The notes beneath the pieces were generated by a model that saw only the letters and a program-made list of their open reading frames with translations, made no database searches and was not told the DNA's origin. Position numbers and translations under genes: made by a program. A stretch of 63,445 bases of DNA, filler included, from Octopus bimaculoides (Eukaryota): the NCBI RefSeq assembly GCF_001194135.2. It is 4 parts of 4 records of this genome, joined end to end, with 100 filler letters (N's around TTAATTAATTAA, not from the genome) between each part and the next. Parts side by side here need not be neighbours in the genome. Positions count along the whole stretch, not along the records: positions 26,922 to 50,480 come from NC_068999.1; 3 more parts are not named here. One strand, written 5' to 3'. Shown here piece after piece: positions 1 to 63,445 of this stretch. The first letter of the stretch is position 1. Each line of letters opens with the position of its first letter.

Positions 1-345
1 AGCTCATCCTCGGAACTTCCAAGAAGTCCCATCCTCAGAACTTTAGAGGAAGTAATTCCTTTCCTCCCCTCTTCCTTGGAACTTCCAAGGAAGTAATTCC
101 GCTCCATCATTGGAAATTTCCAGAAATAATTTTTCCTTCCTCGGACCTTTCCAGGGTGTGATTCCTCCTCTTCCTCGGAACTTTCCAGGAAATAATTCCT
201 CCCCTTCTCGTAACTATCCGTGAAGTAATTCTTCCCTTTCCTCCCCTCCTCGTAAATTTCGAGGAAGTGATTCTTCCCACTTCTCGGAACTTTGCAGCTA
301 GTAATTCCTCCCCTGCGTCTCCCTCCTCGGAACATTCCATAACAG
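1..345. repeat. Degenerate minisatellite, ~33-42 bp unit (truncated by window start)
   Basis: Repeated AATTCCTCC(C)..TTCCTCGGAACTTTCC(A)GGAAGT-like units, about 9 copies. Confidence 0.8.
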
Positions 346-1261
346 CTAAATCGCCCTCAAAACACGCTAATGTATTAATGTGACAATTCTGCATATTATG
401 TCGTTTGAATTAGAAACTCTAAGGTGTGTGAGCAACTGGTTGTGTTAATGGTAGAAGAACGTGGATTTGCATTAGAACAAGTTTTAATCGATCTTCTCGG
501 TAAGTATGGGGGTTAGGAAAAAATAGAAGAGGCATTAAGAAGTTGACGTTAAGAATTGCTTTAACAGAAAATGAAGCTGTAAGAATTAACGGGGAAATTG
601 TATGTAAGAATTAATAGCAAACGTATCTAATTTAAGAAAAGTGAAGTTAAATGATAAGTGAAGAAGTATGGAACAAGTAATTGTTATACGCTTATAGAAA
701 AACAATTTATATTATAGAATAGATACACGCCTGTTGAAGACGAAAATGTATGTGAGAACTATTGTATTCGACGTGTGTATAATCATAGACAAAGTGAAAA
801 ACATATGAAATGGACGTGTGTGTTTTTTGCGGCTAATTTGGCGGGAGTTTTGCAGTCACAGGAGGTGGTTTGTGTTTTAACTCTCGATCAATGGTCGGAC
901 AAGTGAAAATATTTTTTTAATATGTGTTTTGGGGAAAGAGGATCCTTTGAAGTGGGCGTCAAATGAAAAGAGACATGGATAGTTTTATGACTGAACTTCT
1001 TTTGAAGTTGACGTGAGACAGAAGAATTGGTGTGCATGCGTATGTCCGTGTGTGTGTGCATGTGTGTGTATGTTTGATGGAGTGTGCGAGATAGAGAGAA
1101 CAATGTTGATGGTGTGTGTGTATATGAGAGAGAGATAACTGAAACTTTTTATTCAGTTTTTATAGTGAGTGAATGTGTGAGTGATTGACAGAAAAAAACC
1201 AAGAGAGATGTATGAATGTATGAATGGCTTCAGTGACACACACTCAAATACACGCGCGCAC

Positions 1262-1449
1262 GCAGTTGTTTTAATCGATTTTCTCGGAAACTATCGGGGC
1301 TAGGAAAAAATACGAAGCGCGTTCCAATCTATGCACCCGTCTCCACATGTGTGCCATTTTCCAGGCGAATCCACCCAGCCGTTTGGCCGTGAATCTCGAG
1401 ACAAGAAAGAATACAACGGTCGCCCATGTTCAATTTATATTATAGATTT
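1262..1449 (+). mobile_element. Non-autonomous Helitron/HINE-like fragment
   Basis: GAATCCACCCAGCCGTTT core resembles the 11330 element; ends TTTATATTATAGAT; its first ~50 bp recur at ~481-535. Confidence 0.35.
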
Positions 1450-1609
1450 AAGTATATAATCATAGAAATATAATCATAATTAAGGGCTCTGGAATGCCAG
1501 CGCCTACGCTACAATCCACTCTAAATTTGTTCTCTATTTATAACCCCAGGTCATTCTTACACTCTAGGCCACTGACATAATCATCTTTATGGTTATATCC
1601 TTAAACTAT

Positions 1610-1674
<65 letters not shown>

Positions 1675-1719
1675 ATTTATATATTTATGTGTGTGTGTAC
1701 ATTTATATATATATGGATA

Positions 1720-2436
1720 CTGAGGACATTCCGAAAAAGGGATCAAAAGTCATGTTGACTCTATGGAGGACATTTGTTCTGAGCCGCCTAGACTATTGCT
1801 GTCAGTTGTGGTCACCACACAGTGTTAAGCGGACAGCAGAACTCGAGGCAATTCAGCGTCACTATACAAAAAAGATCGCCACAGTCCAACAGATGAACTA
1901 CAGGGAGCGACTGAAGACACTAGGTCTCTACTCCCCGGAGCGCAGACGGGAGAGATATGTAATAATATACATATGGAAAATACTGGAAGGACTGGTACCA
2001 AACTTTGGCATGAAGTACTACACAAATGCCCGCACAGGTCGCCACTGCATGGTACCAAGGGTACCGTCCACTGCATCTCACATAAGAACAAGGTGCTGCA
2101 ACAGCCTCGGTTTCAGAGGACCTCAGCTCTTTAATGCCCTGCCAAAACATTTGAGAGACCTGCAAGACATGGATATAGAGGTCTTCAAAACAAAACTCGA
2201 CGCTTTCCTCTCCACGATACGAGACGAACCAATGGCTCGAAATGAGACACAGTTTAGGGCAGCGATGTCAAATTCTCTTATACACCAGATGTGCCATCAA
2301 AACTATATCAGGTGGAGGAGAAGAGCCATGCAAGGAACGTGAAGAGAGCACAGCATAAAGACGGAAAGTCATGATAGTGCTCCAGCATGACCATAGCCAC
2401 TTGGCTGAAACCCATAAATAAATAAATAAATAAATA
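1720..2436 (+). mobile_element. CR1/L2-group LINE, 5'-truncated 3' end (RT C-terminus, 3'UTR, (TAAA)n tail)
   Basis: ORF 1689..2342 carries FVLSRLDYCCQLWSP, LEAIQR, YRERLKTLGLYSPERRRERY, typical of CR1-group ORF2 C-termini; (TAAA)n tail at ~2415-2435; second copy at 30592. Confidence 0.9.
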
Positions 2437-2577
2437 GATTTATATTGATCTGTATTAATATTTATTAATGTATGTGTATTTTCAAAAGTATTTAAAAAAA
2501 TTTCGTCTTTGTTTTCCGTTTGAGAATTTGCTGATTAACCCAAACATTGATTCGGAGTTTACCTCTTCAATTATATA

Positions 2578-2726
2578 TATATACGACAAGCTTCTTTCAG
2601 TTTCCGTCTATCAAATCTACTCACAGGGCTTTGGTCGGCACTTTCCCAAGCTACCATGCAGTGGGACTGAACTCGTAACCTTGTGGCTGGGTAGCAAGCT
2701 TCTTTCCACACAGCCACGCCTGCACC
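2578..2726 (-). mobile_element. SINE family 1 (tRNA head, CORE-like), 5' half
   Basis: Reverse complement matches the head of the full copy at 33549. Confidence 0.85.
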
Positions 2727-3232
2727 TAATTTATATAATAAACTCAACCACAAACCCACAATCGTAAGCAGATGTATTTTAATATATTTCAAATGTAACA
2801 CAAACACACAATTACTCATCCGCACCCGCCCACATTTACCCCCAAAACTCTTTTATTCATGTAAATACCCGTTTATCGCTCCCAATATCCGGCATCTAAA
2901 TACATCAATTATTCCTAAATCCTAAATACATCTGATGAGCATAAACACTTATGCGTAAGTGTGGGTGAGTGAGTATAAATATGTGTGTGTGCGTGTGTGT
3001 GTGAGTGAGAGACGGAAAAAGGGTGGGGAGGAAGAGAAGAAGGAAGAGCCTAAGCTTATCATCTTAAAGAAAATTTTAGAATAACGTTTACTAATGAGGA
3101 GATTCAGTTCTGACAGTATAGTCAAATGTGATAAAATTCGTTTTGACTGGGCTATTAAATTTCGCCTAACAGCTTATTCAGCCAGCTGTGTACCACATAT
3201 ACTATGGCCGTGTACTCAGAATTTTGCGTCTC

Positions 3233-3610
3233 GCGCACATGTTTCCGTCCCACTACGCGGCACATTGAGCAAGTGTCTTCTACTATAGCCCTGGGCCAAC
3301 CAAAGCCTTGTGAATAGATTTAGTAGACTGAAATTAAAAGTCCGTCGTATATACATTTGTGTACATATTTATGTGCGTATGTGTAACTTTGTCTTTGTGC
3401 ATTTGTTCCCCACCACCGACCGATAACTGGTACTGGTTTGTTTACGACCCTCTAATTTAGCGATTCGTCAAAAAGACCGATAGAATTAGTACCAGATTTT
3501 AAAGACTAAAATATGTTTTGGGGTTGGTTTGCTTGACTAAAATTCTTCAATGCAGTCATCCAGCTTCACAACAGTCTAATGACTGAAACATATAAAAGAT
3601 AAAAGATAAA
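3233..3610 (+). mobile_element. SINE family 1, diverged copy
   Basis: CORE-like GCAAGTGTCTTCTACTATAGCC, internal TA/TG repeat, tail CAGTCTAATGACTGAAAC. Confidence 0.8.
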
Positions 3611-3669
<59 letters not shown>

Positions 3670-4329
3670 GCACACAAGTATGATAGTGGTTTGTGTTACG
3701 CTGGTCGTTGGCTTCGTCAGATGTAGAAGTGATGGACAGCTCACCCACCAAAGTGTTTCTTTCCTTTTTTTAATCAGAGTCTATTGTCTGGCGCTTTTTA
3801 CAAGTGGTATGTATCAGACAATAGACTTTTTTTCGGTGATAAGATTTAGTGTGTACCAATTGGATTCGGTGCTGAACGGGAGCTGAATACACACCGAGGA
3901 GAGCGACATCTACAGCGCGGTTCAATATCTTTATGAATAATTTTCATGACGAGCGAGTTTAGCAATATCGTATAAGCAATATCAAAGCAAAGACTAACTT
4001 TAAAAGACTGGAAAGCTCTGGGACTTTTTCTTGCAATGAAAGAAAACAAGAGAAAAAATGTACAAGGGAGTTAAGTGAGACAAATAAGATCGTTGTGCTA
4101 GTTTTACTACTTCTGGTAGATGAATAAATGAATCACGAGTGGCGAGAAGCAAGACGGTAAATTAGATACTAGAATTCCAAGTGTAGCACAGTAATGCACC
4201 AGTGCCAGTATTCGCCTTTCAGAAGTAGAAAGATTGCTAAAAAAACAATAATAATAATAAAAGCCAAACATGCTACCGTCAATTCTATTTTCGTGTCTAT
4301 CCTGACCCATGATCATGAATATTGCATAA

Positions 4330-4757
4330 TGATCAAAACAGTACGATCACGAATAAGAACGGCCGAAATTGGGGTTCAACCGAAATGTCTCTTGAGTAAC
4401 GTTACTCGACATGTGTCAAACTGAGAAATCAGCGAGTTTCTCCTGGTGAAGCCGCTGCTTGAATCCGCATTGAGAGGTTTACAGTTCCGGTACTAAAGAT
4501 ATATGATCAGAATGTCTGAAGAAAGAATCGCAAGACGGATTCTTGTAGCCAAGCCAATCGGCTGGAGACCAAGGGGTAGACCAAAAACGAGATGATTGGA
4601 TAATATTCATAGTCTCAGCTGGTCTCGCTTGGGAATCTCGTCGGAAAGTCTAATAATGATTGCTTCTGAATAGGACCCTATGGAAGAGGTACCTTAGGAC
4701 TCTAGTCTCACTACTCTTCCTGGAATAACCAGCAAAGAAGAGGATTTGTTATTACTA
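4330..4757 (+). mobile_element. RTE-clade LINE 3' fragment (Expander/Rex3-like)
   Basis: Degenerate translation RIARRILVAKPIGWRPRGRPKTR*LDNIHSLSWSRLGI. Confidence 0.75.
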
Positions 4758-5215
4758 TTATGGCCGGGTTCGAACCTGTGCCGCAGCAACAAAGTCCACC
4801 TGCCACACATCTCGGTACATCATCATTGCCTCAAGTTTCTGGATACATTCCAGGCCAGTGTCTACAATCAAGTTGTCGATGTAAGTGTGATGACGTTTTC
4901 GTCTTCTTACATCACCATGATGTGGGTTCCACAAGACTAATTTGGATTCTTCTAGCTCAGGGTGGCACACACAATAACAAGATAGTCGCAGTCATCTTTG
5001 CCTGATCTCCTTGCTAACTTTCGCCAGGTTTCCCATAAAGGCATTCGTTTGTTATATGTTGCTGCCATTTCACATTTAGGGCAATTCGTAGCATCTCCTT
5101 GCGTAGCAGCCATTTAACCCATTTGATAATTTCTTTGTCAGTGTCTATGTTTCAATGCCATTTAATAGCATTGACTCGACAGTTGTAATGAACAGCTTCA
5201 TTTTGATTTGCCTGG
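4758..5215 (-). mobile_element. RTE-clade LINE 3' fragment (second subfamily)
   Basis: Frameshifted translation KLFITTVESMLLNGIET*TLTK, MLRIALNVKWQQHITNE, CHPELEESKLVLWNPHHG. Confidence 0.75.
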
Positions 5216-5759
5216 ATGGTTGGATGGAATAACTAACTAAATAAACAAATAAATGAATAAATAAATAATATGGACACATTCAAAGAGATTGTTTATTAAG
5301 GAGACTGGTTGACACTTTGCCGGTATTTAATTTGCTATTATCGCTGATTTGTTAATCTTTTTACATTGTCCCTCCTATGCTTTATATTCATTTATTTATT
5401 CATAATTATAATTATTATTTTGTGTATGTTCTTACTTAACCCAAATTTCACCCCCTACTTTGTCCAAATTAGAAAGGGGAGTTACCTCTTCTCTCTAAGT
5501 TAACTTGTACACCTATGTATTCTAGAAAATAATTACACAAGAAATATATTAGGTTCTTTATAATGAAATGTATAATTAAGAAAGTATAAAACGAAGTTAT
5601 GGATATATGTATGAACTAATGTGATTATATGAGTTTTCATATGCGTGCAGGTGTGTGTGTATGTGTGTGTGTGCATGTATCTGCGCGCGCGTATTTGTTG
5701 AATGTATTTGAGCGTATTATTATTAGACATGAATTATATTTGTGAATTACTGCTAATAT

Positions 5760-6265
5760 ATTGTTGTGACCCCCTTCGGTCATGAATGACCATGGGATTG
5801 CACCTAGAAAGTTACCCTCCAAGGCACAAGTCTGGGCAAGGTTATTTATGGAAGACCAGAAGTCGCCCATGCATACCAGCCAACCGTCTCCACGCCACCG
5901 ATGTTATCCAAGGGAGGCAAAGGCTGATACAGCTTGGCACCAGTGACGTCGCAGCTCATTTATTAACGTGCAAGTGGCTGAGCACTCTACAGACCCTTAA
6001 CGTAGTTTTCCGAAAGATTCAGCGTGACACAGAATGTAACAAGGCTGGCCCTATGAAATACAGGTACAACAGAAACAGGAAGAAAGAGTGAGAGAAAGTT
6101 GTGGTGAAAGAGTACGGCAGAGTTCACCACCACCCCCTGCTGGAGCTCCTTGGAGCTTTAAGTGTTTTCGCTCAATAAACACTCACAAAGCCCGGTCTGG
6201 AAATCGAAACCGTGATCCTACGACTGCGAGTCCGCTGCTCTAACCACTGGGTCATTGCACCTCTA
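5760..6265 (-). mobile_element. SINE family 3 (tRNA head) joined to a different 3' segment
   Basis: ~5965-6265 matches the 43116 SINE; 5760-5960 does not. Confidence 0.75.
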
Positions 6266-6343
6266 CTGCTAATATGTACGCAAAATATGTATTCGTGAAT
6301 GTGAAGGATTGCCTGTATCTATGCATCACGCACACACACGCAC

Positions 6344-6379
<36 letters not shown>

Positions 6380-8123
6380 ACACACATTACGAGTACGTGT
6401 GTTTATATGAGCATGTGTCTATGTATATTAGCAAGTATTTATCGACGTACTTAAGTCTGTGTACAAGTATGTATGAATGTATGCGTATATGGATGTACGT
6501 ATTTATACTTGTACGTAAGTATTCGCGAGTGTAACTGTTTCAATCTCTATCAATATATGAGTATTCACGTACGCGTATGTGTGTAACTTTGAAGATATAG
6601 AACAAAGCGTACCGAACTTTGCAATAAGGTAAACATTGTTACATAATGAATGTCATCTGTCTAGAATCGGGGTGTGGAAACTGCACCTACAATGCCTCAT
6701 ACATCTCTTTGATGTCCTTAAGTACGACCTTCTGGAAGAACCTCAGTATTTTGCATATATATATATAGTCGCTTATTCATCTCACAAATGTTTATAATTT
6801 ATTTAAAATGTCATTAAAATGTCAGTTTACATTTTGTTTTATTTCTTATCTAATATCTATAATTACATTTTCACCATAAATGTAATTATATTTTTCTATA
6901 GATCTAATAAAATTTTCTTTGACGCTCTCGTATTAGAGTTTACACTCATGTCAATGGGACCTTCTTCACGTCCCTGATCCAGATGGAAACAACTATTCTG
7001 TTATTCTTTTACTTGGGCTCAGTTCCCAACATCAAGGGTTTTATTTGGCGGCATCAATTACACCGACTTCAGGGTTTTTTAGCCAATCGTAAAGTCATAC
7101 GAGCGGCGTATACAGAATCTTTAGTAAATCGGATGAAGCGGCTGGTAGTATTTGTTCCGGTTCTCTTCACTCCGAGCTCAAATCCCGCCCAGGTCAACTT
7201 TTATATTTTCGAGATCGATAGAAAAATATTACACACATGAGTCTATAGACATAAATAAATAAAAAGCCAATATGCTCGACCAAGACCCTTTAAGAGAGTA
7301 TCTCAGCATGGTCATAGTTCTATGACTGAAACCTCTTAATAAATGTAAGATGTTTCTGAGGGTTACATACCACGAAGCTTCTTCTGGATTGAAATAACAA
7401 CTGAATAGAAAATTAGTTCGTATTGGTTCCTGTTACTAGTGCGGTACTGTATCACTAGTTAACACACAAATTAACTCTCAAATTGCGAAACCTGCAGAGC
7501 CGTCAAAGGTATCAAGTCACATAAACTGCAGCATCATTGTAATTTTGATAAAATAACATTTAGCATTGATTTCAATTCCTCCTGTGGATGGATATAGCAT
7601 GGTGGAGGACGATATCTTAATACACTACATGAACACATACTGTTGCTATAGTTTTGTTGTAGTTTGATTCGCGGTCATCTCCATTAAAGTTCCCTACTTA
7701 TCATAGATTTGGCTGTTGTTGGTGTTGTTAGTAATTAATTCCTGGCTGGTCCTGATCAGTACTATTATGAAAAGCATTCCAGTCGAGAGAGCACCCGGTG
7801 TTATGTAATAGTCCACCCTTGACTGCCTTATCTCAAAGGTATTTTACTTTCCCGTTATAAGACGGTAAGGTGTGATTTGAAAGAGGTTTAGAGCTGCTTT
7901 TTCGAGCAGTCTGATAGACCACATAAAAGCCACCATCCCGCGTTTTCCATTATCATGGTCATATCTTCAATGGCACACATGCCAGTCAATAGACTATGTG
8001 ATTCCCCCATCTGATTGATTAAACTTATCGGTAACGTACCTATAATGACTACTGGAAACAGCTGTAATCCAAATTTGCTCTAATAAAGGAAAATATGTAA
8101 TTGCCATTGTCAATAACTTGTCC

Positions 8124-8165
<42 letters not shown>

Positions 8166-8166
<1 letters not shown>

Positions 8167-8897
8167 TGGTCTGATCAATAAGTATCCGGTCTATTGCAAT
8201 AGTAACGAAGCTACAGCACGCAGAGTCAAGCCTCTTGACACGGACTGATAGTGAACGCTGTTGTGCATGCGCATTAAGTTTAACGTTCTAGCTCACGTCC
8301 GCTGTTTACAACAGTACTTGGAAGGAAGGTGTGTAGTGTGTGATCGTCGCATTAACCTAACAGAGAAAGTTGAGCAGAGGATCTGCATCAAATTTTGCCA
8401 AAAGCTTGGCGATATCTGTTCAGAGGCTTACGCAAAGTTTTCAAAAAGTTTTCATCGACAGAATCAAGGAGATCTCGTGCAACTAAAACCCGAGTGTCTT
8501 TTTGGTCAGCTGAAAGCAGATTTGGCACAAACTTGGCAGATACACGTCTCAGAACGTTCTTCAATATGGCCATTTTCTCGGCCACCTGGGAAACGTCTGA
8601 ACCACTCATACACTTGTATGCGGCTCATATGCTTCTCGCCATACACTTTCTGCAACTTTGCATAGACCTCTGAGCAGATATCGCTATGACAACTTTCTCT
8701 GTCATGGTCAATGCGACGATCACACGCTACACACCTTCCTTTCAAGCATTGCTGTAAATAGCGGAAGTGAGCTAGAACTTAGAACTGAGTGCGCATGCAC
8801 AGTAGAGTTTAAGGTCAATCTTTGCCAAGCAGCGTCACTCTGCGTGCTTTAGCTTCATTACTATGGCAACAATCTGGATACTTATTGATCAGACATA
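8166..8897. mobile_element. Mariner-derived foldback element built from two transposon 5' ends
   Basis: GTCTGATCAATAAGTATCC at 8169 and its reverse complement ending 8894; + arm encodes TEKVEQRICIKFCQKLG; - arm encodes KVYGEKHMSRIQVYEWFRRF and RRVSAKFVPNLLSADQK; TA repeats on both flanks. Confidence 0.85.
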
Positions 8898-8904
8898 TAT
8901 ATAT

Positions 8905-9050
8905 ATATACACGAATGGCTTATTTCAGTTCCCATCTATCAGCTCCATTTACATAGCTTTGGTCAGCCCGAGACTATAGCAAAATACACTTTCCCAAGCT
9001 GTCACACAACAATGGGACTGAATCCGTTAACATGTGGTTGAGAAGCAACC
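8905..9050 (-). mobile_element. SINE family 1, partial 5' half
   Basis: Matches the reverse complement of 33549-33710. Confidence 0.7.
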
Positions 9051-9119
9051 ACAAGGTTTGGTTTCACCTCCCTTTCTCTTTCTCTCTCCTCATTAAAGAT
9101 ATCTCGCCATAACATTTAT

Positions 9120-9340
9120 CACCACATCCCATACACCTATAATACCACCATTCACTCGCCTCCTTACTCTTGTGTATAAAGGCTTTAAGTTAACTTGACT
9201 CTGATTGAAGTATCCTTGATGCACTGTCCAAAATTCCATGCAACTATGACCCCCAGGTCTTGTTTATGGTCCTCCTTATGACCTAGCGTCTGACACTGCC
9301 TATGATCAGTCAGGGATAATGTAGTAGTTGCCTTTATACC
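9120..9340 (-). mobile_element. CR1-type RT fragment
   Basis: KQDLGVIV motif resembles EKDLGV of CR1 RT; otherwise heavily degraded. Confidence 0.45.
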
Positions 9341-9799
9341 ATTAGCCACACATTAAACAAACTCATACGCGAGTTTCCTTCATGTTTGAATATTCCAACG
9401 GAAGTAGTGAAAGTCGACTCGAAATATTGTTAATAAGTATGATTACGATGGCGAAGTGTAGGAGGACGAAGTCAACAACAATACTGATGAGAATGTTGTT
9501 GTTCTTGATGGTGATGATGATGATGATGAAGATGATGATGTTGTTGATGATGATGTTGATGATGATGAGAAGACTAAGGATGAGGAGATGGTGGTGGACG
9601 AGGCTGTGGTGGCATTAATTGTAATATAAGTGTTTAAATACGTTAACATAACTTAGTTATGGAGAACATAATTGAATCCTAAATAACAGCAATTGATTGA
9701 TAAGCCACATGGTTTTAGTGCAAAACTCTCAACTAATTAAATGAATTAAGCAGCGAAATGAAGGCGCAGTGCTTCCTTTTACTAATATGTATTAACGAC

Positions 9800-9875
9800 A
9801 CGCGCACACACACACATATACACAGATGCATACATTGACACTCATATATTACCTGATATAAGGATACAGAACGAT

Positions 9876-9936
<61 letters not shown>

Positions 9937-10064
9937 CACGCATGCATACATACATGATGCATACATGCATGCATATATATATATATGCATACATACACAC
10001 ACACATGGATATATACATATATGTATATATATATATATATATGCGCGTATATAATATATACATT

Positions 10065-10132
<68 letters not shown>

Positions 10133-10165
10133 CTCACACATGTATATATTTATGCGCTCGCACAC
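9800..10165. repeat. Compound (CA)n/(TA)n microsatellite block
   Basis: Direct reading; representative of dozens of CA, TA, GA, TCTA, TATG and CAT arrays across the window. Confidence 0.95.
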
Positions 10166-11329
10166 GCACATATAATGAAATTACTAAATCCAAATACATT
10201 TACGCATAAATACGTCAAAGTATAAATTTACCTCTTGTACCTTACGTTACTGTTAAATGCCTAAAGATTTTATTATTAAACCATCTGACAAACACACTGA
10301 AGCGGTGGCAATGTTGGTGTGGTGGAATACTGTTGATGGTGGCTCAGTGATGTGTATTCTGTCAGCAGTGTTACCTTGGTATCTAACGCAACAGGGAAAG
10401 TCACGTTGTTATTTAAATATAAGAAGATACCAAGAAGTAGAATGACTTAGCTCCGTAATTGACATGTGCTAACAACAGGGTAGATATTTTCAGTTTCATA
10501 ATCTCAGTTCTCTCAGCATAAGCACTTAGTACCTTATGACCATTACCCAACATGCCATTGATTCTAAATATCAATACCCTTGGCCACTAACAATAATAGT
10601 CACTGCATCTCACTGTCATACAAAAGGAAGAACGTATTCGATAACGCAGCAATCGATTGCATAATGTAGTTAGCGAAAGATTTACTGCTATGCCTAAAAA
10701 TAGGTTTAATTATGGGCGGAATACTTTTCAAAATAGTTCTCTTCGATCAGGGTTGACATGAGTGGAATAACGACGACGACGACGACGATAACAACAATAA
10801 CAACATCTACAATAAAAACAACAAAGCAATGACAGCAATAGTCACCCCAAAGTTGTTTGATTTCCAATTTCTGGCAGCCAAATCTTCTTCAAATGATAGC
10901 TTTGCATTTTAAATATGGATACATAGACCAGATTAAGTTATTCTTAAAATATTTTATGAGAAAAAAAAAGACAGTATAGTCATACTTTGAAAGCTGATCG
11001 GACGATTTAGGTTGGTCTTAAGCAATTATTTAATCTGACATGTGTGAAAGCCATTACAGAGATACATAAACATTTATTCTGCACGAAGAAAATGGCAAAA
11101 TCCACTGAAAGGTGAATGTTTCTCCAAATACTCACAAAACACCATGGTGAAAAAAAAAAAAAGGTGGGTGGAAATTACAGAAATAACAACAATGTCGACA
11201 ACAAAATTCATAGCTAAAACAATAATAACAACAGCATTTAGAGAACGCAAATCTTCGCCAAGGCAACACCAACGTCCTCTCAACGAGAATACTAAAAATG
11301 AACCTGACTGCTCTTAAAAATTAAGTAAA

Positions 11330-11585
11330 AAAATAATAAAACGGAAAAGTAATCCAGAATCCTTGTCCGGTACCGGATCGATCCCAAAATCTAATCAGTT
11401 CGTGCCAGTCACGAAGCTAAACATCCCTGAAAGTTTCATCCGAATCCATCTGGCGGTTCTTGAAATGTCTTGTCCGCGGACAAACAAACAAACAAACAAT
11501 CAAACAAACAAACAAAAAAACAAACAAACAAACAAACAAACGCGACTGAAAACAATACCTCCGCCTTAGCTAAGGTGGAGTTAAT
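11330..11585 (+). mobile_element. HINE/DINE-1/pearl-like non-autonomous element
   Basis: Core, then (AAAC)n microsatellite at ~11480-11540, then 3' palindrome CTCCGCCTTAGCTAAGGTGGAG (11559-11580). Confidence 0.6.
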
Positions 11586-11594
11586 AATTCGTTC

Positions 11595-11790
11595 TACCAT
11601 AGGCGCATGGCCTGAAATTTTGGAGGAGGAGGTTAGTCAATTTCATCAACCTCAGTGCCCAACTGGTACTTATTCCATCAACCCTGAAAGGATGAAAGGC
11701 AAAGTCGACCTCGGTTGAATTTGAACTCAGAATGTGAAGACGGACGATATGCCGTTTAGCATGCAAACGATTCTGCAAGCTCACCACCTT
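11595..11790 (-). mobile_element. SINE family 2 (tRNA head; GCCTTTCATCCTTTCGGGGTCGATAAA-type core)
   Basis: Reverse complement of the family seen at 19176; core resembles the Meta-SINE domain from memory (not verified). Confidence 0.8.
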
Positions 11791-13151
11791 CTAGAACAAT
11801 GATAATATTAATAACAGAATGATACAAAGAGAAAGTAGCCAGTATAGAACAGGTCTTCCCAATGTCACAGGTACTGACAGAAAGCAATAAAGCATTGATG
11901 GCTTTGATGCAATTTTCGAACTGAATTATCCCATACGACATTCAAGTTGACATAATTCAAACAAATATTTTATCACCTCAGTACTGAACGCTATATATTT
12001 CAGATGATTCAGACTATATCTCATAAAAGAAAACCTCAGGTGCATAGTCATAGAAATTACATTCCAATAGGCGGGACCACACTAGAAATACAGGCTTTGA
12101 AAATTTATTAACCAGTTATACGAAGTACATTGCTTTGCTAAACGCATATACACACGTTTCTCTGTCGCATTTATACCAACCATTGTTAATTCTTATTTAA
12201 ATGGGCCAAAGGAACCAAACACTTATCGCTCTTCCTTCCATGCTCTTTTCCTGTTCCCTTTCTTCGATTACTTTTTATCCTCTTGTTCTTTTTCGTTTAT
12301 TCTTATTTATTTTCTACAGAGAGGTCATTTTGTCTTCTGAGACTGAATGATTACCAGATAATACACGGCACGCTGTAGAATTTACATTATTTACATTTGA
12401 CGGATATTTGTCCTCATCTTGTAAATAATGTAAATAATTCCTCATCTCTTAAATATAGAACTGTACGCTGTAGAAGCTCGTCCGACTATTGTATTATCAG
12501 AGGCATGAAACTTATAGTAGCTCTAATTAAAATCCTGCGTACATACACACACACACGCACAAACACACATACATACAAACACACACACGCACGCACACAC
12601 ACATAAACACACAAACACACACACACATGCACGCACACACACATAAACACACAAACACACACCCACATGTACACATATATGCACACACACATGTTGTCCG
12701 AACAAGAAGACAGTATCTTCCAAACACCATTAATGGAAACCTCACTGAATTCAATACGTCTTAGTTTTCAAATGCCGGAGGAAAAAATAGAGGTAACATA
12801 ATAGCATCACAATTAAATATTCCACGTCAACCCACAACAAACATACACGCCTATACATACACGCGCGCCCGCACGCACACATATATCACCAAAATAACTA
12901 CCATAACTCTACTTCATACTCACAGACGTTGGCTACCATTACCAATTGGCAGACAATTCCCCAACTCACTCAGACCATTTCTCAATTACATTTTAAATAC
13001 ACTCACACATCAATGAAGAAAGCAAAAGCAATTTTCCCAACTAAGAAATAAAAGTCCAATGGAACAAGTTTCTCCAAGTTACAGAATTAAGTTTTCCGTC
13101 ATTGAACACCACTTCATTCTGCCAACAATGCCAAAATAATTTCAGGCATAT

Positions 13152-13228
<77 letters not shown>

Positions 13229-13402
13229 CTACACACACACATTTTATTTTTGTAATTGAATTGATTGGGTGTGGAAACAGCTGTAGGCAGGATTTCTCTA
13301 CAAGTATTTGAATGTGTTTAAATAAATAACACCTGTCTATTTTCTTAATTTTCTCATATATATATGTGTGTGTGTGTGTGTGCGCGCGCGCACTCACGTG
13401 TG

Positions 13403-13609
13403 TTCGTGGGGTTACTGAAAAGTTCCTGGCTTTAAGGGTATCACGAAAGGCCCAACCATCCGAATTCTTCTGCAGGGACGAGAAAAGCTGAAGGTCTGCT
13501 GCAAGAAATGTGTGACTCTCAAGGGATATATGTTGAATAAAATCATAATTAACTGATTCTCCTGTATTTTCGTTTACCCAAAGCCAGAATTTTTCAACAG
13601 CCCCTCGTA
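13403..13609 (+). mobile_element. Mariner-derived MITE
   Basis: ~30 bp imperfect TIRs (TACGAGGGGCTGTTGAAAAATTCTGGCTTT type); internal KKCVTLKGIYVE* transposase C-terminal remnant; relative at 28430. Confidence 0.8.
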
Positions 13610-13975
13610 CACACACACACGCAAGCACACACATAAGCATGCACACACACACGCATGCACACACACATATGTATGTAGGTATGTATGTATGAACGAATGT
13701 ATGTGTGTGTATGTGGGCATAAATGTTTATTTTTATGTTAACAATTTTACTTTAAACGGAATGATTATTCAATACTTTTTGTAGAGTATTCATTATCCTC
13801 TTACATCAATAATGTTGACAATGACTTCGAAGCTCCGGCTTCCCTGCCTGCAAAGGACTGTGGCACCTTTGAGTTTATTATGGTTTATATAGTCCTTGGT
13901 AACGTTATTTTCTTTTGGAGGTAGGTGGAGTTCTATTGAATGATAATTAGGGTATAGATTTTATATGTGTTTATC

Positions 13976-14011
<36 letters not shown>

Positions 14012-14079
14012 TGTATGCATGTATGTATGTATGTATGTATATATATGTATATATANNNNNNNNNNNNNNNATATATTTA

Positions 14080-14363
14080 TTGAGAAAAAGGAGGCAGTCA
14101 GAATTTTGGATAATTGTTTATTAGCGCTTTCGTTCGTTTATCGAACTCGTCAAGACAAAATCAAAATCCAAATGGTAAAAACAGAACGTTTCGTTGTTCG
14201 TTTATATGAATAGGATGTATAAAGTATCCGATTCATATAAATGATCAACGAAACGTTCTGTTCTTTACCATTTGGATTTTGATTTTGTGTTGACGAGTTC
14301 GATAAACGAACGAAAGCACTCATAAAGAATTGTCCAAAATTCTAACTGCTTCCTTTTTCTCAA
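14080..14363. mobile_element. Foldback (palindromic) MITE
   Basis: ~135 bp arms nearly reverse complementary (TTGAGAAAAAGGA...TCCTTTTTCTCAA) with a ~9 nt central loop. Confidence 0.85.
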
Positions 14364-15399
14364 CATACAATATCTGTACATCACTTCAAACGCTCTATAC
14401 GTATATACATATGTATGTATGTATGTATGTATGTATTATGTATGTATGTATGTATGTATGTATGTATATATGTATGTATGTATGTATGTATGCATGTTTG
14501 TATTTATGTATGTATGAATAAAAATATCGCGGAAGGCGACATAAAAATACAACCTTATTAACACACAATACAAATAACCGAACACAATACACCAACACCC
14601 CGCTAGCTAAGAGAATCTCAAATAAAATAAAACAAATAAAATAAAACAAAATAACAAAATAATAAAAAAATGGAAATAAACTGGAGTAAAATAGAAAACT
14701 GGCAAAAATTTGCATTTAAAAAAAAAAGAAACAAAAGAACGCCAAATTAAATTACTAAAAACACAGAAATTGGAACGGAATTGGTTTTAGCATAAACCAC
14801 AAAACAGTAAAGCATAAAACAGAGCAATCATCATCATCGTCGTCATCATCATCATCATCATCATTATTCGCTCCCCCTCTTCGTCCTCATCATCGTCATT
14901 ATCATCAGTATCATCATCATCATTAACAATAACAACGATGACAACGATGTCGGCGTTAACGACGACGATCTCATCCCACCCCTTGTCCTAATTACAACCT
15001 CAAATAACACATCTCACACAATAACACCGTGCAAATACTCTTGCTAGGCGTTTCTAGGAAATTAGTTACCCGAAACCCTACATTTAAGACCCCCACAAAA
15101 AAAACCCCAAAAAGCAAAGCAAAACAGAAACAACAACAATCAAAAACCAAAGTAAAAACAAAAAGAAAAACAAGCAAGCAAAAATAGTAATAATAATAAT
15201 AAATCCCTTTTCACATTCCGCATAAATCACTGCTTTTTTCCCCTTCCTTTATTTTCAGACACTTAAATAGGTAAATCTATGAACCAGACAAAGTCACAAA
15301 GAAATACCTCTAAAACATCGACGCTTGCTTGTAGTAACACTGCCAATGTCTCCAAATCTGCTAACTAAACAAAATCATATAAATTCTAAGGCCCAGCAG

Positions 15400-16466
15400 A
15401 ATTCCAATTGAAATAACATCATACAGACATCACGTTTTCATATGGACTCCTTCTAAAAAAAATTTAGAAAGATTAATCCATGATTTCGCTAACATACACA
15501 GAATCTTTCACACGTGCTGTTCTAACTAGCATCGACATCAGAAAAGCTTCCGACTTCAATCCCGCCAGCATTTATATGAAAACCGCTCAACCCCAGCTTT
15601 ACAAACAACGTCAAACGGTGGTTAGCAAACTCCTTATCAGGTCACCATGTTTATGTAGCATACAAGAATAACACATCTAGAACACATGCAATTCCTCAGC
15701 TGAGTAACGTTACCACTCACACTTTCCAGCTTGCACCTGTATATCCTTCACAAATATTCACAAAACATACATACAGTCTCATTGAAATATCTCCCATTTA
15801 TATCCCAATGCCATTCTCCAGTCACAACTGCACAGTTTCTCCAATACTGAGTAAATCCCCACGAAACCTGAGCCTACAAACAACAAAGTTATTAGAAACA
15901 GTCAAATGCACCATATCCTTTCTTATTGGTAACAACAGAACACATGAAATTTAACCAACATCATAATCAGCAACATAACTTCATCTCACTCACAGAAAGC
16001 AGTAATACGAGAGGTCACATATAACACATGTATGTTATGAGGAATCACGTATAACGTTCAGAACACAATAGATATTGTACATAAAGGAACAAGGATGTGC
16101 GAACGTAATTAAATCAATCACAGTTGTCATATTTGGCCAACTTGATGAAAAACAATAGTGTGCAAACAATACCTCAGATCCTTCATAGACCACGCTAGCT
16201 GAACCTTGGCCTACATCCATTTCACTATAACTAACAATACATTTTGAGGTACACGACACAACACGTTACATCACATAACAAACAGGTTCTTCATATATCA
16301 CATCTAAGACCGCACCTGAGACCATGTACACGATGAAACAAAAGTAGCCAAAATTAAAGATCACTTAGACATACTAGGTGCATAGTTCATTGCTGCTGCA
16401 AAACACAAACCTCACAGTCATTATCACAACTCTAAAACTTGTCCCCACACACCTAGACACATATCT
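15400..16466 (+). mobile_element. Degraded Jockey/I-superfamily LINE reverse transcriptase
   Basis: Across frameshifts: SYR..LERLIH, LTSIDIRKASD (motif DxxKAFD, 15531), a PQ remnant, KQYLRSFIDHAS, HVHDETKVAKIKDHLDILGA; A/C-rich sense strand. Confidence 0.7.
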
Positions 16467-16467
16467 T

Positions 16468-16499
<32 letters not shown>

Positions 16500-17207
16500 C
16501 ATCCTCATCATCATCCTCCTCATCCTCATCATCATCATCATCATCCTCATCATCATCATCATCCGATCGGTCGATTTGCTCGGATCAGTGCAACTCCTCC
16601 ACGCCAGACGTCCCGAACAAGCAATACTGCATGAACGTCTGGCTTGGGTTTAAGTCACATTAGTATTTCGCTAGCTGAAATATCTCATCTATGCACATCA
16701 CGACTACAGATCATAGCAGAAGGTTCCTAACTGCCCTGGTTGATCCTAACTGTTGACAGTTTGTTGACTTTTTATCCACTCGGTACCTAGTGACATTCGC
16801 CATTGATACAATAATATTCAACTGCCGGAATAGATAACATCCTCCATGCTGTGTCCAACTGATTTCAAAGTAACCTGACTCTGGTAGTCTGGTAGTTACA
16901 TGCTATTTAACCCGTAGCTGGGACCCTTACAGGCGTTAATGCTCCAGGTAAGAGTAAACCTGGGAACAATAGTGCAACTGAAAGCCTCGGATGTGTTGGT
17001 AATTAAATGTTGACTTCACGCTCCTCCACAACTCTCGAATTTGAGCCTCAACACCGGGTGCTGCTTAATGTCATACTTAGGACAACACTACTACAACAAC
17101 ATTCTGAAAACAATATGGCCCCCCACTTTCTACCCAGACAAGCATTACGAACACACACAGAAACAGACAGACACATACATATATACATATATATACATGC
17201 ATACATA

Positions 17208-17275
<68 letters not shown>

Positions 17276-18529
17276 NNNNNNNNNNNNNNNNNNNNNNNNN
17301 NNNNNNNNNNNNNNNNNNNNNNNNNNNNNNNNNNNNNNNNNNNNNNNNNNNNNNNNNNNNNNNNNNNNNNNNNNNNNNNNNNNNNNNNNNNNNNNNNNNN
17401 NNNNNNNNNNNNNNNNNNNNNNNNNNNNNNNNNNNNNNNNNNNNNNNNNNNNNNNNNNNNNNNNNNNNNNNNNNNNNNNNNNNNNNNNNNNNNNNNNNNN
17501 NNNNNNNNNNNNNNNNNNNNNNNNNNNNNNNNNNNNNNNNNNNNNNNNNNNNNNNNNNNNNNNNNNNNNNNNNNNNNNNNNNNNNNNNNNNNNNNNNNNN
17601 NNNNNNNNNNNNNNNNNNNNNNNNNNNNNNNNNNNNNNNNNNNNNNNNNNNNNNNNNNNNNNNNNNNNNNNNNNNNNNNNNNNNNNNNNNNNNNNNNNNN
17701 NNNNNNNNNNNNNNNNNNNNNNNNNNNNNNNNNNNNNNNNNNNNNNNNNNNNNNNNNNNNNNNNNNNNNNNNNNNNNNNNNNNNNNNNNNNNNNNNNNNN
17801 NNNNNNNNNNNNNNNNNNNNNNNNNNNNNNNNNNNNNNNNNNNNNNNNNNNNNNNNNNNNNNNNNNNNNNNNNNNNNNNNNNNNNNNNNNNNNNNNNNNN
17901 NNNNNNNNNNNNNNNNNNNNNNNNNNNNNNNNNNNNNNNNNNNNNNNNNNNNNNNNNNNNNNNNNNNNNNNNNNNNNNNNNNNNNNNNNNNNNNNNNNNN
18001 NNNNNNNNNNNNNNNNNNNNNNNNNNNNNNNNNNGGAGAAACAAAAACTGCGGCGCCTTAATCGGATGCGTCGTGCTCGTCTTCAGCTGTAGATACAATC
18101 AAGTTCTTATGTGGGTTAAGAAATTGACTAGATAGTCGAGAGAATGAAATATGTATAAAAAAGGAAAAGTGCACGTAAAACAATTTATATATAAGAATAC
18201 AGCATAACCACCACTAGTACACTTTGTATTGGAGATGTTCTCGATGAGTGACCACAGGCTAAACGAAAATAACCGCATCTAACACCACCACCACCACCAA
18301 ACACCACAAATAATTTTTTGAATCACAAAATTCAGTATTTGATAGAGTCGTTATTCATATTCTTCAGTTTCCATTGAAGAGATATGAGATAAATCTATAC
18401 TTTTTTACAAGTATAGGTGTTTTTTAAAATCATTTAAAACCAGGTGTTTTTTATAATCATTTCTATGTCGAAAATATACCATAACGCTACGTCGCTTTAG
18501 GGTGATGAATTAAATATCATATGATAATC

Positions 18530-18745
18530 ATTCTTTCCTATTTTAGCACAAGGCCAACGATTTTCTTGGGTGGAGGTAAGACGATTACTTCGATCCTACT
18601 ACTTCACTCATACCCCGAAAGGTGAAAGGCAAAATTGACTTCGGTGGGATTTGAGCTTAAAACGACAGGAAACAGAAGAAATGCCGCAGAGTATTTTGTC
18701 CGCTAATATCGAGATGTAGTTAAGGCGGCGAGCTGGCAGAAACGT
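18530..18745 (-). mobile_element. SINE family 2, diverged copy plus an adjacent inverted head stub
   Basis: Similar to the 11595 copy; TTAAGGCGGCGAGCTGGCAGAA head on + at 18720. Confidence 0.65.
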
Positions 18746-19175
18746 GTGTTCGCGCGTGTGCGTGTGTTCGAACGTGTGTGTGTGCATGTGTGTGTGTATG
18801 CATGTATATATACACACAGATACGTATGTGTGTGTGTGTGTGTGTATGTGTATGTTAGCAGTTCGGCTTAGGCGAGTAATAGAATAAGTATCAAGCTTAT
18901 AAACATAAAAATAAGTATTGGTGTTTAATTGTTCGATTGAAATTCTTTAAGGCTGTGCTCCACCATTGCCGCAGTCAAATGACCGAAGCAATTAAAATTT
19001 GGAGTTGTAAGGATGTGTATTTGAAACACCATCAAGAGCGAATATAACAAGTATTTGCTCCTGCTAAGATGGTAGATTAGGATTAGAGGGAGATTTGGCT
19101 GCTATTTTAGGACATATGTTCGTTATTGCACGGAACGGATGAGTTAGCCTCAAAGCCGATATTAATAACCTTTTT

Positions 19176-19345
19176 AAAGCAACGAGCTGGCAGAATCGTA
19201 AGCACGCCGGGCAAAATGCTTAGCGGTATATTGTCTGTCTTTACGTTCTTCTGAGTTCAAATTCCGCCGAGGTTAACTTTGCCTTTCATCCTTCCGGGGT
19301 CGATAAATTAAGTACCAGCTGAACACTGGAGTCGATGTTATATAC
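19176..19345 (+). mobile_element. SINE family 2
   Basis: Head GAGCTGGCAGAATCG, B-box-like GAGTTCAAATTCC, core GCCTTTCATCCTTCCGGGGTCGATAAATTAAGTACC. Confidence 0.85.
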
Positions 19346-19453
19346 GGTCCAAGTTATATAATCGATGTTATATTATATAAACTTATCATTATTGTGGGTA
19401 TTCAAGAGTGGTCTTCTCAGTTATATAACGCGTTTATTATATAATTATATACC

Positions 19454-20744
19454 TGTTGTGGCGGACGCCCCCAAGTGAGAAGTGGGCTGGTCCACTGCTA
19501 ATAAATGGTAGACTGTCAGAGTCAGTAGGGTCGGTCGGCGAAAGTCCTTCGGACCAGTCCCGCGGAGATGAGGAAATACCTCATCATGGGACATATCAGT
19601 AGCAACAAGGATTCGTAGCTTGCAGTGAAAATGATTTTGAACAAGGAAACACAGTGACAAATGTATGAATCCTATCGAAGAAAGATTTTGAAAAAGAAAA
19701 AAGAAAAAGGTTCTGTGTGGAAAAAAAAAAAAAGTCCGTTCGAAGGCTTTATAAGTTAGGTCGCTATATTTAGTAGCACTACCAGTAATAATGTAAGACT
19801 TGGTACTACCTGCGGGCATTTTGAAAAAAAAAGCTATGGTTCTGTATGGAACAAATAATAATAATAATAATGATAATAATAATAATAATAATAAAAATAA
19901 ATCCGTGCAGAGGATTTAATAATTCTGTGTGGAACAAAAAAAAAAAAAAAATTCTGTTTAGAAGAAAGAAGAAAAAGAAATGAAAAAGAATTTACGATAC
20001 GTTTAAAGCGAGTCATGCAAGAAGATTTCAAACGTAAGCAGATATCATCTGTTGAAATTGAAGACAAACCAGTAGCTAAGAAAGTTAAAATGGACAAAGA
20101 AAACGCAAACTATTTTATGACTGAGAATATTAAACAAGTCCTCCTTGAAAAGATTCCAGATGAAATATCGATGGAAGTGACAAGTGAAGAACACGTTGTA
20201 GAAAATTCTGAAATTAGAGAATGTGAGTCATCTGTTACAGGAAAAAGGCTCTTCTATTGAAAATGCTTCGTTGAGGAATCGTTCTCATGCAAACACTTTA
20301 AAAGATAATGTAAGTTTGCAGGTAACTGATCCAGTTTCTGCCGAGAAAAGTGTAACGAAAAGAAAAGTCGTAGAATTGAAAAGAAAAGAAAAAAAAAATA
20401 TATGCTGTGAAGAAATAATAAATATAATTCTGTGTGGAACAGGAAAAAAATTAAATAAGAGAAAACTAGTAAGTCCGTGTGAAGGATTTGTATGGAAGTG
20501 AAATACAACATCGACTCGAATAAATAGCAAAACTGGAGCTTATTTGAAAGAAAAAGTATTTTGTGTGGAAGAAAAAGAAATAGTAATGAAAAAAAAAAAA
20601 TGTGTTTGAAAAAAATACCAAAGTGAGGAGGTGTTGTGGGCTGGTCCACTGCTAATAAATGGTGGACTGTCAGAGTCAGGCGAAGGTGTGCCGTTCGGAC
20701 CAGTCTCGCAGACATGAAATACGTCGTAATAATGGGACATATCA
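19454..20744 (+). mobile_element. TRIM/LARD-like non-autonomous LTR element
   Basis: Direct repeats 19454..19598 and 20632..20744, both TGTTGTGG...GGGACATATCA and containing AATAAA; purine tract AAAGTGAGGAGG immediately before the 3' LTR; flanks ATACC/ATAAC (5 bp TSD, 1 mismatch). Confidence 0.75.
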
Positions 20745-20831
20745 ATAACGTATTCATAACGCATTTGAAAGAGCAATACAGACCTACAGTGTGTATGTGT
20801 GTGCGCGCGCGCGCGCGCGTGTGTGTGTGTA

Positions 20832-20862
<31 letters not shown>

Positions 20863-21287
20863 AAGAGAGAAAGTGTGAAAGGTTTAAAGTTGTTTGATTT
20901 ATTTATTGGTTTCATTTGGAAGGAAGGTCTGCGCCTATATTCCAAATGGGTCCTCTGGGATCAGTCATACTCACTTGAATAAAGCTCCACATGAACAAAA
21001 GTCGAAGTTTACAGCAAAAATGTTCACGACAAAGGAATTCTGGAGTCGCTGACGGTCTCGAAACGAAGGATTGAGCCTTGTGAGTAATGCAGGTTCCTGG
21101 GATGGTGGTGTAAACAATATGGTTGTAGAGAGTAAAAAAACATAGACTGAACTATTTTCTGGCTCTTATGCTAAAGGTCATTTCGTGTGATGTATTCATG
21201 GGTATGCTGAAGGGTGTACGTTCATCTGAAATGATACCAGAGGAAGAAGCTGCGATTGCTCTCTGTTCACGTTTAATACGTGATATA

Positions 21288-21672
21288 GGCGCAGGAATGG
21301 CTGTGTGGTAAAAAACTTGCTTCTCAACCACATGGTTCTAGGTTCAGTCCCACTGCGTGGCACTCTGGGCAAGTGTCTTCTACTACAGCATCGAGCCGAC
21401 CAAGGCCTTGGGAATTGCTTTTGGTACAATGAAACTGAAAGAAGCCCGTCGTATATATAAATATATGTATTTGTGTGTGTCTGCGTTTGTGCACCCACCA
21501 TCGTTTAACAACCGATGTTGATGTGTTTGCAACCCCGTATCTTACTGTTCGGCAAAAGCGACCGATACAGTAAGTACTAGGCTTACAAAGAATAAGTTCA
21601 AGGGTCGATTTGTTCGACTAAAGGCGGTGCTCCAACATGACCCGCAGTCAAATGACTGAAACAAGTAAAGGA
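21288..21672 (+). mobile_element. SINE family 1, full length
   Basis: Head, CORE-like segment, internal TA/TG repeat and CAGTCAAATGACTG tail. Confidence 0.9.
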
Positions 21673-21730
<58 letters not shown>

Positions 21731-21874
21731 CTCACAAACACTCACACACAGATACACACACACATATATAGATATATATATATACGACAAGCTTTTTTCA
21801 GTTTCCGTCTATCAAACCCATACCCAAGTTTCTGGTCATGCGGTTGGAACAAAATTTCTTACTACACACCCACA

Positions 21875-21923
<49 letters not shown>

Positions 21924-24147
21924 GTACTGCTGAAGGGCACAAGACTGGTATGACGCCATTTGAGAACGTTCTCTGTTTTGGGATGGAGTGTAGGTTAGGA
22001 ATGGCGTGTACAGATTGCATGTAAATGACACTTGGGTAAGGTAGGTCAGAGAGTAAAGAGAGTAAAGATGAGTAAAGATGATAGCCTAGAGATCATTGAT
22101 ATAGAAGGAGAAAGGTAAGTGTTGTTGACAAACCCGGATCTTGGAGTATATTAGAATTGATGATGTAGTTCAGAAAGAGTGATGTAAAGTGAAATAGAGA
22201 CAGATAGAAAGAAGGAAAGAGAGAGAGAGAGAAGGAAAGAGAGAAAGAGAAAGAGTAAAAGCTATATCATCGTGATAGATATATGGATATACAATGAGAA
22301 AGAAAATTGACTGATATCATACTATAAAAAGAAACATGAACAGCTGCAGATATAATTCAAAAGAGTTTGAGAGATCAGACTGGTTGACGAAATAATATAT
22401 GTAAAGACTTATAGGAAAATATGTAGGAACTGTTCCAGTTCATTTAGCTAGTATCGTGCTAAAGCCAGATGGAATATCGACGTTAAACCAACCCATTGTC
22501 AATGGATTTTAATACTGTAAGCTATGCGTAACTGAAAGTTTCGGATATCAAAATAGCAAGCGATATCATTTAACCAGAAATCCGAGATGTTATTATCAAA
22601 TTGGTGTCGTTGGAGAAAAATTCCTTTTAGGTGTTTCCCATACGCCAGAGAATCCATGGTCTATTGATTCAAATCCAAGAGAAACATTTAAAAGTCGTCG
22701 TAGTGTATCTTTTCCTTTGAAGATGATCACACGTCGGAGTCAGGCGCTTTCGTTTACGCAATTGCAGTTCTGCCATCAATAACAACATTTTAGATCTCTC
22801 ACATGGCCAGCCTCAACTGATATGAATGAATCTAGCTCGTGCGCTGTCAATATATAATTTCATTCATTCGCGACGACATATTATCTGATCGATCGTGCAT
22901 GTATCTCTTCAAAAAAGGGAAAAAAAAATGTATTTGTACAAATATTTATAGTTGTTGAAGGGTTATCGTTAGGGAGTTCCTTCTCAGATAACTGGGCTTA
23001 AATTTTGTAGTGAAATGACCTGAAGCATACAGCATGTAAGAACTACTAGAAAATAGGTTCTACGTTCAAAATCTTCTACTATAGAAGCGAGAACAATTAT
23101 TTCTGCATAGCTTCACCCCAATTTCCTCTCGGGAATAGGCTTCAGATATTCTGCGAGTTTTACCATTAGCTGCGATATATTGGCCGTCTATCCAAAGGAA
23201 GATTAATTACTCATCTATTAAATATTATTGTAAAGGAATTCAACAGCGGAGCTTCAGAACCTCACGGGGAAATTGAATATATCCGCAAACATCTAAGTAA
23301 TTGAGACTTATTATTTACAAATAACCAAGTGGACACGGAACACAGCAAACGTCTGTAATTTGTACCCTGTCAACATCCCAGTTTGCCTAAACTTTAAACA
23401 GGTTTACAGCAAGGTGAGAACAACTTACTGCTGTTAGGAGCAGCTACACTGTACGTTTCACAAATGTTTCATTACATCTGCGAAATTGATATTTTAACAC
23501 GTTCTTTGGATATTAACGACCAAGGCCTAAATATACCAAGTTAACCTGTCTGTCTGTCTTTCTTTCCGTCCGTCTGTCTGTATGTATATTTGTGTGAATG
23601 TGTATGCGTGTATATGCATGTGTGAATATATGTATTCTGTCTATCCTTATGCTTATGTCTATTTAACGCTTATGCTCTCACTACTTGTCTTCGACGACAG
23701 GTGACGTCGCTGCGGAAGGACAGACGTGTTGGGGTTCACTGCTGTCACATCAGTATTATTTATATATTAGTGTCAATCAAGCAAACACACACGCACACAC
23801 ACGCGTGCACGCATCTACAAATTCACTGTCACAGGAGGACATCCTACCATTCACGAATATGTACACTACCTCTAAAAGTGAACTTCATTAAGGAGGACAA
23901 CTCAACAAAAACAAGCAGAGGCTTTAAAAATAATTTACTGGTTAAGAAACTCACTTTGCAGCTACTTGCTTTCAAGTACAGTCCTAATTTGCGGCACTTT
24001 GGACAAATGTCTTGTACTATAACCCTATAGACCCTTGTCCGGATAATACCTTGTTTGACGCTATCTGTTTATCTATCTATTCCCCTCTCTCTGTCTCTCA
24101 CTCTCTGTCTCTCTGTCTCTCTCTGTCTCTCTCTGTCTCTCTCTCTC

Positions 24148-24212
<65 letters not shown>

Positions 24213-24222
24213 NNNNNNNNNN

Positions 24223-24254
<32 letters not shown>

Positions 24255-24383
24255 AATTAAGATTCAATAGGGTATATAATACCACTTGCTAAAATCAGAG
24301 ACAATACTCCAAAACCACCATAAAACTCAAGATAAAGTCACATACGAGCAATGCAATGAACATATGAGAAATAGATTTACCTT

Positions 24384-24571
24384 TGCGTTGAATACATCAG
24401 TAAGTAATGTGTATTTAAAATAAAGAACGTACGCGAACTAATGTAGTGAATATTTTAGAAATAGATGTTAAAATGTTATTTTCAACTGAAGATCGCAAAG
24501 TATGTTTGTCACGCAAAGCGTGAAATCAATTGGTATTGAAATATACATTACTTACTGATGCGTTCAACGCA
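24384..24571. mobile_element. MITE-like inverted repeat
   Basis: 33 bp arms 24384..24416 and 24539..24571 (TGCGTTGAATACATCAGTAAGTAATGT / ACATTACTTACTGATGCGTTCAACGCA). Confidence 0.65.
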
Positions 24572-24793
24572 TTCCTCGTGTGTATCTTTATCATGAGTTT
24601 TATGGTGGTTATTTGAGCATTTTCTCTGATTTTAGCAAGTGGTATTGTATGCCCTATTAAATCTTGATTTACCTTATATTGTACCTGTAAAGGTATGAAC
24701 TTGCTAGCCACCTTATTATTACTACAAATAAAGGTAATAATACTAATATAGTTGCAACTATCAGTTCTACGATGGTGAATTATAGAGAGAGAG

Positions 24794-24932
<139 letters not shown>

Positions 24933-25989
24933 GATAAGATAGTGCTGGTAGTGGCTAGGGTAGTATTAGGTGAATCGTTCGGGCTATTGCTGTCATTATT
25001 GCCGTCAACAAGTGACTTATGGACTTATTTCTACAAGATCGGAAAGTTGAACTGTGAACTTTTATGCTTCTTTTTTCTTCTCTTTCTTCATCTCCCTATT
25101 CCTTTACTCCTGTCCTCTATGTCATTTCATTAATCTATACCCTTCTCATTTTCCCTATTTGTCTCCAATGACGGAATATCCTATACTTTGGGATATCCTA
25201 GAAACAGCTGTAAGACTTCGAATTTTTTCCAATAATAATAGTGTACATGGCTTGAGATGATTGCCTTACCTTAACTGGTGAAGGCCTGTTTATAGGATTA
25301 CCTTGAGTTTCTCACCATAAAGAGTAACATTATGGCGTATCACCAGACCCTAAAACTTGTTGGCCTATATATATATATAAACGCACACATAAATCGTTTT
25401 TAACTGTAGGACGCGAAGTAGATAAAGGTATTACAATAGCATGCACATGCTGTTATTGGCAAGTAAATATTAGGAGAACAAACCCTTTTGGACAGAAAAA
25501 ATAACTGAATATGTTTATGTGTGTGTGACTTTGTGTTTGTGCATGCCCTTCCTACCGCTTGCCGATCGGTGTCGGTTGGTCGTAAGAGACCGATAAAATA
25601 AGTACCAGAATTAAAAGAATATATACATGGGTTGATGTCTTCGACTAAAGCCTTCAAGTCGGCTCCCAGGCATGGCTACGATCTAATGATTAAAACCAGG
25701 GAAAAGTAAAGCTATAATTCATATAATGAAATACCTAGCTAATTGTTTGGCTTTATTATTCTGTTTATCTTTGGCTATCTGATTTCTGTTCGTTCGGAAT
25801 TCATATAATAAACACGTTATGAAAAGTTTCAGATTCATATTTGTTGAAAAGTCAATCAACAATTAATAATTTCTAATTATTGTATTAATTGTATTTGAAG
25901 GACAATAAAATAATACAATGTAAATATATAAAACAAATTAAGCAATTATTAGTGGGTGAATGTGTGAGAGTCTGATTGCGTGTTCTCTT

Positions 25990-26030
<41 letters not shown>

Positions 26031-26193
26031 TGTATGTGTGTGAATATGTGTGTGTGTGTGTGTGTGCGCGCGCATGTGCAGGTGTGTTTGTATCAGTATG
26101 TGTCTGACTAACAATATTTGTATGCATGTATATATGTTTATATGAATATGTACCTATACATACATACATATAAACATACATACATACACACAC

Positions 26194-26227
<34 letters not shown>

Positions 26228-26758
26228 GCATATACACACATACGCACAGACATAAATATGTATAGCGTATGTATGTACGCGTGTGCGTTTTAATTACACA
26301 AGCACACTGATACATATGTACACTGATACATATAACATTGAATATGACAAACTATAATATAGATCTATGTACCTATCTATCTATCTATCTATCTATCTAT
26401 CTGTCTATCTTTCAGTCTCTCCGTTTCTCTGTCTGTTGCTGTATGTGTGTACGTATGTACATATGTTTGTGCGCATGCGTGTGATGTGGGTGGGAGATGT
26501 GTGTGTGTGTGTGTTGTGTATTTGTGTGTTTTGTGTGTGTGTGTGTGTTGTGTGTGTGTGTGTGTACATGCATACAAAATAATTCATATGAATAAATCGA
26601 ACGTTTCCCCGTTTGCAGTCATACATAACTTTAGAGAAATATCTACATAAACATACATTATATTTATGCACACACACACACACACACACGTATATAATGT
26701 ATGTATATCTCACGAAACTAAAAGACATAAATGTGAGAAGACAAAAGACAAACGGAAA

Positions 26759-26821
<63 letters not shown>

Positions 26822-26921
26822 NNNNNNNNNNNNNNNNNNNNNNNNNNNNNNNNNNNNNNNNNNNNTTAATTAATTAANNNNNNNNNNNNNNNNNNNNNNN
26901 NNNNNNNNNNNNNNNNNNNNN
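26822..26921. other. Artificial 100 bp scaffold spacer (44 N + TTAATTAATTAA + 44 N); also at 50481..50580 and 62173..62272
   Basis: Identical geometry three times; the 12-mer gives stops in all six frames. Confidence 0.95.
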
Positions 26922-26922
26922 G

Positions 26923-27228
26923 TTATTCCATGTTAAAGTTGTCGTATTTCTGTAATTTCAACCAATCACTGACGTCCATTCAACCGATATACATTAAGTG
27001 CCGACTACATAAACAAACGATTCTGAAACAATTAACTCTAACCCTAACCCTAGGGTTAGGGTTAGGGTTAAAGCAAATTTAAAATGAAAAAAGCAAATAA
27101 AACGAAGGTATGGAGATTAAATACGCTTTACATCGCTTAATCAGCCAAAGGAGTAAATATAAACAACTGAATACTTGTCAGTGATTGGTTGAAATTATCG
27201 AAATAAGACAATTTTTTACATGAAATAA
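26923..27228. mobile_element. MITE with ~50 bp TIRs and a central telomeric palindrome
   Basis: TIRs 26923..26973 and 27177..27228; TTAACTCTAACCCTAACCCTAGGGTTAGGGTTAGGGTTAA at 27032..27071. Confidence 0.8.
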
Positions 27229-28429
27229 ATTCGAATACAAAAATATTTTTTTCTATTTGTGAAAACTTATGAGCAGAGGCGTTTCAGTCACGACCAAACT
27301 CATTTCCCGCCACACATTTTTTTTTCTATATATCAGTAACTACATTATCTCATGTACTTTCTCTTTTTAAGAGAACAGAATGCATGACATATGCTCTACT
27401 GTCAAATCCCTTCATGTGACGGGATTTGGCTGATGTTTCTAGCGAGTCAGGAAATTGCGTCGGTTCTTTACTCAATAAGTGAATAACCTTAGAAGCTTTG
27501 GATGGATGCCAAATGGAGACAGGCAGACCGGTCTGACCTTCGCCTGCTTAAGAATATTGGCGTAATTGGTGTAGTACGTAAATGTCGTTTAGCCCCAGGT
27601 CAGCTCTGGTGCAGACTTGTGGCTCAAGGTGCTTCACCTGTGACAACCAAGGTGTTTTGCGGTATAAATGCACGTAGGATTACAACAGCTAATGTGTGTG
27701 ACTTTTTTACTCTTTTCTGCCATAGTAATATGTGATTTAGAATAGACTTAATTGTTATTTCTAGCAGGCTGGGCAATCGTTAGCAACCTCCCTGTTTGAT
27801 TATATTTTCCATGTAAAATGAGGTGGTGGTCAGGAATGGGGGTATTGAAATAAAACAACCAGAAAAAAAGAGACTGTTATCAATTTAATGTCTTCAGTAG
27901 CTTACTAATTCCTGTAACTAAAAGTATGTCTCTAGGTCAATAATTTCTGCAAATCTTTAAAGTACATAATTACTCCTCTTAATAATTGAATCAAATGGAA
28001 CTCTATCGATTTATTGGGACACGTATACGGTTTCAACACAGGTGATTTAAGGATACAACAACTAATTAAAAATAAAACGAAATGGCATAGATAAGCTTCT
28101 ATGGAATAGTGAAGCACCCAGCAAGTGCAAATCACATTTTCCTACAATATAGAAGAGATTCGCAAACGAAGGACCAAACATTATTTAAAAGAACAGCAAT
28201 AATTAACATCTTAAAAAGAGCAAACTAAAAGGGTTTGCTTCCACAAGTGTACCACCCCTTCGTCTAGTTTGTTTCCTTATAACTTTCGGGGGAAATAGAT
28301 TTCTTTCTATGAATTTTTTCTCGAAAACCTTTCAGGTGGTATGGATTTTACGTTTATATATTAATTTAATGTGAAAAAGAAACAAAAATTGGTGGGCACA
28401 GAAATATACATAGTGATAAATATTACATA

Positions 28430-28615
28430 TACGAGGGGGTACTGGAAAATTCCTGGTTTGGGATAAAAGAAAATACAAGGATTAGTTAATTATGGTTTTA
28501 TTCAACATAATTCCCCTCGTAGATTCATACATATTGCAGCGGTTCTTCAATTTTTTTTAAATTCCTGCCTTTCGCGACACCTCGAAAGCCAGGAACTTTT
28601 CAGCACCCCCTTGTA
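28430..28615 (-). mobile_element. Mariner-derived MITE (same family as 13403)
   Basis: TACGAGGGGGTACTGGAAAATTCCTGG ... CCAGGAACTTTTCAGCACCCCCTTGTA with TA termini. Confidence 0.85.
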
Positions 28616-29034
28616 TATATCGACAAAATGAAACTTCAAATTTTAAGAAAAATGATAAGTGTATGCACGAAAACCAATTTTTTTTCACATTAAATTCCGA
28701 TATAATTGTAATCTACAGCCTTTGGAAAATAGCTACAGAAAATTTCATAAGAAAATACCCGTTTTTCTGGAAGTTATGAGGAAACAAAATCGGAGTGGGA
28801 TGCTCCAGAAAGTTTACATTTCAAAAATAATATAAACGTGTTTAACCAATTATGACTTGTAGTGCTTTGACTGTAAATAAAAATCACTAAATTAAAAGCA
28901 ATGACAAAAACAATTAAATAATACACGAAATTAAAAGCAATGACAATAGAAATCATTCGCAAAATTAAAAGCAATGACAATAGATATAATTCTGTCTATA
29001 CGAGGAGATTAGTAATGTAAATAAGGAAACTCAC

Positions 29035-29190
29035 CGCACAATGCGAAGGGCGAGACAGCAAGGTGCTTGCTTAATTGAAGTGGAGATCAAAGCCGGAAGT
29101 TATTGTCCACGTGGTTGGTGTGAAAGTGGTGTACCAATACACGCACAGCTTGGACTAATTATAACAGAACGACCTCTGCATAACTACAAT
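29035..29190 (-). promoter_or_regulatory. Putative promoter and non-coding first exon of an unidentified minus-strand gene
   Basis: Donor CG|GTGAGT (intron starts 29034); ETS CCGGAAGT 29093-29100; E-box CACGTG 29108; CCAAT 29134; ACTACAA 29183; locally raised CpG. Confidence 0.55.
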
Positions 29191-30591
29191 AAGTGCGCCC
29201 CACATATTGTTTCATCGTAACTTTAGAAAAAATGGATATTTTTGGAAGAAGTTCTCCACAAATATTTTTCAGATGATGTAGATTCCAATTATCCGGCATA
29301 GCATTCAGAAAAATAGATATTTTTTTTAAATGAAATTTTCTACAAGTCTCTTTATTGTTCTGAACCGGGGTCCATATAAGATTTTGTTAAAATTTATCTG
29401 CAATAAATTGCTTATACTTCTACAATACACAAGACATTTTAACAATTTTTTAAATACAATTTCTAATAATATCTAATTATAAAAATATAGGATATTTTTA
29501 AACAGCGAATGGTTATGGGGGTCCAGCAAAGAAAAATAGGAATCAAGGTTCTGAAAGTGAAAAATGGTCGAGAATTTCAAGTTTCATTATATAATTATTC
29601 ATGCAATATGTGTCAGTATGTGTGTGTGCGCGCGCTCACTTTTCTTTTTATTTTTTTTGTTTCACATTCTTCCGATATAATTGTGATCTACACCAGCTGG
29701 AANNNNNNNNNNNNNNNNNNNNNNNNNNNNNNNNNNNNNNNNNNNNNNNNNNNNNNNNNNNNNNNNNNNNNNNNNNNNNNNNNNNNNNNNNNNNNNNNNN
29801 NNNNNNNNNNNNNNNNNNNNNNNNNNNNNNNNNNNNNNNNNNNNNNNNNNNNNNNNNNNNNNNNNNNNNNNNNNNNNNNNNNNNNNNNNNNNNNNNNNNN
29901 NNNNNNNNNNNNNNNNNNNNNNNNNNNNNNNNNNNNNNNNNNNNNNNNNNNNNNNNNNNNNNNNNNNNNNNNNNNNNNNNNNNNNNNNNNNNNNNNNNNN
30001 NNNNNNNNNNNNNNNNNNNNNNNNNNNNNNNNNNNNNNNNNNNNNNNNNNNNNNNNNNNNNNNNNNNNNNNNNNNNNNNNNNNNNNNNNNNNNNNNNNNN
30101 NNNNNNNNNNNNNNNNNNNNNNNNNNNNNNNNNNNNNNNNNNNNNNNNNNNNNNNNNNNNNNNNNNNNNNNNNNNNNNNNNNNNNNNNNNNNNNNNNNNN
30201 NNNNNNNNNNNNNNNNNNNNNNNNNNNNNNNNNNNNNNNNNNNNNNNNNNNNNNNNNNNNNNNNNNNNNNNNNNNNNNNNNNNNNNNNNNNNNNNNNNNN
30301 NNNNNNNNNNNNNNNNNNNNNNNNNNNNNNNNNNNNNNNNNNNNNNNNNNNNNNNNNNNNNNNNNNNNNNNNNNNNNNNNNNNNNNNNNNNNNNNNNNNN
30401 NNNNNNNNNNNNNNNNNNNNNNNNNNNNNNNNNNNNNNNNNNNNNNNNNNNNNNNNNNNNNNNNNNNNNNNNNNNNNNNNNNNNNNNNNNNNNNNNNNNN
30501 NNNNNNNNNNNNNNNNNNNNNNNNNNNNNNNNNNNNNNNNNNNNNNNNNNNNNNNNNNNNNNNNNNNNNNNNNNNNNNNNNAAACTGTTCA

Positions 30592-31078
30592 AGAGAAAAT
30601 GTTAAATGGTATCCCTTGCACCAGTCTTGAAATATCTACTCCCTGGAGCACAGGCGGGAGAGATATGGAAAATACTGGAAGGACTGGTACCAAATTTTGG
30701 CATCAAGTACTACACGAATGCCCGCACAGGTCGCCACTGCATTGTACCAAGGGTACTGTCCATTGCATCTCACATAAGAACAAGGTACTACAACAGCCTC
30801 GGTTTCAGAGGACCTCAGCTCTTTAATGTCCTGCCAAAACAATTGAGAGACATGGATATAGAGGTCTTCAAAACAAAACTCGACACTTTCCTCTCCACAA
30901 TACCAGACGAACCAATGGCTCAAAATGAGACACAGTTGAGGGCAGCGATGTCAAATTCTCTTATACACCAGATGTGCCATGCAAGGAACGTGAAGAGAGC
31001 ACAGCATAAAGACGGAAAGTCATGGTGGTCCAGCACGACTGCAGCCACTTGGCTGAAACGCATAAATAAATAAATAAT
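30592..31078 (+). mobile_element. CR1/L2-group LINE 3' end, second copy
   Basis: High identity to 1960-2436 (WKILEGLVPNFG...RAAMSNSLIHQMCH); (TAAA)n tail. Confidence 0.9.
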
Positions 31079-31828
31079 AATATTTATATATATTTATATC
31101 TTATATGTTAAAATATATTTATATTTTATCTGTCCCTAGATAAATGGGACAGGGTGATCGTTACTAGAATGTCTTTGACCAAATATATATATATATATAT
31201 TACATACAAATGTTTAAAATATCCTGAAAAAGGTAAGGAATTACAAAACAAAAGAATATGAATTGAATTAAGGAAATTTATTTAATAATTAACAAGTAAA
31301 CATTAAATAGATATTATGGGAAGATATTGTCAAATTGATGGCATCTTTTTTAAAAAAAATTTTATTTAAAAAATTTTTTTTATGTTGCAGTCTTCATTCA
31401 TAATCAGCTATTCATTTTGCCATGTGTATTGATAGGTGCTGAAATTGAACTGTCAGCTTTTAAGTTACACAGGCTTCAGTGCAGCTGTTTGTTATTTATT
31501 TCACAGACAAGTATTATAAATGCAATATTAAACCCATTTGTTACCATGTTCCTGTTGAGATATGTTGCTTTTGTTTCAGTTAGTCTTGAAAATAATGAAG
31601 GATTTTGTAGAATACTGTTGCAGTTATTAAGGTGTCCACAAGATGGAATTTTGAGGTAGGTTTTTTTTAATTTAGACCACTTTAAAACAGGTCCCTTTTA
31701 TCATAGAACCAGATGTGGTGATCTCTGGCAGTGAGTTGCTATCATCAGATTTCTTATTATGTCATTCATTGCTGCCAAATTAAGCTGAACCTCATCAGAA
31801 ACTATGCCAATTAAAATAAGTCTTCCTT

Positions 31829-31834
31829 TTTATT
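31829..31834 (-). terminator. Candidate polyadenylation signal for serpin A
   Basis: AATAAA on the minus strand ~400 nt after the stop codon. Confidence 0.45.
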
Positions 31835-31970
31835 GTAAATACCATTTCAATTAACAAACAGCCGTACAAGCCAACAAGAGAACCACTACATGGTCCCTCA
31901 ATTAGCTGGAAATAGTAGCCAAATCTCTCTCAAATCAAACTCTATGGTCTTAAAAAAAAGGAATGACACA

Positions 31971-32081
31971 CTGGGCAGTGTATGCAATAGGTTTGTTAAT
32001 ATAAACATACCTGGGCAGTGTATGCAATAAGCTCATTAATATAAATATACCTGAGCAGTGCAATAAGCTTGTTAGTATAAT
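31971..32081. repeat. 40 bp tandem repeat, ~2.7 copies, in the probable serpin A 3'UTR
   Basis: CTGGGCAGTGTATGCAATA units start at 31971, 32011 and 32051. Confidence 0.85.
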
Positions 32082-32237
32082 AGATTTCGGTGACAGTTTA
32101 TAAAGTCTCACCTTCCATTCCCATATTTCATAAATGTTAATCGTAAGAAAATTATTGAAGATACTGAATATATTTTGATATTACAATTTAGTTGGATATT
32201 GTGCAAAGAATTCTATGTCATGGAACATAAAATAAGT

Positions 32238-33410
32238 TTAAGGCTTATTTAATTTTCCCATGAACAAAATCATTTGTGATCTTTTGTCAACAATAAGAAA
32301 CATAAAAGGATGGTTTGCAATGAATCTCAATGGTGGTATCCTCACCATTGCACATCGAGTCATGATAACTGCTGCTGTCGCTGCTGCTGCTTCTGTACCC
32401 TCTTCATTGACCTCCACAAATGCTTTATGAAATACTTCACTGACAAAGAGAGGGCAATTGCTAATACCTGACAAATCAGCTTTCTGTTCGTCAAAAAGGT
32501 CAGCCATTCCTAAAGATGACAGTTGTTGTCTTAATGCAAAACTAGATTCCATTTTGAATTTTGGTAGCTTTACTTCAACTTTCCCAGAGTGGAATTGCTG
32601 GTTTTCTATAATAGACTGAAGAAAATCTGACGATAAACTTTTATGTAATGCTTCAATGCCATCAATCTGGTTTGGTAAGATTATAAACATACTCAGGCAA
32701 GAACCTTCATAAGGTAACTCTAGAATCTGGCAATCGTGTTTAGAATCCTGTCTCAAACTGAATGATTTATTTATAAACATCATATCAACTGAAACTTTCT
32801 CTGTTGAACTTTTGAAAAAATCTTCAGATTTTGTCAAACTGGGATTAAATTTATTGCTCCAGTTTCCTTTAAAATATATAGCATTCACTAAAACAAGAGC
32901 AGTATTAGAATTTAAATAACCATCAGGAATAATATCTTTGATTTTACCTTTTGTAATATTTTGAACCCAGTTATTAATTTTCGCAGCAGCATCTTTCGGT
33001 GCCTGGCCAAAATCCAAATTTTCACTGAGAGAATGATACATCTCCTTGATTTCTTCAAAATATTTAGTGAGTAACTCAAAATTAATGTTGACATACATAC
33101 GGTTTGCAGTATGTAAGTCAAAATTTTTAATTTCTTCCAACAGACTAATATATTTTCTATGGGCATCGTGAACCACTTTTTTTGTTGATCCATCAATCTG
33201 GAGTGTTTTCTCCATCTGTGAAGCAGTATTTTGTCTGGCTCCAGCGTATACCATCAATAAAGCAACAGAAATACTGTAAGGAGATATAAATATATTTCTG
33301 TCTTCACCTTCATATGTTTTAAGGACATTGTACAAGTCATGTGTAAATTTAGTTAAAGATGAACCAACACTCAATACATTTTCATCCAATTTTTCAATAT
33401 TTCTCGCCAT
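32238..33410 (-). CDS. Serpin A: intracellular (ov-serpin/clade B-like) inhibitory serpin, 390 aa, single coding exon
   Basis: SPYSI, NAIYFKGNW, KLPKFK, hinge EEGTEAAAATA, FIANHPFMFLI; no signal peptide; P1-P1' Arg-Cys by hinge count; splice acceptor 21 nt upstream of the ATG (exon starts 33431). Confidence 0.97.
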   Translation of the reverse strand: MARNIEKLDENVLSVGSSLTKFTHDLYNVLKTYEGEDRNIFISPYSISVALLMVYAGARQNTASQMEKTLQIDGSTKKVVHDAHRKYISLLEEIKNFDLHTANRMYVNINFELLTKYFEEIKEMYHSLSENLDFGQAPKDAAAKINNWVQNITKGKIKDIIPDGYLNSNTALVLVNAIYFKGNWSNKFNPSLTKSEDFFKSSTEKVSVDMMFINKSFSLRQDSKHDCQILELPYEGSCLSMFIILPNQIDGIEALHKSLSSDFLQSIIENQQFHSGKVEVKLPKFKMESSFALRQQLSSLGMADLFDEQKADLSGISNCPLFVSEVFHKAFVEVNEEGTEAAAATAAVIMTRCAMVRIPPLRFIANHPFMFLIVDKRSQMILFMGKLNKP

Positions 33411-33548
33411 AGTGTTTGATGTAACAAATATCTGAAATGGTAAATGAAAATAATAAACATTATTTTAGCTGTTCAAAACATTGTTCTGTAATAATATTTC
33501 AGAGAAATTTTTCATCAAACGGTTGTTTATTTAATACTTATTAGTATA

Positions 33549-33945
33549 GGTGCAGGAGTGGCTGTGTGGTAAGTAGCTTGCTTACCAACCACATGGTTCC
33601 GGGTTCAGTCCCACTGTGTGGCATCTTGGGCAAGTGTCTTCTACTATAGCCTCAGGCCGACCAAAGCCTTGTGAGTGGATTTGGTAAACGGAAACTGAAA
33701 GAAGCCTGTCGTATATTTGCATATATATGTGTGTGTGTCTGTGTTTGTCCCCCTAGCATTGCTTGACAACCGATGCTGGTGTGTTTATGTCCCCGTCACT
33801 TAGCGGTTCGGCAAAAAAAGAGACCAATAGAATAAGTACTAGGCTTACAAAGAATAAGTCCTGGGGGTCGATTTGCTCGACTAAAGGCAGTGCTCCAGCA
33901 TGGCCGCAGTCAAATGACTGGAACAAGTAAAGAGAGAGAGAGAGA
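33549..33945 (+). mobile_element. SINE family 1, full length, in the serpin A 5'UTR intron
   Basis: A-box GTGGCTGTGTGG, B-box GGTTCAGTCCC, CORE-like CTTGGGCAAGTGTCTT, LINE-like tail. Confidence 0.92.
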
Positions 33946-34619
33946 TAAAAAGTGTTTTACCAGGTGCAGTATATACATTTACCCATTATTTAGACATTTT
34001 TTTTCTTTTTTTTGTTTAGGTATAGAGAGAAGTGAAACTCCATCCCACTATCAGAATTCATCTGCAACTCAAAGAACCATACATTAAATAACCCCAACAA
34101 TCATCTAGAACTTAAAGAACTTTAGAATAAATAACCCGCTATGGTCAGCTGGAATAGTGTTGCAAAGGCAAAAATTAAAATGGGAAAAGCAGTGAGAGCA
34201 ACTTATGCATAACAGAAAAACTAAATATATTAACTTCACAAGTAAACATATTTTTAGAAAGGAAAGAAACCTCCACCTGTCCCCAAGCCAATGCAGTCAA
34301 ACCACATACTTTCAGGCACTTCTCTGGTCTTGAAAAATCTCAGCTGCAGCCTGTCCCACCCTCTACCTTTTCCTCCTCTATATAAATTATCTCCCTTGTT
34401 TTCTCACCCCCCCACCACCACCACCGACATTAATATATCCACTGGACACCCTAACAACTCCAACAATTTCCATATTAGGGGATGACTACATACTATAATC
34501 CCCTACCCTTTCTCTAATTTCCCCTTTTCCCTTCAACCCCTATATCAAACACCAAGGCCTTACAATCAAGACATCTACATCTATATCCATGTTTTTATTT
34601 TGGTTTCAAATTTTACCAC

Positions 34620-34775
34620 AAGACCAGCAATTTCAAGGCAGGGTTTTGAGTTGATTACTTTGACCCTCCAGTGCTCAACTGGTACTTCTTTTATCGACCC
34701 CGAAAGGATGGACAGTAAAGTCAACCTCAGCAGTATTTGAATTCAGAATGTAAAGACAGACAAAAATGCCACTAG
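34620..34775 (-). mobile_element. SINE family 2
   Basis: CAACTGGTACTTCTTTTATCGACCCCGAAAGGATG core. Confidence 0.8.
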
Positions 34776-35071
34776 GCTTTAGTCCTGTAAAAGTTTTGAT
34801 AGTAGTCATAGAGACTTTAGTCTCTCTATATCACCTTTCAGCAGCATTATAAATGAAGAGACATCAGAACAATTAACAATATAATAAAAATGTTTTATTT
34901 ATGACGATGCTTGGTTTCACAATTCCTGTCATTCAGCTTAGCAGCCGCTGATTAAATTGTGGTTTGGTAATGGAAGGTTAAGGTCTTCCTTGATGCCTGC
35001 CAGAGAACAGTGTAAAAGTGCTTCGTGGAGGAGCGAGGTGTTGTCACGTAGAAGGTTGTGGCTCAACTCAC

Positions 35072-35210
35072 TGAGATAATGAAAGTAACTGCTTAAGTAC
35101 GAGTTTTACTACGCATGCGCAACTCGAGGGGCTTCCGGTTGTGAAGTCCTCTGCGCATGCGCAGAATAGTACTTCCTCAATGGCGGCTATAATTTCGCGC
35201 CACTACAGTC
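35072..35210. promoter_or_regulatory. CpG-rich promoter between the divergent serpins, with a candidate serpin A non-coding exon 1
   Basis: NRF1-type TGCGCATGCGCA 35152-35163 and ACGCATGCGCA 35111-35121; ETS CTTCCGGT 35132-35139; YY1-like CAATGGCGGC 35178-35187; minus-strand donor TCA|GTGAGT (intron starts 35071). Confidence 0.7.
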
Positions 35211-36332
35211 CAATGTACTAACAATTCTACCAACTCACTGCCTTTTCTGTGCTTTATATTGGAATGCATCTTATTACTTCAACATAAAAACCACATGGTG
35301 TCTACATAAAACAAGATGAACTGTCATGAACTTCCTTTAACTTCCTATGGCCAACACATTATTATGAAATAAAATATTAGCTGTCACAATCTGAGTGTTG
35401 CCCAATAGAGAAATATCTGTTCACAGGAGGAGTAATATGACACCAGACATGGACACATATGGAAGTTTCTTAATTGAAACAATTGTCATGTTGCTATACA
35501 ACGGCTGTGAACTTCAAATGAAAGAATGTGGTGATATAGTAAGTAGGTGTTTGTAGTGTATGACCAGGGAAGGGGTGCATGGTAACTAACTCATACATGA
35601 TCACCATCAATTGACACAGGGTGAAGGTGAACCCTGGCTCCACATGCCAGCTTTGAGTACTAAACATCCATCCATGCAGAATGTCTGATTGTTGAACTTT
35701 TACATTATTTTTCTAAAGACGTCCACAAACTCTCATTTCCTACTCCATCTACAACACCAAAAATAACTGAATCCTCAAAGACTACTTTTATAGATACCAT
35801 TTATGCATCATACAATCGCAGTCTCCAATTGGTTTATTCCTTTATTAATTTTTCATTTTATTTGCTCATTTCACCTGTTGAACCATCCATGGGGTCCATT
35901 TTACTTCAAAACTCTACTTCGTCCAACTCACCTCATTTTAATGTCCACTTTTCCATACCTGTATGGGTCAATTGAAGGTAATTAATTCTGTCCTACCAAA
36001 TTTTAAACCATCTCACTATAGAAACCAGTCTGTTGACATTGTTTTGTTTGCTAGTTTCCTTTGTGTCATGATTCACAATGAAAAGAAATACAACCATTAA
36101 AAAAATCAATATAAAGTGTTTCAGGTGAAGATGTTAAGTAATTTGAACTTCGCGTTAATAAGAGAAAAATCAATACTTTTCGCAAATAACTTATTCAAAA
36201 CAACTTGCTTGCTTTTCTCAGCTGCTTGTAAACTCTTTCTGTGGATATAATTGTAAAAACTTTACACAAATCCCAACACAAATCTGAAATCAATCCTCGG
36301 TCAAGTCTGTATTTGGATAAGTCTTAACAAAC

Positions 36333-36396
36333 ATGTTAAAGAAACGAGATGGATTTGTCTTGCTGTTCATAGTTGTTACCCTACAAACTATAACAG
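36333..36396 (+). CDS. Serpin B exon 1: signal peptide MLKKRDGFVLLFIVVTLQTIT(E)
   Basis: Basic n-region then hydrophobic h-region; donor ACAG|GTATGT is phase 1 and matches the phase of the TTTTTATAG| acceptor (exon starts 41088), giving a GAA codon. Confidence 0.8.
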
Positions 36397-37039
36397 GTAT
36401 GTTTGTGTTTATACATACATACATATACACATACACATTCACCACTAATTTGTATTATATTTTAGTATACATACATGTAATATATTGTTTGTTTTTATGT
36501 TCAGTTATAATAAAAACAATTTTACTTTAATCTGATGGGTCACTCTATACTTTGTAGAGTACAAATTTATTAGTCTTAAGCAAGAATGCTGTTGACTGTG
36601 ACTTCGAAGTTTTTGCAAGCTAAGCCATCATTGGATGCGAAGCATTAAAGTTAGTTTTAACTTCATATATTTTCTTTGGGTGTGTGGGTTTGAGTTGGGT
36701 GGTAATTAGGTTTTTGTGGTAGGTTGTTATGGACAAGTGTTTTGGAAAAATTTTTAATTGATTAAATTAGGGGTTATGTTAGTGTTAAGAGTTCATTCAT
36801 GCATGTAGAATTTTGTCAGGTAAGCAGGTGTGAGAGTATTTTTATTGCTTTTGGTATTATTGGATTTAATCATTTTGCTTTGACAATGTAAAAATCAAAG
36901 GTACAAAGTCCAGTATTTAAGGACCATTAGTAATTGGGTGTGTCAACTTTGTTTTCCAAAAGGATGTAGGTGATAAGTTTAAACCCTTTAGCATTTAAAC
37001 TGATCATATCCGTGTACCATATATGATGCCTGGACATTA

Positions 37040-37260
37040 GGGAAATATGTCCAAAACATCACCAATTGAGACTAAGGACATTATCCAACCATCTTGCTCT
37101 TGGTCTACCCCTATATCTCCTGCTGGTTGGCTCAGCTTGAAGAATCCATCTTGCAATTCTTTTCTGTAACCTCTTGAATCAGGGAAGTAGTGGCTCAATT
37201 GGAAGAGACTCCTTAATCTCTTAGCTATGTACCCTTTTGATTAACATTACTCCAGAAGTT
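37040..37260 (-). mobile_element. RTE (Expander-like) 3' fragment
   Basis: KRIARWILQAEPTSRRYRGRPRARWLDNVLSLNW; same family as 4330. Confidence 0.7.
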
Positions 37261-37899
37261 CTTTGGGGGAACCTGTGTATCACATGTGACACACAGGACA
37301 GGTAAAGTGTTAAACTGACACCTGATCAATCAAACCTTAGTCATAAAACAAAGGTAGAAGTTTCAATAAAACTATTCACGTGATCTCACTTTGTTTATTC
37401 AGATAAATAAGAATTAGGCCAGACTAATGCAAATAGCAGAGAGAACTGGAATAATAAAGAAATATAACTGAGCAATAGAAAGGAAATAATGTAGGTTAGG
37501 GTTGATGAAATAGTTGGGCTTTAAAATTGGAGATTGAATACGTGAATCACATGAAAATGAAGGCCATGATGGAATTTTGTTGTATATTGAAAAGACTGGG
37601 TAAGCTAATATAATGGAGAACTGTACAAAGGAATTTCGTTGAGATTTGCTTTAAAAATATACTGCAATACAATAAAGAAAGGCAAATTAAATGTTTCTCT
37701 GTGATTATACAATATATTTAGAGCATGGCATTTATTCATTTATTTCTGAAATTATATAACCAAAACATCGTGAGAAAATCTCAGAAATTCTTTGCTAAGC
37801 AAATATTTCAACTCATTTCTTTTAATCTGATTACGAATTAATCAACCACTCACATTTTATAAGCTAATCAATTATCCATATGTTATCAGTTAATCCATC

Positions 37900-38340
37900 C
37901 ATTTTGTCTGTCCACTATTCCTGGAAAGGTTGTGGAGGTAGAGTACTTATGCACCTCTTTCATAGGGTCCTATCAGAAGTAACCGTTATTAGACTTTGCA
38001 GCTGGATTCCTAAGCATGTCCAATTGAGATAATGGATATTATTCATCTCATTCTTGGTGTGCTCCCAGGTTTCCTGCAAAATTCTAATCACATTCCCAGA
38101 GTGCCAGAGCTGCAGAGAAGAAGCAACTCAACATTGAAGAGACAGAGAGACTTCCTGATTTCCATACTTTGCACCAATAAGTAGCATTACTCCAGAGATC
38201 CTTGAAAGGAACTCCATTTTAGACATTGTATTTGTGACTACTCTTTCAGTATTCAACGGACAACCATAGATGAGGATAGACAACGGAAACCAAATTGAAG
38301 ACAGCAAGTTTGGCATATCTACCAACCTTTCCTTTTATGA
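37900..38340 (-). mobile_element. RTE (Expander-like) 3' fragment
   Basis: ILIYG..TERV..MEFLSRISGV..LWHSGNVIRI. Confidence 0.65.
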
Positions 38341-38689
38341 GAATCACATGCCAGAGCTGGTGCATTAAGCTTATCAATCAGTCATATATTATAAGTAAAT
38401 CAATAATCAAATATTCATTTATTTAACTTTATTTCTTAGATCTGCTCAACCAGAAAGCTACAGCCTTATTTTAAATAGAATTTTATCAGGTATATTTCCA
38501 ATGCCAGAGGTTGGGTAACTTGTTGGGGTATTAGGGGAGAATCACAACTGTCTAAGAAACTGTGTGATGTGGTTTCTGTGCTAAGAAAAATATATATTTT
38601 TTTTTTGGCTACTTGCTAAGTCTGGAGGAAGGGGCAGCGCCGATGACACTTGTGGGCACTCCAAAACTGGTGAGCCTGATTGCATTAAT

Positions 38690-39290
38690 GTTCTAATCAG
38701 AATGTTGCAGATGAACACTGGAAGGAAGAACATGAGCAGGAAGAAAATTCCGAGGGGAGAATGTTCAGAGGGGAAAAAAGATTGGGTGCACTAGTAGGTG
38801 CAGAGGTCAGAAATAGAGATCCTTGAATGAGAGGTGGCAAGGTGAGTGAGTCAGAGATGACTGGGTGGTGGAGAAATGAGTGGATCAGCCAACTTAGAGG
38901 AGATGAGGCTGTTATAATAGTGATAGAAAAGACAAAGAGAGCAGAGACAGAGCAGCTGTGGGGCCAGAGACAGAAGTGATAGAATATCAATTAGCTGAGG
39001 TCCCATCTTAGAACGGGGTCCAGGATGTCAGTAGTATCATTCTTGATGTTGGAGTGGTACTCCATTTTAAGCTTCACACGAGTCTTTTGGAGTGTCGGTA
39101 GCTGTTGGGGCCTGAAACATTTTCTGGCTCCAAAGTGGGCTTAGCTATATTCATGATGTGCTTTCACCAAAATAGATCCTCAGTGATAATCAAGTCAAAA
39201 ATCTGGAGTGACTGTGAAAACTCTGAGTGATACTCATGTTATGAGAACGTGGTGCTGTAGTGTTTTCTTAATATGAGGGAGTGCTTGAAT
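38690..39290 (-). mobile_element. CR1/L2-group RT C-terminal fragment
   Basis: Degenerate translation ITEDLFW*KHIMNIAK, ARKCFRPQQL, FYHYYN. Confidence 0.55.
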
Positions 39291-39344
39291 TTTTTTTTTT
39301 TTTTTAATGTTAAAAGAGACATGATTGGTATGGCCTTGGGTGTC

Positions 39345-39560
39345 TCTCTTTTACTCTTTTACTTGTTTCAGTCATTTGACTGCGGCCATGCTGGAGCACC
39401 GCCTTTAGTCGAGCAAATCGACCTCAGGGCTTATTCTTTGTAAGCCTAGTACTTATTCTATCGGTCTCTTTTTGCCGAACCGCTAAGTTACGGGGGACAT
39501 AAACACACCAGCATCGGTTGTCAAGCAATGCTAGGGAGACAAACACAGACACACAAATAT

Positions 39561-39618
<58 letters not shown>

Positions 39619-39780
39619 GACGGGCTTCTTTCAGTTTCCGTTTACCAAATCCACTCACAAGGCTTTGGTCGGCCCAAGGTTATAGTAGAAGACACTTGCC
39701 CAAGTTGCCACGCAGTGGGACTGAACTCGGAACCATGTGGTTGGTAAGCAAGCTACTTACCACACAGCCACTCCTGCGCC
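39345..39780 (-). mobile_element. SINE family 1, full length, in the serpin B intron
   Basis: Near-identical reverse complement of the 33549 copy, with a longer internal TA/CA tract. Confidence 0.93.
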
Positions 39781-39909
39781 TTAAAAAATTTTATAAAATC
39801 AACACAGATTTGGCTTGTGATATACACATACTCAAAGTCTTGTTCTAAATGAATCTGAAGCTGGCAAGGTGAAATACACAATCATCCTTTCATTATTGTT
39901 CTTTAGAAT

Positions 39910-40110
39910 AAAGCAGCAGCTGGCAGAATTATTAACACACCAGACAAAATGCCTAACAACACTTCATCTGTCATTACGTTCTGATTTCAAATTCCACTGA
40001 AGTTAACATTGCCTTCCATTCTTTCAGAGTCAATGAAATAAGTACCAGTTGAGCACTGGGGTCAATGTAATCGACAAGCACACTCCCCTAAAACTTTTCT
40101 GGCCTTGTGC
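39910..40110 (+). mobile_element. SINE family 2, diverged
   Basis: AGCTGGCAGAATT head, AAATAAGTACCAGTTGAGCACTGGGGTC core. Confidence 0.75.
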
Positions 40111-40443
40111 CTATAATAGAAAGGATTATTGTACTTCTGAGGTCAAAGACTTCTAAAGTACAGTAGTGTTTGTGAACGAGTAAGATAACCACAGAGAAAG
40201 TAAGTGTAATAAGATAAGTAGATAGTGAGTAATAATCAGATGGGATAATCAGATGAGAAAGAAAGGCTTCATTTTGCTAACTGATCTCACACTGGTAACT
40301 AGGTTTCCCTCCTTATAATTAATAATAGTTATTGTTATTTCTACCATTGACTTACTTCTCTCTCTCTCTCTTTTTACATACATATATAAAAGCTAGTGTC
40401 ACTACCTCTATCTTTCCCACTATATGAGCCAGTGTTCTCCCCA

Positions 40444-40495
<52 letters not shown>

Positions 40496-40577
40496 GAGAG
40501 AGAGAGAATGAGATATAGTCGAAGCAACAGAGATACTCAAGGGCTGAGAGTTTTGTGTGTTAGTAGCAATGATCTCA

Positions 40578-40609
<32 letters not shown>

Positions 40610-40689
40610 GTAGAGAGAGAGAGAGAGAGAGTCTCTCTGTTGCTTCTGCTCTATATATCTCTATATCAGAGAACTCACTAGAGCTGACG

Positions 40690-40875
40690 GCATGGGAAGA
40701 AAAAAAAACACCCCGTATATGATGTAAAGTGGTTGGCATTAGGAAGGGGGCATCCAGCTGTAGAAACAATACCAAAGCAAAAGTAAAGGAGCACAATGCA
40801 GTTCTTGGACCCATCAGACCTTATCAACTCATCCAACCCATGCCAACATGGAACATGGACAGTAAATGATGATTA
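40690..40875 (+). mobile_element. RTE 3'UTR terminal fragment
   Basis: GTGGTTGGCATTAGGAAGGGGCATCCAGCTGTAGAAAC ... CATGGAAC..GGAC..TAAATGATGAT; related copies at ~48830-49070, 49930-50090 and 51350-51650. Confidence 0.75.
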
Positions 40876-41087
40876 CTTAATAGTTCTATTGTAATTGCTG
40901 ATCTAAATATTGCTTTAAAAAGATTTATGAAGCTGCTTCAAGGTGATAATTTTGGGGTGAGAATACAATTAAATCAATTATGGAATTAATGAATAAGTTT
41001 TTGGTGTTCATTATTAATTTGGTCTCAAATTATTTTGTGCTTGTGGAATTCTTAAATAAACTAAATTGCACTTTTTAATTTTTATAG

Positions 41088-42262
41088 AAATTAATAGCAG
41101 GAAGATGAAATCATCTAACCAGCACCAAGAGATTAAAAACCTGGCTGCATCAATTGATTATTTTACATCCAGCCTTTTTCAAGATATGGTCATAGGAATC
41201 AACGAAAATGTCTTCATGTCCCCCTTCAGTGTTGCTACCATTTTATCAATGGTTTATTTGGGAGCAAAACAAAACTCAGCTGAACAGTTGAAAAATGTTT
41301 TGAATGTAACTTCAACACCAAATGCATTAGCTTTGGCTTATAAAAAATATTTTTCAGTTCAGAAGAATTCAAATGAAGCTAACATGAGTAAATCGGTAAA
41401 TCGTTTGTATGTTGATGATAAATTCCCAATATTGAAAAGCTATAAGCACAAGATTTCAAACTATTTTTTTACGGACATTAAAAATGTAGATTTCATAAAA
41501 AAGGCTGAAAGAATAAGAATTGATATTAACAAGTGGGTTAAGAAAGAGACTTATAACGAAATCACAGATCTGTTACCAAGTAAAAGTTTGTCCTCTGATA
41601 CAGTGCTACTTCTCGTTAATGCCATGCACTTTGAAGGAATGTGGGCTGAAAGATTCCCAGAAAAAGTAACGTCATCTAGAGAGTTTCATTTAAGTTCTGG
41701 CAAGACTATATCTTATGATTCTATGTTTATATCTGAAGATTTTAATACAAAAATAAGCCATAACTATAAAGCTGTAGAGTTACCTTACATGGGGGAGAAA
41801 TTTAGTATGTTTGTAATTCTTCCTAATAAAATGGATGGTCTTGCTGCTTTAGAGAAGGAAATTAATGCAGAATTTCTCAAAGAAATTAAAGAGAGAAAAG
41901 GGTTTAAACAATTATCTCTCGAGTTATATTTACCAAAGTTTCATTTTCAAAGTGCTTTCGAGTTATCAGATACTTTACAAAATCTTGGTCTTTCTGATAT
42001 TTTTGATGCCAGCAAAGCCAATTTATCAGGAATAAGTAGTCGGAAGAATTTGTATGTGAATAAATTCTTTCATAAAACATTTATTGATGTAAATGAAAAA
42101 GGAACAGAAGCTGCAGCTGCAAGCGGAGAAGTGGTAATTAATCCAGTATCAGCCCAGACGGGAACAATATTTGATGTTAATCACCCCTTCATATTTTTAA
42201 TTGCTGATAGAAGAATTAAAATGATTTATTTCATCGGCAAGGTAACAAACCCAGCAGATTAA
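41088..42262 (+). CDS. Serpin B exon 2: serpin domain of a probably secreted serpin (412 aa when spliced to exon 1)
   Basis: SPFSV, NAMHFEGMW, LYLPKF, hinge EKGTEAAAASG, FDVNHPFIFLI; N-glycosylation sequons NVT, NMS, NLS; internal Met at 41105; AATAAA at 42391. Confidence 0.95.
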
Positions 42263-43115
42263 AAACGTTTCCCTTCCCATCACCCCATCAAAAAATGGTA
42301 ATATGATAGACCTTACAACATTATAGAGTCTTAGAATTTTAACAAAGTAGATTTGATTGAAATTATTCAAAAACTCTATATGGAATATCAAATAAAAAGT
42401 TTTAAAAATACATTGAAAGCTATGTAAGAGTTTGTTCATTTTTATTTGGTCACCATCACTGGTGAAAATTTTCAATTTTTATCTTGATGTCAAAAGAATT
42501 TATAAATTTATGAGAGGACATGAATTAATTCCTTTTTGGAATTGGCTCTCAAAGCACACATAAATCTATAAATAACAGCACATAAGTATTCGGTTGAAAA
42601 AAATCATGGATAGCAAAAGACAGAGGCTGCCTTCAACATTTTCCATCCCAAAGAACTTTTCAATCCAGTATTTACTTGCCTTTATTTATAGCTTTATGTC
42701 AGTTTCAAGAACCAATTTCAAAAAAAGAGCAATCTCTGAGTTTTTTTAAATTTTAAATGAGAGATTGTTATCAGAGACTAAGAAAATAAAACAATTTAAA
42801 AGATTATGTAAATGATATACAGCAATCATAATGGGTAGCAATAGATAAAAGAGACAAGTGATATGTGGTAGTGATAAATAGACAAGTGATTTGTCTGGAT
42901 GTATCTGTGGTAAGATTTAGTTTTGTGAAGTGGAGACTTTTATTAATGCACTAATTCTGTTTATTACATAGTTGTGATATATTTTAGTCTTTAGACACAT
43001 GGAATTTATTTAAAAAATGATATTCCTTACTCGACACAGTGCATAACTCAGAGACCAAGGGAGTCTCTTCAGGTTAAGCCGCTACTTCTCCACACCTGCG
43101 CTAATAATAAATTAT

Positions 43116-43503
43116 GTTGTTGTTGGCACTCCGTCGCTTACGACGTCGAAGGTTCCAGTTGATCCGATCAACGGAATAGCCTGCTCGTGAAATTAACGCG
43201 CAAGTGGCTGAGCACTCCACAGACACGTGTACCCTTAACCTAGTTCTCGGGGATATTCAGCGTGACACAGTGTGACAAGGCTGGCCCTTTGAATTACAGG
43301 CACAACAGAAACAGGAAGTAAGAGTGAGAGAAAGTTGTGATGAAAGAGTTCAGCAGGGTTCGCCACCATCCCCTGCCGGAGCCTCGTGGAGCTTTATGTG
43401 TTTTCGCTCAATAAACACTCACAACGCCCGGTCTGGGAATCGAAACCGAGATCCTATGACCGCGAGTCCGCTGTCCTAACCACTGGGCCATTGCACCTCC
43501 ACT
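43116..43503 (-). mobile_element. SINE family 3, full length with a 12 bp TSD
   Basis: tRNA-like head GTGGAGGTGCAATGGCCCAGTGGTTAGG..GGTTTCGATTCCC, (AAC)n tail; TSD ATAATAAATTAT at 43104 and 43504. Confidence 0.92.
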
Positions 43504-43719
43504 ATAATAAATTATATTGATGGAAGAACAGTTGGAATTCACTAAAAGTGACGTCTGTTATTGAGTTTCTAATTACAAAAGTTAATTTTTAAAAAAAGAA
43601 TTCCATCGATGGAAATGGGTTGTTCCAGTATTATACAACACCTAGATCGTTTCTAATTATTAGTTTGTTTTTATTGAAATAACAGTTGTTCATTGAAAGT
43701 TATATTAAAGTTTGGCGGA

Positions 43720-43822
43720 GGTAAAAAAAAAAATACGTACACCATCCGTTTTCGGTGTAACAAAAACCCTAACCCTTATCCTAATCGCTAAACACCGGGT
43801 GTACGTATTCTTTACTTTCCCC
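43720..43822. mobile_element. Small inverted-repeat element with an internal CCCTAA-like tract
   Basis: AATACGTACACC (43732) / GGTGTACGTATT (43798) flank AACCCTAACCCTTATCCTAA. Confidence 0.55.
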
Positions 43823-46811
43823 TTACAGTTTTATAGGAAGTTATAAAAAAAAACAAAAAAAAACAAACTGTGTCCATTATCGAATATCTGAAATACACGT
43901 ACCTGTTGGTGTTGTAGCCTGTTGTTAAATATTATTAACGAAGTGATAGAAGGGCAGAGACTGAGTATTTATTAATAGACTTAATCTTCGCTCGTTTCAA
44001 AGTACAAACTTACAAAACTATATAGTTGTCCGTCTTGATGAAAATTAAAAGAAATGTAAATGAAACAATTGGTAAATAAGAATCGAAGTTGTATACTAAT
44101 GAAGTGACAGACACTGTCGTTTTTTAATTTATCCAACGTTAAAACCCACGATTTTGCACGGATCGAGATTTTTTTTTCAATTTAAAGTAGTCGGACCAGT
44201 CACAGGGTGACTGTTTAGAAGGAAAAGCTATAATTAGATTATTTGACAAAAACTGCGAGGGAGTGATGTCATTGGATTTTCTTTTATCGGGGATATTTCT
44301 CATCATTCACCGTACCAAAACTATTTGTTACCGTTGATTTGAGATCGTTTCAACGAAATTCATTCTCTGAAATCTACTATGCATTAAAAAAACTCAAAAA
44401 GAACACGCAAATAAATACAGAAAAAATTAGAAAACTCCTAAATATGCCGTAGCAGTATCTTTTATTTTAATAAAGCCGCAGAGAGGTTTTAAACTCTTTT
44501 GGAAAAATATAAACAGTAACGGTATACTTATAAGTGTCCCAACTATCACTGAATTGGTTCCTCATAACTTTCAGAAAAATTGGTATTTTGGTTTTCCTTT
44601 TTCCAATGAAAATTTCTACGGCGAACACTTTTCAGGAAAATGGCTTTTTTAATTTTTTTTTTTAATAAAAATTTCTACAAATTCTGTTCGGGGTACTATT
44701 CAAGAAGAGTGGTCCCATTCAAGAAGAGTGGTCCCAGTGCGCGCACTCTCACACTCGCGAAAGCGAGTGTGACTAGTCATGCGCAAAACAAGTATGCGAG
44801 TTTTTTTGGTGATAAATAAAAGATAAAATTGTCAACTTTATTATATTCATTATATATATTGTTTCCGGTATAAATTAATATTGACACATTGGAAGAAAAA
44901 AAAAATTGCCGGTATGCCACATCAGATAGTTTGAGAAGCACTGTTACGTATGAAAATGAAATTTCCATATAATCGGAATCTATTAAAAAATGAATTATCC
45001 ACATACAAAACATTGGGATACCCAAAAAAGTCAAATAACCTCCAAATTAAACGTGGGGAACCCTCTTCCTGGAAGACTTCTTGTTGACATTCTTCAAATG
45101 AAACTTCTTCGAAGCTGAGCCATCAAACAACACAGAACTTACCATTCTTTTCTAATTTATGAACGCTTCTCAACGATACAAGCCTCGCTTGTGACCGTTC
45201 GATCTGCTAGAGAGAACAGCAGTTCAATCTCCCTCAAATCGCATCCTACTGACTTGGGGGAAGAACACATTTGAAAATTTAGTCAGTCCTACGTAGCCCT
45301 AAAATAACGGGATGGTCGTTGCTGGAGAGCTTTTGACACTAAGTGTTCTCAATTAGAACTAGCTTGTGATTAAACAATAAACACCGTCTTGGTAGTTCAT
45401 ATATAGTAACATAATAGGGATCTTCCTGATTGGGCGGGCGCCACNNNNNNNNNNNNNNNNNNNNNNNNNNNNNNNNNNNNNNNNNNNNNNNNNNNNNNNN
45501 NNNNNNNNNNNNNNNNNNNNNNNNNNNNNNNNNNNNNNNNNNNNNNNNNNNNNNNNNNNNNNNNNNNNNNNNNNNNNNNNNNNNNNNNNNNNNNNNNNNN
45601 NNNNNNNNNNNNNNNNNNNNNNNNNNNNNNNNNNNNNNNNNNNNNNNNNNNNNNNNNNNNNNNNNNNNNNNNNNNNNNNNNNNNNNNNNNNNNNNNNNNN
45701 NNNNNNNNNNNNNNNNNNNNNNNNNNNNNNNNNNNNNNNNNNNNNNNNNNNNNNNNNNNNNNNNNNNNNNNNNNNNNNNNNNNNNNNNNNNNNNNNNNNN
45801 NNNNNNNNNNNNNNNNNNNNNNNNNNNNNNNNNNNNNNNNNNNNNNNNNNNNNNNNNNNNNNNNNNNNNNNNNNNNNNNNNNNNNNNNNNNNNNNNNNNN
45901 NNNNNNNNNNNNNNNNNNNNNNNNNNNNNNNNNNNNNNNNNNNNNNNNNNNNNNNNNNNNNNNNNNNNNNNNNNNNNNNNNNNNNNNNNNNNNNNNNNNN
46001 NNNNNNNNNNNNNNNNNNNNNNNNNNNNNNNNNNNNNNNNNNNNNNNNNNNNNNNNNNNNNNNNNNNNNNNNNNNNNNNNNNNNNNNNNNNNNNNNNNNN
46101 NNNNNNNNNNNNNNNNNNNNNNNNNNNNNNNNNNNNNNNNNNNNNNNNNNNNNNNNNNNNNNNNNNNNNNNCTTTTTATGAAAACAAGTGGCGCCCGCCA
46201 AATCAGAAGGATCCCAAAAGTGGATAAAACAAATTCTCATACGGGAGGGGGGGAGATTCTAACTGGGGGATGCTGAGCACCCCATAGCTACGTGCCTGAT
46301 TGTGTGCACGTGCTTGTCTTTATGTGTGTGTCTGTGAAGAGAGAAAGAGAGAGAGAGAGAGCGTGACAACGTAAAGAGAAGCAACGCAAACGCAAAATTA
46401 TTTTCCAGGGGCAATAACTTTCTCTAACTTCTTCAGGGTGATGTATATTTATCCCCCTTAGTATTTATACCGATTGCAAAGACTCCAGTTTGTTTTAAGA
46501 ATAATGTAAAGTCAATTCTAGCAGGATTTCAAATGAGAACTATGGTAAACGAAACTAACTTCGGTTAATACAACGGGAACGTGGGTAGAGGAGTTCGGAA
46601 AATTCACAAGATCCGAATTTTTCCCTTGTAACTTTTAGGAAAATGGGGCTTTTTATCAATGAAATTTGATAGAAATACCTTTCAAACGGCAAACATGACA
46701 ATTATAAAGAAATTTGTGGAGAGAATCTTTTCCAAGAGATGGAGAGTGGACTTGGGCAAATACACAAGATCCGAACTATTTCCTCGTAACTTTAAGGATA
46801 ATTGAGATCTT

Positions 46812-47318
46812 TCAGTCTTGTTTGATATTTCCGTCTTGTTTGATGTTTCTCTCTTGTTTAATCTTTCTGTGTTGTTCGACCTTTCTGTCATGTTTGATCT
46901 TTCTGTCTTGTTTGGTATTTCCGTCTTGTTTGATCTTTCTGTCTTGTTTGATATTTTCATCTTGTTTGATCTTTCTGTCTTGTTTGATATTTTCGTCTTG
47001 TTTGATATTTCCGTCTTGTTTGATCTTTCTGTCATGTTTGATCTTTCTGTCATGTTTGATCTTTCTGTCTTGTTTGATATTTTCATCTNNNNNNNNNNGA
47101 TATTTTCGTCTTGTTTGATATTTCCGTCTTGTTTGATCTTTCTGTCATGTTTGATCTTTCTGTCATGTTTGATCTTTCTGTCTTGTTTGATATTTTCATC
47201 TTGTTTGATCTTTCCGTGTTGTTTGATATTTTCGTCTTGTTTGATAGTTTCGTCTTATTTGGTATTTCCGTCTTGATTGATATTTCCGTCTTGATTGATC
47301 TTTCTGTCTTGTTTGACA
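46812..47318. repeat. 18 bp minisatellite, ~27 copies (TTTGATCTTTCTGTCTTG and variants)
   Basis: Strict 18 bp period on both sides of a 10-N gap. Confidence 0.95.
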
Positions 47319-47634
47319 TGTGTGTCTCGTATGATTCAGGTGACTGGTTTTTTCTTGTTTCCACTTGTAAATTTACGAGATGAACTTTTATATGGGTAAA
47401 CAACTTCTCTGACTTCTTCTCTTTTAAATGAAACTTCAAATTATTCAATCCACTGTTGTGAAAATTTTCCTCATGTAAAAGCTTAAATCTGAAACAAAAT
47501 AAATATATCCTGATAAAACAACATTTAATTCAGTGATATTATGCATACGATATACATGTATAATATAAATATAATTCACCCACCCACACACATATTATAT
47601 ACACAAACATACATATGTGTATATGTATGTGTGC

Positions 47635-47678
<44 letters not shown>

Positions 47679-47944
47679 TACATACATATATATACATAAG
47701 AATAATAATAAATGGAGCAAAACGCATATAATCAATAAGTTCCTTTAATTCCTACACATGTTTCAAAAATTATATGCACTCTACTCCAGAGGAATAAGAG
47801 ATGCTGGTTTATACATATAATTTTATCTTCAGGGAACCATTTTACAAATGCAAGACTTGTGCTGAATGCTAAGATTAAGTATGAGGAATAACACTATATA
47901 GCTAAGTTTAAACTAGCTTCCTGCCTCAATAATAATAATAATAA

Positions 47945-48120
47945 TAATCCTTTCTATAATAGGCTCAAGGCCTGAAATTGGGGCAGGGGCATAGTCAATT
48001 ACATTGAACCCACTGTATAACTGGTACTTATTTATCAACCCCACCAAAAGAAAGAAAGGCAAAGTTGACCTCAGTAGAATTTGAACTCAGAGCATAAAGA
48101 CGGACAAAATGCTGCTTATT
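47945..48120 (-). mobile_element. SINE family 2
   Basis: AACTGGTACTTATTTATCAACCCC..AAAGGCAAAGTTGACCTCAG. Confidence 0.75.
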
Positions 48121-49233
48121 TGTCCACATTGTTTTGAATTAATCATGCATTATCTTGTAGCTTTGAAATTTTGAAGAATTTTGAAGAATTTTGAAGAACT
48201 ATTAATTTTTAAAGCATCTGTTATCTATTAGCCATGAAATCCCTGTGACATACAGAAATCCATAAAACCCCAGAGACGTTTATATCCATCTTTTAACCAT
48301 TCTTATTGGATTTCATAACTATAGATGAGGGACGCTCTGTGATATGGATAGTGTTGACTACTTTTAATTCATATGATCTTGATTAACTAATTAGCATTTT
48401 TCTCTCTATTCCCTTATCAATTTTTTTGCAAATTATACTTACCTGTCTTTATTTGGCACTTCTTGAATATGTTTTAGCATAGTATAGCATGCAACCAGTA
48501 GTGAGTGACGATGAATATTATAGCTGTGACGCACAATTCTGAAAAATAGAAATCAGTCACTGAATATTTTTAATATTGGCAATTGATGAACTGAAATATA
48601 TTGAGTGAAAAAGCAATTTTATATTATGATCTCTTTGCAGCTTCTACTGACCAGTCTTTCTTCCTTCTACAAAACGGTGGGTAATCATGCAGCTCTATTA
48701 CAAGAATCTACTCTGTCCCCACCCCCTCTCGCTCTTTCTCTCTCATACTGTATCACCTCAATCCCCAGCATAAAGCCCCCATTCTCCATCTTCCGCCAAG
48801 GGGTTTGTAGTCTTACAAGCTGTGTTGCAAACTCACTTGTGCTGGTGGCATGTAAACAGAAAAGCACCTGGCACACTCTGTAAAATGGTTGGCTTTTAGA
48901 AAGGGCATCCAGCCACAGGACCCATTTCAAAGTAGACATTAGAGCACAATGCAATCCTTGGACTCACCAATCAGATCCTGTCGACCCATCTAACCTATAC
49001 CAGCATGGAACTCAGATATTAAATGCTGCTGCTGTGGTTACTGAAGACGTTGATGATGATGATGATGACAACAGAAAAACTCTGCCATGGATGAGGGAAA
49101 TTCTGTGAAATATTTGGTATTGGCATCAAATTTATAGTACTTAAGGGAATGTTTGGAAGACATTCAGGGAAAAGATGGCTAAGTTTGGACAGAAAACTTC
49201 ATTGATTTGTGTTAATGTAAGTTAATGTAGAAT

Positions 49234-49638
49234 TCTTTATTCTTTACTTGTTTCAGTCATTTGACTGCGGCCATGCCGGAGCACCACCTTTAGTCGAATC
49301 AAATCGACACCAGGACTTATTCTTTGTAAGCCTAGTACTTATTCTATCGGTCTCTTTTTGCCGAACTATTAAGTTACAGGGCCCTAAATACACCAGCATC
49401 GGTTGTCAAGCGATGTTGGGGGGACAAACACAGATACACAACATATACACACATACATATATATATACATATATACGATGGGCTACTTTCAGTTTCCATC
49501 TACCAAATCCACTCACAAGGCTTTGGTCGGCCCGAGGCTATAGTAGAAGACACTTGCCCTAGGTGCCACGCAGTGGGAATGAACCCGGAACCATGTGGTT
49601 GGTAAGCAAGCTACTTACCACACAGCCACTCCTGCGCC
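49234..49638 (-). mobile_element. SINE family 1, full length
   Basis: Near-identical to the 39345 copy. Confidence 0.92.
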
Positions 49639-50252
49639 TATTAGATATAGATAATGATTTCAACAGACAAAAAATAGTTAAAGACAGAATAAGCTTCATA
49701 ATGTAATGTTTTTGTACATTTTACCTTTGATTGTTATGATGATGAAGATGATGATGATGCTGATGACAAGGATGATGACGATGATGATGGCCATCATTAT
49801 AATTACCATCACCCGCATCATCATCCTCAACACTACCATCACCATCCATCTGTGTGTGTGTGTGTCTTTGTATGTATGTATGTATGTATGTATGTATATA
49901 TATATATATATATGTATGTATATAGTCTGTCAAGTGGTTGGCATTAGGAAGGGCATCCAGCTGTAGAAACCACGTGAAAGAAGATATTAGAATTTGGCAC
50001 AGCATTCTTCCTTATCTGTTCATGTTAAACCATTCAACCCAGAGCAGTATACTGAAAGAGATATTAAATGATGATGATGATGATGACAATAACTATGGTT
50101 GACATTATAAGAATGTAGTAAGATTTGAGAGAACATCTGGAAAGCGGACCTTAAACGATGATGATATATATATATATATATATATTATGATTGATCGTTG
50201 ACTGAACACTATTCAATTTTTTTTCTCCGTGTTTTTCTCCTTGTCTCCGTAT

Positions 50253-50289
50253 TCTTTCTGTTGAAGAGCGTAGCTCGAAACGTCAAAGA
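50253..50289 (+). ncRNA. Penelope-type minimal hammerhead motif, core-mutated
   Basis: TCTTT-CTGTTGA-A-GAGC-GTA-GCTC-GAAAC-GTC-AAAGA: stems I and II form; the core has A6 replaced by U. Confidence 0.6.
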
Positions 50290-50414
50290 CTTTCCGTATT
50301 CCCGAGCGTCATACTAATATATACTTTTGTTATTTACACCACCTGTCCTCGTCTGTTGTTATTATTTGTATATTCTCCCATATATATATATATATGTATG
50401 TATGTATTTATATG

Positions 50415-50449
<35 letters not shown>

Positions 50450-50580
50450 GTATGTATATATATATATGTATATATACTTANNNNNNNNNNNNNNNNNNNN
50501 NNNNNNNNNNNNNNNNNNNNNNNNTTAATTAATTAANNNNNNNNNNNNNNNNNNNNNNNNNNNNNNNNNNNNNNNNNNNN

Positions 50581-50616
<36 letters not shown>

Positions 50617-51917
50617 TAGTGCGAACACACTATCTTTAAGATAGCATATTTTACATTGATTTCATATTGTATATATTACTATAGTATATATACATAAATA
50701 TACATATGACATGCAGTTGGGAACAGTGTTCAATGAAGGTGAAGTGTGTAGAATATCTGAAGATGATTGTTTCACTCTTTAAGTGTGGTTTAAGAGATTT
50801 GGCTGCTATTGAAAGGTATACTGTGTGCATTATTAAAGTACACTAGAATTATTACTGAATATATTTTTTGTTTATATTGTTACTGCAGCTATTACATGTT
50901 ATGCATAAGTTTTCATAGATTACAGTATAATCCCCAAGTTATTCCTGACCATGAGGTATATTTGCTTCATTAGAAAACTCTACAAATTATGCTTTGAAAG
51001 TCTGGTATCTTCATAATGGTGGTGATGGGTCTGTATTGTTTATTCTTTGTGATACTGGTTAAATATTTATTCAGTATCTAAAAGTATTAATGAATGTAAA
51101 TGAAGTAATACTAATTTTGAAAGAAACTGTTAAAATTGATATTATAAAACAGTTAATGAACTTCAAAGAAATAAATGTATCAGGATGAATATTTGTTTTC
51201 GAATCTATCGCATATTGTTACTAATTATTGTGTTTCTGCTGAATTTTTTTGTTTTTTGATGGGGTGGTTATGTTAAGAAAGTTATTGTATAAGTATGATT
51301 TCATTATTGATTACAGAATTTGTCCATTCTCTATTGAAATCATAAACATCATCATAATCATCATCATTTAACATCCATTTTGCATAGTAGCATAGGTTGA
51401 ACAGTTTGACAGGAGCTGGCAAGACAGAAGACTATGCCGGTTGCCAGTGTCTGCTTTGGCATGGTTTCTATGGCTAGATGCCCTTCCTAATGCCAACCAC
51501 TTTAAAGAGTGCATTGTGTGCTTTTTATGTGGCACCAGCATGATGACGTGCTTTTTTTTTGGATGAATATCCCTCCTAATGCCAACCATTACATAGAGTG
51601 TGCTCAGTGCTTTTAACATAGCATCAGTACCAATGCTTTTTACATGGCACTAGCACCAGTGAGGTCTCCAAGTAACTTTCAAGACCAAGACCCATTGAGT
51701 GGGATGAGGTTAAAGTATAATAGAGGAATAGAGATAATTGTCTTACTGTGGAGGAGATATATGGAAACCCAGTTAGGAAAGAAAGGCTAGAAAGGGTGGG
51801 AGAGAGAGTTAGAGAGGAAGAAAAGGAGACATGGCTACCCCAGTTGGGAGAGAAAGGAAAGAATGAGAGAATGGAGGATAAAGAGAGGTTTATATACCCA
51901 ATATGTTTGAATATTTT

Positions 51918-53665
51918 CTAGTTCAACTTGTATTATGGCAGCTTACCATAAGCTAAACTACTTTCAAGCGTCAAATTCACTCAATGATTTTAAATGATTG
52001 TTTTGTTGTTTTGTGTAAATGATGCCAAGCCTGATGTGTAGATAAATACTCTTTGCAGTTATGTTTGGCTGAAATTTGTATTGTTGTTTTCATTGTCAAT
52101 GTCTTTCTAAAGAGAACTTCCTTGTAAACAACATCCTTTGTGGAATTTTTGTTGTTTGGTTTCAATCCTGTTTGGTTTCAATATGTTCAATCCTGGAAAC
52201 CTCTGTGGACATTCTAGAGAAGGCAGCATACCATTGGCCATGTGTGAATATATGCTTTGGTAAATATATCCTTGTCATTGCTGATTTATTCGGGAACTCT
52301 TGTCTAATTAATAATGTAAATGGTAATTTTTCACCTACTGAAGAAAGGGTAACTTTTGGTATAAATACAGTTTTTTGTGAAGTGGATCTTCAGTTATAAT
52401 TTTTGCCTTAATCACTTTTTCTTGAATGTCTTGAATAACTAAACATGTACCATTGGTCAATTGTATGTCAGGGAATAATTACTACATTAGTCTTTAATCT
52501 TAATATGTGCAATAGTAAGCCTGAAATATTTAGCATACACAAGACGATTGTACTGAGACGATTGCGCTGGTATGGACATGTGGCGAGAATAGATTAGGAT
52601 AGCTGCGTGAAAAAGTGCCACACCTTAGTGGTCGAGGGAACCTATGGAAGAGGCAGGACTAGGAAGACTTGGGATGTGGTGGTGAGGCACGACCTCCGAA
52701 CATTAGGCCTCACCGAGGCAATAACTTGTGACCGTGACCTTTGGAAATATGCTGTGCGCGAGAAGACCCGGCAAGCCAAGTGAGACCAAAATCCAAGGCC
52801 TCTGCCAGGGATGTAGCCAGCCCACTTACGCGTAACATTTCTTCATTGGACACTAAACTCCGCTTGCAAAGACATGGTGAGGCAAGTGAATCGGAATCGA
52901 ACTAAATTTGTAGGAACACTAAAATCGACTTGCAAATACCTGTTGGGGCAAGCGAAAGCGAAATCGAGATGGCACCTGTACCAGTGGAGCACTAAGAGCA
53001 CCGTCCGAGCACGATCGTTGCCAGAGCAGCTGTCTGGCTTCCGTGCCGGTGGCATGTAAATAGCACCAGCGTGATCGTTACCAACGTCGCTTTCCTGGCA
53101 CTTGTGCCAGTGGCACGTGAAAAGACATTCGAGCAAGATTGTTGCCAGTGCCGATGGACTGACTCCTGTGCAGATGGCACATAAAATACACCATTTCGAG
53201 CGTGGCCGTCGCCAGTACCGCCTGACTGGCCCTCGTGCCGGTGGCACGTAAAACACCCACTACACTCTCGGAGTGGTTGGCGTTAGGAAAGGCATTCANN
53301 NNNNNNNNTAAAACACCCACTACACTCTCGGAGTGGTTGGCGTTAGGAAAGGCATTCAGCTCTAGAAACTCTACCAAATCAAATTGGAGCCTAGTGTCGC
53401 CTCCTGGTCCACCAGTCCTCAGTCAAATCGTCCGACCTATGCTAGCATGGAAAGTGGACGTTAAACGACGATGATGATGACGATGATGAAGTACTCTGTA
53501 GAGAATTCTGAAGGGTCATCATGATGAAAATATTGATCATCAATTAAGGGAACTTTTTCATTTCATGGAAAGAGTTTCAATATTCTTCATTGATGAGATC
53601 AACATCAATATTTTTGGGTGCTTAAACAACAATTTTTGACAATCTTTCTGGCTCTGTGATGCATT
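51918..53665 (-). mobile_element. Helitron remnant (RepHel PIF1 helicase C-terminus and 3' end) interrupted by an RTE insertion
   Basis: APKNIDVDLINE (53490-53665); NISGLLLHILRLK, LTNGTCLVI, VFIPKVTL, LPFTL, IYLPKHIFTHGQWYAAFSR, TKDVVYKEVL (52100-52531); hairpin TTATGG/CCATAA 11 nt before the terminal CTAG at 51918-51921. Confidence 0.85.
52532..53489 (+). mobile_element. RTE LINE 3' end with a long 3'UTR and (GAT)n tail
   Basis: RRLRWYGHVARI..EGTYGRGRTRKTWDVVVRHDL..DRDLWKYAV, followed by a ~600 bp UTR. Confidence 0.9.
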
Positions 53666-54300
53666 CATCATCATCATTTAATATGTGTTTTCCATGCTGA
53701 CATGAGTTAGATGGGTTGACTGGAACTGGCCAGCTGGGGAGTTGTCTAGGGCCAATTGCTTATTTTGGCATTTTCTACAGCTGGACGTCCTTCCTAATAT
53801 CAACAACTTCACAGAGTGTACTAGGTACCTTTTATGTGGCACTGGCACAGGCACTTTTACATGGGACTGGTGCCAACACCTTTAAGTGACAGTGGCATTG
53901 GTGCTTTTACATGGCACTGATACAGGCACTTTTATATGGCACTAGCACAGCTATTCTTACATGGCACCAGCAGAAGTGCCTTTTACATGACATCAGCACT
54001 CACAAACCCTCAAGGGATGGAGCTCTAGGCTGAGAGAGAGAGACATAGAGGACATAGCTGTATGTATGTATGGCAACAGTTTCACAAGCACAGCAAACCG
54101 CCCGGAGTTTCCATCCCTTGTCATCTCTTCTGGGAGGGCCAATGTCTGAAGATCCTTTCTCACTACTTCATCCCACATTTTCCTGGGTCTACCCTTTCCA
54201 CAGGTTTCCTCCTCCATCAGAGATCAACACTTCTTTATGCAGCTGTCTTCAATCATATGCATCACAGGACTATACCATCACAATCTTCTCTCTTGCGTGC
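53666..54300 (-). mobile_element. RTE LINE 3' end
   Basis: QERRL*WY..EETCGKGRPRKMWDEVVRKDL; (CAT)n at 53666. Confidence 0.85.
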
Positions 54301-54359
54301 ATATGTACATACATACGTACATATATATATAGATATGTTAGGTAATAAACGCACAAACA

Positions 54360-54491
54360 GGAATCAGACACAGAAGGTCACCAAATCCTCATCAGTTATC
54401 AGCCAGAGGGTCAAATGCAATTTTGCACCTTTGCATTTGATCGTCTGCCCAATAACTGATTAAGATTTCATGACCTTCTGTGTCTATTTCC
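54360..54491. other. Indel-free imperfect hairpin (pre-miRNA-like or decayed MITE)
   Basis: Symmetric about 54425/54426: GACACAGAAGGTCA/TGACCTTCTGTGTC, ATCAGTTAT/ATAACTGAT, TCAAATGCAA/TTGCATTTGA; 10 nt loop. Confidence 0.75.
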
Positions 54492-55405
54492 AATTTGTTC
54501 ATGCATTTACTATGTTTTTTTAATTATTATTTAATGGAATACCACGTATGGTTATTGATTACAAGTGATTTTATGTACACACACACACACACACACACAT
54601 ACATACGTAAATGTCAAATAATGAAAATGAGTGTTCAACACCACATTGGTGGATCTAATTTCTTTGGTTTCATGTTAAGAAAAGTAGGGAAATGTAAATA
54701 TATATATATATATATACATATACACATATATATACACGAATACAAATATATATATATGTACACACACACATATAAACACATATACATCTATATATATCCA
54801 CACATATATGTACGTACACACACACACATTTATATATAAATATATATATATATAGCTATAGCATGATAATGCTAATACAATAGCATGAACAGGATAAACT
54901 ATCCATATATTGCAGAAAAATTTGTTAAAGGCCAGCCATGAAACTTGAACTCACATCCCTGTGATTACACGTCATGTTCATGCTATTGTATTGGCATTAT
55001 CATGCATTTGAGAATAAATTATTTCTGTATTTTTCAATACATCTCAACGCTTCTAAAGCAAACTTTGTTTGTTTACTTTCATTGTACGTTGAATTTAATG
55101 TTAGCGTCTTATAAAGCTAGATTTATAAATCCTGAAATTGCAGAACAATTTGTTATCGGGCAGTTTAGCTTAAAGGTAAAGCACTTGATGCGTAGTCACA
55201 GGGATGTCAGTTTGAGTCTCATGGCTGGCCGGTAACAAATTTTTCTGCAATATATGGATAGTTTATCCAGTTCATGCTATTGTATTAGCATTATCATGTA
55301 TTTGAGAAAAAATTATTTCTGTATCTTTCAATACATCTCAACGCTTCTAAAGCAAACTTTGTTTACTTTCATTGTAAGTTGAATTTAACACACATACACA
55401 TATAT

Positions 55406-55469
<64 letters not shown>

Positions 55470-55504
55470 GCACACACACACACACACACACACATGCATA
55501 TATA

Positions 55505-56607
55505 TCATCATCATCATCATTTCATGTCCATTGTCTATGCTGTCATGGGTTGGATAGTTTGACCAGAGCTGGCAAGCTGGGAAGGTACACCAGGCTCCAG
55601 TCTGATTTGGCATGGTTTCTACATCTGGATGCCCTTCCTAACATCAACCACTTTACAGAGTGTGCTGGGTACTTTTTCATGGCCCTTCCACAAGTGCTTT
55701 TTATGTGGCACTGGCACAGGACTCTTGCAGGACAATCCTCTCCACCAGGGGAATCAGTCTTAACACTTCTGCTGTGGAGGATGGGTTTTCTTGAGTACAG
55801 CATATCACTAAGCACCTCAATCCTTTGTCATCTCACCTGAAAGGGTCAGTGTCCTGAGGCCATTCTTCAGTACTTCATCTCATGGCTTCCTGGGTTTCCT
55901 AATTCTACATGTTCCATCTGCTTTGAGAGATCAGCACTTCTTTATGGAGCAGTCAGCATCCATCCACATTACATAACCAAACTAGTGCAATCTTCTTTCT
56001 TGCACATAGCATCTAATACATGCATCATACAATCTTCCTTTCACTTGGAGAGAGAAGCATTTTGTAGCAAACAGAGGAAACAGTCTGCTGAATTTCCTCC
56101 ATCCTATTTTTATTCTAGCTATCACACTCTCCATACATCCTTCCCCACTACTAATTTGGTTCCCTAGGTAGCAGAAATTATCTAGTACTTCTAATGAGCC
56201 ACCATGGCATTTGAGAGAATCAATTTCCTGAGTCTCTAAAGTTTTTAAGGATCCTCTGCATCTTCAATATATGAACACTACCTTCTTTGATAACCTTCCT
56301 ATTAATTCTCTGCACCTCTTGTATGTCTATAGCTTACACTGAATACACCATATGGAGTTCTTGCCTACACTTTTCCTACAAATTGAACAGGGCCATTTAC
56401 CTGAAGGAGATAGGGTCTTGTCTGTTTTCTTGCTTACTTGGACCTTAGTCTTTGCTAAGTTAACCATAAGGCCCTCAGATTCCAGGTTTTGCTTCCACAC
56501 TTGAAATTTCGCTTTTAGCTCTGATATGGAATCTCCTCTGAGAGCAAGATCATCAGCATTTAGTAGTTTCCAGGGACTGCTGGTCCTGAATTCTGCTGTT
56601 ATGGCCT
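55505..56607 (-). mobile_element. RTE LINE 3' portion (RT motif C to tail)
   Basis: AITAEFRTSSPWKLLNADDLAL, CSICRKSVGKNSIWCIQCK zinc-finger-like insert, 3'UTR, (CAT)n at 55505. Confidence 0.88.
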
Positions 56608-58010
56608 AGCCTTGTTTGATGTAACTGTGTCAGTTATTTTTGCATATGCTCTACACACTAGATTCACAGATACTCAAAAGGGCCACTTCTACAAATTCTT
56701 TCTTAAGACCACCTTGGCAATGAAAGACAACTACATTCTCATCATGGCAGAGAACTTCAATGGACATGTTGGAAAACACTCTGATAGATTCCAGGGTGTG
56801 AAGGCTACTGGTCTGCAACACCAACTTCAGAAAACCTGCCAACCATCTGATCACTTATCAATCTGGAGGGTACACCAGCTAAATTGACTACATCCTCACC
56901 AGACACAGGGACAGATATATGCTCTGCATAATCTTTCCTGGGTGAAGAATGTACAACTCAACATAAGCTAGTGGTTAGTGACTTCAGGCTTAGGGCCAGA
57001 AAGATCCAGAGATGCAAGGTGATATGAAAAAGGAGGTTGTGGAAACTCAAGGACCCTTCAAATAGGCAGAGATTTAGAGATGTTCTTAATGAGGCTTTTG
57101 GTGAAAAGGATGGAGAGATATGATGTAGAGGACAACTGGAAGTTCCTACTGGACAATCTATTAAGGGCAACACACCAAATCCGTAGTTGGAGCAAAGCCT
57201 CTACCAGACCAAAGATTACATGGTGATGGAACAGTGATGTTGATAGGGCCATAAAAGAGAAGAGATGGGTCTGAAAAAAATGGTAAAGATGGGGTAGTAA
57301 AGAATCATATTAGAAAGCTAAAAGGGAAGCTAGAAGTCAGGTTTATCTAGCTAGGGTAGAAGCAGCAAAGTAGAGGTTTGCCAATGTCCTACAATGTGAA
57401 GATCAGAGACTTTAAGTGTTCCAGGTTGTTAGACAGTGTGTCAGTGAGAATTGAGATATCATAGGACAGAAGTGTGTGCAGATGGATAATGGTATGCTTG
57501 CATTTAGTGATGTAGACGAGAAAGATGTGTGGAAAAGTTACTATGTGAGACTGTTGAATGTGAATGTAGAGAATGAATGGGACAAAGAGAGTCTCCCTCA
57601 TGTGAACCCAACAGAGGGACCAGCTATCCTAGTAGACAGCAGTATGGTAGATAAGGCAATTAAAAACATGAAAACCAGGAAAGCCCCTGGTCCATCCGGA
57701 ATCATGGCTGATGCTCAAAATATCTGGTAAGGTAGGATATGGGTTAGTCATTCACATAGTTAAAGAGGTCATTCAGGAAGGTGTAATACCCAGTGATTGG
57801 TGTAACAGCATTATTGTTAGCTGCTACAAGGGAAAGGGTGATGCTTTAGATAGAAGCAATTATAGAGGCATCAAACTCCTGGACCAGGTGATGAAAATTA
57901 TGTAGAGAGTTATATCCCAATTAATTAGGAGCAGAATTTGGTGTGCAGTTAGGGGTTCATCAAGACTCAGTTCTCAGTCCCCTCCTTTTCATCATTGACC
58001 TTCAGGCCTT
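56608..58010 (+). mobile_element. RTE LINE 5' portion (APE endonuclease to RT motif B), inverted relative to the 3' portion
   Basis: SVIFAYA, ENFNGHVG, CNTNFRKP..IDYIL, QHKLVVSDF, KAPGPSG, SDWCNSIIVSCYKGKGDALDRSNYRGIKLL, GVHQDSVLSPLLFIIDLQA. Confidence 0.9.
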
Positions 58011-59509
58011 ATACATATGTACATACACACATATACATACATATATATATAAATTATTACAAATTAAAAGGGTAAAGATTTATCAATTTATTAATTTATT
58101 AATAAATCAACAATTAATAATTTTTACCAAGCCCTTCGGTATGTAAGCACCATTATCAGTGGAGAACTTATTTAAAAGTTCCCATACATTTATAAACATA
58201 ATTAAGGGATCAGCAAGCATTTGCTTCACCATATACCGAAGTTCAGAAATAGCAGCTAAAAAAGCTGAGACTCCAACAGATAGCATTACTTGTAACTCAC
58301 AAAGGCAAAAACAAGAAGAAAAAAACAATGAAAACTAACCATTTAAAGTTAATCATAGACGCGTTTCTGGATTATGANNNNNNNNNNNNNNNNNNNNNNN
58401 NNNNNNNNNNNNNNNNNNNNNNNNNNNNNNNNNNNNNNNNNNNNNNNNNNNNNNNNNNNNNNNNNNNNNNNNNNNNNNNNNNNNNNNNNNNNNNNNNNNN
58501 NNNNNNNNNNNNNNNNNNNNNNNNNNNNNNNNNNNNNNNNNNNNNNNNNNNNNNNNNNNNNNNNNNNNNNNNNNNNNNNNNNNNNNNNNNNNNNNNNNNN
58601 NNNNNNNNNNNNNNNNNNNNNNNNNNNNNNNNNNNNNNNNNNNNNNNNNNNNNNNNNNNNNNNNNNNNNNNNNNNNNNNNNNNNNNNNNNNNNNNNNNNN
58701 NNNNNNNNNNNNNNNNNNNNNNNNNNNNNNNNNNNNNNNNNNNNNNNNNNNNNNNNNNNNNNNNNNNNNNNNNNNNNNNNNNNNNNNNNNNNNNNNNNNN
58801 NNNNNNNNNNNNNNNNNNNNNNNNNNNNNNNNNNNNNNNNNNNNNNNNNNNNNNNNNNNNNNNNNNNNNNNNNNNNNNNNNNNNNNNNNNNNNNNNNNNN
58901 NNNNNNNNNNNNNNNNNNNNNNNNNNNNNNNNNNNNNNNNNNNNNNNNNNNNNNNNNNNNNNNNNNNNNNNNNNNNNNNNNNNNNNNNNNNNNNNNNNNN
59001 NNNNNNNNNNNNNNNNNNNNNNNNNNNNNNNNNNNNNNNNNNNNNNNNNNNNNNNNNNNNNNNNNNNNNNNNNNNNNNNNNNNNNNNNNNNNNNNNNNNN
59101 NNNNNNNNNNNNNNNNNNNNNNNNNNNNNNNNNNNNNNNNNNNNNNNNNNNNNNNNNNNNNNNNNNNNNNNNNNNNNNNNNNNNNNNNNNNNNNNNNNNN
59201 NNNNNNNNNNNNNNNNNNNNNNNNNNNNNNNNNNNNNNNNNNNNNNNNNNNNNNNNNNNNNNNNNNNNNNNNNNNNNNNNNNNNNNNNNNNNNNTGGAGA
59301 AAGAGAGAAAGATAGGGAGCAGGACAATTGAGAAAGAGAAAGAAGAGCAAGGTGGAGAAAAGATTGACAGAGAGAGGTTTCTTTCCAATTATATTGTTTG
59401 TTTAGAAGAAGAGAAAATTTTGTTATTTGGAGAAAAGGAAAAAGACAGGGAGATAGGGAGCAGGACAATTGAGAAAGGGGAAGAAAAGCAAAGGGGGAAG
59501 GATAGACAA

Positions 59510-59581
<72 letters not shown>

Positions 59582-60799
59582 GTTTCTTTTCAATTTGATG
59601 TGGTCAACCTATTGAAATTTCATTACAAAGCATTTTTCTTTCTCCTCTTTCCTTTCTCATTGCATACCTATCAACATGTTTGTAAATGTACACATTTTCT
59701 CGTTATATACATAGTGGTAGGTAATGGCTAAATGACCTTTCAAGACGTCAATTTTAGGAAGTGAGATGTGAAAAACAAGAAAAAAAGAGGAAGAAGAAAG
59801 TTATCCTTAAGTGGGTGCAGTCACAACTATAAAGTATGAAAATAAAGAGAGTTCTAAGTCCAATGAAATCGTACATTTGTTCACTCCTGTAGAGCCAAAT
59901 CACATATTCTGTGTAATTCTATGTTTTACACAAACAAACACTAAATATTTCATTAGTACAACTTTCATAAATTTGAAAAATAAAGTCAGAATATAAAAAT
60001 AATTTGATTACAGTACTGTTTATAATTCAATCTATTCTCTATGTATATTTAATCAAACATCATGAATGAGTTGTGTAATAGAATGTACATTGCTTACATA
60101 GCTGGAAACCACTCTGTAAGATATAAATTATATAACAAAGCAGGACCTGTTTAAATATATTTTAAAGTATCTTTCATAATTTGGTAGAATTATTTTTTTT
60201 GCTTGCTTGGATAAGATAATTCAAAAGAGATATTTTTACATGAATTACTTTGCCAAGTAGTTACATTATATATCCTTTCTAATAAGTGGTAAAATGGCTC
60301 TAGTATTTTCTCCCAGATATATGTAAGTATTATGAGTCTATAAGAACAACAGTTGCCAAAATCCCAATGTTACATATATATCTGACCATTTATTTTGTTG
60401 AGATAAAGCAATGAATATCATGTTATTAACACTGGAACTACATTCAGAAACAACAGTAACAGTGTAGTATAAATGTTTTCTTTTCATTCATTATCGTTAC
60501 TATTAATAAACTAAAATGACCATAAAGAAGCTCTCTTGACAAACACCAAAACCATCTAGTATACATTAATGTCACCTTACATAGTATGTGGATATTGTTA
60601 GACAGTAATACAGCGTTCATTGGAGCATTCAAGTACTTGTATTATTTCTCCCCAGTCATATTAGCTGGGCACAATGTCTGTGTGAACTAACCATGTAGTG
60701 TTCATTATTTCTTTCATTTGAAGGGATGTTCATGCATATTGTCTCTGTTTCTCTTTCCAATTTTTTTGACAAAATGCAGTTCCTCTGCTTCTCTTTCAA

Positions 60800-61090
60800 A
60801 CATTTAATATTGGAGAGAATTTTTTGATGAAATATAGTTCCATTGCCTTTCAGAACTTTGGGTCATCTCTTGAACATTTGTAGAAGGGAAAGATTTTAAA
60901 TTTTCCTTTACTGCATATTTCTAGTTGTTTGCTCAGGGGAATCTTGTGTAGTTCCTATTGTCTGATGTGTTGTCTGTGGATTCTTGCACGTTGGCAAAGG
61001 GAATTCTTTGTTTTGCCAATATAATTTTCCTTGCAGCTGGGGCAAATAATGCAATATATGAGATTCTGTGTCTTACAGTTCATACCTGCA
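60800..61090 (-). mobile_element. Penelope-like element GIY-YIG endonuclease pseudogene fragment
   Basis: CKTQNLIYCIICPSCKENYIGKT..L.QRARIHRQHI..FKIFPFYK..ELYFI, with two in-frame stops. Confidence 0.85.
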
Positions 61091-61210
61091 TTTTATGTGG
61101 GAGCCACTTTCTAAATGCCATACTGGCATGGGTGGATACATATGCATACATTGCAACTGGTATCCATGCTGGTGGACGTTAAATGATGAGGATGATGATT
61201 ATACATATAT

Positions 61211-62084
61211 ATCATCATCATCATCATCATCATCATCGTCGTTTAACGTCCACTTTCCATGCTAGCATGGGTTGGACAATTTGACTGAGGACTGGTGAAC
61301 CAGATGGCTACATGAGGCTCCAATCTGATCTGGCAGAGTTTCTACAGCTGGATGCCCTTCCTAACACCAACCACTCCGAGACTGTAGTGGGTGCTTTTAC
61401 GTGCCACCGGCACGAGGGCCAGTCAGCCAGTACTGGCAATGGCCACACTCAAAATGGTGTTTTTTCATGCCACCTGCACAGGAGCCAGTCCAGTGACACT
61501 GTCAACGACCTCGCTCAAATGTCTTTCACGTGCCACCAGCACAAGTGCCAGTAAGGTGATGCTGGTAATGAATACGCTCAAATGGTGCTATTTACGTGCC
61601 ACTAGCACAGACGTCAGACAGATGCTCTGGCAATGATCATGCTCGGACGGTGCTGTTAGCGCTCCACTGGCACAGGTGCCAGTCATCGAATTTGGTTCAA
61701 TTATGATTTCGAAAGCGAAATCGTGATGGCACCTGTGCCCAGTGTCGCCCTCCTGGCACTTGTGCCGGTGGTACGTGTAAAGACATTCGAACGAGATCGT
61801 TGCCAGTGCTGCTGGACTGGCTCCTGTGCAGGTGATGCGTAAAATACACCATTTTGAGCGTGGCCGTTGCCAGTACCGCCTGACTGGCCTTTGTGCCGGT
61901 GACACGTAAAAGCACCCAATACACTCTCAGAGTGGTTGGCATTAGGAAGGGCATACAGCTCTAGAAACTCTGCCAAATCAGATTGGAGCCTGGTGTAGCC
62001 ATCCGGGTTCACCAGTCCTCAGTCTAATCGTTCAACCCATGCTAGCATGGAATGCGGACGTTAAACGATGATGATGATGATGAT
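61211..62084. mobile_element. Head-to-head pair of RTE 3'UTR copies forming a long foldback
   Basis: Minus copy 61211..~61705 and plus copy ~61711..62084, each ending in (GAT)n pointing outward. Confidence 0.88.
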
Positions 62085-62272
62085 ATGTATATATATGTAT
62101 ATACATATATACATATCATCATCATCATCATCGTTTAAAGTCCGCTTTCCATGCTAACATGGGTTGGACGATNNNNNNNNNNNNNNNNNNNNNNNNNNNN
62201 NNNNNNNNNNNNNNNNTTAATTAATTAANNNNNNNNNNNNNNNNNNNNNNNNNNNNNNNNNNNNNNNNNNNN

Positions 62273-62300
62273 TTCGAGCCTACGCTCTTCGTCAGAAAGG
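62273..62300 (-). ncRNA. Penelope-type hammerhead motif with an intact CUGACGA core, cut by a gap
   Basis: Reverse complement CCTTT-CTGACGA-A-GAGC-GTAG-GCTC-GAA, then Ns. Confidence 0.6.
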
Positions 62301-63445
62301 AACACACAAATAAACAGAGAGAGAAAATAAAAAAAACGTTTAGTGGCTAGCGATCTATCATGGTGGTGTACGTATGTGTGTTTGTGTACGTATGTATATA
62401 TATATGTGTGTGTGTGTGTGTATGTTTAAGTGCATGCATGTATATTTTGTATGTATACATACATATACTTATGTACTCAAAAACACATGCGCTCACACAT
62501 AAACACATACACGCACTCAGAAATTAAATAGAATTCAAGAATCAAAAATTATTTTTTACCGAAATTGCCGAACAAATATTTTCACTTTTGATATACCACA
62601 TCCGAAAGATCACCGTTAGCAATGTCATTGTTGCTGTTTATATTTATCAATTTCGTTTTTGTATTTGGCTCGCAAGATTCTTTATGTGAATTCGTGTGTT
62701 GAAGCATATTTTAATTGTGTCAACGATTAATGGAAGAGGTTGCAAGAAGCAAGGAAAATTTTTTTGCAAAAATAAATAAGCAAATGAAGTGGAAATCGAA
62801 TTGGTGCGTGTCTTAATTAATACGGCATTAAAACCAAATGACTCTCTCCAAATACAATAAAATATTTATCAATGTAATACATACTTTTTTATTATTCAAC
62901 TTGCCCGCTATTTTTCTCTCCCTCACTTCCTCTCTGTCACTTTCTCTCGTTTACATTCACTCGTTTTGACAATGTCTTCTCACGACATTAACGTCATTTC
63001 AATATACCGGAGATTTTTTAGCAGTTTTTCTTTGTAAATTATCAAAGGTGTGAAATAAATATTTCTTATTATAATCATAAAGCCTGTATTTATATACATA
63101 AATACTCACTTATTCAGTAGTTCACTAAACTTTCTGAATTGAAGCGAATGTAATTCGGTACGTGTATTAACTTACGTATTTGTAAGCAAGACGATGACGC
63201 CATACCACTATTTCTTACATCCGAGCCAGAGAAAATTCAAATTTAGCAATTAGCTTACAATTACATATTATTAAGTGCAAAAATGTTAAGTAAATTTTAT
63301 AAATTTATTTATTATTATTTTTTTTTTGTTACGTGGATGTTAGTCAGATTGGCGGATGTGCGAGACTATATTTCACTCAGGCATTCTTTCAGCACATACA
63401 TACATACATACATACATACATTCATATATATATATATATATATAT

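What the first reader, a model, noticed from the sequence alone, without database searches (positions are those of the whole stretch)
36333..41107. Hidden signal-peptide exon converts serpin B into a secreted protein
The ORF track starts serpin B at a TTG inside an intron. A 64 nt exon 4.7 kb upstream encodes a typical leader and splices in phase (G+AA). Serpin B still has a Met 17 nt into exon 2, like serpin A's ATG 21 nt after its acceptor. Inference: secretion was gained by recruiting a coding exon in front of an ancestral cytosolic gene, and skipping it could still yield a cytosolic isoform from Met 41105.
Basis: partly seen in the sequence, partly recalled or inferred. Interest (0 to 1): 0.72.

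Follow-up and report, generated by a model that had tools for sequence, protein, structure and literature searches.

The report
Octopus serpin signal-peptide exon, already annotated
The 64-base upstream exon is real and gives this Octopus bimaculoides serpin a secretion leader, but the same gene model is already in RefSeq and the orthologue's cDNA was cloned in 2015, so this is correct but ordinary.

Summary
ATG 36333 to 36396 (64 nt, CAG|GTATGT) splices in phase 1 to 41088 (ttttatag|AA). The product starts MLKKRDGFVLLFIVVTLQTIT-E-INSRKM. The bacterial-style ORF really does start at a TTG (41066) inside the intron.

The piece is Octopus bimaculoides chromosome CM046619.1. The exact 412-aa spliced protein is already RefSeq XP_014782339.1, "leukocyte elastase inhibitor isoform X1". 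A 385-aa product starting at Met 41105 is also in NCBI. The Amphioctopus fangsiao entry A0A023NGS8, which I take to be the cloned OoSerpin cDNA, has the same leader and junction.

The leader has signal-peptide features: net charge +2 before the core, an 11-residue hydrophobic core, and T at -3 and -1. SignalP was not available.

The evolutionary inference is not supported as written:
- The same layout (64-70 nt leader exon, phase-1 intron, exon 2 starting 17 nt before a conserved Met) occurs in a 62%-identical paralogue and in Argonauta. It therefore predates serpin B.
- Serpin A is only about 40% identical to B, and its 5' intron is in a different phase.
- Bivalve relatives carry leaders.

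A leaderless isoform is plausible. O. sinensis isoform X2 uses an alternative first exon that is conserved here at 35941-35977. This is annotation only, and Drosophila Spn42Da is a known precedent.

The parts
36333..36396 (+). Coding part of serpin B exon 1. It is 64 nt and encodes MLKKRDGFVLLFIVVTLQTIT plus the first base (G) of a split Glu codon. The donor is CAG|GTATGT.
   Evidence: Sequence read. Splicing it to exon 2 gives exactly P0121 = XP_014782339.1. It is 64/64 nt identical in both O. sinensis copies. The leader is 16/21 residues identical in A. fangsiao A0A023NGS8. Signal-peptide features were computed.
36397..41087 (+). Phase-1 intron of 4691 nt. Most of 36765-40671 is absent from O. 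sinensis. It contains a SINE-like repeat (39343-39803) and TA/CA microsatellites.
   Evidence: The orthologous intron is 1649 nt in O. sinensis B1 and 7086 nt in B2. It is about 13.1 kb in the paralogue and about 5.8 kb in Argonauta (from the coordinates).
41088..42262 (+). Serpin B exon 2. It holds the whole serpin body in one coding exon, through the stop codon. The C-terminus is ...KVTNPAD, with no KDEL- or HDEL-type ending.
   Evidence: Pfam Serpin PF00079 matches residues 45-410, E = 4.5e-103.
41105..41107 (+). Internal Met codon, 17 nt into exon 2. It is the start of the 385-aa leaderless product.
   Evidence: P0001 (385 aa, sources NCBI and nr) starts here. The equivalent Met lies exactly 17 nt after the acceptor in paralogue P0005 and in Argonauta P0015. 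Leaderless models such as P0008, P0012 and P0128 start at it.
35941..35977 (+). Candidate alternative first coding exon: ATG...GAAG|GTAATT, phase 1, encoding MSTFPYLYGSIE plus G. It is the homologue of the first exon of O. sinensis isoform X2 (MSTFPCLHGSNE). It has no hydrophobic core.
   Evidence: Three of the 4 nucleotide differences from O. sinensis change the amino acid, so the peptide itself looks weakly constrained. The corresponding 403-aa O. bimaculoides product is not on record.
32238..33410 (-). Serpin A: a 390-aa leaderless serpin in one coding exon, head-to-head with serpin B. Its exon starts at 33431, 21 nt before the ATG.
   Evidence: Orthologues are O. sinensis P0143 and Argonauta P0022, both without a leader.
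35768..35800 (-). Candidate upstream exon of serpin A (MVSIKVVFEDS|GTTATT). It lies about 140 bp from serpin B's alternative first exon. The two genes probably share a bidirectional promoter region (inference).
   Evidence: It matches the N-terminal extension of the O. vulgaris model P0144.

Best explanation
This is an ordinary two-coding-exon gene of Octopus bimaculoides for a secreted inhibitory-type serpin. It appears to be the orthologue of OoSerpin from Amphioctopus fangsiao.

A 64-nt first coding exon (36333-36396) supplies a classical N-terminal signal peptide. A 4.7-kb phase-1 intron, enlarged by lineage-specific repeats, is removed. The whole serpin body lies in exon 2 (41088-42262). 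The nascent chain would enter the ER. The leader would be cut at or near the exon junction (TIT|EINS). With no ER-retention ending, the serpin would then be secreted.

The same locus probably also produces leaderless transcripts from alternative 5' exons, including 35941-35977. These would be translated from that exon's ATG or from Met 41105 and give a cytosolic form.

What is shown: the gene structure and its conservation. What is inferred: leader cleavage, secretion, and expression of the leaderless form.

The leader-exon layout is ancestral to the octopod B/C serpin clade, not an innovation of this gene.
For: Gene model:
- The exact 412-aa spliced product is XP_014782339.1 / A0A0L8GBY3.
- Its CDS range in GCA_001194135.2 CM046619.1 equals window 36333-42262.
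- A two-exon reconstruction reproduces the protein exactly.

Orthologues:
- A. fangsiao A0A023NGS8 (412 aa) reads MLKKRKGLALLFVVVTLQTLTEINSSKMKSS. It is 82% identical over 100% of the query.
- The O. sinensis X1 proteins have an identical leader and identical leader-exon DNA.

Signal-peptide features:
- n-region MLKKRD, net charge +2.
- h-region GFVLLFIVVTL. The best 8-residue Kyte-Doolittle mean is 3.79, against 2.95 for human alpha-1-antitrypsin and 1.1-1.7 for the leaderless N-termini.
- The five substitutions in A. fangsiao keep the core hydrophobic and the n-region positive.

Shared layout:
- Paralogue P0005 and Argonauta P0015 have the same architecture.
- The B + C/D clade has 100% bootstrap support.

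Leaderless forms:
- P0001 (385 aa), P0002 (403 aa, alternative exon), P0122 and P0125.
Against: - No transcript reads or proteomics for O. bimaculoides could be reached here. The RefSeq models are computational predictions.
- SignalP was not available. The leader was judged only by hydrophobicity, charge and the -3/-1 rule.
- Thr at -1 is allowed but not the commonest residue, so an uncleaved signal anchor is not excluded.
- The OoSerpin paper could not be read. The link between A0A023NGS8 and that cDNA is from memory. The database itself labels the entry only 'serpin [Amphioctopus fangsiao]'.
- The 403-aa alternative-exon product is not on record for O. bimaculoides. Which 5' exon the 385-aa isoform's mRNA uses is unknown.
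Confidence: 0.9

Rival explanations
1. Serpin B was a cytosolic, single-exon serpin like serpin A. It became secreted by capturing a new coding exon 4.7 kb upstream. Met 41105 is the relic of the original start codon.
For: - The Met is conserved 17 nt into exon 2, while its neighbours are not (INSRK-M-KSS, TIAYN-M-DSA, AIDFK-M-NPQ).
- Serpin A and its orthologues have no leader.
- The best-scoring vertebrate relatives are leaderless clade-B serpins.
- The leader sits in its own mini-exon, as exon capture would predict.
Against: - The layout is shared by B, C and the Argonauta member of the C/D clade. Any capture predates serpin B and the Octopus-Argonauta split.
- Serpin A is only 39.8% identical to B and is more similar to a bivalve serpin (46.6%).
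- Serpin A's intron is at a different position and phase.
- Bivalve and horseshoe-crab relatives have leaders.
- Deep tree nodes are unsupported, so loss of the leader in the A lineage is equally parsimonious.
- Most of the 4.7-kb distance is recent repeat insertion. The intron is 1.6 kb in O. sinensis.
Confidence: 0.25
2. The leaderless isoforms are annotation by-products, for example models built from unspliced or 5'-incomplete transcripts. Only the secreted form is made. The conserved Met is merely tolerated.
For: - All leaderless forms seen are predicted proteins.
- The peptide of the alternative exon is poorly conserved: 3 of 4 changes are non-synonymous.
- The O. bimaculoides 403-aa form is not on record.
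- The only Logan contig found is genomic or unspliced.
Against: - The alternative exon keeps its ATG, reading phase and GTAATT donor in both species.
- The Met is retained at the same nucleotide offset in lineages that are only 55-62% identical.
- Several paralogue models start exactly at that Met.
- Dual secreted and cytosolic serpin isoforms from alternative first exons are established in Drosophila.
Confidence: 0.4
3. The 64-nt ORF plus donor is a chance match in AT-rich DNA. Serpin B starts at Met 41105.
For: AT-rich sequence yields hydrophobic ORFs. About 3.5% of shuffles of the 10-kb upstream region give a phase-compatible candidate.
Against: - The same leader is joined to the same junction in the A. 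fangsiao protein entry.
- RefSeq models in two species use it.
- It is the only candidate on the + strand of the piece.
- The architecture recurs in a paralogue and in Argonauta.
Confidence: 0.01

Closest known systems
RefSeq XP_014782339.1 / UniProt A0A0L8GBY3, 'leukocyte elastase inhibitor isoform X1' [Octopus bimaculoides]
   Same: It is identical to the spliced product, residue for residue (412 aa). Its CDS range equals window 36333-42262.
   Different: Nothing differs: it is the same gene model. The name 'leukocyte elastase inhibitor' was assigned by similarity and suggests an intracellular clade-B serpin, which the leader contradicts.
OoSerpin of Amphioctopus fangsiao (Octopus ocellatus), UniProt A0A023NGS8; Wei et al. 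2015, Fish Shellfish Immunol 42:79-87 (reference seen; paper not held)
   Same: - Apparent orthologue: 82% identity over the full 412 aa.
- Same leader (16/21 identical) and the same T-E-INS junction.
- Groups with serpin B at 100% bootstrap.
   Different: - Different species.
- The title reports involvement in the antibacterial response.
- Linking the UniProt entry to this paper, and any biochemical detail, rests on my memory, not on a text read here.
Drosophila melanogaster Spn42Da (Serpin 4)
   Same: One serpin gene gives isoforms with and without a signal peptide by using an alternative N-terminal exon that encodes the leader (PMC4006314).
   Different: - Spn42Da also swaps four reactive-centre-loop exons.
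- Serpin B has a single body exon, and no extra loop cassettes were found in the piece.
- The octopus leaderless isoforms are only predicted.
Vertebrate clade-B (ov-)serpins: SERPINB1/LEI, MENT, SERPINB10
   Same: These are the best-scoring vertebrate hits, at 31-38% identity. Like them, the 385-aa form has no N-terminal extension.
   Different: - Clade-B serpins lack a cleavable N-terminal signal peptide, whereas serpin B's main product has one.
- The vertebrate genes have several coding exons (own knowledge), whereas here the body is one exon.
Bivalve ER-type serpins (Argopecten P0027 and P0033, Potamilus P0021)
   Same: N-terminal hydrophobic leader followed by a serpin body, 38% identity in the search.
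   Different: They end in RDEL or KDEL (ER retention). Serpin B ends in NPAD, so secretion is expected.

Membership tests
Serpin superfamily (Pfam PF00079) | Full-length match to the serpin domain profile above the curated cut-off | tested here: met
   P0121 residues 45-410 match profile positions 4-370 of 370, 345.8 bits against a cut-off of 27. Serpin A scores 407.8 bits.
Serpin superfamily (inhibitory type) | Hinge consensus in the reactive-centre loop (P17 Glu, P15 Gly, P14 Thr, small residues at P12-P9) | tested here: met
   Read directly from the sequence...NEKGTEAAAASGEVV.... The P1 residue could not be assigned with confidence, because the loop is about 3 residues longer than in alpha-1-antitrypsin (my own alignment from memory).
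Serpin superfamily (inhibitory type) | Forms a covalent complex with, and inhibits, a target protease | not testable with these tools
   Needs biochemistry.
Classical Sec-type cleavable signal peptide | Positively charged n-region followed by a 7-15 residue hydrophobic h-region at the extreme N-terminus | tested here: met
   n-region MLKKRD (net +2). h-region GFVLLFIVVTL (11 aa). Best 8-residue Kyte-Doolittle mean 3.79, higher than the alpha-1-antitrypsin leader (2.95) scored the same way.
Classical Sec-type cleavable signal peptide | c-region with small uncharged residues at -3 and -1 of a cleavage site | tested here: met
   ...LQ-T-I-T|E-INS has T at -3 and T at -1, read from the sequence. 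A. fangsiao has T-L-T|E. This is a rule-of-thumb reading only.
Classical Sec-type cleavable signal peptide | Positive call by a trained predictor (SignalP or Phobius) | not testable with these tools
   No such predictor is installed. Only heuristics were run.
Classical Sec-type cleavable signal peptide | Demonstrated cleavage and secretion | not testable with these tools
   Needs N-terminal sequencing or proteomics of haemolymph or secretions.
Dual-targeted serpin gene with an alternative leader exon (Spn42Da-like) | Leader encoded by a separate first exon, with an alternative first exon lacking a leader that joins the same acceptor | tested here: met
   Leader exon 36333-36396 and alternative exon 35941-35977 are both phase 1 and both join 41088. 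O. sinensis X1 and X2 use the two homologous exons with one acceptor.
Dual-targeted serpin gene with an alternative leader exon (Spn42Da-like) | Both isoforms actually expressed | not testable with these tools
   Only predicted proteins are on record. No RNA-seq data could be reached.
Dual-targeted serpin gene with an alternative leader exon (Spn42Da-like) | Alternative reactive-centre-loop exon cassettes | tested here: not met
   tblastn of serpin B against the piece finds only the two complete bodies, A and B, and no extra C-terminal cassettes. The resemblance is therefore limited to the N-terminal mechanism.
Clade-B / ov-serpins (implied by the RefSeq name 'leukocyte elastase inhibitor') | No cleavable N-terminal signal peptide | tested here: not met
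   The longest product carries a typical leader. Only the 385-aa form would fit.

The most novel reading that the evidence does not exclude
Octopod B/C-clade serpins may be systematically dual-targeted. In this reading every gene of the clade keeps a leader mini-exon, a phase-1 intron, and a start-competent Met exactly 17 nt into the body exon. Choice of promoter or first exon then decides between a secreted and a cytosolic inhibitor. The arrangement would have been kept since before the Octopus-Argonauta split. Serpin A and serpin B would share a bidirectional promoter region that could couple the choice.
Probability: 0.35. Interest if true: 0.3.

Novelty: already known. Interest (0 to 1): 0.12.

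Why it matters
It matters little beyond correct annotation.

For octopus immunology, the locus is the O. bimaculoides counterpart of OoSerpin, which has been linked to the antibacterial response.

The only open biological point is whether the conserved internal Met and the alternative first exons give a real cytosolic isoform. That would be a cephalopod parallel to Drosophila Spn42Da. It can be tested with existing public RNA-seq data.

Tried and rejected
- A search of the protein collection with only the first 60 residues of the spliced product, meant to catch transcript-derived fragments spanning the junction, returned nothing. No candidate shared enough indexed words. This says nothing either way.
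- The single Logan contig carrying a close homologue (L001, SRR11869391) contains the intron sequence upstream of the acceptor. It is genomic or unspliced and gives no junction evidence.
- Looking up O. sinensis isoform X2 by exact sequence failed, because only the longest product per gene is indexed. The locus was reached through X1 instead.
- The OoSerpin paper is not in the library. Only citations of it were found.
- DNA conservation between O. bimaculoides and O. sinensis does not separate exon from flank. The flanks are already 85-95% identical, so the 64/64 identity of the leader exon is only weakly informative.
- I asked whether the two O. sinensis proteins with identical leaders share one leader exon. 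They do not. The second gene is an inverted duplicate about 11.5 kb away with its own leader exon.
- The deep nodes of the neighbour-joining tree have 8-46% bootstrap support, so I drew no conclusion on the ancestral state.
- The bacterial promoter/terminator scan and the RNA-family tools were not used, because they do not apply to this eukaryotic question.


Full report
**1. What is in the sequence**

- An ATG at 36333 opens a 64-nt stretch: ATGTTAAAGAAACGAGATGGATTTGTCTTGCTGTTCATAGTTGTTACCCTACAAACTATAACAG. It ends at 36396 and is followed by GTATGT.
- At 41070-41087 a T-rich tract ends in ...ttttatag, so the next exon begins at 41088.
- The last G of the first exon plus AA makes GAA (Glu). 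The frame then reads INSRK, Met (41105, 17 nt into the exon), and continues through a complete serpin to the stop at 42262.
- The mechanical ORF list starts this ORF at TTG 41066, which is inside the intron.
- Serpin A lies on the other strand (32238-33410, 390 aa). Its exon starts at 33431, 21 nt before its ATG.

**2. Is it more than chance?**

From sequence alone the evidence is moderate.
- I used generic criteria: ATG, open frame, hydrophobic core with Kyte-Doolittle mean of at least 3 over 8 residues within the first residues, net positive n-region, and a reasonable GT donor 45-105 nt downstream. By these criteria it is the only candidate on the + strand of the 23.5-kb piece.
- Only 3.5% of 200 dinucleotide-preserving shuffles of the 10 kb upstream of exon 2 produce any phase-compatible candidate.
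- The criteria were written after seeing the candidate, so I give this little weight.

**3. Decisive evidence from related sequences**

The piece is Octopus bimaculoides, assembly GCA_001194135.2, chromosome CM046619.1.
- The exact 412-aa spliced product is already in NCBI, UniProt and EukProt as XP_014782339.1 / A0A0L8GBY3, "leukocyte elastase inhibitor isoform X1".
- The CDS range recorded for it is 5930 nt and corresponds to window 36333-42262.
- A two-exon reconstruction reproduces the protein residue for residue.
- The Amphioctopus fangsiao entry A0A023NGS8 (412 aa) begins MLKKRKGLALLFVVVTLQTLTEINSSKMKSS. It has the same leader, the same junction codon and the same downstream Met, and is 82% identical over 100% of the query.
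  - From memory, this is the RACE-cloned OoSerpin cDNA of Wei et al. 2015. I saw the reference but could not read the paper.
- O. sinensis has two copies. Their X1 proteins carry an identical leader, and their leader exons are 64/64 nt identical to the window.

**4. Is the leader a signal peptide?**

No trained predictor was available. By simple measures it has the classical three parts (cleavage site read).
- n-region: MLKKRD, net charge +2.
- h-region: GFVLLFIVVTL, 11 residues. Its best 8-residue hydropathy is 3.79. The same measure gives 2.95 for the human alpha-1-antitrypsin leader and 1.1-1.7 for the three leaderless N-termini at this locus.
- c-region: QTIT|E, with Thr at -3 and -1.
- The five substitutions in A. 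fangsiao (D6K, F8L, V9A, I13V, I20L) keep the n-region positive and the core hydrophobic.
- The protein ends in ...KVTNPAD, with no KDEL-type ending. Its bivalve relatives end in RDEL or KDEL.

Secretion is therefore the likely fate. This is inferred, not shown.

**5. The intron**

The two loci are colinear from serpin A through serpin B at 85-95% identity.
- Window 36765-40671 has almost no counterpart in O. sinensis, where the intron is 1649 nt.
- The extra DNA includes one of three copies of a roughly 420-460 bp SINE-like repeat, plus TA/CA microsatellites.
- The "4.7 kb upstream" distance is therefore largely recent repeat insertion, not a sign of a distant captured exon.

**6. How old is the arrangement?**

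The same layout is found in three genes.

| Gene | Leader exon | Donor | Intron | First 17 nt of exon 2, then ATG |
|---|---|---|---|---|
| Serpin B | 64 nt | CAG\|GT | phase 1 | AAATTAATAGCAGGAAG ATG |
| Paralogue P0005 (same chromosome, 62% identical in the search) | 70 nt | CAG\|GT | phase 1 | ACACTATCGCATACAAT ATG |
| Argonauta hians P0015 (55% identical) | 70 nt | CAG\|GT | phase 1 | AAGCCATTGATTTTAAA ATG |

- In a neighbour-joining tree built from the body only, B and the C/D paralogues form a clade with 100% bootstrap support. The Argonauta protein nests inside C/D, also at 100%.
- The leader exon therefore predates the B/C duplication and the Octopus-Argonauta split.
- Serpin A belongs to a separate lineage that also has an Argonauta orthologue (P0022). 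It is 39.8% identical to B over the trimmed alignment, which is less than its identity to a bivalve serpin (46.6%).
- Serpin A's 5' intron differs in offset (21 nt against 17 nt) and in phase (0 against 1).
- The non-cephalopod relatives retrieved from Argopecten, Potamilus and Tachypleus have leaders. The "leaderless" Pecten model starts at a Met that aligns inside the Argopecten leader, so it is probably truncated.
- Deep nodes have 8-46% bootstrap support.

The claim that secretion was gained in front of an ancestral cytosolic gene is therefore neither supported nor excluded. If it happened, it happened long before serpin B existed. Serpin A is not a good stand-in for that ancestor.

**7. 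The leaderless isoform**

Points in favour:
- NCBI also holds a 385-aa product of this gene that starts at Met 41105 (P0001).
- O. sinensis isoform X2 (P0002, 403 aa) begins MSTFPCLHGSNE-EINSK. Its first exon lies 318 nt upstream of the leader exon and joins the same acceptor in phase 1.
- The window keeps the homologous exon intact at 35941-35977: ATG TCC ACT TTT CCA TAC CTG TAT GGG TCA ATT GAA G|GTAATT.
- The internal Met is conserved at the same nucleotide offset across genes that are only 55-62% identical, while its neighbours vary.
- Several paralogue models start exactly at that Met.

Points against:
- Three of the 4 nucleotide differences in the alternative exon between the two species change the amino acid, so its short peptide looks unconstrained.
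- The corresponding 403-aa O. bimaculoides protein is not on record.
- Everything here is predicted annotation. I could reach no junction-level RNA evidence.

Overall this is suggestive of a used alternative start, but not shown.

**8. Comparison with what is known**

- The gene model itself is known: it is in RefSeq.
- The orthologue appears to have been cloned and linked to the antibacterial response (title of Wei et al. 2015).
- The octopus locus lacks Spn42Da's alternative reactive-loop cassettes.
- The RefSeq name "leukocyte elastase inhibitor" implies an intracellular clade-B serpin. That name reflects similarity only, and the X1 product fails the clade's "no signal peptide" criterion.

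**9. Verdict**

- Observation: confirmed exactly.
- Interpretation: partly supported. A secreted product is very likely. A cytosolic isoform is plausible and already annotated. The evolutionary story is not supported as framed.
- Novelty: already known.
- Interest: low. The one residual question is whether octopod B/C serpins are systematically dual-targeted through first-exon choice. It is modest in scope and has a clear precedent.

Noticed in passing
window 35768-35977, both strands: Serpin A and serpin B are arranged head-to-head. A candidate serpin A upstream exon on the minus strand (35800..35768, MVSIKVVFEDS|GT) matches the N-terminal extension of an O. vulgaris model. It lies only about 140 bp from serpin B's alternative first exon (35941-35977). 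The two genes probably share a bidirectional promoter region. The head-to-head arrangement is conserved in O. sinensis (L002).
   Followed up: partly
window 33522-33945, 39343-39803, 49236-49641: Three copies of a SINE-like repeat of about 420-460 bp, 83-87% identical to each other. One copy is inverted and lies inside the serpin B intron. A copy also occurs in the O. sinensis locus (L002, about 20244-20626). Its spurious ORFs read FQSFDCGHAGA(P/L)PLVEQ.
   Followed up: partly
window 46680-47493, minus strand: A beta-1,4-galactosyltransferase-like terminal coding exon lies at about 47272-47493 and runs into a coding minisatellite (a repeated TERSNK/ISNK-type motif, units about 80-86% identical). 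It lies tail-to-tail with serpin B. The O. vulgaris protein model P0144 (543 aa) looks like a chimera: a serpin A body fused to such a galactosyltransferase C-terminus.
   Followed up: partly
L002 and L006 (O. sinensis CM016877.1, about 48.85-48.874 Mb): O. sinensis carries an inverted duplicate of the whole serpin B unit about 11.5 kb beyond the first copy. It has its own identical 64-nt leader exon and a 7.1-kb intron. The two copies are each other's closest relatives in the tree, which points to a lineage-specific duplication or gene conversion. No second copy is visible in the O. bimaculoides piece up to 50480.
   Followed up: partly
window about 29700-30590 and about 45430-46230: Runs of N (assembly gaps) lie inside the piece. 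ORFs spanning them in the mechanical list are artefacts.
   Followed up: no
P0026 (Pecten maximus) compared with P0027 (Argopecten irradians): The Pecten 'leaderless' serpin model starts MAFHQSPRSATVF. This aligns with MAFVQQSQSSAKVF inside the Argopecten leader, so the Pecten model is probably truncated at its 5' end and not truly cytosolic.
   Followed up: no
P0012 and P0014 (O. bimaculoides and O. sinensis 'serpin B3 / B11-like', on a different chromosome): These members of the leader-bearing C/D clade are annotated without a leader and start exactly at the conserved Met (MDSAKKQ / MDSEKGQ). They may be copies that lost the leader exon, or they may be incomplete models.
   Followed up: no
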